A stretch of 32,000 nucleotides of DNA from Promethearchaeota archaeon (GTDB lineage: Archaea > Asgardarchaeota > Lokiarchaeia > Sigyniarchaeales > Promethearchaeaceae). The position numbers were made by a program, and so were the translations under genes. Every line of letters begins with the position of its first letter. The first letter of the stretch is position 1. Where the stretch lies: assembly GCA_016933055.1 (NCBI GenBank), contig JAFGBS010000002.1, forward strand, positions 150,001 to 182,000. The letters are read 5' to 3'. This document shows, one piece after another, positions 1-32,000 of the stretch. The notes beneath the pieces were generated by a model. The model searched no databases and was not told the DNA's origin. It saw nothing but the letters and a program-made list of their open reading frames with translations.

Positions 1-58
1 GGATGAATCACGATCCCCTAATTACGTATATCTATAATAAAATTTTAAAATGCGATCT

Positions 59-76
59 AAACAAAAACAGTAAAAA
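59..76 (-). terminator. Possible oligo-T terminator downstream of tRNA-Cys
   Basis: Minus strand reads TTTTTACTGTTTTTGTTT about 35 nt after the tRNA 3' end; archaeal terminators are typically T-tracts. Confidence 0.3.
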
Positions 77-112
77 CATGACACCCCATGATAGGGAGGG
101 GATGAATTTTAG

Positions 113-198
113 AGCAGGGAGAGGGAATTGAACCCCCGAGGGACGGGCTGGCCACCATCAGTCTGCAGGCCCGCGCACTACCACTATGCGACCCCTGC
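113..198 (-). tRNA. tRNA-Cys(GCA) with a 13-nt intron at 37/38; CCA not encoded
   Basis: Folded by hand: acceptor GCAGGGG/TCCCTGC, D-arm GCAT-AGTGGTA-GTGC, anticodon stem CGGGC/GCCCG with CT-GCA-G, T-arm GGGGG-TTCAATT-CCCTC, discriminator U73 (typical of Cys). Mature length is 73 nt. Confidence 0.9.
150..162 (-). other. Archaeal tRNA intron (ACTGATGGTGGCC) with relaxed bulge-helix-bulge
   Basis: C32-U33-G34-C35 pairs with intron GUGG, flanked by 3-nt bulges AG|A and CC|A. Removing it restores a 7-nt anticodon loop. Confidence 0.75.
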
Positions 199-370
199 GT
201 AATTGGTTTTAGTAGTTGAGAAGTATGAATGCTACGTAATAATTTTTACGAATTCATTGAATTTTAAAAGAGTTACTTCATCGGGACAAACTGTAAACTC
301 AGAAAAAGATCATCTATAAATCTTCACTTGACCAATAAAGTGGTAGCGTGTATTTTTAGAAGATGATAAA

Positions 371-1957
371 ATGAGTCAAGAAAAAAAATATATTCTAGCC
401 TTAGATCATGGAACCTCCGGAATGAAAACAGCTGTTATCTCTACAAAAGGGGATATTGTCGGATTTGACGTGGAGGAATATGGTCTGTATCATTATGAAC
501 AGGGATGTGCGGAGCAGAAACCGCAGGATTGGTGGAATGCAGTAGAAACTACAGTTCATCATTTAATTGATAAAAATTTGGTACCAGTTGAGGATATAAT
601 AGCTGTAGTTTCCAGCAATCAAATGAGTGGAACTGTCCCCATTGCAAAAGATGGAGAAACATTATATAACTGCTTAACCTGGATGGATACCAGAGGAGCT
701 CCTATGGTTGAAAAAATGATTCGGGGGCTGATCAAGGTCTCTGGATATGGACTACGGCATTTAGCGGCATGGTTACCAAAAACTGCTGGAATCCCCGCGT
801 TAAGCGGAAAAGATTGTCTTGCTCATATGTTATGGTTTAAACAGAAAAAACCCGAACTTTATGCTAAAACATGGAAATTCTTGGATACAAAGGATTATAT
901 CAATTTTAAACTGACGGGAAAGACCGTTTCCTCTTATGATATGGCACTACTCACGTGGATGTTAAATACTAAGGATCCCAATAATATTTTCTTAGATCCC
1001 TCGTTAATTCGTAAAACTAAAATCGATCGCGATAAGCTTCCCGAGGTCCAAGCTGCTACATATAACTTAGGTTCTATCCTCCCAGAAATAGCAGATTCGT
1101 TAGGTTTATCACGCAATACTCAAGTCATTTTGGGGGCGGGAGATATTGCATCCGCAGGTATAGGTTCAGGGGCTGTGTTGGATTATCAAGGACATATCTG
1201 TGTCGGTTCTTCTTCATGGGTGTATACTCACATCTCACAACGCACTTTAGATATTGATCATATGATCACCTCGTTACCGTGTGCTATTCCTTCAAGATAT
1301 ATGTTCTTTGGAGAACAAGAAGCCGCTGGTATTATTCTCACTTGGATGAGGGATAACGTACTATACCATAAAGATGAATTACTCGTGGAAGAACAAGTCC
1401 CTGATGTATATAAGATATTTGATAGGTTGGTTGCTGAAATCAATCCTTTAGACAATTCTATGATTTTCACCCCATGGCTGTTTGGAGAACGCGCTCCCGT
1501 GGAAGATCACACTATTCGGGGTTCACTAAATAACATTAGTTTGGAAGTAGACCGAAGACATATTTTACGTGCGATATTTGAGGGTGTTGCCTATAATGCG
1601 AAATGGTTGTTGGATGCAATGGAGGTGAAATTAAAACAGCGATTGGATCCTTTAGTGTTTATTGGAGGAGGTGCTACTTCCGCCGTATGGTCTCAAATTT
1701 TTGCGGATGTGTTAAATCATCGTGTGAAACGGGTTAAATATCCCAAAGAGTCGAATAGTCTCGGAGCAGCATTTATTGCGTCGGTTGCATTGGGTCAAAT
1801 GACATGGGAAGAAATACCACATATTGTACAATATGCAGAGACATATACTCCTCAAAAAGAATATTTAGACCATTATTCTACTCTATTTGAAGAATATAAA
1901 GGATTATACAAACGCAACGTTAAGATGTACAAAAGATTGAATAAATTCCATGAATAA
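371..1957 (+). CDS. FGGY-family carbohydrate kinase (xylulokinase-like)
   Basis: Motifs LALDHGTSGMKTA, EQKPQDWW, NQMSG, WMDTRG, GAGD, GSSSW, GERAP, RAIFEGVA, IGGGATSAVWSQIFADV. Substrate not determinable. Confidence 0.9.
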   Translation: MSQEKKYILALDHGTSGMKTAVISTKGDIVGFDVEEYGLYHYEQGCAEQKPQDWWNAVETTVHHLIDKNLVPVEDIIAVVSSNQMSGTVPIAKDGETLYNCLTWMDTRGAPMVEKMIRGLIKVSGYGLRHLAAWLPKTAGIPALSGKDCLAHMLWFKQKKPELYAKTWKFLDTKDYINFKLTGKTVSSYDMALLTWMLNTKDPNNIFLDPSLIRKTKIDRDKLPEVQAATYNLGSILPEIADSLGLSRNTQVILGAGDIASAGIGSGAVLDYQGHICVGSSSWVYTHISQRTLDIDHMITSLPCAIPSRYMFFGEQEAAGIILTWMRDNVLYHKDELLVEEQVPDVYKIFDRLVAEINPLDNSMIFTPWLFGERAPVEDHTIRGSLNNISLEVDRRHILRAIFEGVAYNAKWLLDAMEVKLKQRLDPLVFIGGGATSAVWSQIFADVLNHRVKRVKYPKESNSLGAAFIASVALGQMTWEEIPHIVQYAETYTPQKEYLDHYSTLFEEYKGLYKRNVKMYKRLNKFHE

Positions 1958-1969
1958 TTTTCTTCTTTT

Positions 1970-2281
1970 TTATTTGAACCGATTTTTATCTCGTACTTGA
2001 TATTTCCTGAGGGATTGTTCAACAGCATTAGATATGGAAATGTTGTAGTAATTTGCAATGCAAATTATACTAAATAGTAAATCTCCCAACTCTTGCTCTA
2101 ATTTATTCAGAGGTTCCTCAGGTTTTTTCGTTTTAATATTCGATAAGTGGGATAATTCTCGCGAAACCTCCCCGAGTTCTTCCATAACGGCTGCGAGCAT
2201 TCCTAAAGGGGTCCAATATCCCCCAGTCTCTTGAATCCAAGAGTTCACTATTTTTTGTAGTTCATTAATACTGTCGTCCAT
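1970..2281 (-). CDS. mazG: Single-domain MazG-like nucleotide pyrophosphohydrolase
   Basis: EELGEVSRE ... EQELGDLLFSIICIAN (ExxE...ExxD metal site), KYQVRDKNRF tail. Confidence 0.85.
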   Translation of the reverse strand: MDDSINELQKIVNSWIQETGGYWTPLGMLAAVMEELGEVSRELSHLSNIKTKKPEEPLNKLEQELGDLLFSIICIANYYNISISNAVEQSLRKYQVRDKNRFK

Positions 2282-2304
2282 AAGTGATAAACCTTTAACC
2301 CTAA

Positions 2305-4392
2305 TTATAATACTATACGCTTTCGGTCTTCAAATTCTTGTTGTTTTCCTTTATTCCATAATTCAAGAGGAGTATAATAATCGGTGATTTTTGAAATGCG
2401 TTTTAAATTATGCTGTTCTGAATCAGCAGGTAGCATTTTCTTGAAGTACCCACATTTTGGGCAAGAATAGAAATCATAATTGAAGGTGAAAGAATTTAAA
2501 TTCTGATTCAATAGACTAATTGTCTGATTTTTCAATAGATCCAAATTTTCATTTTTTGGTGAATTATCTAACCATATAGGTAAAGTACTATTATTCTGAA
2601 TAACCCTTGCACTCTGAGAATGGATTTGACTCTTTTGTTGTAAAGAAATATCCAACGAGTAATTTGCATGAGAGGAGGGCGTATAATATACTGCTTCCGT
2701 TTCTACATTCCCATTAACGATGGATTTAGCATTTATAGGAAAGTGGGTAAGATCTAAATAAGCAAATCGATAGCTTACAAATTCCGCTGGTTCTTCCCAG
2801 ACAGTAAAGAACTTGTTTTGAGTCCTACTATAATATTTCGCACGATCAACTAAAAATTTCAAGATTTTCAAGCCTAATTCCAAAGAACTCTTATCTTCAT
2901 GAAGATGGGAATTTGTATGAAAATACACCATCTCGTCTAATCCAATAAATCCGAACAACAATGCTTGGCGATTGAGATCTAACAATGGTTGATTATTCAC
3001 TAATTCATTACACAAGGGTAATCTGCCTTTCTGTAGGAGAGTACGGATAATTTTATACTTTAATTGTAATATGTCACGCGAAAGATCCATTTGTTGTTCT
3101 AGAATTTCGAAAATTTTAGTTTCATCTCCATTTGCCTTATAAGCAATTCTGGGAAGATTAATTGAAATACTCTGTAATGCTCCTACATTTACGTAAGATT
3201 GATGCCAATCGAACAGATTCGGGTTTTGTTCGTTCATTAAATAAGAAGATTTATGCTCATTCGAAAAAATCGAGCCAAGATATCCTTCCCGTAGCCAAGG
3301 ATTTAGACTATTTATAAAAATGGGGGTTCCCATGTTAGCGGCTTCGGTAAATAAATTAAGCGAAATATCAGGATTTTGAAGATCTTTAGGAGATAACAGT
3401 ACTTTATGTTTGGGAAATGCAAATAACCGATTTCTTGCATCGCCTTGAGTGTACACTTTAGATAAAGCATTGAAAAACAACCGATTCTCCTCCTCATAAT
3501 CCAAATAAGTCCCATGAATAATTCCTCCAGGACCGATAGCATCCACATCTTTCAGAAAATCAGGGATATGGGGACTACAGATGATGGACGATATTGGTAC
3601 ATAGGATCCTCGAGAAAAATATTGTTGATTTAATTCGAAGAGGAAAGTTTGAGCTAATTGTGCGATTTCTGATTGGGATAATTTACTCAAATAAGGAGAA
3701 AGAAAAGTGTTGAAGTAAAGATAATTTTGTTCTCCAGAAAATTCCGAATTCACAAAAGCTAACCATTTACACGCATGTAAGACTGCGACTGTGGCGTTTC
3801 TGGCGGGATTAGACATAGTAAAGGTTAAATACCCTGCTGGGGGAATTCCATGTTTTAAGATCATCCGTAAATCCCAAGATTGGGAAAAAGGTCTCATGTC
3901 AAAATACCGTAACGAATGAATATGAATATCTCCTGATAAATGACTCCTAGCTTGATCAGTTGAAAGCAATTTCAACAAAGCATATTCAGATGCAAGCTGA
4001 CCTGCTGCCCATCGATGAATATTCTCAGGTGCACTATACTCGACAGAACGTGGATTATAATTCGTGTGGAGAAGAACTTCATAATCCGCTATAGGCATCC
4101 CAATACGGGTATATTTTTTTCGAGCTTCTTCGAAATTCAATTCACTGAGAACAGAACACACTAATTCTCGGATATGAGGACCAGATAAAAATCGAATCCC
4201 AGAGGCAATTATCCTCCTTACTACCAGTTCAGTTACTTTTTTTGCATCTTCTGCAGGGAGTTCAGCTTCTTTGATAATAGAAGCCAGTATGTTTTTAGGA
4301 TTAAACTTTTGAACATCCCCAGTACTCATAAATACTTCAGGGAGGAGTTTGTGGATATATTCGGAATTTTCCTTGTGTTCGCGATCTGACAT
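2305..4392 (-). CDS. nrdD: Class III (anaerobic) ribonucleotide reductase-like protein with ATP-cone; catalytic residues appear lost
   Basis: N-terminal ATP-cone-like segment, then YTRIGMP, HLSGDIHIH, FNTFLSPY, AQTFLFELNQ, GPGG...GTYLDYEEE, GDA...FAFP, SINLPRIA, PAE...YRFA, CPKCG, WNKGKQQEFEDR. ATG at 4392 preferred; the frame is open to a TTG at 4533. Confidence 0.85.
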   Translation of the reverse strand: MSDREHKENSEYIHKLLPEVFMSTGDVQKFNPKNILASIIKEAELPAEDAKKVTELVVRRIIASGIRFLSGPHIRELVCSVLSELNFEEARKKYTRIGMPIADYEVLLHTNYNPRSVEYSAPENIHRWAAGQLASEYALLKLLSTDQARSHLSGDIHIHSLRYFDMRPFSQSWDLRMILKHGIPPAGYLTFTMSNPARNATVAVLHACKWLAFVNSEFSGEQNYLYFNTFLSPYLSKLSQSEIAQLAQTFLFELNQQYFSRGSYVPISSIICSPHIPDFLKDVDAIGPGGIIHGTYLDYEEENRLFFNALSKVYTQGDARNRLFAFPKHKVLLSPKDLQNPDISLNLFTEAANMGTPIFINSLNPWLREGYLGSIFSNEHKSSYLMNEQNPNLFDWHQSYVNVGALQSISINLPRIAYKANGDETKIFEILEQQMDLSRDILQLKYKIIRTLLQKGRLPLCNELVNNQPLLDLNRQALLFGFIGLDEMVYFHTNSHLHEDKSSLELGLKILKFLVDRAKYYSRTQNKFFTVWEEPAEFVSYRFAYLDLTHFPINAKSIVNGNVETEAVYYTPSSHANYSLDISLQQKSQIHSQSARVIQNNSTLPIWLDNSPKNENLDLLKNQTISLLNQNLNSFTFNYDFYSCPKCGYFKKMLPADSEQHNLKRISKITDYYTPLELWNKGKQQEFEDRKRIVL

Positions 4393-4547
4393 TTTAGTAG
4401 AGAACTCTTTGTTTGTTTTACATGAAAATAGAAATATGTCGGTGATTGTGGAGGATAATTGATTATCCAATCCTTCACCATCAGCAAAGCTACTTACCGA
4501 CACAAGATTAAAAATCTTATGTGAGATAATCAATATCGGATTAATAT

Positions 4548-5879
4548 CTAAACAGTGTCTAGAATTTTTTTCACAGAATTAACCACGGAGGAAATCATAA
4601 TTTCTGTTTGAGTTTCATCCCGCATGTTTCTTAAAGTGACTTGTTTTGATTCTAATTCTCGCTTTCCCAAAATAAGACAAATAGGGACTCCTAAAGAACT
4701 AGCTAATCCAAGGGAGTCCCGAATGTTACGATCCCAAGAGAAATCGCATTTTATATTTGCATTTCTCAACAGACTCATAAGAGGAATCATTTTCTCTACC
4801 GCTATTTTTACCGGGATAAGTAAAACATCGATAGAGGATTCATTTTGTTTAATTTTCGGATATTTTTCAGGATTTTGTAAAATCTCCGTTAATATTACAT
4901 CCACTCCTACGGAAATACCTACGGCGGGATAATCTTTACCTCTATCGATAAATTTACCGATAATTTTATCATACCGCCCTCCTGCAGCAATTGAACTGGT
5001 AATAGTGGAATTTTTAAAAAAAACTTCAAAAATCGGCCCCGTATAAATTTCCAAACCGCGAGCAAGATCGGGTCTAAATTTTACCTTTTTAGCGATTTTC
5101 ATGTCCTTACAAAAGGATAAAATCGTTCTTACTTCTGTAATCCCTTCGAGTGCAAGAGGATGGATTAAATTTTCTTCAAAAAATTGAATTTTTTTTTGAT
5201 TCGTACCTTTAACGTTTATTTTTTTGAAGATTTCCTCACAAGTAGTAACGCCAATACCTTTATTCCCCAATTCGTCTTGAACTCCCTTAATTCCTATTTT
5301 TTTTAATTTATCAATCGATAAGACGATTTGAGATGCCAGTTCCTCTGAAGTGATTCCAAGTTCTCTAAGTATCCCAAATAAAAGCTTTCTGCTATTTAAT
5401 TCAATATAGATGTCAAATCCTAATTTATCTGCCGCACCGGCTGCAATTGCAAGGCATTCCGCATCATAAATCAAGGAATTGGAACCTATGACATCCGCAT
5501 CTAACTGAAAAAATTCCCGATATCGACCAGCTTTTGTGGGACCGTCTCGAAATACTTTGCCAAATTCATAGCGTTTGAAAGGTAAAATAAGTTGGGGGTT
5601 CATTCCTACATATCGACTCAAGGGGACCGTTAGATCGTATCGTAATGCAAGATTTCGTTTCCCATTGTCTTGAAACGTATACATCTCCTTTAGAATTTCC
5701 GATCCTCCTGCATATTTGGATGCAAGAATTTCCTGAAATTCTATTATTGGAGTTTCTATAGGGTTGTATCCGAATTTCTCAAATTCTTCTGTAAATGCGC
5801 GTACTATAAAATTTTGGATCAATTTTTCTTTTACGTTAAGATCCCTTGTTCCTTTCAGATTACGAAGATCTTGAGACAT
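4548..5879 (-). CDS. hisS: Histidyl-tRNA synthetase
   Basis: KGTRD, LRYDLTVP, GRYREFFQLDADVIG, LARGLEIYTGPIFE, AGGRYD, C-terminal anticodon-binding domain. Confidence 0.97.
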   Translation of the reverse strand: MSQDLRNLKGTRDLNVKEKLIQNFIVRAFTEEFEKFGYNPIETPIIEFQEILASKYAGGSEILKEMYTFQDNGKRNLALRYDLTVPLSRYVGMNPQLILPFKRYEFGKVFRDGPTKAGRYREFFQLDADVIGSNSLIYDAECLAIAAGAADKLGFDIYIELNSRKLLFGILRELGITSEELASQIVLSIDKLKKIGIKGVQDELGNKGIGVTTCEEIFKKINVKGTNQKKIQFFEENLIHPLALEGITEVRTILSFCKDMKIAKKVKFRPDLARGLEIYTGPIFEVFFKNSTITSSIAAGGRYDKIIGKFIDRGKDYPAVGISVGVDVILTEILQNPEKYPKIKQNESSIDVLLIPVKIAVEKMIPLMSLLRNANIKCDFSWDRNIRDSLGLASSLGVPICLILGKRELESKQVTLRNMRDETQTEIMISSVVNSVKKILDTV

Positions 5880-5889
5880 TCCTACCCCA

Positions 5890-6231
5890 TTAATTCCATT
5901 GATAGGCAGATAATACGAGCACGGCGATAACCCCTACAATAATAAGTGATATCAAATAGGAAAGAAAGAGTTTTCGTCTCCGTTCAGGATTTAATTGAAT
6001 TTGATACCCTAGACCAAAACTTAATCCACCACCAATCACCGATAGGAGTCCGATGAGTAATGTATAATCGGATAACGCTCCAAATAATCCGTTACTCGTA
6101 GCAAGGCTTTTAATTATCACAAATAATACATCAATGATCAGCAATCCCACAAAAAACCATGATTGGAATTGTATCATTTTTAAAAACCGGTCTGGTTCTT
6201 CCTTGGGGATCTTCGGACTTTTTGTTGCCAT
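5890..6231 (-). CDS. Small membrane protein (about 3 TM helices), unknown function
   Basis: Three hydrophobic stretches; tightly spaced between NAC (15 nt) and hisS (10 nt). Confidence 0.7.
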   Translation of the reverse strand: MATKSPKIPKEEPDRFLKMIQFQSWFFVGLLIIDVLFVIIKSLATSNGLFGALSDYTLLIGLLSVIGGGLSFGLGYQIQLNPERRRKLFLSYLISLIIVGVIAVLVLSAYQWN

Positions 6232-6246
6232 AATTTTTCACTTTAA

Positions 6247-6735
6247 CTATTTAGATTTTAAGAATAATATCGCTCGAGCAAGGTCTCCATCTGATTCCTT
6301 CAAGGCATGTTCTGCTTCTTTTTCTGATACACCTGCTTGAGCTGCTACGATCGCAATATCTTCAGATCGAATTTCTCCGCTGCTCACGACTTCCAACTCT
6401 TCTTCAAGTTCTTCATATGCTTCGGATTCTTCATCATCGTACTCATTGTCTCCATAGGAAGAGAGCTCTTGTTCTACAGGTTCTCCGAGGATTTGGTGAA
6501 TCGTCATTCCTTGTTGGGTCAGTTGCATAACTTGCGGATTTTCAATCACAATTTCTTTATCGGGGCATTGGATAATTACCCGTGTTGCTTCAATTTCATT
6601 CACATTATCTATGCCTTGTTTTTGTAACTGCCTACGCATCGCTCGAGAAGCGGAAGATGCAGATTTGGTTGAAGGTTTCACTTTCTGCATTTTTTCTTTT
6701 TTTTTTTCAAGGAGTTCTTTTGGCAATTTTGGCAT
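6247..6735 (-). CDS. nac: Nascent polypeptide-associated complex protein (archaeal NAC)
   Basis: MRRQLQKQGI, EIEATRVII...EIVIENPQV NAC domain, C-terminal UBA (EDIAIVAAQAGVSEKEAEHALKESDGDLARAIL). Confidence 0.93.
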   Translation of the reverse strand: MPKLPKELLEKKKEKMQKVKPSTKSASSASRAMRRQLQKQGIDNVNEIEATRVIIQCPDKEIVIENPQVMQLTQQGMTIHQILGEPVEQELSSYGDNEYDDEESEAYEELEEELEVVSSGEIRSEDIAIVAAQAGVSEKEAEHALKESDGDLARAILFLKSK

Positions 6736-6816
6736 GAATGATCAGGTTTATTGTTTAATATGAAGCGTGTTGTATGCAAAGAAAATATTAAGTCCCATTA
6801 AATTGTTTTGGTAGGT

Positions 6817-7332
6817 TTATGTGATTTTTGGAATTCCTTTTCGCACATTAACTGCTTGACCGACAGATAAACCAACATAGGTAGGGGGTACATTCAATTT
6901 TCCTATAGCGATCAGTTGATCGTACTCATTGACAATTAAAACCTCGCTACCAATTCGTAAAGTTTCGTCAATTCCCACTATATGTTGAGCGAAAACTGAT
7001 TTCCCTTCTCGAATGAATTCTTCCACTTCTGTTTGAATGATTACTCGATGATGTGGAGAGGTTGTATGGGTATGCAAAAGGCGTGCGCCCTCAATGGAAA
7101 GCGAGAATAATCCGACAGTGGGTTTGTAGGAGAAAATTCGTTCTGAATCCAAATAGATATATTTAATATTTCCCGTGTTACGGGAAAAATCAATATCAAT
7201 TCGTGATTCCGTTAAAATTCCATTAAATATATCCGTTCCAAATTGAAAATGAAGAATTGAAAGGATTTTCTTGAGAATTCTGGATTTGGATTTATTAATG
7301 TCGAGATCAAGCCGGTCTGTTGGAAGAGGCAT
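6817..7332 (-). CDS. PUA-domain protein (archaeosine tRNA-guanine transglycosylase C-terminal-like)
   Basis: SRNTGNIKYIY, GLFSLSIEGA, FIREGKSVFAQHI...DETLRIGSEVLIVNEYDQLIAIG, AVNVRKG; adjacent to NAC as in other archaea. Confidence 0.85.
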   Translation of the reverse strand: MPLPTDRLDLDINKSKSRILKKILSILHFQFGTDIFNGILTESRIDIDFSRNTGNIKYIYLDSERIFSYKPTVGLFSLSIEGARLLHTHTTSPHHRVIIQTEVEEFIREGKSVFAQHIVGIDETLRIGSEVLIVNEYDQLIAIGKLNVPPTYVGLSVGQAVNVRKGIPKIT

Positions 7333-7362
7333 AATAGGTCACTAATTAATTGTCATGATTTT

Positions 7363-7719
7363 TCAAATTGGTTTATATTCCGGTCGATAAGGATAAAATA
7401 CTTCAATCAGACGTGTTTCCTCCAAAACTTTCGCACCATGTCTCTCATCTGCTTCAAAGACATAACTATCTCCCGTAGAAGCGATGAATTCCCTATTAAA
7501 ATCATCTGAAAGGAATTTTATTTTTCCTGAGATAATAAACCCAATTTGTACATTGGGGTGATTATGGAGGGGGATTTCTGCATTTTTTTTTAAGTGGAAT
7601 ACGCACAACATGGTTTCGGAATTATATGCAAGAGTCTGTCTATATATACCCGGTAAAGCTTCAAAAGGAGGAATATCTTTCAAGTTCACGGGATTGTTAG
7701 TTTTAGTTTTTTCAGTCAT
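7363..7719 (-). CDS. Cupin-domain protein
   Basis: IPLHNHPNVQIGFIISGKIKF and GDSYVFEADERHG cupin motifs. Confidence 0.88.
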   Translation of the reverse strand: MTEKTKTNNPVNLKDIPPFEALPGIYRQTLAYNSETMLCVFHLKKNAEIPLHNHPNVQIGFIISGKIKFLSDDFNREFIASTGDSYVFEADERHGAKVLEETRLIEVFYPYRPEYKPI

Positions 7720-7770
7720 GTATTATGTGTTACTCATGGTAGTAAAAAAAGAATGGGGATAAGAAATCGT

Positions 7771-8979
7771 TTAGGAATACAGATTCTTGGGTACTTGTTT
7801 TTTCGATAATACCTTCTCTAAAGCTACTTCAAAATCTTCCATGCTGATAATGGTCTTTTTTGCTCGAATAGCAATCATTCCCGCCTCAATACAAATCGCA
7901 TTAATCTCGGCTCCAGTTGCATTCTCCGTTTTTTGCACAAGTTGTTTGAAGTTCACATTTTTCTCTAATTTGAGGTTTTTTGAGTGAATTTTAAAGATCT
8001 GTAAACGGTCTTCTTCTTTAGGTAGAGGAAATTTGATGATCCGATCAAATCTGCCCGGTCTTAGTAAAGCAGGATCTAGAATATCAAAGCGGTTGGTTGC
8101 TGCAATGATTCTGACATCACCACGATCGTCAAAACCATCTAGTTCCGAAAGCAATTGCATTAATGTTCTTTGTACTTCTCTATCTCCCGAGGTAGCAACC
8201 TGTAATCTTTGACTACCAATGGCATCTAATTCATCAATAAAAATAATTGACGGGGCTTTTTTCCGTGCAAGTTGGAAAATTTCCCGAACCATTCGTGCAC
8301 CCTCACCAATGAATTTCTGAACCAGTTCCGAACCTATAATTCGGATGAATCTGGCTTTTGTTTCATGAGCAACCGCTTTAGCTGTCAGTGTTTTTCCTGT
8401 ACCCGGTTCGCCATATAGTAAAACTCCTTTGGGGGGTTTAACTCCCACACTTTCAAATAATTCAGGATATAACAGGGGTAATTCTACAGTTTCTTTTACT
8501 TCCGTAATTTGTTCCTCTAATCCCCCAATATCATTATAGGATACATCCGGAAGGGTATCGATTAATTCCATGCCTTGAACGAGAGGATCCATGCTTTCTG
8601 GCATGATTTCCATCACAGCAAAATTTCTTTGATTCAAAGCAACCCGCATACCCGGTTCTAATTCTTTAGTGGTGATTTTACGGGATACGTTTACAATGAA
8701 TTGTGGACCCGTGCTACTTTTAACAACCACTCGATCATCTTCAAGTATATCAGTAACCGTAGCTCCTATTAAAGGCGGTTGTCGTAATCTATCTAATTCA
8801 TTTCGCAGGGTGTGCAGTTCTTTATCAAGACGCAATCGTTCGGTTTCTAAAAGCTGCTTCTCTGTTTCTAATGACCTTAACCTACGTTCTAAGTGTCGAG
8901 TATACGTTATGAGATAATTATCATTCGCACGTTTCTCATCATCTTCAGAATCGTCTTGGTTTTTTTTTAGTGTGCTCAT
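7771..8979 (-). CDS. pan: Proteasome-activating nucleotidase (AAA+)
   Basis: N-terminal coiled coil, OB domain (VVKSSTGPQF), Walker A GEPGTGKT, pore loop QKFIGEG, Walker B IIFIDELD, SRH ALLRPGRFDR, C-terminal HbYX (LYS). ATG at 8979 preferred over 9024. Confidence 0.96.
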   Translation of the reverse strand: MSTLKKNQDDSEDDEKRANDNYLITYTRHLERRLRSLETEKQLLETERLRLDKELHTLRNELDRLRQPPLIGATVTDILEDDRVVVKSSTGPQFIVNVSRKITTKELEPGMRVALNQRNFAVMEIMPESMDPLVQGMELIDTLPDVSYNDIGGLEEQITEVKETVELPLLYPELFESVGVKPPKGVLLYGEPGTGKTLTAKAVAHETKARFIRIIGSELVQKFIGEGARMVREIFQLARKKAPSIIFIDELDAIGSQRLQVATSGDREVQRTLMQLLSELDGFDDRGDVRIIAATNRFDILDPALLRPGRFDRIIKFPLPKEEDRLQIFKIHSKNLKLEKNVNFKQLVQKTENATGAEINAICIEAGMIAIRAKKTIISMEDFEVALEKVLSKKQVPKNLYS

Positions 8980-9244
8980 TTTTCTACCATCAAAAGGGGT
9001 TAATGTATGCAGTCCTAATATCATTATGATAAGTTTTTATCTTTTATGTCTAGTTTCTTGCAAGGTTTTTGGAAATTTTTTAACAATAGTATCTCTACTT
9101 TGAAAAAGAAATTGTGCCTATTTATCTTTTGGGCTATAGTTTAAAATAAAAATGGAATTCTGCACGAGTATATTTTTATGTGTCCCGAAAATTACTTAAA
9201 AAATCGACTCTTTATTTCAATCATCTAAAAGGTGCAGTTTTAAA

Positions 9245-9793
9245 ATGTACACATGTGAACTATGTGGTGAGTTAACTGACCGGAAAATATTTCGAACCAT
9301 TGAAGGGGTAAAAATGTTGGTATGCCAAAATTGCAGCATGCTGGGAGAAAAGCCAAAATCGGAACAAAAACCCACACAAGTGCATAGAAAAACCCCTTCT
9401 TATTACTTAGATCAACCGCAATTTATACCACGTTCTACTACCAAGCCCGTTAAGAAAAATAAAGTCCCCCCACAAAGATCTAAAAATATACCAATTGATC
9501 GGTTGCAGTTAGTAGATAATTATCGAAATATCTTGAAAAAAATACGAAAGGATAATGACTTGGATCAGAATAAATTTGCAAATAGCGTGGGTATAACTCT
9601 TGCAAGTTATCGACATATTGAATCAGGTAAGTTAGATTTAACCATTCAAGAAGCGAAACGAATCGAGAAAAAATTTGACGTGAACCTCACAGAATTAATT
9701 TCGGACTTTGAAGAAGACACATATGACCAATATTTACATGGAAAATCCTCTCGAGCGACTCTCGGAGATGTCTATGTCAAACGGAAGAAATAA
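9245..9793 (+). CDS. mbf1: Archaeal multiprotein bridging factor 1 (Zn-ribbon + HTH)
   Basis: CELCG...CQNC ribbon, XRE-type HTH (IESGKL), C-terminal TLGD; flanked by pan and hflX, the known archaeal context. Confidence 0.9.
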   Translation: MYTCELCGELTDRKIFRTIEGVKMLVCQNCSMLGEKPKSEQKPTQVHRKTPSYYLDQPQFIPRSTTKPVKKNKVPPQRSKNIPIDRLQLVDNYRNILKKIRKDNDLDQNKFANSVGITLASYRHIESGKLDLTIQEAKRIEKKFDVNLTELISDFEEDTYDQYLHGKSSRATLGDVYVKRKK

Positions 9794-10994
9794 GATCGCC
9801 ATCGTGCTGCATGCACGTCACCCTACACTTCCCATATATGATAAAGAGGAATTTGAGGGATTAGCGAAAGCAGCGGGATATACAATCATAAAATGGTATT
9901 CTCAAAATTTGAAAAAAATCAACTCCAAATATCTTATCGGTGTTGGAAAACTAGAAGAGATAGTTCAGAACCAATCTGGAGATTTCGAAGGCCATCGGGA
10001 TGACTTTGCAACTCGAATAGAAAAGCGAAGAGAGGAAGACTTTGTTTATTTATTTTTGAACAGATTAAAACCTAATCAAATACGGAACTTGTCTGCCGTA
10101 TTGAAGACCAAAGTCATTGATCGGGATTTGTTGATCTTGGAAATATTCGAGGCTCATGCCACTACTCGTGAGGCAAACATCCAAATTAAGCTTGCACGGT
10201 TATTTTTAGAATCGACCCGAAAACAAAAAGAATTGTCGGATAAATTAGTAACTGAACGGCAAGGGCGGGATTTCATGGGCAAAGGATATGGTGCTTTTGA
10301 AGCTTATCGACGTTCTTTCAAAGAACAAAGAAAAAATTTGGTGAATGAATTAGAAGTGATACGTAAACAACGTGATCTTCGTAGAAATGCCCGTAGAGAT
10401 GTATATAATGTGTCAATTGTGGGGTATACCAATGCAGGGAAGACAACTCTATTAAATACGATGAAAGGGGCGGAATTAGATACTAAAGATAGCCCGTTTA
10501 CTACTGTTTCGAGTGTAACCCGAAATCTTACAGTGAACGGAGAAGAATTGACGATTTCGGATAGTGTTGGATTCGTTTATGACATTCCTCACGAAATTAT
10601 TGAAGCATTTTTGTCTACTTTAGAGGAAGTGGCTTTTGCAGATTGTATAATTCTCACACTGGATATATCTGATGCATTAGAAGAGATTTTCCAAAAATTA
10701 CAAACCACTTTTCAAGTACTAGTCAAAATTGGTGCATACAATATTCCTGTAGTGTATTTTATGAATAAAGTAGATAAACTTGATACGGAAACCTTCACGA
10801 GAAAACAAGCACAACTTTTGGAAATTATTCCAGAGGATTCAGTAATGTTTTTTGGATCCGCTTTAGAGGAGGAAACTGCCGAACAATTATGTCAAAAACT
10901 CTATGAGATTAAGAACTCTCTTACACCCTCAACACGAGTATTATCCCAAGAGTCCTTAAGTGCTATGGTTGAAAGAATTAAAGTTCTACTTTAA
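9774..10994 (+). CDS. hflX: Ribosome-associated GTPase HflX
   Basis: IDRDLLILEIF, EANIQIKLA, G1 GYTNAGKTT, G3 DSVGF, AFLSTLEE, G4 NKVD, G5 SA. ATG at 9774 overlaps the mbf1 end. Confidence 0.95.
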   Translation: MSNGRNKIAIVLHARHPTLPIYDKEEFEGLAKAAGYTIIKWYSQNLKKINSKYLIGVGKLEEIVQNQSGDFEGHRDDFATRIEKRREEDFVYLFLNRLKPNQIRNLSAVLKTKVIDRDLLILEIFEAHATTREANIQIKLARLFLESTRKQKELSDKLVTERQGRDFMGKGYGAFEAYRRSFKEQRKNLVNELEVIRKQRDLRRNARRDVYNVSIVGYTNAGKTTLLNTMKGAELDTKDSPFTTVSSVTRNLTVNGEELTISDSVGFVYDIPHEIIEAFLSTLEEVAFADCIILTLDISDALEEIFQKLQTTFQVLVKIGAYNIPVVYFMNKVDKLDTETFTRKQAQLLEIIPEDSVMFFGSALEEETAEQLCQKLYEIKNSLTPSTRVLSQESLSAMVERIKVLL

Positions 10995-11053
10995 ATGACC
11001 ATTGATTACTTTGTCATTTGAGATTCTGAATGCATAGTTTATAAAAAAAAAAA
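10993..11053. terminator. Candidate bidirectional terminator between convergent genes
   Basis: Inverted repeat AAATGAC (10993-10999) / GTCATTT (11013-11019) plus an A11 run at 11043-11053 (T11 on the minus strand). Confidence 0.4.
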
Positions 11054-11060
11054 TACAGTT

Positions 11061-11519
11061 TTATGCATTTACTCGCGAATATTGCCGAGCAAGACGTTTT
11101 ACATTCACTTTTCGCTTCAAGGGTGGCACATTCTGGTGATTTCTAAGAATGGTGTATAGTAAATAAAATCCGAGCGCCTCTACACCGATTACAATACAGT
11201 TTATCCAAAAATATGACATAGCAAGGCCAACCAGGGCACCAATCAAGGTGAGAACTGTCAAAAATACCACAGCACCTGGACCATCTCGTTTAACTTCTAA
11301 GTTTAAATACTCTAATATGATTGTTTCTAATCCTAAATAGATACGGTTAGCTATTAATGCCATAAAGAAAGCCCATCCGACCATAACTGCGGATGAAACT
11401 CCCAGCATGACAAAAGGATAATAAATAAGTGTAAAAGCAATTGTACCCACTGTAACATGCCCAATTGCTATTAAATCTAATACAGCCATTTCTTTTTGTA
11501 CAGTCACGGATGATGACAA
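11061..11519 (-). CDS. Membrane protein (about 4 TM), unknown function
   Basis: Four hydrophobic segments, basic C-tail; GGAGG 7 nt before the TTG start. Confidence 0.75.
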   Translation of the reverse strand: MSSSVTVQKEMAVLDLIAIGHVTVGTIAFTLIYYPFVMLGVSSAVMVGWAFFMALIANRIYLGLETIILEYLNLEVKRDGPGAVVFLTVLTLIGALVGLAMSYFWINCIVIGVEALGFYLLYTILRNHQNVPPLKRKVNVKRLARQYSRVNA

Positions 11520-11588
11520 TTTTTTCCCTCCTATCGGGTAATATGAAATGGATAGATATAGGCTTTTTAGACTCCATATGTTAGTAAT

Positions 11589-11876
11589 TCATAATGGAAT
11601 GGTCCATACATGCTTCTTTTTTCGTTTTCTCCCTTTTTTAACAAATATTAATGTAGGTTTATTCAAATTGGATAAAACTGACTTCGTGGAATACAGATCT
11701 GATATATCTTGCTCTATGAAGTGATTTTCATCATCTTCGATTTCGATGAGGATTTCGGAATCATGTTTCTTACTATGATCCTGTTCCATTGGGTTGTCTA
11801 TTTGGCTCTCTTTCATGTAGGTGGGGGAACTGTTGTTTCGGAAAGATTTTTTCTTTTTTGTAACCAAATGACTCAT
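11589..11876 (-). CDS. Small charged, probably disordered hypothetical protein
   Basis: 95 aa, fills the gap without overlap, GGAG upstream; no family recognised. Confidence 0.55.
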   Translation of the reverse strand: MSHLVTKKKKSFRNNSSPTYMKESQIDNPMEQDHSKKHDSEILIEIEDDENHFIEQDISDLYSTKSVLSNLNKPTLIFVKKGRKRKKKHVWTIPL

Positions 11877-12092
11877 ATTCCGTCTTTTTCTCCATTATAG
11901 AGGTATTTGAGCTATGTAAGAATTTTGATATAGCTCTATCCATTTTCTAATAAATATAGTTAGAGTGGCAATATAAATCCATCCTTATTGTTTTTTATGT
12001 TTTTTCCCGAAACTCTCCAAAATTTAGAGCTTTATATAGAATATTAGGGAAATTATTGTTTGTATAGGAACTTATCTAACTAATAAAGAATA

Positions 12093-12120
12093 TATCATAA
12101 TATTGATAGACCTTTATCAA
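12093..12120. promoter_or_regulatory. Candidate operator (overlapping TGATA/TATCA palindromes) upstream of the PadR-family gene
   Basis: TATCA-N6-TGATA (12093-12108) overlaps TTGATA-N6-TATCAA (12103-12120), 30-57 nt before the ORF. Confidence 0.4.
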
Positions 12121-12149
12121 AAAATAAAAATAAAAGCATCCAACTCTTA

Positions 12150-13052
12150 TTGATACACGTGTCCCTAGAAAAATCCCGAAGATTAAAACGAAAGGACGAG
12201 AAAGACAAAGAGATAAAACACCTCAATTGGCTGCAACAGAGAATTTTAGAATTATTGTGGGAACAAAGAGGGTTATACGGTCAAGAAATTGCCGATATCT
12301 TGTCATATAAACATGTCGATGAGGAAAAAATACGTTCTGGACAACTCTACCCTGCTTTACGAAGGCTCGAAAAAGTGGGACTGGTTAAATCTGAAGAGAA
12401 AAAAATCGAAAACATTAAACATGTGATTTACTCCATTACCAAATTGGGAGAAATTGAAATTCAAAAGCAATTCGCCATATTTTTTCATTTAATGGAGGTT
12501 AGCATTGGGAAAAAATTAACACAAATCCTTGAAAACCTTAATCAGAATTTAGATTTTTCCGATAAATTATGTGTGGATTTATCTAATCGTTTACTCGATC
12601 CAGTTACACTCAAATTAGCGGAATTTGTAAAACCCGATGGAAGATATATTATTCGCAAGGATAGTTATTTTGATGCAGACCTTTCAGAACTTCTAAAGAA
12701 AAGGATTATTACATTCAACCATCAACACGTTATTTCTGTAAAAGATCGAGATAAAATTACTAGTCGTAATGTGGATATCGCAATTGCTGTATTCACTCTT
12801 CACGAAGATGATTCTAATTGGATTTTACCGAAGATGAAAGAAATACTCCGAAACGACGGGTATGGGGTGATTATTGATTTAGTTGGTTTAGAGGATCATA
12901 TTATTGAGAAAATCGTATGTGAAAACTTATCCAACCATCAGAGGATAGGGATTGATGTGGAGGAAATGAAAGAGCAGCTGTCACGACATGGGTTTAATAT
13001 CATAAACGAGACTACTATAAACGGGATAATAACCCTAATCTTTCAAAATTAA
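12150..13052 (+). CDS. PadR-family winged-helix regulator fused to a methyltransferase-like domain
   Basis: ILELL...LYGQEI...GQLYPALRRLEKVGLVKS (PadR); the C-half has class I MTase topology (VDIAIAVFTLHE, ILRNDGYGVIID). Start uncertain (TTG 12150 or GTG 12159). Confidence 0.75.
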   Translation: MIHVSLEKSRRLKRKDEKDKEIKHLNWLQQRILELLWEQRGLYGQEIADILSYKHVDEEKIRSGQLYPALRRLEKVGLVKSEEKKIENIKHVIYSITKLGEIEIQKQFAIFFHLMEVSIGKKLTQILENLNQNLDFSDKLCVDLSNRLLDPVTLKLAEFVKPDGRYIIRKDSYFDADLSELLKKRIITFNHQHVISVKDRDKITSRNVDIAIAVFTLHEDDSNWILPKMKEILRNDGYGVIIDLVGLEDHIIEKIVCENLSNHQRIGIDVEEMKEQLSRHGFNIINETTINGIITLIFQN

Positions 13053-13095
13053 GACTAGAAGATCTGCATTGTATAAAAACGAGAAAGTTTTTCAT

Positions 13096-13623
13096 ATGTC
13101 AGTTAAGTTTCGAATAGCAACTATTGAAGACATTTATGCAATCTCATCTGTTCATGTTAAGAGTTGGCAATCTACTTATCTGGATATTTTTCCCGCAGAA
13201 CAATTGAATGCGGTTTCGATCGAACAAGTTGCAGATAACTGGACCAAAATAATTAAGATCCAAAACAAGAAATCCATTGTCTATGTTGCGGATGATTCTG
13301 TGGCTGGAATTGTTGGATTCCTAAAGGGCGGAAAACCTGAGGATTTGTCTTCATATGATTGTGAGATCAGTGCCATTTATATCCTGCGTGAATTCCAACG
13401 AAAAGGTATAGGGCGTCAATTAGTACGAAAAGCTATAGAATATTTCATCTCACAACAATGGAAAACTATGATTGTGTGGACTTTGATAAATAACCCCTAT
13501 CGAAGGTTCTATGATCTGTTAGGGGGAGAACCTCGAGAAACTAAAAACTATAAAAAATGGAATACAAATCATGAATTGATCGGATACACGTGGGAGAACA
13601 TACAAGAAATATTGGTTTCCTAA
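13096..13623 (+). CDS. GNAT-family N-acetyltransferase
   Basis: VHVKSWQSTY, IVGF, EISAIYILREFQRKGIGRQL, RRFYDLLGG. ATG 13096 preferred over TTG 13069. Confidence 0.92.
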   Translation: MSVKFRIATIEDIYAISSVHVKSWQSTYLDIFPAEQLNAVSIEQVADNWTKIIKIQNKKSIVYVADDSVAGIVGFLKGGKPEDLSSYDCEISAIYILREFQRKGIGRQLVRKAIEYFISQQWKTMIVWTLINNPYRRFYDLLGGEPRETKNYKKWNTNHELIGYTWENIQEILVS

Positions 13624-13713
13624 TAATTCTAAAAAATCACGCAAATACTTTTTAAAATCCATGGTATAAACGAATTACAAGAACTTATTTTCCAATCTGA
13701 TTTTGATCCTTAT

Positions 13714-14304
13714 ATGTTTCACAATATTTCCCAAAAAATTCTGTCCCGCATGACCTATTTAGAAGGTTTAGATACTCTTGAACGGGAAAATGGAACTGCT
13801 CGTGAAAAGCGATTGCGACAAATTGTACCGGAAACGGGTAAATTTATTACACTATTAGCAAGAATTGCTCCCACTGGTCGACTTATCGAAATCGGCACTA
13901 GTGCAGCATATTCGACATTGTGGTTGTCTTTAGCAGCAAAAGAACGGGGACAAAAAATCGAGACATTTGAAAACAATATTGAAAAATATAATCTTGCATT
14001 AGAAACAGTAAAAGTGACCGAGACACAGGAACATATTGATATTAATTTTGCAAACGCTTTGGAAATCATGTCTACATTCCGAGATATCGCATTCTGTTTT
14101 TTGGATGCTGAAAAATGGGATTATAATGAATACTATAAATCGTTAATCCCCCACTTGGTAAGTGGAGGTATACTCGCTGTAGATAATGTAATCAGCCATT
14201 ATGAAGAAGCGAGACCTATGTTGAATAGAGCACTTCAAGACCCTCTAGTGGATAGCGTTATAATTCCCATCGGAAGGGGTATTCTTATGAGCCGAAAAAT
14301 ATGA
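13714..14304 (+). CDS. Class I SAM-dependent O-methyltransferase (caffeoyl-CoA OMT-like)
   Basis: IVPETGKF, IEIGTSAAYSTLWL, FLDAEK, GGILAVDNV, IPIGRG. Confidence 0.9.
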   Translation: MFHNISQKILSRMTYLEGLDTLERENGTAREKRLRQIVPETGKFITLLARIAPTGRLIEIGTSAAYSTLWLSLAAKERGQKIETFENNIEKYNLALETVKVTETQEHIDINFANALEIMSTFRDIAFCFLDAEKWDYNEYYKSLIPHLVSGGILAVDNVISHYEEARPMLNRALQDPLVDSVIIPIGRGILMSRKI

Positions 14305-14411
14305 TTTGATGGTTATTTCCTACATTTTTCTCAAATGTTCACTATTCAACAGCTGATACTTTTAGGATTCCGTTGCTTTGATAATAACTATAGATCTATA
14401 GGAGCTATAAA

Positions 14412-15068
14412 ATGTCACAAAAAGTTAATGCTAATGGATTACGATGGATGATTTGGACTATTATCATCATCATCATTATTACCATTGGGCTTGCATGGGT
14501 TTTTTACTCTTTGAGAGAACCCTATGAATTTTTCCAGGAAACCATCTCCATGTTAGGAGGACTACATACTGAAAATGGATATAACAATTTTCCATCTTAT
14601 GCAATTTTTACATTCGGGTTTTTGTCAGTGTCCGTGTTGGCTTTGGTTACGGGAATTGTCTACATAACAAATTACGTAGATTTTAATTATGCGATCTTTA
14701 AAGGCGTGTTAATGATTTTTATCGCTGTTGGTACATTCGGAACAGCTATAATGTATGATTTATTTCGATTAATCCATGGAATCGGTGCATTTGTGTTTAT
14801 CACCGCATTTGGGATATTTAATTTCGTCTGTCAAGTACTGCGTTTCGTTAGGAAACATGCAGAGAAACCAACGACACGAAAATGGGATTACTATGTCGAT
14901 TTTATCATGGTTATTATATTATTTATTACAATTGCAGCCCATTTCATGTTCACAGGAATGTACGAGTTTTTGGACATGTTCTCACGAATCTATGTCGCAA
15001 GCTCACAGAAGGTTTTACTTATTGTAATTATCATTACCGTGTTTTTCCTCGACCGAGACGATATGTAG
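14412..15068 (+). CDS. Multi-pass membrane protein, DUF998 / Frag1-DRAM-Sfk1-like (paralog 1)
   Basis: About 6 TM; TISMLG, HGIGAFVF, SQK near the C-terminus. Family assignment is recalled, not searched. Confidence 0.6.
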   Translation: MSQKVNANGLRWMIWTIIIIIIITIGLAWVFYSLREPYEFFQETISMLGGLHTENGYNNFPSYAIFTFGFLSVSVLALVTGIVYITNYVDFNYAIFKGVLMIFIAVGTFGTAIMYDLFRLIHGIGAFVFITAFGIFNFVCQVLRFVRKHAEKPTTRKWDYYVDFIMVIILFITIAAHFMFTGMYEFLDMFSRIYVASSQKVLLIVIIITVFFLDRDDM

Positions 15069-15148
15069 GTAGTCCTTTTTTTTCTATCTTGTGTATTTTC
15101 AGTCGAGTAGTAACTATTTTATAGGTCTTTAATCAATACACACTTATA

Positions 15149-15838
15149 ATGTCTTCAAATCATCCTTGGATCACTTCAAGAGGTATGCGATGGGTATTTT
15201 GGAGCCTAGTTTTTTTGCTCCTTCTGACTATTGGTTTATGCATAGCCTTTTATCCCGAACCATATCAATTTTTTAAACAAACTATCAGTTCTCTGGGGGA
15301 AATTACTAGTTGGCCCAGCGGTCTTCCGAATCCCATTTCACAATGGATTTTTACAATAGGATTTTCTCTGTTAGGAATTGGGACGTTATTTATGATGATA
15401 GGCTATATTAATGTTAAAGGATTTTATTGTCCCAGTCTTAAAGTTCTATTTTTATTCGTGTTTTTCTTTGGAACGGTTGGAACAGCTTTCCCTTCAGATC
15501 ATCCCAATCCCACTTTTCGAATGTATCATTTTATTGGTGCAGCCTTGTTTGTTACGGGTTTTGGATTATTCAACTTTATCGCACAATTGCTTCGATTTAT
15601 TCGAAAGCACGTACCAAAACCAGCCGATAAAAAACTAAAGATAGATTATTATATTGATCTAATTTTCGTGATTTTGGTGTTCGTTGCGATAGTTTGGTAT
15701 CTATTATCTGGTTTATTCGAAATGTTAGGTATTATAACACCATGGGTAGTACTGATATTCAATTTATATGTCTCTCAAAAAATATTGCTCATTGTGGGAT
15801 GTATTGCAGCATTTCTTCTTGATCTGGATGATATGTAA
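15149..15838 (+). CDS. Multi-pass membrane protein, DUF998 / Frag1-DRAM-Sfk1-like (paralog 2)
   Basis: TISSLG, HFIGAALF, SQK; collinear with 14412-15068. Confidence 0.6.
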   Translation: MSSNHPWITSRGMRWVFWSLVFLLLLTIGLCIAFYPEPYQFFKQTISSLGEITSWPSGLPNPISQWIFTIGFSLLGIGTLFMMIGYINVKGFYCPSLKVLFLFVFFFGTVGTAFPSDHPNPTFRMYHFIGAALFVTGFGLFNFIAQLLRFIRKHVPKPADKKLKIDYYIDLIFVILVFVAIVWYLLSGLFEMLGIITPWVVLIFNLYVSQKILLIVGCIAAFLLDLDDM

Positions 15839-15906
15839 TCCAATCAATTTTTCTCGTTCATTCAAGTTACTTAGGTAAAAGGACTAATACTGTTATGGAA
15901 ATATAG

Positions 15907-16914
15907 GTGTTTATTATGGAAAATGGAAATCCTCCTATCATAACCAAAGATTTTGAAATGTATGAACCAGTTCTAATTCGTAATCCATGGTTAGGTGTCA
16001 TATTAGTGATGGTGTTTTATTTTCTCTTCCAACTCATACCTCAAGTTATTTTAGGATTAGTAGTTCAACCAATCTTTTTTGTTCTATACCCTTATGTTCC
16101 ACGAATTATTGAGTTTATATCTTTAGGGATTTTGTTATTGGTACTGATTCCTTTTGTATTTCGAATTCCGAACAATAATCAATCGTATGTGGAATACATG
16201 AAGGATATTAAAGTATCCACTACGAACGTCAAAGCGATTTTTGTGGGATTGATCACCATAGCGGTTGTATTTGTTTTAGGCTATGGTGCAGTATATCTGA
16301 GTGCAGTATTGTCAAAAATATATCTTGTCGAATGGAGAGGGTATAGTGAATTAATACCTATTGAACCTAAAGTGAATTGGGATCCGACTTATTTATTGGA
16401 TCCTTATGCATCCATGAATATATATTACGCTTTAACTCCAGGTATTATGGAAGAACTGGCATTTCGGGGAATTATACTTAGTTTATTATTAAAAAAATAT
16501 AAAACCAAAACTGCTGTGGTGATAGATGGAGTACTATTTGGATTATATCACCTTTTGAATCTTTTATTTCCGACTATATACTATCTTTCTGGTGTAGAGG
16601 GTTGGACGCGCACGCTATACTTTGCAACCGTTCAGAGTGTAGCATTCCAAGTTGTATATGCCACTAGTTTAGGAATAGCATGGGCTTTGCTTTTTGTGAA
16701 ATCCAATAGCATTATTTCATGCATTCTCGGGCATTATCTAATTGATGCATTGGGAAATTTAGTGTTAATCCCGACGATAGCTTACTCATGGATATATTTT
16801 ATTTCCATTACAATATTGGGAATAGGTATTCTTCCAGCAATAATCGATATCCTTATAATCAATGTGTTTTATCGGAAAAAAGCTACTTCCCAATATCCAA
16901 CTTATTCGATTTAG
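15907..16914 (+). CDS. CPBP (CAAX protease / Abi) intramembrane metalloprotease
   Basis: GIMEELAFRG (EExxxR), LFGLYHL (FxxxH), GHYLID (HxxxD). Confidence 0.9.
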   Translation: MFIMENGNPPIITKDFEMYEPVLIRNPWLGVILVMVFYFLFQLIPQVILGLVVQPIFFVLYPYVPRIIEFISLGILLLVLIPFVFRIPNNNQSYVEYMKDIKVSTTNVKAIFVGLITIAVVFVLGYGAVYLSAVLSKIYLVEWRGYSELIPIEPKVNWDPTYLLDPYASMNIYYALTPGIMEELAFRGIILSLLLKKYKTKTAVVIDGVLFGLYHLLNLLFPTIYYLSGVEGWTRTLYFATVQSVAFQVVYATSLGIAWALLFVKSNSIISCILGHYLIDALGNLVLIPTIAYSWIYFISITILGIGILPAIIDILIINVFYRKKATSQYPTYSI

Positions 16915-16955
16915 CTATTTTTTTTCTAATTTTATTCCCTTTGACGAAAGTACCC

Positions 16956-17957
16956 TTAATTCTTTTTTATTCCTTGCAATCGTTCCAATTTTTCTATTCT
17001 GGAAGAAAATGGCTGTAGGTTCACCAAAATATCAGGGTAGGGTCGAAAATAAGTTTGGGAGTGTAAATATTCTTCCTCAAAGCGTATGATCCAATTACGA
17101 ATAATATGCAAGCATACACTTAATGGAAAGACCCCGTGACGAAAAGCTTCAATCTCCTCAATAAAGAATTGTTTTTCTTCGCTTCCGATTTTTTCTTTGA
17201 AATAGCCTAGTGCATGATAGAGTACATTTATGTTTTGGGTATACCGTGGCATATTGGATAAGGTTTTCAGAAGTAAGATTTCGTAATCCGCATAAATTTC
17301 TTCTATAGATTGCTTATCTTGGTTTGCAACTAATCGACCCATTAATCGCATTAAGTTTTGATCATATGCCATCAGCTGAAATTTATGTCTAGAATGATAA
17401 TCTATGAGATTTTGAATCGTCTTATCAGATTTGATCTCCCGAAATGCAGCTATAGTATAGATTTGCGTGATAAAATGTTCCCAAATTGCGGGATTTTCTA
17501 GACGATACTCATCAACAATCGGATACTCACCAAATGTATCTATTAGAATCCCTCCAAAGACGCCTGCAGATTTATCTCGGACATCTGCTTTATGAGAACC
17601 ACTATAAAGTTTTACTCCATCATATCCACAAGAAGGACTTTTGCCCTTCAGAATAAATCCGTCAATTTCGGGGAATTCAGATAACAAATTCTTTGAATAT
17701 TCAATCATTTTTTCAGTATAATCATTTTCGGTTGCAGGTTGGACTAGACGAATGGTTTTATCTATTTCCACAAGGCGAAGAGAGTCTCGAGGAACGCCCA
17801 ATCCAATCTCTTTCTCGGGGCAGTTAGTAACAAATTCGCACACTGATTTTAACCGATCTACTTTTTCACTACTGATAATTCCCGCGTTCCATCTGCAATA
17901 GTCAAAAGTAATGCAACGGGAGCAGAATAATTGCGGAGTCGGAAAACTATTACTCAT
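16956..17957 (-). CDS. DUF523 + DUF1722 fusion (YbgA-like)
   Basis: SRC...RWNA, CPEKEIGLGVPR, FILKGKSPSCG (DUF523); YHSRHKFQLMAYD, NVLYHALGYFK, YLHSQTYFRPYP (DUF1722). Confidence 0.88.
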   Translation of the reverse strand: MSNSFPTPQLFCSRCITFDYCRWNAGIISSEKVDRLKSVCEFVTNCPEKEIGLGVPRDSLRLVEIDKTIRLVQPATENDYTEKMIEYSKNLLSEFPEIDGFILKGKSPSCGYDGVKLYSGSHKADVRDKSAGVFGGILIDTFGEYPIVDEYRLENPAIWEHFITQIYTIAAFREIKSDKTIQNLIDYHSRHKFQLMAYDQNLMRLMGRLVANQDKQSIEEIYADYEILLLKTLSNMPRYTQNINVLYHALGYFKEKIGSEEKQFFIEEIEAFRHGVFPLSVCLHIIRNWIIRFEEEYLHSQTYFRPYPDILVNLQPFSSRIEKLERLQGIKKN

Positions 17958-18249
17958 ATTTCTTACATATACCTACCATGAAAAATAAAGCGACGGTTGT
18001 CAGAAATAAGTACCAATAATGATTCTTCGACAAAATGTTGCGAATTATATTTTTCAGTTACCATCTTATAGTGATAGTATTATGATTTTACTTTTTGCGG
18101 TTTCGGTTAGTTTTTCCCATGCAATGTTCATGCTTTCAAGAGATCCAAAACCCATTTCTAAATTTTCATTTTGGACATATTTTGATAAGAATTAATAGTC
18201 ATTTTATAGACCATATAAATTTTGAATAAATCTGTGGCATAAACTCAAA

Positions 18250-18669
18250 CTATGAAGGAGTAGTAAAGTTATTTCTTTTCATTTCTAGATCATGATGGAG
18301 TTTATCACATCTTCGGTACCATAGTTTTACATATTCCTCATGGGGAACAATTCTGGGTAATAAATCTAAGACAGTATGTATTCCCTCATCTAAACACCAT
18401 TGAACACATACTTCATAGGCTTCCCAGTCCAATTCTTCATATTCCCAATAAACTGGTATGGTTTTTTTGTCAAGCAGGTATAAAGCAAGAGCACGTGTGT
18501 GACCATCAACGAATATTGTTTTCCCATGTAGATTTTTAATTGGAATCGGCTCCTCCAGCATAGGTTTCATAGAATCTAGCCTATTTTGAATTTTTTGCAG
18601 TTTTTGTTCACTAATATATAATTGACTAGGTTGAATCTTGACTGTCTGTATTGGAAAAATCTCTACCAT
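18250..18669 (-). CDS. ParB/sulfiredoxin-like fold protein
   Basis: IQPSQLYIS...PIPI...VDGHTRALA resembles the ParB/Srx DGHxR motif. Confidence 0.6.
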   Translation of the reverse strand: MVEIFPIQTVKIQPSQLYISEQKLQKIQNRLDSMKPMLEEPIPIKNLHGKTIFVDGHTRALALYLLDKKTIPVYWEYEELDWEAYEVCVQWCLDEGIHTVLDLLPRIVPHEEYVKLWYRRCDKLHHDLEMKRNNFTTPS

Positions 18670-18771
18670 ATATGATAATAAGGAATTCTTTATTCATTAG
18701 ATTTATTGCATAAAAAATATTGTTAAGAAAAAATTTAATAGTATTAATTTGCTTTAACTGAATGATGTCTG

Positions 18772-19212
18772 ATGAATGATCAAGAAGATCAAAATTTACT
18801 GCGAGAAAAAATTGGAAAAAGAGGAAAGCGATTTATAATTGCAGGACTCTTTGTCCTTGTCGGTGGTATAGTTCTTTTTATTGTTGGAATTAGTGTTAAT
18901 GATTTTAACCTATCGCCAGCATTAGCAGTTCCTGGAGGATTTATGACGGTGATAGGGTTTGGTATAGCAGCTGTGGGTTTACAATTTCTCTTTGCATCGA
19001 AAACTGGGAAAATTACGAAATTTTTTGCTACAGAAACGGCTCCCGCAATGAAAACCACTTCAGAAGCAGTAACGGATGGTTTTGCTTCCGGTTTAAAAAA
19101 ACATGGAATGGGGATTGGTGAGAAAGAAGTCATAAAAGTGAAATGTCGAAATTGCGGCTATTTAGAGACGGAAGACGCCGAATTCTGCAGTAAATGCGGA
19201 CAACCCATGTAG
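18772..19212 (+). CDS. Two-TM membrane protein with C-terminal zinc ribbon
   Basis: Two hydrophobic helices; CRNCG...AEFCSKCGQ. Confidence 0.8.
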   Translation: MNDQEDQNLLREKIGKRGKRFIIAGLFVLVGGIVLFIVGISVNDFNLSPALAVPGGFMTVIGFGIAAVGLQFLFASKTGKITKFFATETAPAMKTTSEAVTDGFASGLKKHGMGIGEKEVIKVKCRNCGYLETEDAEFCSKCGQPM

Positions 19213-19244
19213 ATTAATTATTAATTTTGATTTTTTTATTTATC

Positions 19245-20768
19245 TTATGTACCAGCAAGACGTTTTGGGAGTCTGGATTGGGCTTTCAAGCATTCTTGCA
19301 ATAATTGCGTGACCATCTGAAATCGTAATTCTTTATATTTCTCCTCATTCCATAAATTGTGCAGCTCCCAGGGATCCTTTTTTCGATTGAATAAATCTCC
19401 ATATCCAGGATGCCCCTCATACATCGTGAGTTTGTGATCTTTTGTTATGAGATGTCGTAATCTCACATATAGTCTCCCTACTTCTTCATCATTTTCGATT
19501 AATACACTGTTACGCGGATCAATGGAGGGGTCTGTTGGGTTTTCCAATACAGCAGTCATATCTATTCCTTGCATATCAGGACGTTTTCGTCTATTAATAC
19601 CGAGGAGATTTAATATTGTGATGGGATAATCCACTTGGGCAATCAATGCATTGGTTTTTGCTGGCTGTAAATCAGGTATCCGCCATATCATGGGAATATG
19701 AAATACACCCATACCGTGACTCGGTCCTTTGAAAAGCATACCGTGTTCCCCCATTAAATCTCCGTGGTCTGAAGTATAAATCGTGATGGTATTGTGATGA
19801 TACCCCAATCGATTTACTGCGTTTAGGATCTCTCCAATATGGTAGTCCATTAACGAAAGAATTCCATAAGTATAAGCAATGAATTTTTTCGTTTCTTTTT
19901 CCGTGGATTCCCTTAGCATAGCTCCAGGCATTACATTAATATACTGTCCCAAATATCGATGATCGCGTAAATTCTCGATGTTGTGGAAATTCGGTGGAAG
20001 TTCCATATCTTTTTGTTTATACATCGTTCGATATTTTCCAGGAGGCCAAACAGGTTGATGGGGATCGGGAAATCCGCAATGAAGATAGAATGGTTTATCC
20101 CCATACTCTCCATTTGCATGACGTTCCAGAAATGCGATGGTTCGCTCAGCTACATAAGCGCTCGAATATAGTTCTACAGGGATTTCATGGTCTGTAAATA
20201 CGGAAAAAAAGTTCCCCATATCCTTCCAGCGTTCTCTCATGTTCTCTGCGAGATGGGGAGCTCGGTTTTCGAGCCAGTCAAGGTAATGACCACATAAAGT
20301 CGCGCCGTGTCCTAAGCATGTCTCCACTTCTTGATAGCCGTAATAAGGGAGAGGGAAATTTTCTCGGACGGGCATCCCTATCGGATCAAATACCCATCCA
20401 TTGAAAGATTCAGCAGATGGAAACCCTGCAAACCAGGGGGCAACATTATATTGATGATGTAATTTCCCAATTGCAGCGGTTTGATACCCCTCTTTTACAA
20501 GGATTTCAGTCAACGTAGGAATCTTTTCTGAAAGGATCATGCCATTACTGCGCACTCCATGCACATTGGGATAAAGACCAGTTAACAATGATGCCCTGCT
20601 AGGCATACACATGGGGGAGTTACAGAAGGCTTCTGAGAAATGAATGCCTTCTTGTGAGAATTTATCTAGATAGGGGGTTTGAATCACTGAATTGCCCGAA
20701 CATCCCATGTGATCATAACGATGTTGGTCTGAGATAATGAAAAGAACGTTTTTTTTATCAGTTACCAT
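19245..20768 (-). CDS. Sulfatase (formylglycine-dependent family)
   Basis: IISDQHR, CMPSRASLLTG (CxPxR), GKLH, FPDPH, TSDHG, K...DPWELHNL. Confidence 0.93.
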   Translation of the reverse strand: MVTDKKNVLFIISDQHRYDHMGCSGNSVIQTPYLDKFSQEGIHFSEAFCNSPMCMPSRASLLTGLYPNVHGVRSNGMILSEKIPTLTEILVKEGYQTAAIGKLHHQYNVAPWFAGFPSAESFNGWVFDPIGMPVRENFPLPYYGYQEVETCLGHGATLCGHYLDWLENRAPHLAENMRERWKDMGNFFSVFTDHEIPVELYSSAYVAERTIAFLERHANGEYGDKPFYLHCGFPDPHQPVWPPGKYRTMYKQKDMELPPNFHNIENLRDHRYLGQYINVMPGAMLRESTEKETKKFIAYTYGILSLMDYHIGEILNAVNRLGYHHNTITIYTSDHGDLMGEHGMLFKGPSHGMGVFHIPMIWRIPDLQPAKTNALIAQVDYPITILNLLGINRRKRPDMQGIDMTAVLENPTDPSIDPRNSVLIENDEEVGRLYVRLRHLITKDHKLTMYEGHPGYGDLFNRKKDPWELHNLWNEEKYKELRFQMVTQLLQECLKAQSRLPKRLAGT

Positions 20769-20991
20769 CGCATGAAGGTCAATTTATTGTAATTTAAATT
20801 CATTGTCTAAAAAATGGACAAAACTAGAATATATGAGAAAAAATTACAAGATCGTAAGATTTTCCCGGAGTGATCAGAATACTCACTGATCAGATTTATC
20901 CATTTACTTAACTCTTAAGGAATTAATAGAAACTGATATTGTAAAATGGAAATATCCTACAAGGAAGGAAAAATTTATTATTTTCCCCGAG

Positions 20992-21981
20992 TTAAGACAG
21001 GATTTTGGATAAAAATTCTACTACTCTCTGGAATGCTTGATCACTTTCAGGAATATACTCATACAAATTATGGAACACGTGGATCATGTCCTTCCATTTT
21101 TTAAACTGAATATTTACTCCCGCTTTCTGTGCATTCTCGACGAGTCGTGCAGAATCATCTAATAAAATCTCAAGTTCCCCCGCATCCAGTAATAGAGGAG
21201 GAAGTCCACGAAAATTCCCGTATAAGGGAGATATATACGGATCTTGGGGAGAATGATTTGCGTAATAGGCGGCTGCTAATAGGCGTAAATCTTGTTCGCG
21301 TATGTCGGGATCACTTTGTTTATTCGAGAATAAAGAAGGTCCTGTAAAAGTGAGATCAGTCCAAGGAGAAAATAATATAGTCCCTGCTGGAAGGTTTTTG
21401 TCTTCGTCTCGAAGCTTTAGTAATAGAGCAAGCGCAAGACCTCCTCCAGCCGAACTTCCTGCAATTATGATGGTCTTTGGATCGATATCCATTTGGTCCA
21501 GTAGATAGTTATATACAAACACTGCATCTTCCAAGGCGGCTGGATAGGGATGTTCTGGAGCATGAGAATAATTAACGCTCAAAATCTTTTTTTTAATGAT
21601 GGTACTTAAGCGAGTAGGAGTTTTCCACCTGGCGTCAAGGGAGCCAAATACATAACCACCTCCGTGAAAATATAAAATCAAGCCAGTTTCATCCGCTTTT
21701 TTAGGTAGAATCCATTCTACAAGTATGGATCCAATGGTTTCGCGCTGAAAGTTTACATTAGAAGGGCGAGGAGTTAAATTTTGCATATAATCGTCCACAA
21801 ACCGATGGGCTTTTACGACAAATAAGGAATCCTCTTGTGTTTGGAACTTTTGGAGCACCTGGTCTAGAGGAATCTTTTCTTGTTCTGCAAATAGCTTTAA
21901 TCCATTATTGAACTGGGAATCTTTTACTTTTAGGGCTTTAGCGAGATCCGCACGTAAATGAGAATAATCTGGTTGTTCCAT
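20992..21981 (-). CDS. Alpha/beta hydrolase, hormone-sensitive-lipase-like esterase
   Basis: YFHGGGY, APEHPYPAALED, GSSAGG nucleophile elbow, SPWTDL, MIHVF. Confidence 0.93.
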   Translation of the reverse strand: MEQPDYSHLRADLAKALKVKDSQFNNGLKLFAEQEKIPLDQVLQKFQTQEDSLFVVKAHRFVDDYMQNLTPRPSNVNFQRETIGSILVEWILPKKADETGLILYFHGGGYVFGSLDARWKTPTRLSTIIKKKILSVNYSHAPEHPYPAALEDAVFVYNYLLDQMDIDPKTIIIAGSSAGGGLALALLLKLRDEDKNLPAGTILFSPWTDLTFTGPSLFSNKQSDPDIREQDLRLLAAAYYANHSPQDPYISPLYGNFRGLPPLLLDAGELEILLDDSARLVENAQKAGVNIQFKKWKDMIHVFHNLYEYIPESDQAFQRVVEFLSKILS

Positions 21982-22044
21982 AATATATCCTCCATTGTAT
22001 ATTAATGGTTAAAGGGATGAAGTGTTTAATAAAATGGTGGATTT

Positions 22045-23322
22045 CTACTCAATTCTTTCATCCATATTTTTTCTTAATTTTTTAAGTGCTAAGAGAAATA
22101 GGGGTATAAGAGAAAGTTCTAAAGCAATAGATAATATAAAAGGTGCTTTGGGGCTGAAAATGTCCCATAACCATCCTCCAATCACCGGTCCAATCAACCA
22201 CCCACCTTGGTTCATGAGTTCTATCAGTCCGAATATGCGACCACGATGGCTAAGGCTAATTCTGCTAAAAAGATTCTGAGCGAGTAATTGCCCCGCTGTA
22301 GCCAATATGAAATCCATCAACAATAAGATCAAGAAGAGCCATGTTAAACTGGTAGTAATGATAATTCCAGTCACAATTGCTCCAATCAGACTCACTACGA
22401 CAAATCCTATTACACCTACTTTATCTGCAATTACTCCTAATTTTGGGGCGGCAATTAAACTAAAAATTCTAGAACTATAAAGCGCAATCATCACATAGAT
22501 AGTGCTCAGTTCCAAATTCTCATACATGTATACTTGTAAAAAAGGTTGTGTAGTATGTTCATTCATTGAAGAAAATAACACAGTCATAGAAAGAAAGATT
22601 AAACCTAGAATGATGATCCAATTCCGAGAGTTTGTGGATGGTGAAGATAGTGGTTTTTTTCCTATGGAACTATCAGCAAGAACGTCCTCTTCTTGATATT
22701 TTATGGTTTCATCGACTTTTCTCATAAATTGCCATCCCGCAAATACATTGATAAGAGCAAAAATGATCATGGGAGAATATTGAATCCATGGATTTTCCCC
22801 AAAGATGTAGAATCCTAATGCAAACAGTGCAAACGAGATAATAGCACCAGCAAGTGAACCGTACCCAATCATTCCGAACCTTTTACCATATGCTTCAGAC
22901 CTATAATATTTGGAAGATTTCTCTGCGACTAATGTATTAAAAGGGGGCCAGAAAAACCCAACGAGAAGCCCTTGGATGAAAATCCCTACTCCAAATGCAA
23001 TAACTGACTGGAAGATAATAGAGAAATAGAATATCGTATAGCTAACGGTTCGACCAAAGGAACCGATCATTACTAATATTTTCTTGGAGGCTTTATCTGT
23101 CAAATATCCGACCAGAGGAGTCACAATCAACCGTCCGAAGGGTTGCATTGCAATTAAAACCCCAATAATCGATGCACTGACTTTAAAATACTCGCTCGTT
23201 ACATAAGGAATTACAAAACCGAAGAACATAAACCCGAAGCTATTCCAGAATATAATACGGATCATTTGTGAGAAATCTTTGGTAGTGTGAGAATTAGGTC
23301 GAATTTGGGTCACTAAGATCAA
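22045..23322 (-). CDS. MFS transporter
   Basis: About 12 TM; motif A (GYLTDKASKK) and its repeat (GVIADKVG), RGRIFG...GPVIGG. Start uncertain (TTG 23322 to ATG 23265). Confidence 0.92.
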   Translation of the reverse strand: MILVTQIRPNSHTTKDFSQMIRIIFWNSFGFMFFGFVIPYVTSEYFKVSASIIGVLIAMQPFGRLIVTPLVGYLTDKASKKILVMIGSFGRTVSYTIFYFSIIFQSVIAFGVGIFIQGLLVGFFWPPFNTLVAEKSSKYYRSEAYGKRFGMIGYGSLAGAIISFALFALGFYIFGENPWIQYSPMIIFALINVFAGWQFMRKVDETIKYQEEDVLADSSIGKKPLSSPSTNSRNWIIILGLIFLSMTVLFSSMNEHTTQPFLQVYMYENLELSTIYVMIALYSSRIFSLIAAPKLGVIADKVGVIGFVVVSLIGAIVTGIIITTSLTWLFLILLLMDFILATAGQLLAQNLFSRISLSHRGRIFGLIELMNQGGWLIGPVIGGWLWDIFSPKAPFILSIALELSLIPLFLLALKKLRKNMDERIE

Positions 23323-23437
23323 ATTAGTCTTTGGTGGAATACTAATAACATTTCGCCCTTAGATGGGTAGAAATTTGACCAGAGAGATATTGCATTATTG
23401 TTGATAGATTCAAATACCTTCCAAGGTTATTAGAGTC

Positions 23438-24074
23438 ATGTCTTTGGGAATCTCTTCTGTAGCGGAATTTAACACTGTTATCACCATGCTTGGATTTCTG
23501 TGTGCTTCTGTTCAAGCGGCTACAGGTACTTACGCAGCTTATTATAAGGGTAAAATCTCTCTTTTGCGCACAAATGATGCCTTAAATCGGTCATCGTGCT
23601 TTTGGTGGATTTGCAACCGTACTATACTTCATCGGTTTGTTTCAAGGCCTTACAGGATTTATTGGGGGTCTTCTGCAAATGGAGGGGTCCCCTCCATTCG
23701 AACCAGATAGGGTGTCATTCAATTTGCACGTCTGGATTAGTTTTCCAATTATGGTGATAATAATATGGAAGACAGTTATTTCGTACTTTGCTAAAAAAAA
23801 GGTGTTTAAACAAGGTAAAATCGTCGGGATGGTAACATTTATTGCATGGCTCATAACATGGATCACTTCATGTATTGCATTTTATGTGAATGTAGAAGGA
23901 AATCCGTGGGCGATTCCGGGATTGACCCACGAGCCACCAGGTATTCTGCTACCTGCAACTTATTGGGGTCTAATTATACAAATTTTAATCCCATTTATCA
24001 TTGCAATATTAGTCACTCGACCAATATTATGGAAAGCACAAAAAATTGAACTGGAAAAACAGAAAAAAGGTTAA
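23438..24074 (+). pseudogene. Frameshifted membrane protein gene (break at about 23591); pseudogene or assembly error
   Basis: The first frame is hydrophobic to ...NDALNR. The second frame opens after TAA 23583-23585 and reads HRAFGGFATVLYFIGLFQG into ORF 23637-24074. Adding 2 nt gives one protein of about 212 aa. Confidence 0.7.
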
Positions 24075-24107
24075 ATAGGAAATTTTGATGGACCATCGAG
24101 GGTAAGA

Positions 24108-24521
24108 ATGATATTTCAAGGAACCATACAAAAGGGCTTCGGGACGGGAGCCTTTTATGTACAACTACCACATTATTTTCAAGGTTTCACTGATCTTTTG
24201 GGAGCGCCTCCCTATCCTGGTACATTAAACGTTCTATTTTCAGAAAAAGATAATGAAGAATTGAATCGAATTTTGAGCTTTATCTCACCATCAGTGATTT
24301 CTGGAAAACAAGATGCTAATCTGGGGGACTGGTGTATTGAATGTTATCCGTGTGAAATTTGGAAAAAAAATCCAAAGAAAAGCGTTAGAGGGCTGATCCT
24401 GCGATTTAGTCGTCCAGATCATGAAGAAGAGGTAATAGAATTGGTATCTGCCCACTTTTTACGGGAGAAATTTACTTTAGAGGATGGGGATTTAATAAAA
24501 TTCCTACCGATAAGGGTATAA
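24108..24521 (+). CDS. ribK: CTP-dependent riboflavin kinase (archaeal type, no HTH)
   Basis: GFGTGAFYV, PYPGTLNV, VIELVS...LREKFTLEDGD. Confidence 0.88.
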   Translation: MIFQGTIQKGFGTGAFYVQLPHYFQGFTDLLGAPPYPGTLNVLFSEKDNEELNRILSFISPSVISGKQDANLGDWCIECYPCEIWKKNPKKSVRGLILRFSRPDHEEEVIELVSAHFLREKFTLEDGDLIKFLPIRV

Positions 24522-24542
24522 TCTGCGGGTATTTTATAGGAG

Positions 24543-25085
24543 ATGATGATTAAGATGGTTTTTCAGAACGCGTCCCTCTCCGATATCGATGAAATTTGCC
24601 AGATCAATCACCGACTTCTCCGAATGAATGTTTCTGATAAAAATAGAGGATTTTTATTAGGAGAACGCTCTAAGTCCGAAATAATGAATTCTCTTGGCAA
24701 CTATTACGTCATTAAAGAAGAAAATCAAGTTCTTGGATATCTGGAAATCGATTTTAAGATAGAAAGGAAGAATTTTAGAACTGGAATATGGGAAAATGTC
24801 CAAATCCAAGATAAGATCCTAGAAAAGATGCGTCAAAAGAAATATATTTATTTGGTTCAAATTGCGGTAAAAAAACAAAGAATGGGTATTGGTCGACAAT
24901 TAATTCATGGAATTTTAAAAAAATTCGAAGGATTTCTCATGATTTCATTCGTGGTAAGTAAACCCTATTACAACGAAGCTTCTTGTGAATTTTTTGAAAA
25001 GCTTGGATTCATTAGAGGGGGATGTTTTTCACTGCAGTCAAAATTTGGAATATTGGGTTATGAACGATTCTGTTACGTAAAATAA
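24543..25085 (+). CDS. GNAT-family N-acetyltransferase
   Basis: VLGYL, YLVQIAVKKQRMGIGRQL, NEASCEFFEKLGF. Confidence 0.85.
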   Translation: MMIKMVFQNASLSDIDEICQINHRLLRMNVSDKNRGFLLGERSKSEIMNSLGNYYVIKEENQVLGYLEIDFKIERKNFRTGIWENVQIQDKILEKMRQKKYIYLVQIAVKKQRMGIGRQLIHGILKKFEGFLMISFVVSKPYYNEASCEFFEKLGFIRGGCFSLQSKFGILGYERFCYVK

Positions 25086-25218
25086 ATCTTTCTCTTCACC
25101 TTGATCAACTTTTTTAGACTAATTTATTCCATACTTGGAATGTTCTCCTCATATTTAAAAGCGATTTAAAGAATTACTGTTCGGAATATTTTTATAGAAC
25201 TTTCAACCGACAATTTTT

Positions 25219-26655
25219 ATGAAAAGAATTACAAGTATGGATTTTTGGAGAGGCATTTGTATAATTATCGCTACTATGTTCCACTTCTTGTTTGTATCAT
25301 GGGAGAAATTCAAAAATAATGGTGCAGAAATTTTAGCTGGAGATAATTACGTATTAATTGCTCTAGCAGTTGTAATGTTCGTATTTATCCACTGGAGAGG
25401 ATTATTTCTTCTAATTTCAGCAGTAGTGAATTTTTACCAATTGGAAACCGCTGCAAAGAAGTATGATTCCAATATGGGGGTAATTTTTGCTAAACAAATT
25501 ATCACGGGGATTGTTTTGATAATCATTGGGAAAATATGGGCTTTTGCCTTTCCCTATTGGGGATTTATTGAATTGTGGTCTAGGGATCCAAGTTCCACGT
25601 TTTGGGGGGGGACCATCACTCTGGCGTTTTATTTAAAAGACCACTGGGCTTTTGTGTTCATCATCGAAGCGATTGATTCCATCGGTCTAATGATGATTAT
25701 TACATCATTTTTCTTTGTCTTGTTTCATTACTTCCGTGGAAAATATGCATGGTTGGTTAAAGTTGTATTCTTAAATGTAATAGGTTACACGATTATTTTT
25801 GTTAGTCCCCTGATTATCCAATGGGCTAGCAATATTCATTACGGAGATAGTTTAATTGATACTTTTCGGCACATCAATGGAGTTCGAATTGAGGGAGGGG
25901 GATTCGGATTTTGGGAATTATTACGACATACGGTAATCATATGGATTGGAGGGAGGGAAGCTCCTCTATTTCCGATGCTCGGATCATATTTTGTGGGGGC
26001 TTCTTTTGGATATATTATCACTCAAGAAAACCCGAAACGAACTCAATTACGGTGGATGCTTATCCCTAGTGCAATCGCTGTAATAGTAGGGGTTGTCGAC
26101 TTGTTTTTCTTTTATGAGTATGCAGGATTGACAGGAATTGATGCTATGTTTGCGAATATTGGATTCCATGTTCACCCGCGCTGGTTTGCAATGATATCGA
26201 TAGGATTACAAGCACCAATCATTCTCGCTTCTCTTGCGATTATTGAATTTAATCCAAAGTTGAATCAGGAAAGGTGGTTGAAATATACTCGGTGGATACG
26301 CAGATTTGGAGTATTTACCCTAACACTGTATTTTCTCGGAGTGTTCGATTTTCTAGTCCGCTGGGTAATACGAAAAATTGTGCATGCAATAAATCCCTCC
26401 TCTACAGTAGATTTCATTACCCGTTATGGACTGGCAGATGGGTGGACTTTTGCCATCTTAGGAATTCTGATGGGATTATGGGCTATTGGTATATTTGTCT
26501 GGGATAAAGTGGGTAAGGGATACTTATCCGTGGATTTTTTTGTAAATTTACTGCGTATTCCTAAAAAAGGACGAAAAAGAGATTGGAAAGATCCAATGAA
26601 TCTACAAGGTATATTATACGATGTGCAGATGGTTACTTTTTGGAAAAAACCTTGA
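25219..26655 (+). CDS. Polytopic membrane protein, transmembrane acyltransferase-like (DUF1624/HGSNAT-type N-terminus)
   Basis: RITSMDFWRG matches the RxxxxDxxRG motif; 10 or more hydrophobic segments. Confidence 0.6.
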   Translation: MKRITSMDFWRGICIIIATMFHFLFVSWEKFKNNGAEILAGDNYVLIALAVVMFVFIHWRGLFLLISAVVNFYQLETAAKKYDSNMGVIFAKQIITGIVLIIIGKIWAFAFPYWGFIELWSRDPSSTFWGGTITLAFYLKDHWAFVFIIEAIDSIGLMMIITSFFFVLFHYFRGKYAWLVKVVFLNVIGYTIIFVSPLIIQWASNIHYGDSLIDTFRHINGVRIEGGGFGFWELLRHTVIIWIGGREAPLFPMLGSYFVGASFGYIITQENPKRTQLRWMLIPSAIAVIVGVVDLFFFYEYAGLTGIDAMFANIGFHVHPRWFAMISIGLQAPIILASLAIIEFNPKLNQERWLKYTRWIRRFGVFTLTLYFLGVFDFLVRWVIRKIVHAINPSSTVDFITRYGLADGWTFAILGILMGLWAIGIFVWDKVGKGYLSVDFFVNLLRIPKKGRKRDWKDPMNLQGILYDVQMVTFWKKP

Positions 26656-26722
26656 GATCAATTGCATAAGATCCCAATAAGAGATATTAGGACCTTTGCA
26701 ATACTTACATTATAATGGGGGT

Positions 26723-27247
26723 GTGAACACAATAACCAGCAGTTATAAAGTTAAAGTGTTGTTATGTGGTCCTGCGGGATCGGGGAAGGAAAAACTCATA
26801 AATCGTTTTGTAAAGTCAAGGTTTCAAACTGATTACAAACTCACGGTTGGTGTTGACATTCTGACGAAAGATGTGGAATTACCAAATGATCAAATTTGTA
26901 CTCTTAGCATATGGGATATTGGTAATCAGGAACGATTCTCATTTGTACGATCCACCTTCTATAAGGGTGCTGCTGGGGCAATATTAGTGTTTGATTCAAG
27001 CTGTGCTAAAACATACGATGAAATCAAACAATGGAGAGCAGAGGTGAAAAAGTTTGCGGGAGATATTCCATTCGTACTAGTTGGAAATCACTTGGAACGA
27101 TTACCAGACGAAGGAGGGGGAATAGATCGTAATAAATGCAAGGAGTATGCAGAAAATCAAGGATCTATCTATATTGAAACTTCCGAGATTGATAGTTTCA
27201 ATATTGATGAAGTTTTTACTGCACTAGCAAAGCGAATCGTGGGGTAA
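26723..27247 (+). CDS. Rab-like small GTPase with degenerate G1/G3/G4/G5 motifs
   Basis: KVLLCG, YKLTVGVD, LSIWD, QERF, FYKGAAGAILVFD, IPFVLVGN, YIETS, NIDEVF. GTG at 26723 (preceded by GGGGGT) preferred over TTG 26696. Confidence 0.9.
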   Translation: MNTITSSYKVKVLLCGPAGSGKEKLINRFVKSRFQTDYKLTVGVDILTKDVELPNDQICTLSIWDIGNQERFSFVRSTFYKGAAGAILVFDSSCAKTYDEIKQWRAEVKKFAGDIPFVLVGNHLERLPDEGGGIDRNKCKEYAENQGSIYIETSEIDSFNIDEVFTALAKRIVG

Positions 27248-27352
27248 ATATATAGATCAAATCTACAGATAAAAAGAAGAAACTGGCTTATTTTAGATCA
27301 GGTTGATATACATCCAGAAGTTTCTGAACCTATTTATGACTCAAATTATCTA

Positions 27353-27967
27353 TTACCTGAAGTTTTTTTCTTCTTTTTCCTCGATTCGATTAATATAATC
27401 AATTATCTTCTGGAAAGTTCCTCTCTTTTTTGGATTTTTATTAATCGACTCAATAATTACCTTCTTAAAAAATCCATAGAATTTATCGGGAAAATCTGGG
27501 TATTCCTCTAATAATTCGTTGATGTTTAACTCTTCTTCATCAAACAGATGAATTTGTTTTTTATCGGGGTACCCCGGAACATCCACTTCATCTCGCTTGA
27601 ATTTAACAATATTTCTTTCTCGGGTTAGATAAATATCGACCCCAAAATAGCGTACAATATGATCTTTAGGAACATTGTCCATGTCATTAAACCGAAATTC
27701 TGCTTTAGTTTCCAGTTCTTCTGGAGTATATGGTTGTTTTTGTTGATAAATCAGAATTCCTGGTTCCTCATAATAATCTGTAATGAGTTGAATATTACCC
27801 CTTGAATTAATTTCATATGACAAATCCGTCACGATTTTTCCATCTAGAAATCGAATAATGTTAGAGATATGATCAATTGTTTCCTCAATTTGCTCCAAAG
27901 TTGTTTCTTCATATTCCTCAAGTTCTTCTTCCGTCTCTTCTAGTAATTTATTAAATTCCTCATTCAT
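27353..27967 (-). CDS. Hypothetical acidic protein
   Basis: 204-aa ORF with GGAG upstream; Glu-rich N-terminal helix; no family recognised. Confidence 0.75.
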   Translation of the reverse strand: MNEEFNKLLEETEEELEEYEETTLEQIEETIDHISNIIRFLDGKIVTDLSYEINSRGNIQLITDYYEEPGILIYQQKQPYTPEELETKAEFRFNDMDNVPKDHIVRYFGVDIYLTRERNIVKFKRDEVDVPGYPDKKQIHLFDEEELNINELLEEYPDFPDKFYGFFKKVIIESINKNPKKRGTFQKIIDYINRIEEKEEKNFR

Positions 27968-28142
27968 TTTAGTTTCTCTCCTTAGGGTTATGACGTGGTG
28001 TCGAGACCCATACTTACATAATGTCTATACCCTTTTTTAAATGTATGTGTTAATTTCCAAATTTTACTTCAATACGATTTTGGGTGAGCTGACATAACCT
28101 TTAATGATATGAAATCCCTAAAAATGAGTATCCAAGTACAAA

Positions 28143-29216
28143 ATGATCAATATGGAAGAAACACAACCTAATATCCAGTACACAATCCATCCTCCCCAAC
28201 TTGTTGCTTTTTTAAGAAAAAGTCTTAAAAAACGCGCTGAAGTGCTCATAGAACTTCAAAAATTATCGGATGCCATTCCTAAGGATTATGTTCGCGGGAG
28301 TCCATTTTGTATTTTCTATTTTGTGACCAATATAGGAGATGGGTTTGATGTAGAAATAGGAATACCTATTATGGAACAATTCCCCTCAGAATTCGTGAAG
28401 TTCCGAATCCTTCCAAAATTAGAAACGTTCTCTATTAGGCATAAGGGAAATTTGGAATCAATTGGTCAAACATATGAAACGGTTTTCACATATGCATATC
28501 AATTCGGTTTTCCTTCCCAAGAGTTTTCTCGAGAAATCTACTTAGATATCGAAGAAGAAGAAAAAGTTGAAATAGAAGTACAGTTCATCATCCATTCTTG
28601 GAATTCATTGCTTGCAAACCACATGGTTCGAGTTCTGGGTGAAAAAATGCAAGGAAAAATTATGAGAGGGTATCAAAGATTCGAAATTGAAACACCATTG
28701 CAGGAGAAATTTGAGTGGTTAGTAAGAATGTTGGAGAAACTTGAGGAAGTGACAAATGAATCCCAACGGTTTGAAATTCTTTCTGGTTGTGCACATTTCT
28801 TTCCAAAAGAGTTAATTACGGAATTTAAAACAGTATTCGATAATGCACGTAATAGTAGTACCAACTTAATCGATGCAGTGGATAAGACTCTGGAATATAT
28901 GAAAATTAATCCAGGAGGAGGATCAGTTCCGATTCGCAAAGGCACCAGGTTGTACACCACAAAAAATCCACGAGATCCGAAAGCTTTTCAAGATGCAAAA
29001 ACTCGTATAGAGCGAATGAAAGCATATTGCTATTGTCCAATTATTCGAAATAATTTGGATCAAAAAATACCTCCTTTTTTTTGTAATTGTGGAGCAGGAT
29101 GGCCAAAACAAATATGGGAGGGAATATTTGATCACCCTCTGCGAATTGAGGTGATAAAAAGTCTCACTAAAGGAGATGACGAGTGTGAGTTTTGCATTTA
29201 TCTCCCTGATGAATGA
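28143..29216 (+). CDS. GyrI-like ligand-binding domain fused to a Cys-rich V4R-like domain
   Basis: GSPFCIF...DVEIGIPI...HKGNLESIGQTY...REIYL (GyrI-like); CAH, YCYCP, FCNCG, SLTKGDDECEF in the C-half. Confidence 0.75.
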   Translation: MINMEETQPNIQYTIHPPQLVAFLRKSLKKRAEVLIELQKLSDAIPKDYVRGSPFCIFYFVTNIGDGFDVEIGIPIMEQFPSEFVKFRILPKLETFSIRHKGNLESIGQTYETVFTYAYQFGFPSQEFSREIYLDIEEEEKVEIEVQFIIHSWNSLLANHMVRVLGEKMQGKIMRGYQRFEIETPLQEKFEWLVRMLEKLEEVTNESQRFEILSGCAHFFPKELITEFKTVFDNARNSSTNLIDAVDKTLEYMKINPGGGSVPIRKGTRLYTTKNPRDPKAFQDAKTRIERMKAYCYCPIIRNNLDQKIPPFFCNCGAGWPKQIWEGIFDHPLRIEVIKSLTKGDDECEFCIYLPDE

Positions 29217-29230
29217 GCTTATTACCAATC

Positions 29231-30787
29231 TTATTCCGAATATCGAATATATTCATATATGAAGTCATTATGACGATATCCATGAAGTAAATGGGAATGA
29301 CTCCGTCTTCCGATTCGAATAAATCCCGCTTTTTCCAAGATTTTCCATGATGCAGTATTTTCTTCAGTAGCAGTCGCCTCTAAACGATAAAATTGGAATT
29401 TTTGCACTGCTATAGAAACCAATGCTTGAACAATCTCAGCTCCAAATCCTTTTCCAGCATATTTTGAATTTCCGATAAGATAAGATATTTCTGCTGTCTG
29501 ATTCCATAAAGTAGTATCATATATTGCCCCATAACCGATAGGAATGTGCGCGGATCGTTCATAGATCATCAATGCAATGCCGGAGATCGCTGAATTAGCG
29601 GGGTGCAACAAAAAATCTTTCACAAGCTGGTCTTTTGAAGTATACCCTTCGGGTTCCACCATATATTGGTTAATATGTGGATTATTGAACCAAGTATACA
29701 TAAGGTCTAAATGAGAATAGGTAATTGGGTAGAAGTCCAATCGAGAAGATTGAAAAAATGGAGAATTCGACTCTTTGTTATCCTTTTGATTCAATAGTTC
29801 CATATTGTACCGCTTTAGAGCTGAATTTAGAATCTTATGGATAAGATCCACGTAGGTCCATCCCATAGTTTTTGCAGACCTTACATATCCACTATCTATA
29901 TTGATACCAGGATTAGGATTTACCTCTAAGACATAGATCTCAGAACCACTTAATCGAAAATCCACTCGTGCGTAATCCCGACAACCTGTTATTTCATAGG
30001 CTTTTTTTGCGATATTGTTTATTTGTTCCGAAATTTTCGGTTCCAGATCTGCAGGGCACTTTCCATTTGTATGGGTAAACTTAAACGAATCCTCAATCCA
30101 TTTACTTTCATAGTCCACTATATGCGGAATAGACGAATCAAAATCAAAAAGAATTTCTGAAGCAGGGAGAGCTACAATATCAGAACCATTACCATAAAGA
30201 GCGATATTAATTTCTCTTCCATCAATATATTCTTCCACCAACGCAGGTTGTTTATATTGCTCTAAAATACGCAGAATTTGTCGATTTAACTGTGAGGAAT
30301 TATATACCACCGATTCCTCTGTTATACCAATACTTGCGTCTTCATGAAGAGGCTTAACGATTAATGGAAAAGATAATTCATCAACCAAGGATTCTGCTAT
30401 TGTATTAAATACTTGGAATCGAGGTGTTGGAATCCCATTTACCATCAAGAATTGTTTGGTACGGGCTTTATCAAGGCATAATCCAAGTGTGATATGGTCT
30501 GATCCCGTATAAGGAATGTGAAATAAGTCCAGAATCGCCGGAACTAAAGATTCAGCAGCCACATTCCCGCCAATTCCCTCACATAAGTTAAATATAACAT
30601 CAAAACGTGCTTCTGCAATATCAGAAAGAGTATCAGGGCTAATTCTTACTGGAATAACTTCGTGATGTGAGGAAAGTGCCGTATAAATATGATCTACTGT
30701 AGATACAATTTCATTATCCGCAATTTTATCTAGCTCAATTCCTCGCTCCAGTGTATCCACAAAATTATATATAAGTCCAATCTTCAT
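29231..30787 (-). CDS. D-Ala-D-Ala-ligase-like ATP-grasp enzyme fused to a C-terminal RimJ/RimL-type GNAT
   Basis: FNLCEG, IPYTGS, LDKARTK, FPLIVKP, VEEYIDGRE, DYESKW, ARVDFR, LEVNPNPG; then AEISYLIG...GKGFG...NTASWKILEKAGF. GGTGA 7 nt before ATG 30787. Confidence 0.9.
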   Translation of the reverse strand: MKIGLIYNFVDTLERGIELDKIADNEIVSTVDHIYTALSSHHEVIPVRISPDTLSDIAEARFDVIFNLCEGIGGNVAAESLVPAILDLFHIPYTGSDHITLGLCLDKARTKQFLMVNGIPTPRFQVFNTIAESLVDELSFPLIVKPLHEDASIGITEESVVYNSSQLNRQILRILEQYKQPALVEEYIDGREINIALYGNGSDIVALPASEILFDFDSSIPHIVDYESKWIEDSFKFTHTNGKCPADLEPKISEQINNIAKKAYEITGCRDYARVDFRLSGSEIYVLEVNPNPGINIDSGYVRSAKTMGWTYVDLIHKILNSALKRYNMELLNQKDNKESNSPFFQSSRLDFYPITYSHLDLMYTWFNNPHINQYMVEPEGYTSKDQLVKDFLLHPANSAISGIALMIYERSAHIPIGYGAIYDTTLWNQTAEISYLIGNSKYAGKGFGAEIVQALVSIAVQKFQFYRLEATATEENTASWKILEKAGFIRIGRRSHSHLLHGYRHNDFIYEYIRYSE

Positions 30788-30831
30788 CCAATATATCACC
30801 TGTATTTACCCAGAAATTTTAGAGAATCATC

Positions 30832-31965
30832 TTATTGCACCAGATTATAGCGTTTCAAGGCAGAATATAAGATCATTTTGATCATCTGTGAATACGACAA
30901 TCCAGCAACTTCACAGGCGTATGGAAAACGGGAATGGAACTCAGGATTAGGGTTTAATCCGGGCAAAGCATTGATTTCTAGTACATTTGGCACTCCTCGC
31001 TTACTAAGGCGGATATCCATTCGACACAAGTCTACACAATCCAATGCTTTATATGTCTTCAAAGCAATTCGCTCGATTTCTTGTCGTAATTTTTCAGAAA
31101 TGTTTGCAGGACAGGTTAATGGTGTGGCTCCTTGACCAGGGACATCATAGGTCCATTTAGATTCATAGGAATCGATTTTCGCATATCCAGGTGGAAGATG
31201 GTTAAAATTTACCTCAATAATCGGAAGAACTAGGGGAGGATCATTCCCCAAGATGCCTACGGTAAATTCCTTTCCCGGAAGAAATTCTTCCACTAGAACA
31301 GGAGCCCCAAATTCTTGGAATACCCAGTGTGTTTGTGCTCGTAATTCATCCAGAGAATGCACAACAGATCTATTGGTGATGCCAGCACTGGAACCTTGCG
31401 CGTCTGGTTTGATAATAAGTGGAAATTTCATCAAGGGTCCTAATAAGTCACTTGGGGCTCGAAACACTTGATATCGGGGAGTAGGAATATGATAAAATCC
31501 TAAAATCTCCTTAGTTCGACTTTTACTCAACGTAAGCGCTTGGGTTAATACACCCGATCCCGTATAGGGAATGCCCAGCATCTCTAATATAGCTGGTATG
31601 TGGGATTCTCGAGACTCCCCACGAATACCTTCTGCAATATTAAAAACAAAATCCACGGAACGTGTTTTTAATGCCTCAATAAAATCGCAATTTACCGGTA
31701 GTAATTCCACTTCGAATCCCCACGAATTTAATGCACTTTGAATGGCTTCAATGGTTTCCGCCTCATCATATTCCAATGCGACACTATTACTTAATGGAGT
31801 AGATACATCAGGACGGGCATTATATGCAAATCCGATGCAGTTGATGCCAAGTGGCTTCTGAAAAACAGACTCGGTTTTACTTGTAAAAATTGAGGTAGAA
31901 TGCGGTACGTGCACAGTTTTGGAATAGGTTGTGCGCGATGGGGATTGTAATGCATCAAAAGACAT
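30832..31965 (-). CDS. D-Ala-D-Ala-ligase-like ATP-grasp enzyme
   Basis: FNIAEG, IPYTGS, FPLIIKP..QGSSAG, VEEFLPGKEF, SYESKW, RMDIR, LEINALPG. Confidence 0.9.
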   Translation of the reverse strand: MSFDALQSPSRTTYSKTVHVPHSTSIFTSKTESVFQKPLGINCIGFAYNARPDVSTPLSNSVALEYDEAETIEAIQSALNSWGFEVELLPVNCDFIEALKTRSVDFVFNIAEGIRGESRESHIPAILEMLGIPYTGSGVLTQALTLSKSRTKEILGFYHIPTPRYQVFRAPSDLLGPLMKFPLIIKPDAQGSSAGITNRSVVHSLDELRAQTHWVFQEFGAPVLVEEFLPGKEFTVGILGNDPPLVLPIIEVNFNHLPPGYAKIDSYESKWTYDVPGQGATPLTCPANISEKLRQEIERIALKTYKALDCVDLCRMDIRLSKRGVPNVLEINALPGLNPNPEFHSRFPYACEVAGLSYSQMIKMILYSALKRYNLVQ

Positions 31966-32000
31966 CGTGTCTTAACAATCCCTCTTCAGGTAATACGGTA

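Follow-up and report, generated by a model that had tools for sequence, protein, structure and literature searches.

An nrdD gene of one Lokiarchaeial lineage has probably been converted in place to a non-catalytic pseudoenzyme

Background

When an open reading frame resembles a class III ribonucleotide reductase (RNR) along its full length and carries an aspartate where the radical glycine belongs, does it encode a working enzyme, a gene in decay or a protein that is kept for another purpose? The question is raised by a gene of a Promethearchaeota archaeon that lies in a stretch of 32,000 nucleotides (contig JAFGBS010000002.1 of assembly GCA_016933055.1, positions 150,001-182,000, forward strand), which we refer to as the window. 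A first-pass annotation, made from the letters of the window, had proposed a pseudoenzyme with a non-catalytic role, such as a regulatory subunit paired with an active NrdD or a decoy for the NrdG activase. Here we examine the protein, its relatives, its locus and the other reductases of the host genome. All coordinates are those of the window, and every feature that is given with coordinates below lies on the minus strand.

Results

The coding sequence (2305..4392, ATG at 4392 and stop codon at 2305-2307) translates without stops into 695 residues, and its orthologues begin at the same methionine. In a profile search, residues 121-691 matched the Pfam family NRDD (PF13597) with an E-value of 5e-94 and 316 bits, and the NCBIfam equivalog model TIGR02487 gave 321.4 bits, just below its cut-off of 326.35. 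The AF2 model has a pLDDT of 91.2 and a pTM of 0.90; the top Foldseek matches are all NrdD structures, with TM values of 0.68-0.75 to solved NrdDs and 0.72-0.75 for the best of them. The description of the gene as an intact, full-length homologue of class III RNRs is borne out by the unbroken translation, the Pfam match and the confident NrdD-like model.

The catalytic residues can be followed one by one. In the former glycyl-radical loop (residues 664-679, 2356..2403), the minus-strand codon at 2380-2382 is GAT, giving K-I-T-D-Y-Y, and HMMER aligns the resulting Asp671 to the radical glycine of Prevotella copri NrdD. The replacement of this glycine, claimed before, therefore stands, and a contig from a separate study of a hot-spring metagenome that spans 2305-2482 shows zero differences there. 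Across the clade of orthologues described below, the position is Asp, Asn or Lys (15 of the 16 members carry Asp or Asn). The lower active-site cysteine position lies in RPFSQS (residues 167-172, 3877..3894) and is occupied by Ser170, where active Asgard NrdDs read RPFCQE. Ser170 aligns to Cys171 of P. copri and to Cys125 of Thermotoga maritima NrdD, a conserved cysteine in the first strand of the barrel (PMC4493059), and is Ser, Ala or Gly throughout the clade. The finger-loop region (361-380, 3253..3312) is free of cysteine, as had been noticed, and carries a clade-specific insertion of 6-7 residues (Y-L-G-x-F-F-S-N) in place of the SQCCR of active relatives. Residues 355-404 as a whole contain no cysteine in this protein or in most of the clade, and two members have one stray, non-homologous cysteine. 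At the C-terminal Zn site, only C644 and C647 of a C-x-x-C (2452..2463) survive and the second CxxC of the ribbon is missing, in agreement with the first-pass annotation; other members have four, two or zero cysteines.

The substrate pocket has changed as well. SGGQ and RGGQ of active relatives do read SGEQ (219-222, 3727..3738, strand beta-B) and RGSY (261-264, 3601..3612, probably at the start of loop 2) in the alignment. E221 aligns to Ala173 of T. maritima, which touches the substrate ribose via a water molecule, and RGSY would sit at loop 2 (residues 217-228 in T. maritima), judging from our alignment and the published structure (PMC4493059). The motif HIHS, which had been counted as a further loss, should not be, since the nearest active enzymes themselves read HxHM. 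Two losses come in addition to those recorded earlier. In the former NxN substrate flap (111-124, 4021..4062), which closes over the substrate in active enzymes (PMC11226230), N115 and N117 are replaced by R115 and V117, and the Gly-Gly loop that is invariant in active enzymes is N600-N601 (2590..2595) in the alignment. The catalytic residues are absent throughout the 16-member clade, whereas every active Asgard relative has them. To judge from these residues, the 695-aa protein should be unable to work as a glycyl-radical reductase.

The orthologues that share these losses, which we call the dead clade, are 16 distinct Lokiarchaeial sequences with 47-91% pairwise identity, all with intact frames. 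They are monophyletic within the Asgard NrdD clade (SH-aLRT 100) on a long stem of 0.5. Since the losses are common to all 16 and the contig from the separate study agrees over 2305-2482, sequencing error and chance are excluded. The dN/dS ratio, quoted from the closest pairs because synonymous sites of distant pairs are saturated, lies at 0.04-0.05 in the closest pair, whose dS is about 1.0, and does not exceed about 0.06 in other close pairs. The adjacent histidyl-tRNA synthetase gene (HisRS, 4548..5879, assigned by Pfam), which served as rate control, has the same values (0.04-0.075), and MazG has higher ones. Between the same pairs of genomes, the amino-acid divergence of the dead NrdD is no greater than that of HisRS. 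The dead clade and the active NrdDs of sister Lokiarchaeia have 166 conserved positions in common. The earlier proposal of a retained protein, as opposed to recent decay, is thus upheld. With NrdD homology, lost catalytic residues and purifying selection afterwards, the gene appears to encode a pseudoenzyme rather than to be decaying.

Selection is unevenly distributed along the protein. The most conserved part in the dead clade is the N-terminal cone-like domain (residues 16-100, 4093..4347): entropy is 0.16-0.37 at residues 51-100 and 0.35 at 151-175, compared to a protein mean of 1.13, and it rises to 1.54 in the finger, 1.34 in the GG loop and 1.75 in the Zn region. By this measure, constraint has shifted away from the catalytic pocket towards the cone-like domain and the first barrel segments. 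The domain had been called an ATP-cone. Its topology in the AF2 model, a beta-hairpin and four helices, does fit a cone, but its match to the Pfam ATP-cone (PF03477) reaches 17.6 bits with a cut-off of 25.8. R22 and K34 of active Asgard NrdDs, whose positions correspond to triphosphate-binding residues of characterised ATP-cones (PMC11226230), are replaced by Met and Asn. Because of the low score and these replacements, nucleotide binding by the domain is doubtful. The basic residues R59, R60, R91, K92 and R96 are retained. Former pocket segments also carry polar residues that are invariant within the clade and specific to it (R115, E118, N124, S160, S216, N228, N600 and N601), which could form a new binding or catalytic site instead.

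The locus tells where the gene came from. In the dead clade the gene order is conserved as PAN-cupin-PUA-NAC-hyp-HisRS-gene-MazG-FGGY, and the active nrdD of the sister family lies in PAN-PUA-NAC-hyp-cupin-nrdD-MazG-FGGY. Because the two share this locus, the dead gene and the working nrdD are orthologues by position, and the dead one degenerated in place. A gap of 23 nt separates the gene from its same-strand downstream neighbour, a MazG-type nucleotide pyrophosphohydrolase (1970..2281, Pfam MazG E-value 2e-14), which retains its EExGE and ExxD metal-binding motifs and adjoins dead as well as active nrdD in relatives; in three clade members (P0012, P0014 and P0007) another gene lies downstream. 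A complex prediction for the dead NrdD and MazG gave a score of 0.00, which is no answer and weighs neither way. Upstream, the intergenic region between the gene and HisRS (4393..4547) has 81% mean column identity across four genomes that have reached saturation at synonymous sites and contains the invariant blocks AATCACCGAC (4438-4447) and AACAAACAAAGA (4406-4417); it is probably a promoter or regulatory region, as its conservation suggests. No operator shared with the genes for the class II reductase and the winged-helix protein described below was found, CCGACAWA and the invariant blocks not being enriched in the window or the genome. In two metatranscriptome runs of the source study, next to none of the gene's sequence words occurred.

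Sister genera have deleted the whole gene, so that the function of the dead NrdD is dispensable in close relatives. Their slot is occupied by a Ras-type GTPase gene, and no nrdD remnants were found in the same slot of these NrdD-less genera. The open reading frame in that slot was considered as an NrdD relic and rejected, as it encodes a GTPase of the Ras family that carries a Zn ribbon.

The host genome holds another reductase. A blank search with PF02867 had suggested no other RNR in the genome; this was a false negative, as tblastn with the protein of a relative, followed by TIGR02505, recovered a full B12-dependent class II reductase (RTPR) with 438 bits (cut-off 340) that matches 1L1L with an E-value of 1e-121. 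RTPR is present in 14/14 genomes of the family and 54/61 of the order, and the host appears to make its dNTPs with it. An intact NrdD was found neither in the host genome, which is 91% complete, nor in two other genomes that carry the dead gene (76-80% complete). For NrdG, the best family-model score in the host genome was 39 bits (cut-off 131), and three Lokiarchaeial NrdGs used as tblastn queries gave generic radical-SAM matches only; at 91% completeness, the absence of nrdD and nrdG means that they were not found and falls short of proof. The genome also encodes a protein with a winged helix-turn-helix (wHTH), a cone and an NrdD-like part (P0121).

Discussion

We consider it probable that the original nrdD of one Lokiarchaeial lineage was converted in place and survives as this gene, which would encode a non-catalytic pseudoenzyme, probably one with a ligand-sensing or regulatory role. 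The ancestor would have had two RNRs, namely a class III NrdD of the thioredoxin type, with NrdG as activase, and a B12-dependent class II RTPR. RTPR may then have taken over in the host's family, with most genera deleting nrdD and one lineage retaining it. That lineage would have lost the radical glycine, both active-site cysteine positions, the flap and the glycine-rich loops of the pocket, together with part of the Zn ribbon and NrdG. The protein would have kept the NrdD barrel, the cone-like N-domain and the C-terminal tail, under strong purifying selection through a deep radiation. Since constraint is now strongest in the cone-like N-domain and the first barrel segments, we infer that the present, non-catalytic job is carried out mainly there. 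Most likely, the protein would bind a small ligand, for which a nucleotide is the first choice, or else another protein that takes part in deoxynucleotide homeostasis. A more specific version, in which the cone-like domain and the dimer scaffold act as a stand-alone allosteric sensor that reads the nucleotide pool and signals to RTPR, MazG or the wHTH-NrdD-like regulator, we think rather unlikely.

Other roles can be weighed on the same evidence. The barrel pocket might have been rebuilt for a non-radical reaction or a new substrate, with the Asp or Asn and the finger motif as parts of a new site. The invariant polar residues in the former pocket, the conserved insertion Y-L-G-x-F-F-S-N and the near-constant Asp or Asn at the glycine position are consistent with such an enzyme. 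However, variability within the dead clade in the finger, the GG loop, loop 2 and the Zn region equals or exceeds the protein average, which looks like relaxation rather than a precise new site, the alternation of Asp, Asn and Lys at the former glycine speaks against a fixed catalytic role, and no new cofactor motif was seen; we regard the rebuilt enzyme as unlikely. It is likewise improbable that the protein is kept as the scaffold of an assembly for deoxynucleotide synthesis, for a structural contact of the old NrdD that is still needed, with MazG, RTPR or the wHTH-NrdD-like regulator as candidate partners. The adjacency of nrdD and MazG, same-stranded and closely spaced, is older than the loss and outlasts it, and RTPR and the wHTH protein are present in the same genome, but adjacency by itself is weak, the three members with another downstream gene do without it, and genera without the dead nrdD still keep MazG and RTPR.

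Very little speaks for the two roles within class III reduction that were proposed earlier, as a heterodimer subunit with an active NrdD or as an NrdG decoy. NrdDs are dimeric with the specificity site at the dimer interface (PMC4493059), and the barrel, the loop-2 region and the C-terminal tail are retained in the dead protein. However, both roles lack a target, as neither an intact NrdD nor NrdG was found in the searches described above, and the gene is an orthologue rather than a paralogue beside a working copy. Although sister genera lost the gene entirely and the Zn site has eroded further in some members, a functionless pseudogene or assembly error is scarcely credible in view of 16 intact orthologues down to 47% identity, a dN/dS of about 0.05 that equals that of HisRS, the conserved upstream region, the confident fold and the identical separate contig.

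The pseudoenzyme reading, which we prefer, can be compared to known systems. The closest relative is the thioredoxin-type class III RNR of the T. maritima kind (SCCR finger; NrdD2 / NrdDh), which sister Lokiarchaeia carry at the same chromosomal locus. The dead protein shares its fold and its domain order of cone-like N-domain, ten-stranded barrel, Zn region, and C-terminal loop and tail, but is without the radical glycine, the lower cysteine, the Cys-Cys of the finger, the NxN flap, both GGQ motifs, the GG loop and half of the Zn ligands. Betaherpesvirus M45 / UL45 proteins are catalytically inactive R1 homologues, derived from class Ia, that act on host cell-death signalling. They are alike in being RNR large subunits that lost their catalytic residues, were kept by selection and are used for another purpose; the dead NrdD differs from these viral proteins in belonging to class III and to a cellular genome. 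NrdR, the bacterial repressor of RNR genes, is a precedent for an RNR-type cone as sensor outside a working reductase, although it combines a canonical nucleotide-binding cone with a DNA-binding Zn ribbon and the dead NrdD has a non-canonical cone and no DNA-binding module.

Two comparisons lie closer to the host. The wHTH, cone and NrdD-like proteins (P0121 type), found in most family genomes searched, are likewise derived from NrdD, without radical residues, and encoded in the same genome. They gained a DNA-binding winged helix and match NRDD with only 21.5 bits, whereas the dead NrdD, which lacks a DNA-binding domain and has a far less diverged body, arose recently and in place. In the sister family, truncated NrdD paralogues of about 605 aa (L038-L041, P0128 and P0134) are also dead, having kept the cone-like domain and lost the cysteines, but they coexist with active NrdD and lack the entire Zn and Gly domain. 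As they form a separate clade beside the active enzymes of that family, they arose independently. The first-pass annotation had foreseen neither these other dead NrdD lineages nearby, nor the orthology in place, nor the reliance on class II RTPR.

Conclusions

We found no published description of the dead NrdD clade in the literature. Public annotation calls members of the clade 'anaerobic ribonucleoside-triphosphate reductase', and metabolic reconstructions thus credit such Asgard archaea with an enzyme that they do not have. The locus provides a natural experiment within one order, in which the same place holds a working enzyme, a dead but selected protein or a deletion, and the series shows how a redundant essential enzyme turns into a pseudoenzyme. 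Two further dead NrdD families occur in the same or sister genomes, and metagenomes contain more NrdD-like representatives that are non-catalytic. It seems that the class III RNR scaffold has been reused repeatedly, perhaps as a nucleotide sensor; no paper on such repeated reuse was found. If the sensor reading is true, a reductase that no longer catalyses would have become a trans-acting regulatory subunit for deoxynucleotide supply, and the gene would be one of several such inventions that Asgard archaea made independently.

Identity of the protein and loss of catalytic features

The coding sequence at 2305-4392 (-) has 695 codons, its frame is unbroken on translation, and its product (hereafter dead NrdD) matches the Pfam NRDD family over residues 121-691 (E 5e-94). 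On the NCBI NrdD equivalog model it scores 321.4 bits, slightly below the threshold of 326.35. The AlphaFold2 model, made from 47 homologues, was confident (pLDDT 91.2, pTM 0.90), and class III reductases of known structure headed its structural matches, namely those of Prevotella copri, Streptococcus thermophilus, Thermotoga maritima and phage T4 (TM 0.72-0.75, target-normalised). The first-pass annotation had assigned an ATP-cone to this protein; a cone-like N-domain is present, but its score is weak (17.6 bits vs the Pfam cut-off of 25.8) and it is not a recognised ATP-cone.

Roles of Cys171, Cys416 and Gly711 in NrdD were taken from PMC11226230, and those of Cys125, the SCCR motif and loop 2 from PMC4493059. 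Codon 2380-2382 is GAT (Asp), and the HMMER alignment pairs this Asp with the radical Gly of NrdD from P. copri. Where the nearest active enzymes read RPFCQE, SGGQ and RGGQ, dead NrdD reads RPFSQS, SGEQ and RGSY; their finger motif SQCCR is replaced by a Cys-free stretch with an insertion of 6-7 residues, and the Zn site is without the second CxxC. These changes, all but the insertion, had been listed at first pass and are real, but HIHS, listed with them, does not count as a loss: the active Asgard enzymes have HxHM there. Three further losses extend that list: both Asn of the NxN flap, which closes over the substrate (PMC11226230), are replaced (N115R, N117V), and the invariant Gly-Gly at 600-601 has become Asn-Asn. 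Of known families, the T. maritima-type thioredoxin-dependent class III RNR lies nearest, and of its 9 defining features tested dead NrdD fails 8. Judged from its sequence, the protein would be a pseudoenzyme, an identity that is well supported. No paper describing inactive homologues of class III RNR turned up in the literature search. The nearest published analogy known is R1 of betaherpesviruses, which is inactive and of class Ia.

Shared losses and selection

The same losses, Gly and Cys included, recur in fifteen other distinct proteins retrieved by homology search. All are full length (688-714 aa) and come from Lokiarchaeota/Promethearchaeota metagenome bins, with 49-76% identity to dead NrdD and 47-91% among themselves. 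The 16 dead proteins form a single clade in the maximum-likelihood tree (SH-aLRT 100), placed on a long stem (0.5 changes per site) within the clade of active Asgard NrdDs. For the closest pair dN/dS was 0.04-0.05 at dS of about 1.0, and the remaining close pairs gave at most about 0.06; in the same genomes the adjacent histidyl-tRNA synthetase (HisRS) gene gave 0.04-0.075 and MazG 0.08-0.125. Between genome pairs, identity of dead NrdD is equal to or higher than that of HisRS (76 vs 76%, 87 vs 81% and 59 vs 52%). The earlier proposal of a pseudoenzyme kept by selection is therefore borne out by 16 intact orthologues with values comparable to HisRS. Contigs of hot-spring metagenomes from two other studies show zero differences from dead nrdD, and one of them covers the GAT codon, at which a check of reads had been advised. 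Dead NrdD is neither a sequencing error nor a recent decay.

The 155-nt region upstream of the gene has 81% column identity despite saturated synonymous sites. It holds two blocks invariant in four genomes (at 4406-4417 and 4438-4447; sequences AACAAACAAAGA and AATCACCGAC), which showed no enrichment elsewhere in the genome and are possibly a promoter or leader.

Locus and distribution of nrdD

Gene order is conserved among dead-clade loci (PAN, cupin, TGT-C2/PUA, NAC, small ORF, HisRS, dead nrdD, MazG, FGGY kinase). In three genomes of a sister Lokiarchaeial family an active nrdD lies in the same neighbourhood (PAN-PUA-NAC-ORF-cupin-nrdD-MazG-FGGY), and the dead gene is therefore the ancestral nrdD changed in place and not a spare paralogue. 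The small MazG-type pyrophosphohydrolase gene (1970-2281, (-)) adjoins nrdD, active or dead, and its product may process dUTP or dCTP from triphosphate reductases.

By genus, the family Promethearchaeaceae keeps an active NrdD in one, the dead form in two (no active copy found in the genomes searched) and no nrdD in four. In these four, which include three closed genomes, the nrdD slot directly upstream of MazG is filled by a gene for a Ras-family GTPase of 521-629 aa with a C-terminal Zn ribbon (L063:2740-4302, L064:2968-4836, L065:2111-3928 (-) and L066:2511-4397 (-)); at L066 a GHMP-kinase gene lies between it and MazG.

Other reductases of the genome

The assembly (3.76 Mb, 36 contigs, 91% complete) was searched with the NRDD profile, which besides dead NrdD gave only one very weak match, in a 759-aa winged-helix protein. 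Family models found no NrdG in this assembly (best score 39 bits, cut-off 131), and three Lokiarchaeial NrdGs used as tblastn queries returned generic radical-SAM similarity only. The suggested roles as a heterodimer partner of an active NrdD or as a decoy for NrdG therefore have nothing to act on, there being no intact NrdD in the genomes searched and no NrdG in this one. The genome retains glycyl-radical chemistry in four PFL-like enzymes (C15:183077-185377, C11:21652-24869, C5:48417-51155 and C17:331420-334487), three with an adjoining activase-like radical-SAM gene.

A negative Pfam search had indicated no class I or II RNR; this was rejected when a complete class II enzyme, an adenosylcobalamin (B12)-dependent ribonucleoside-triphosphate reductase (RTPR), was reached via a relative's protein, PF02867 missing it entirely. 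This working reductase of monomeric type (contig 17, L037:4961-7342, (-)) has its own N-terminal cone-like segment and the NPCGE thiyl motif, scores 438 bits on TIGR02505 (cut-off 340) and matches Lactobacillus RTPR 1L1L with E 1e-121. All 14 of the family's reference genomes have RTPR, as do 54 of the 61 genomes sampled in the order Sigyniarchaeales; in sister-family genomes RTPR, active NrdD and NrdG usually co-occur. Several relatives have an RTPR frame of 1050-1670 aa in which the match is split, and this suggests inteins. Intein or LAGLIDADG insertions (PF14528, PF14890) are also frequent in active Asgard NrdDs (P0025, P0097 and many representatives of 1100-1700 aa).

Other NrdD-like proteins

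In the winged-helix protein (P0121; contig 27, L002:22-2301, (+)) the winged helix is N-terminal; the protein also has a cone-like segment, and its NrdD-like body has diverged strongly (21.5 bits on NRDD). Most of the family's genomes encode a homologue (710-804 aa), and the first 230 residues of P0121 share 36-39% identity with many metagenome representatives of 756-769 aa. Many sister-family genomes carry, beside the active enzyme, a second NrdD of about 605 aa (L038:1592-3406, L039:1442-3256, L040:2245-4083 (-) and L041:1616-3460 (-)) that keeps the cone-like domain and is without both Cys positions and the whole Zn/Gly domain. In the tree these form a separate clade adjoining the sister family's active NrdDs, and are therefore an independent dead lineage. 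Several more representatives without the radical Gly and/or Cys were seen in the 50%-identity library (P0136, P0156, P0200, P0241, P0262 and others). These sequences suggest many separate origins of dead NrdDs.

Constraint and possible function

In active relatives conservation peaks in the finger loop, loop 2, GGQ strands and GG loop. In the dead clade, with a mean entropy of 1.13, the former pocket has values of 1.54 (finger), 1.06 (loop 2) and 1.34 (GG loop), and the Zn region, at 1.75, is free to erode. Conservation is now highest in residues 51-100 of the cone-like domain (entropy 0.16-0.37) and in residues 151-175, the first barrel segment (0.35). The active and dead groups have 166 conserved positions in common, and a further 51 have become fixed in the dead clade. 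Since constraint has moved from the pocket to the N-domain and first barrel segment, we read dead NrdD as a non-catalytic derivative, whose function would rest on the N-domain and adjoining scaffold. A nucleotide sensor is a reading that we hold loosely, because R22 and K34, kept in active Asgard NrdDs, are both replaced; the equivalent positions in characterised cones bind triphosphate (Lys7/Arg8 region, first helix; PMC11226230). That the former pocket was rebuilt for a new activity is disfavoured, its elements being under relaxed constraint. For the non-catalytic derivative, the most plausible role would be binding of a small ligand or a partner tied to deoxynucleotide supply.

Follow-up and report, generated by a model that had tools for sequence, protein, structure and literature searches.

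Paired Ddl-like ATP-grasp ligases, one fused to an acetyltransferase, in a Promethearchaeota archaeon: a candidate module for amide ligation and N-acetylation

Organization of the locus

The window analysed here is a 32,000-nucleotide stretch of a Promethearchaeota archaeon contig, and its minus strand carries two neighbouring, intact ORFs that run in the same direction, at positions 30832-31965 (377 aa) and 29231-30799 (522 aa when read from a GTG). The initial annotation had described them as two adjacent, co-oriented Ddl-fold genes of which the second bears a RimJ/RimL-type GNAT, and profile searches agree with it on both counts. Gene A (30832..31965) is an A-type Ddl-like ATP-grasp ligase of 377 aa, as judged from its ORF, its PF07478 match (E 4.5e-34) and its position in the tree, and consists of a Ser/Thr-rich N-terminal extension of about 40 aa followed by the ligase. 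Gene B is composite: a B-type Ddl-like ligase occupies residues 5 to ~335 of the 522-aa frame (29795..30787; PF07478, E 1.9e-37), and a C-terminal GNAT of the Acetyltransf_3 type occupies residues ~353-522 (29234..29743), with the PF13302 match extending over residues 353-493 (E 5e-20). Between them lies a variable linker (29744..29794), which in an alignment of 33 fusion proteins is poorly conserved and differs in length.

The spacer between A and B measures 44 nt (30788..30831) and contains, on reading the sequence, a ribosome-binding-like GGTGAT site (30795-30800). Because this site, which includes the GTG, stands 8 nt before an ATG at 30787, and because both the alignment of homologues and a 518-aa database copy agree, B most likely starts at that ATG (MKIGLIYN) and is 518 aa long. 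The short spacer and the common orientation suggest that A and B are co-transcribed, and the operon is made up of these two genes. The run was expected to continue past base 32000, but it does not: upstream of A is a divergent intergenic region of about 560 bp, the presumed promoter region, whose first part is at 31966..32000 (ORF map G000:C28:178000-197999) and which ends at about 32526 in window numbering. Beyond it, divergent genes on the plus strand comprise a 115-aa ORF, an HTH regulator and a LysE exporter. The upstream sequence, read for a KamA-like gene, has none within 16 kb of A, and neither has the 29 kb of window downstream of B.

Two divergent ligases and a fused GNAT domain

Both ligases belong to the three-domain ATP-grasp fold family of Ddl (DdlB, VanA family), with about 25-33% identity, and keep its ATP, Mg and acyl-phosphate residues. 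The catalytic residues are K148, K186, E226, E233, K270, R315, D317, E330 and N332 in A and K111, K149, E189, E196, K233, R278, D280, E292 and N294 in B; the ATP-grasp core (K97, K144, E180, E187, K215, R255, D257, E270 and N272 of Ddl) is invariant in A-type, B-type and window proteins. The loops named in the initial annotation, QGSSAG in one ligase and EDASIG in the other with YESKW in both, are present as AQGSSAG (189-195) and SYESKW (266-271) in A and as HEDASIG (152-158) and DYESKW (229-234) in B.

Other positions differ from Ddl, as seen in a residue comparison that took in 22 A-type and 36 B-type sequences and in which the E15 position is not reliably alignable. Within the E15-S150-Y216 triad, Y216 is replaced by W in every sequence of either type (22/22 and 36/36; W271 in A, W234 in B), and the S150 position holds A or G in the B-type proteins (A in the window). 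H63 has become E in both types (E112 in A), and L282 is R or C in the A-type (R346 in A) and G in the B-type; the D-Ala2 site S281-L282 is altered in both genes. Ligase A also has R119 for E68, while B has E153-D154-A155-S156 in place of EGSS and D302-S303-G304 at the (H/T)-S-L position of Ddl. In place of the N-terminal GGxSxE strand of Ddl stands YN...DNE.

Scores and phylogeny likewise set A and B apart from canonical Ddl. We applied the family cut-offs of NF002378 and TIGR01205: the best NCBIfam Ddl model gave 182.9 bits for A and 177.1 for B (cut-off 243), and TIGR01205 gave 148.7 and 156.1 bits (cut-off 245.65). In a tree with true Ddl as outgroup (99*), A falls within an A-type clade (99*) and B within a B-type clade. 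By sequence, then, A and B are ATP-grasp ligases of the Ddl fold, both of them complete, and neither is a canonical Ddl.

The GNAT domain of B retains the conserved motifs WFN(D/N), AEISxLIG and GKGxG. All its named NCBIfam matches (PseH at 49 bits, AAC(6'), RimL) are far under cut-off, and AblB (TIGR03827) gives no match. Its AlphaFold model has a pLDDT of 89.9, and the closest solved folds are a lasso-peptide acetyltransferase, SpeG spermidine acetyltransferases, RimL and AAC(6'), at a TM of about 0.8 and 17-20% identity. The predicted fold is intact and akin to that of acetyltransferases with amine substrates. A second, unrelated GNAT family, Acetyltransf_1, has been joined to B independently at two loci (L132 and L160), and such repeated fusion of B to unrelated GNATs speaks for a coupling between its ligation step and acetylation.

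A fused lineage of a KamA-linked cassette

Neighbourhoods were drawn from a search for related loci, a degenerate DNA pattern scan of metagenomes and a genome search; in a scan of genome contigs with the fusion alignment, whose patterns fell in the ligase domain, the matches listed were all unfused B-type genes, which still served to describe the bacterial cassette. At A-B pair loci in genomes, among the matches listed, KamA stands alongside in 57/80 and a small GNAT in 52/80, so the association that the initial annotation drew between such pairs of anaerobic bacteria, KamA-like aminomutases and GNATs is real. The arrangement is a cassette of Ddl-like A, Ddl-like B, small GNAT and KamA, found in anaerobic bacteria and some archaea (Ignavibacteriota, Bacteroidota, Desulfuromonadales, Aminicenantes, Aenigmatarchaeota and others). 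Carriers include Ignavibacterium, Melioribacter, Stygiobacter and Desulfuromonas relatives. The cassette shares with the window orthologous ligases, the A-then-B order, the KW omega-loop, the GSS and EDAS loops and an acetyltransferase within the unit. In contrast, the cassette GNAT is a small, RimI-like Acetyltransf_1 protein, whereas that of the window is an Acetyltransf_3 domain fused to B, without BLAST similarity between the two; the window also lacks a linked KamA and has several pocket residues changed. The window unit is a derived form of the widespread KamA-linked cassette, and its pathway is not confined to this archaeon. There are also double Ddl-like proteins, about 700 aa long.

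The 11 fusions of B to Acetyltransf_3 form one clade (SH-aLRT 97), matched by the topology of their A partners; this fusion has a single origin and defines a monophyletic sub-lineage of the cassette. The pair and its fusion are conserved as a unit: A and the fused B are kept together wherever the flank suffices, in three Asgard genomes (3/161 genomes of the class) and eight metagenome contigs. The fusion has an A-type gene immediately upstream in the window genome (G000), in G159, in G168 (contig C1, pair at about 1850178-1852887) and at L126, L144, L156, L158, L159, L172 and L198.

Within the available flank, no KamA is linked to the pair in the three Asgard genomes or at 6/8 metagenome fusion loci. 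Basal members of the fusion clade keep it, with the order KamA, A, B-GNAT at L158 and a KamA fused to A, as a 600-aa protein, at L126. Both have the pocket signatures of the window, E-R-E, GSS, D210, KW and S-R in A, and E..E, EDAS, KW and G/C-N-x-D-S-G in B. Compared with the bacterial cassette, the fusion lineage has D210/R282 instead of Y/C in the A pocket and G276/N278/S281 instead of D/S/A in the B pocket, so its product may differ too.

The fusion loci have no further conserved neighbours except deoxyhypusine-synthase-like (DHS-like)/ArgDC and IPCT/DIPPS-like genes, at two loci each. At L156 a DHS-like gene and one for a pyruvoyl arginine decarboxylase are coupled to the pair in translation; in G168 genes of the same two kinds lie about 1 kb upstream of the pair on the opposite strand. 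A third paralogue, C, and its 332-aa GNAT were considered as a conserved pair and rejected, the GNAT having no orthologue in 13 related genomes.

The sole KamA of the window genome is on another contig (G000:C16:70573-71808), in a lysine-fermentation cluster; it is the long catabolic form and adjoins kamD/E. KamA is encoded in all three Asgard genomes with the fusion (G000, G159 and G168). It occurs, however, in 12/14 genomes of the family with or without the pair, and its presence therefore does not discriminate the carriers. No AblB (TIGR03827) scored above cut-off in the window genome, the best being 19.9 bits against 205.

Proposed function and its alternatives

The tree, the sub-cut-off scores and the conserved unit support the suggestion made in the initial annotation of a sequential two-ligase system with N-acetylation outside peptidoglycan synthesis. 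Our main reading, to which we give a probability of about 0.5, is that the module carries out two sequential ATP-dependent amide ligations and the N-acetylation of a small molecule derived from beta-lysine. Its substrates, step order, product and role, as we infer them, would be as follows. Like Ddl, each ligase would activate a carboxylate with ATP as an acyl-phosphate and then couple it to an amine, with A and B making two different amide bonds, and the GNAT fused to B would acetylate a free amine of the substrate or product of B with acetyl-CoA. The building block is most likely beta-lysine, since A and B are orthologous to the two ligases of the KamA-containing cassette; in the window genome it would be supplied by the single KamA of the lysine-fermentation cluster. 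The product would be a small N-acetylated amide or peptide containing beta-lysine. A compatible-solute-like role is the one we favour for it and is also the weakest step of the proposal, drawn from analogy and from the IPCT/DIPPS-like neighbour at two loci. In lysine-fermenting Asgard archaea, including the Promethearchaeum-like G168, the module might divert beta-lysine, the first intermediate of the fermentation, into an acetylated beta-lysine peptide, a tentative extension with the odds somewhat against it.

Two known systems offer partial precedents. The AblA/AblB pathway to N-epsilon-acetyl-beta-lysine occurs in methanogens and some bacteria and has been annotated in Pelobacter carbinolicus (PMC3543383). 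The parent cassette, in which KamA adjoins the GNAT, follows its logic of KamA-made beta-lysine acetylated by a GNAT, but neither the fused nor the small GNAT matches TIGR03827, and two ATP-grasp ligases are added, so that the product would have to carry extra amide bonds. The second is Ngg, the bifunctional GNAT/ATP-grasp enzyme behind N-acetylglutaminylglutamine, an N-acetylated dipeptide and osmolyte precursor. Like B, it unites an acetyltransferase and an ATP-grasp peptide ligase in one polypeptide; its GNAT is N-terminal, its C-terminal ATP-grasp domain is of another subfamily and it has an amidotransferase partner, whereas in B the ATP-grasp domain precedes the GNAT. No Ngg-type model was among the 16 NCBIfam matches of the GNAT part of B, and the window pair has no AsnO-like amidotransferase beside it.

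Anaerobes of many phyla have the A/B ligase pair in conserved form, and in the literature searched we found no description of the pair or of any cassette product. If beta-lysine is indeed diverted in this way in lysine-fermenting Asgard archaea, the product would be a solute or signalling metabolite of a new class in archaea and bacteria, and the same chemistry would explain hundreds of KamA/Ddl-like cassettes in anaerobic bacteria. The window also suggests that an aminomutase can be provided in trans by a catabolic pathway, and that the GNAT step is coupled to ligase B tightly enough for two unrelated GNATs to have fused to it independently. The carriers of the module probably include a cultured Asgard archaeon, which would make the product directly testable.

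The same design of two ligases and a GNAT could instead act on substrates other than beta-lysine, such as another diamino acid, agmatine or a polyamine together with an acidic amino acid, and yield an acetylated amide unrelated to lysine metabolism. We consider this unlikely. In its favour, KamA is unlinked at most fusion loci, the pocket positions are unlike those of the bacterial cassette, and DHS-like and pyruvoyl arginine decarboxylase genes lie beside the pair in L156 and G168; SpeG polyamine acetyltransferases are among the nearest folds of the GNAT. However, the KamA-linked L158 and KamA-fused L126 belong to the same fusion clade and have the pocket signature of the window, the DHS/ArgDC neighbours are found at just 2/12 loci (the one DHS of the window genome, 34% identical, is encoded elsewhere), and the fold matches of the GNAT, at 17-20% identity, are generic.

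Less probable still is the modification of a macromolecule, in which the ligases would act like RimK or tubulin-tyrosine ligase and attach one or more amino acids to an envelope polymer or to a protein, at a side chain or the terminus, before capping by acetylation. The RimJ/RimL Pfam family of the GNAT, the lasso-peptide acetyltransferase and RimL among its top fold matches and the DHS-like neighbours at two loci are consistent with such a role, and KamA-type enzymes supply beta-lysine for EF-P modification in some bacteria. Yet no conserved candidate target gene lies beside the pair in about 90 loci, Ddl enzymes, the nearest relatives in sequence, have free amino acids as substrates, and the pair has no signal peptide or membrane context; moreover, archaea and bacteria both possess the module but have few such targets in common.

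We think it quite improbable that A and B form an obligate heterodimer making one amide bond, with one subunit structural or regulatory. Ddl enzymes are dimers, and such a complex would mirror the Ddl homodimer; A and B are strictly co-inherited with congruent trees, and the double Ddl-like proteins fit this picture as well. But no catalytic residue has been lost from either paralogue (22 sequences of the A-type and 36 of the B-type), and each has a conserved substrate pocket of its own, which fits two separate reactions.

Finally, the idea that one or both are ordinary D-Ala-D-Ala ligases for a murein-like wall is hardly credible: although every top match in the databases and the PDB bears the name Ddl, we rejected canonical Ddl and pseudomurein roles on the sub-cut-off scores (177-183 bits against 243), the altered pocket residues (Y216 to W, H63 to E, L282 to R or G, and S150 to A in B) and the lack of any Mur ligase domain in the 91%-complete window genome (PF08245 Mur_ligase_M, which in the same search matched 12/14 control genomes), while the genes around the pair are unrelated to peptidoglycan (no mur or dcw context) and 5/5 bacterial carriers checked also have a separate Ddl at 301-362 bits. 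Knowing the product would put right a systematic misannotation and could bring to light a new beta-amino-acid metabolite; public records name the homologues generically, as 'D-alanine-D-alanine ligase' at JGI and 'GNAT family N-acetyltransferase' at NCBI.

Two ligases and a fused acetyltransferase

At the end of the window, two adjacent minus-strand genes, here called A and B, encode Ddl-like ATP-grasp ligases. A (30832-31965) is an ORF of 377 aa and B (29231-30799 when read from a GTG) one of 522 aa; both match PF07478, the C-terminal ATP-grasp family of Ddl (E = 4.5e-34 and 1.9e-37, respectively), and residues 353-493 of B match the RimJ/RimL-type GNAT family Acetyltransf_3 (E = 5e-20). Translation of B most likely begins with the ATG in position 30787 (MKIGLIYN), a start common to 32 of 32 homologues; a GGTGAT site containing the GTG ends 8 nt before it, and the database copy of B has 518 aa. 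The two genes are 44 nt apart, and a convergent GyrI-like/DUF6144 gene sits downstream of B. The initial annotation had seen two co-oriented, intact Ddl-fold ORFs, the second with a RimJ/RimL-type GNAT, and had read them as a candidate peptide or amide pathway; the ORFs and domain matches confirm the observation and the interpretation is supported overall, but the run was also expected to continue past base 32000, and it does not. Beyond that base, 5' of A, lies an intergenic region of ~560 bp followed by plus-strand genes divergent from A (a 115-aa ORF, an HTH regulator, a LysE-type exporter, an SDR and others), so that the operon comprises two genes. The HTH regulator and the LysE-type amino-acid exporter lie on the opposite strand 1-2 kb upstream of A (32945-34668 in window numbering; L004:4946-6669), and this flank is not kept in the related genomes G159 and G168.

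The fused GNAT keeps the motifs WFN(D/N), AEISxLIG and GKGxG in an alignment of 12 such domains. Its AlphaFold model is confident (pLDDT 89.9) and, among solved folds, comes nearest to those of a lasso-peptide acetyltransferase, SpeG spermidine acetyltransferases, RimL and AAC(6'), each with 17-20% identity. This supports the prediction of an intact acetyltransferase with an amine as substrate, but no narrower assignment.

The nearest solved structures to A and B are Ddl enzymes (E = 1e-26 to 1e-33), yet on curated Ddl models the two score 183 and 177 bits, far under the cut-off of 243. We aligned 22 A-type and 36 B-type sequences, the two orthologous groups to which A and B belong, with true Ddl. 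In DdlB numbering, the catalytic core (K97, K144, E180, E187, K215, R255, D257, E270 and N272) is invariant, while positions specific for D-Ala are altered: Y216 is W throughout and H63 is E in both types, E68 is R and L282 is R or C in the A-type, and G149-S150 is D-A and S281-L282 is (S/A)-G in the B-type. Because the core is kept and the D-Ala positions are changed, A and B are probably active ligases with two distinct, non-D-Ala pockets. A cell-wall Ddl role is rejected on these scores and substitutions, and on the lack of any Mur ligase domain in the 91% complete source genome. Each of five bacterial genomes carrying an A-B pair has a separate bona fide Ddl (301-362 bits).

A recurrent cassette with lysine 2,3-aminomutase

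Among the 80 matching loci listed in a scan of GTDB genomes, most pair an A-like gene with a B-like one immediately after it; the former are 42-51% identical to A, the latter 40-50% identical to the ligase part of B. Clustering of their neighbours yielded two conserved partners, a KamA-type lysine 2,3-aminomutase (radical SAM plus LAM_C; 57 of the 80 listed loci) and a 160-aa RimI-like GNAT (Acetyltransf_1; 52 of 80), which bears out the association of Ddl-like pairs with KamA and GNATs given in the initial annotation. A literature search found no paper on this four-gene cassette; the P. carbinolicus genome paper reads its KamA-GNAT genes as ablA/ablB (PMC3543383). The unit in the window departs from the recurrent, uncharacterised cassette in having a substituted GNAT, fused to B, and an aminomutase gene that is not linked. 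No similarity was seen between this fused GNAT and the small GNAT of the cassette or AblB, the acetyltransferase of the N-epsilon-acetyl-beta-lysine pathway.

Full-length homologues of the fusion protein, 40-66% identical to it, are numerous and come from Promethearchaeota, Thermoplasmatota, Methanocellales and Wallbacteria. A degenerate DNA pattern selective for the arrangement YARVD...EVNPNP...(65-75 aa)...WF, scanned against metagenomes, found B fused to the Acetyltransf_3 GNAT on nine contigs. An A-type gene directly precedes the fusion in all seven contigs with upstream flank (L126, L144, L156, L158, L159, L172 and L198), and a truncated ligase ORF does so in L150. The gene order in L158 is KamA, A, B-GNAT, and L126 (2-1804) encodes a single 600-aa protein in which KamA is fused to A. 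In L132 and L160, which encode identical proteins (510-aa ORFs), B is fused to a small Acetyltransf_1 GNAT instead, so GNATs of two unrelated families have become joined to B. Other proteins, about 700 aa long, are double Ddl-like (P0099-P0119).

In a quick IQ-TREE search of 99 ligase domains, with true Ddl as outgroup, the A-type forms a starred clade and the B-type genes group together, the 11 fusions with Acetyltransf_3 making up one clade among them (SH-aLRT 97). Their A partners cluster in a matching branching order, meaning that the pair co-evolved and the fusion arose once. Since the KamA-linked L158 and L126 lie at the base of the fusion clade, loss of the linkage looks derived. These two loci share the pocket signature of the window proteins, in A and in B, the strongest indication here that the pair in the window may still use the same substrates.

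Distribution among Asgard archaea

Only three of the 161 genomes of the class carry the fusion: the source genome G000, in which the window spans C28:150001-182000 (100% identity to B), G159 of the same genus (65%) and G168 of the same family (53%), the last a single contig of 4.32 Mb. A database protein under the name Promethearchaeum syntrophicum matches G168. Its occurrence in what is probably a cultured Asgard archaeon adds to the interest of the module. Each of the three genomes has A ahead of B-GNAT; the flanks are unrelated, and no KamA lies in the vicinity. G+C is 0.394 at 30001-32000 (A and the start of B) versus 0.35-0.36 in adjoining segments; composition, patchy distribution and flanks are compatible with lateral acquisition or relocation of the unit.

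Of the family's 14 genomes, 12 encode KamA, the three carriers among them, so beta-lysine is available to the carriers; this co-occurrence does not discriminate. The sole KamA of G000 (C16:70573-71808) is of the long form, and its cluster (C16:67176-74793; L117:5177-12794), with D-lysine/beta-lysine 5,6-aminomutase alpha and B12-binding subunits (kamD/E-type), two CoA-transferase subunits and a dehydrogenase-like gene, is one for lysine fermentation. At C2:328961-331345 of G000 (L005:6962-9346), a third Ddl-like paralogue, C (363 aa), precedes a 332-aa GNAT that has no orthologue among 13 related genomes; at L272:2383-4570, the orthologue of C in the relative G169 (64% identical) lies ahead of a short-form KamA and a CitMHS transporter.

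In the sister family of the same order, 21 of 25 sampled genomes match the query, and the matches retrieved there lie in a protein of ~650 aa (L094:1483-3429, minus strand; similar loci L097-L114). In L094 this protein begins with a SAM methyltransferase domain and ends with a Ddl-like ATP-grasp. The five that were placed in the ligase tree make up a separate, long-branched clade.

Possible substrates and role

Judged from sequence, the module consists of two intact, acyl-phosphate-forming ligases with differing pockets and a coupled acetyltransferase predicted to depend on acetyl-CoA. We propose that beta-lysine derived from KamA would be joined through two amide bonds, one amine then carrying an acetyl group. 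In the alignment, the pocket of B has gained the acidic residues D154 and D302, which would suit a cationic diamino substrate, and that of A the arginines R119 and R346, which would suit an anionic partner. Rival explanations are that the ligases take substrates other than beta-lysine, that the module modifies a macromolecule, or that A and B form a heterodimer with one reaction.

By analogy with N-epsilon-acetyl-beta-lysine and NAGGN, a compatible-solute role may be suggested for the beta-lysine product proposed here, to which an IPCT/DIPPS-like gene, found both within the L156 operon and close to L200, is a weak pointer. That operon, on one metagenome contig (L156:2596-8149), has five overlapping genes. 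Besides A and B-GNAT it comprises the IPCT/DIPPS-like gene, which encodes a fusion of NTP-transferase and CDP-alcohol-phosphatidyltransferase, as well as a deoxyhypusine-synthase-like gene and one for a pyruvoyl arginine decarboxylase. The same deoxyhypusine-synthase-like and arginine decarboxylase genes lie upstream of A in G168, in divergent orientation (L120:5265-6865), and the sole deoxyhypusine synthase homologue of G000 is 34% identical.
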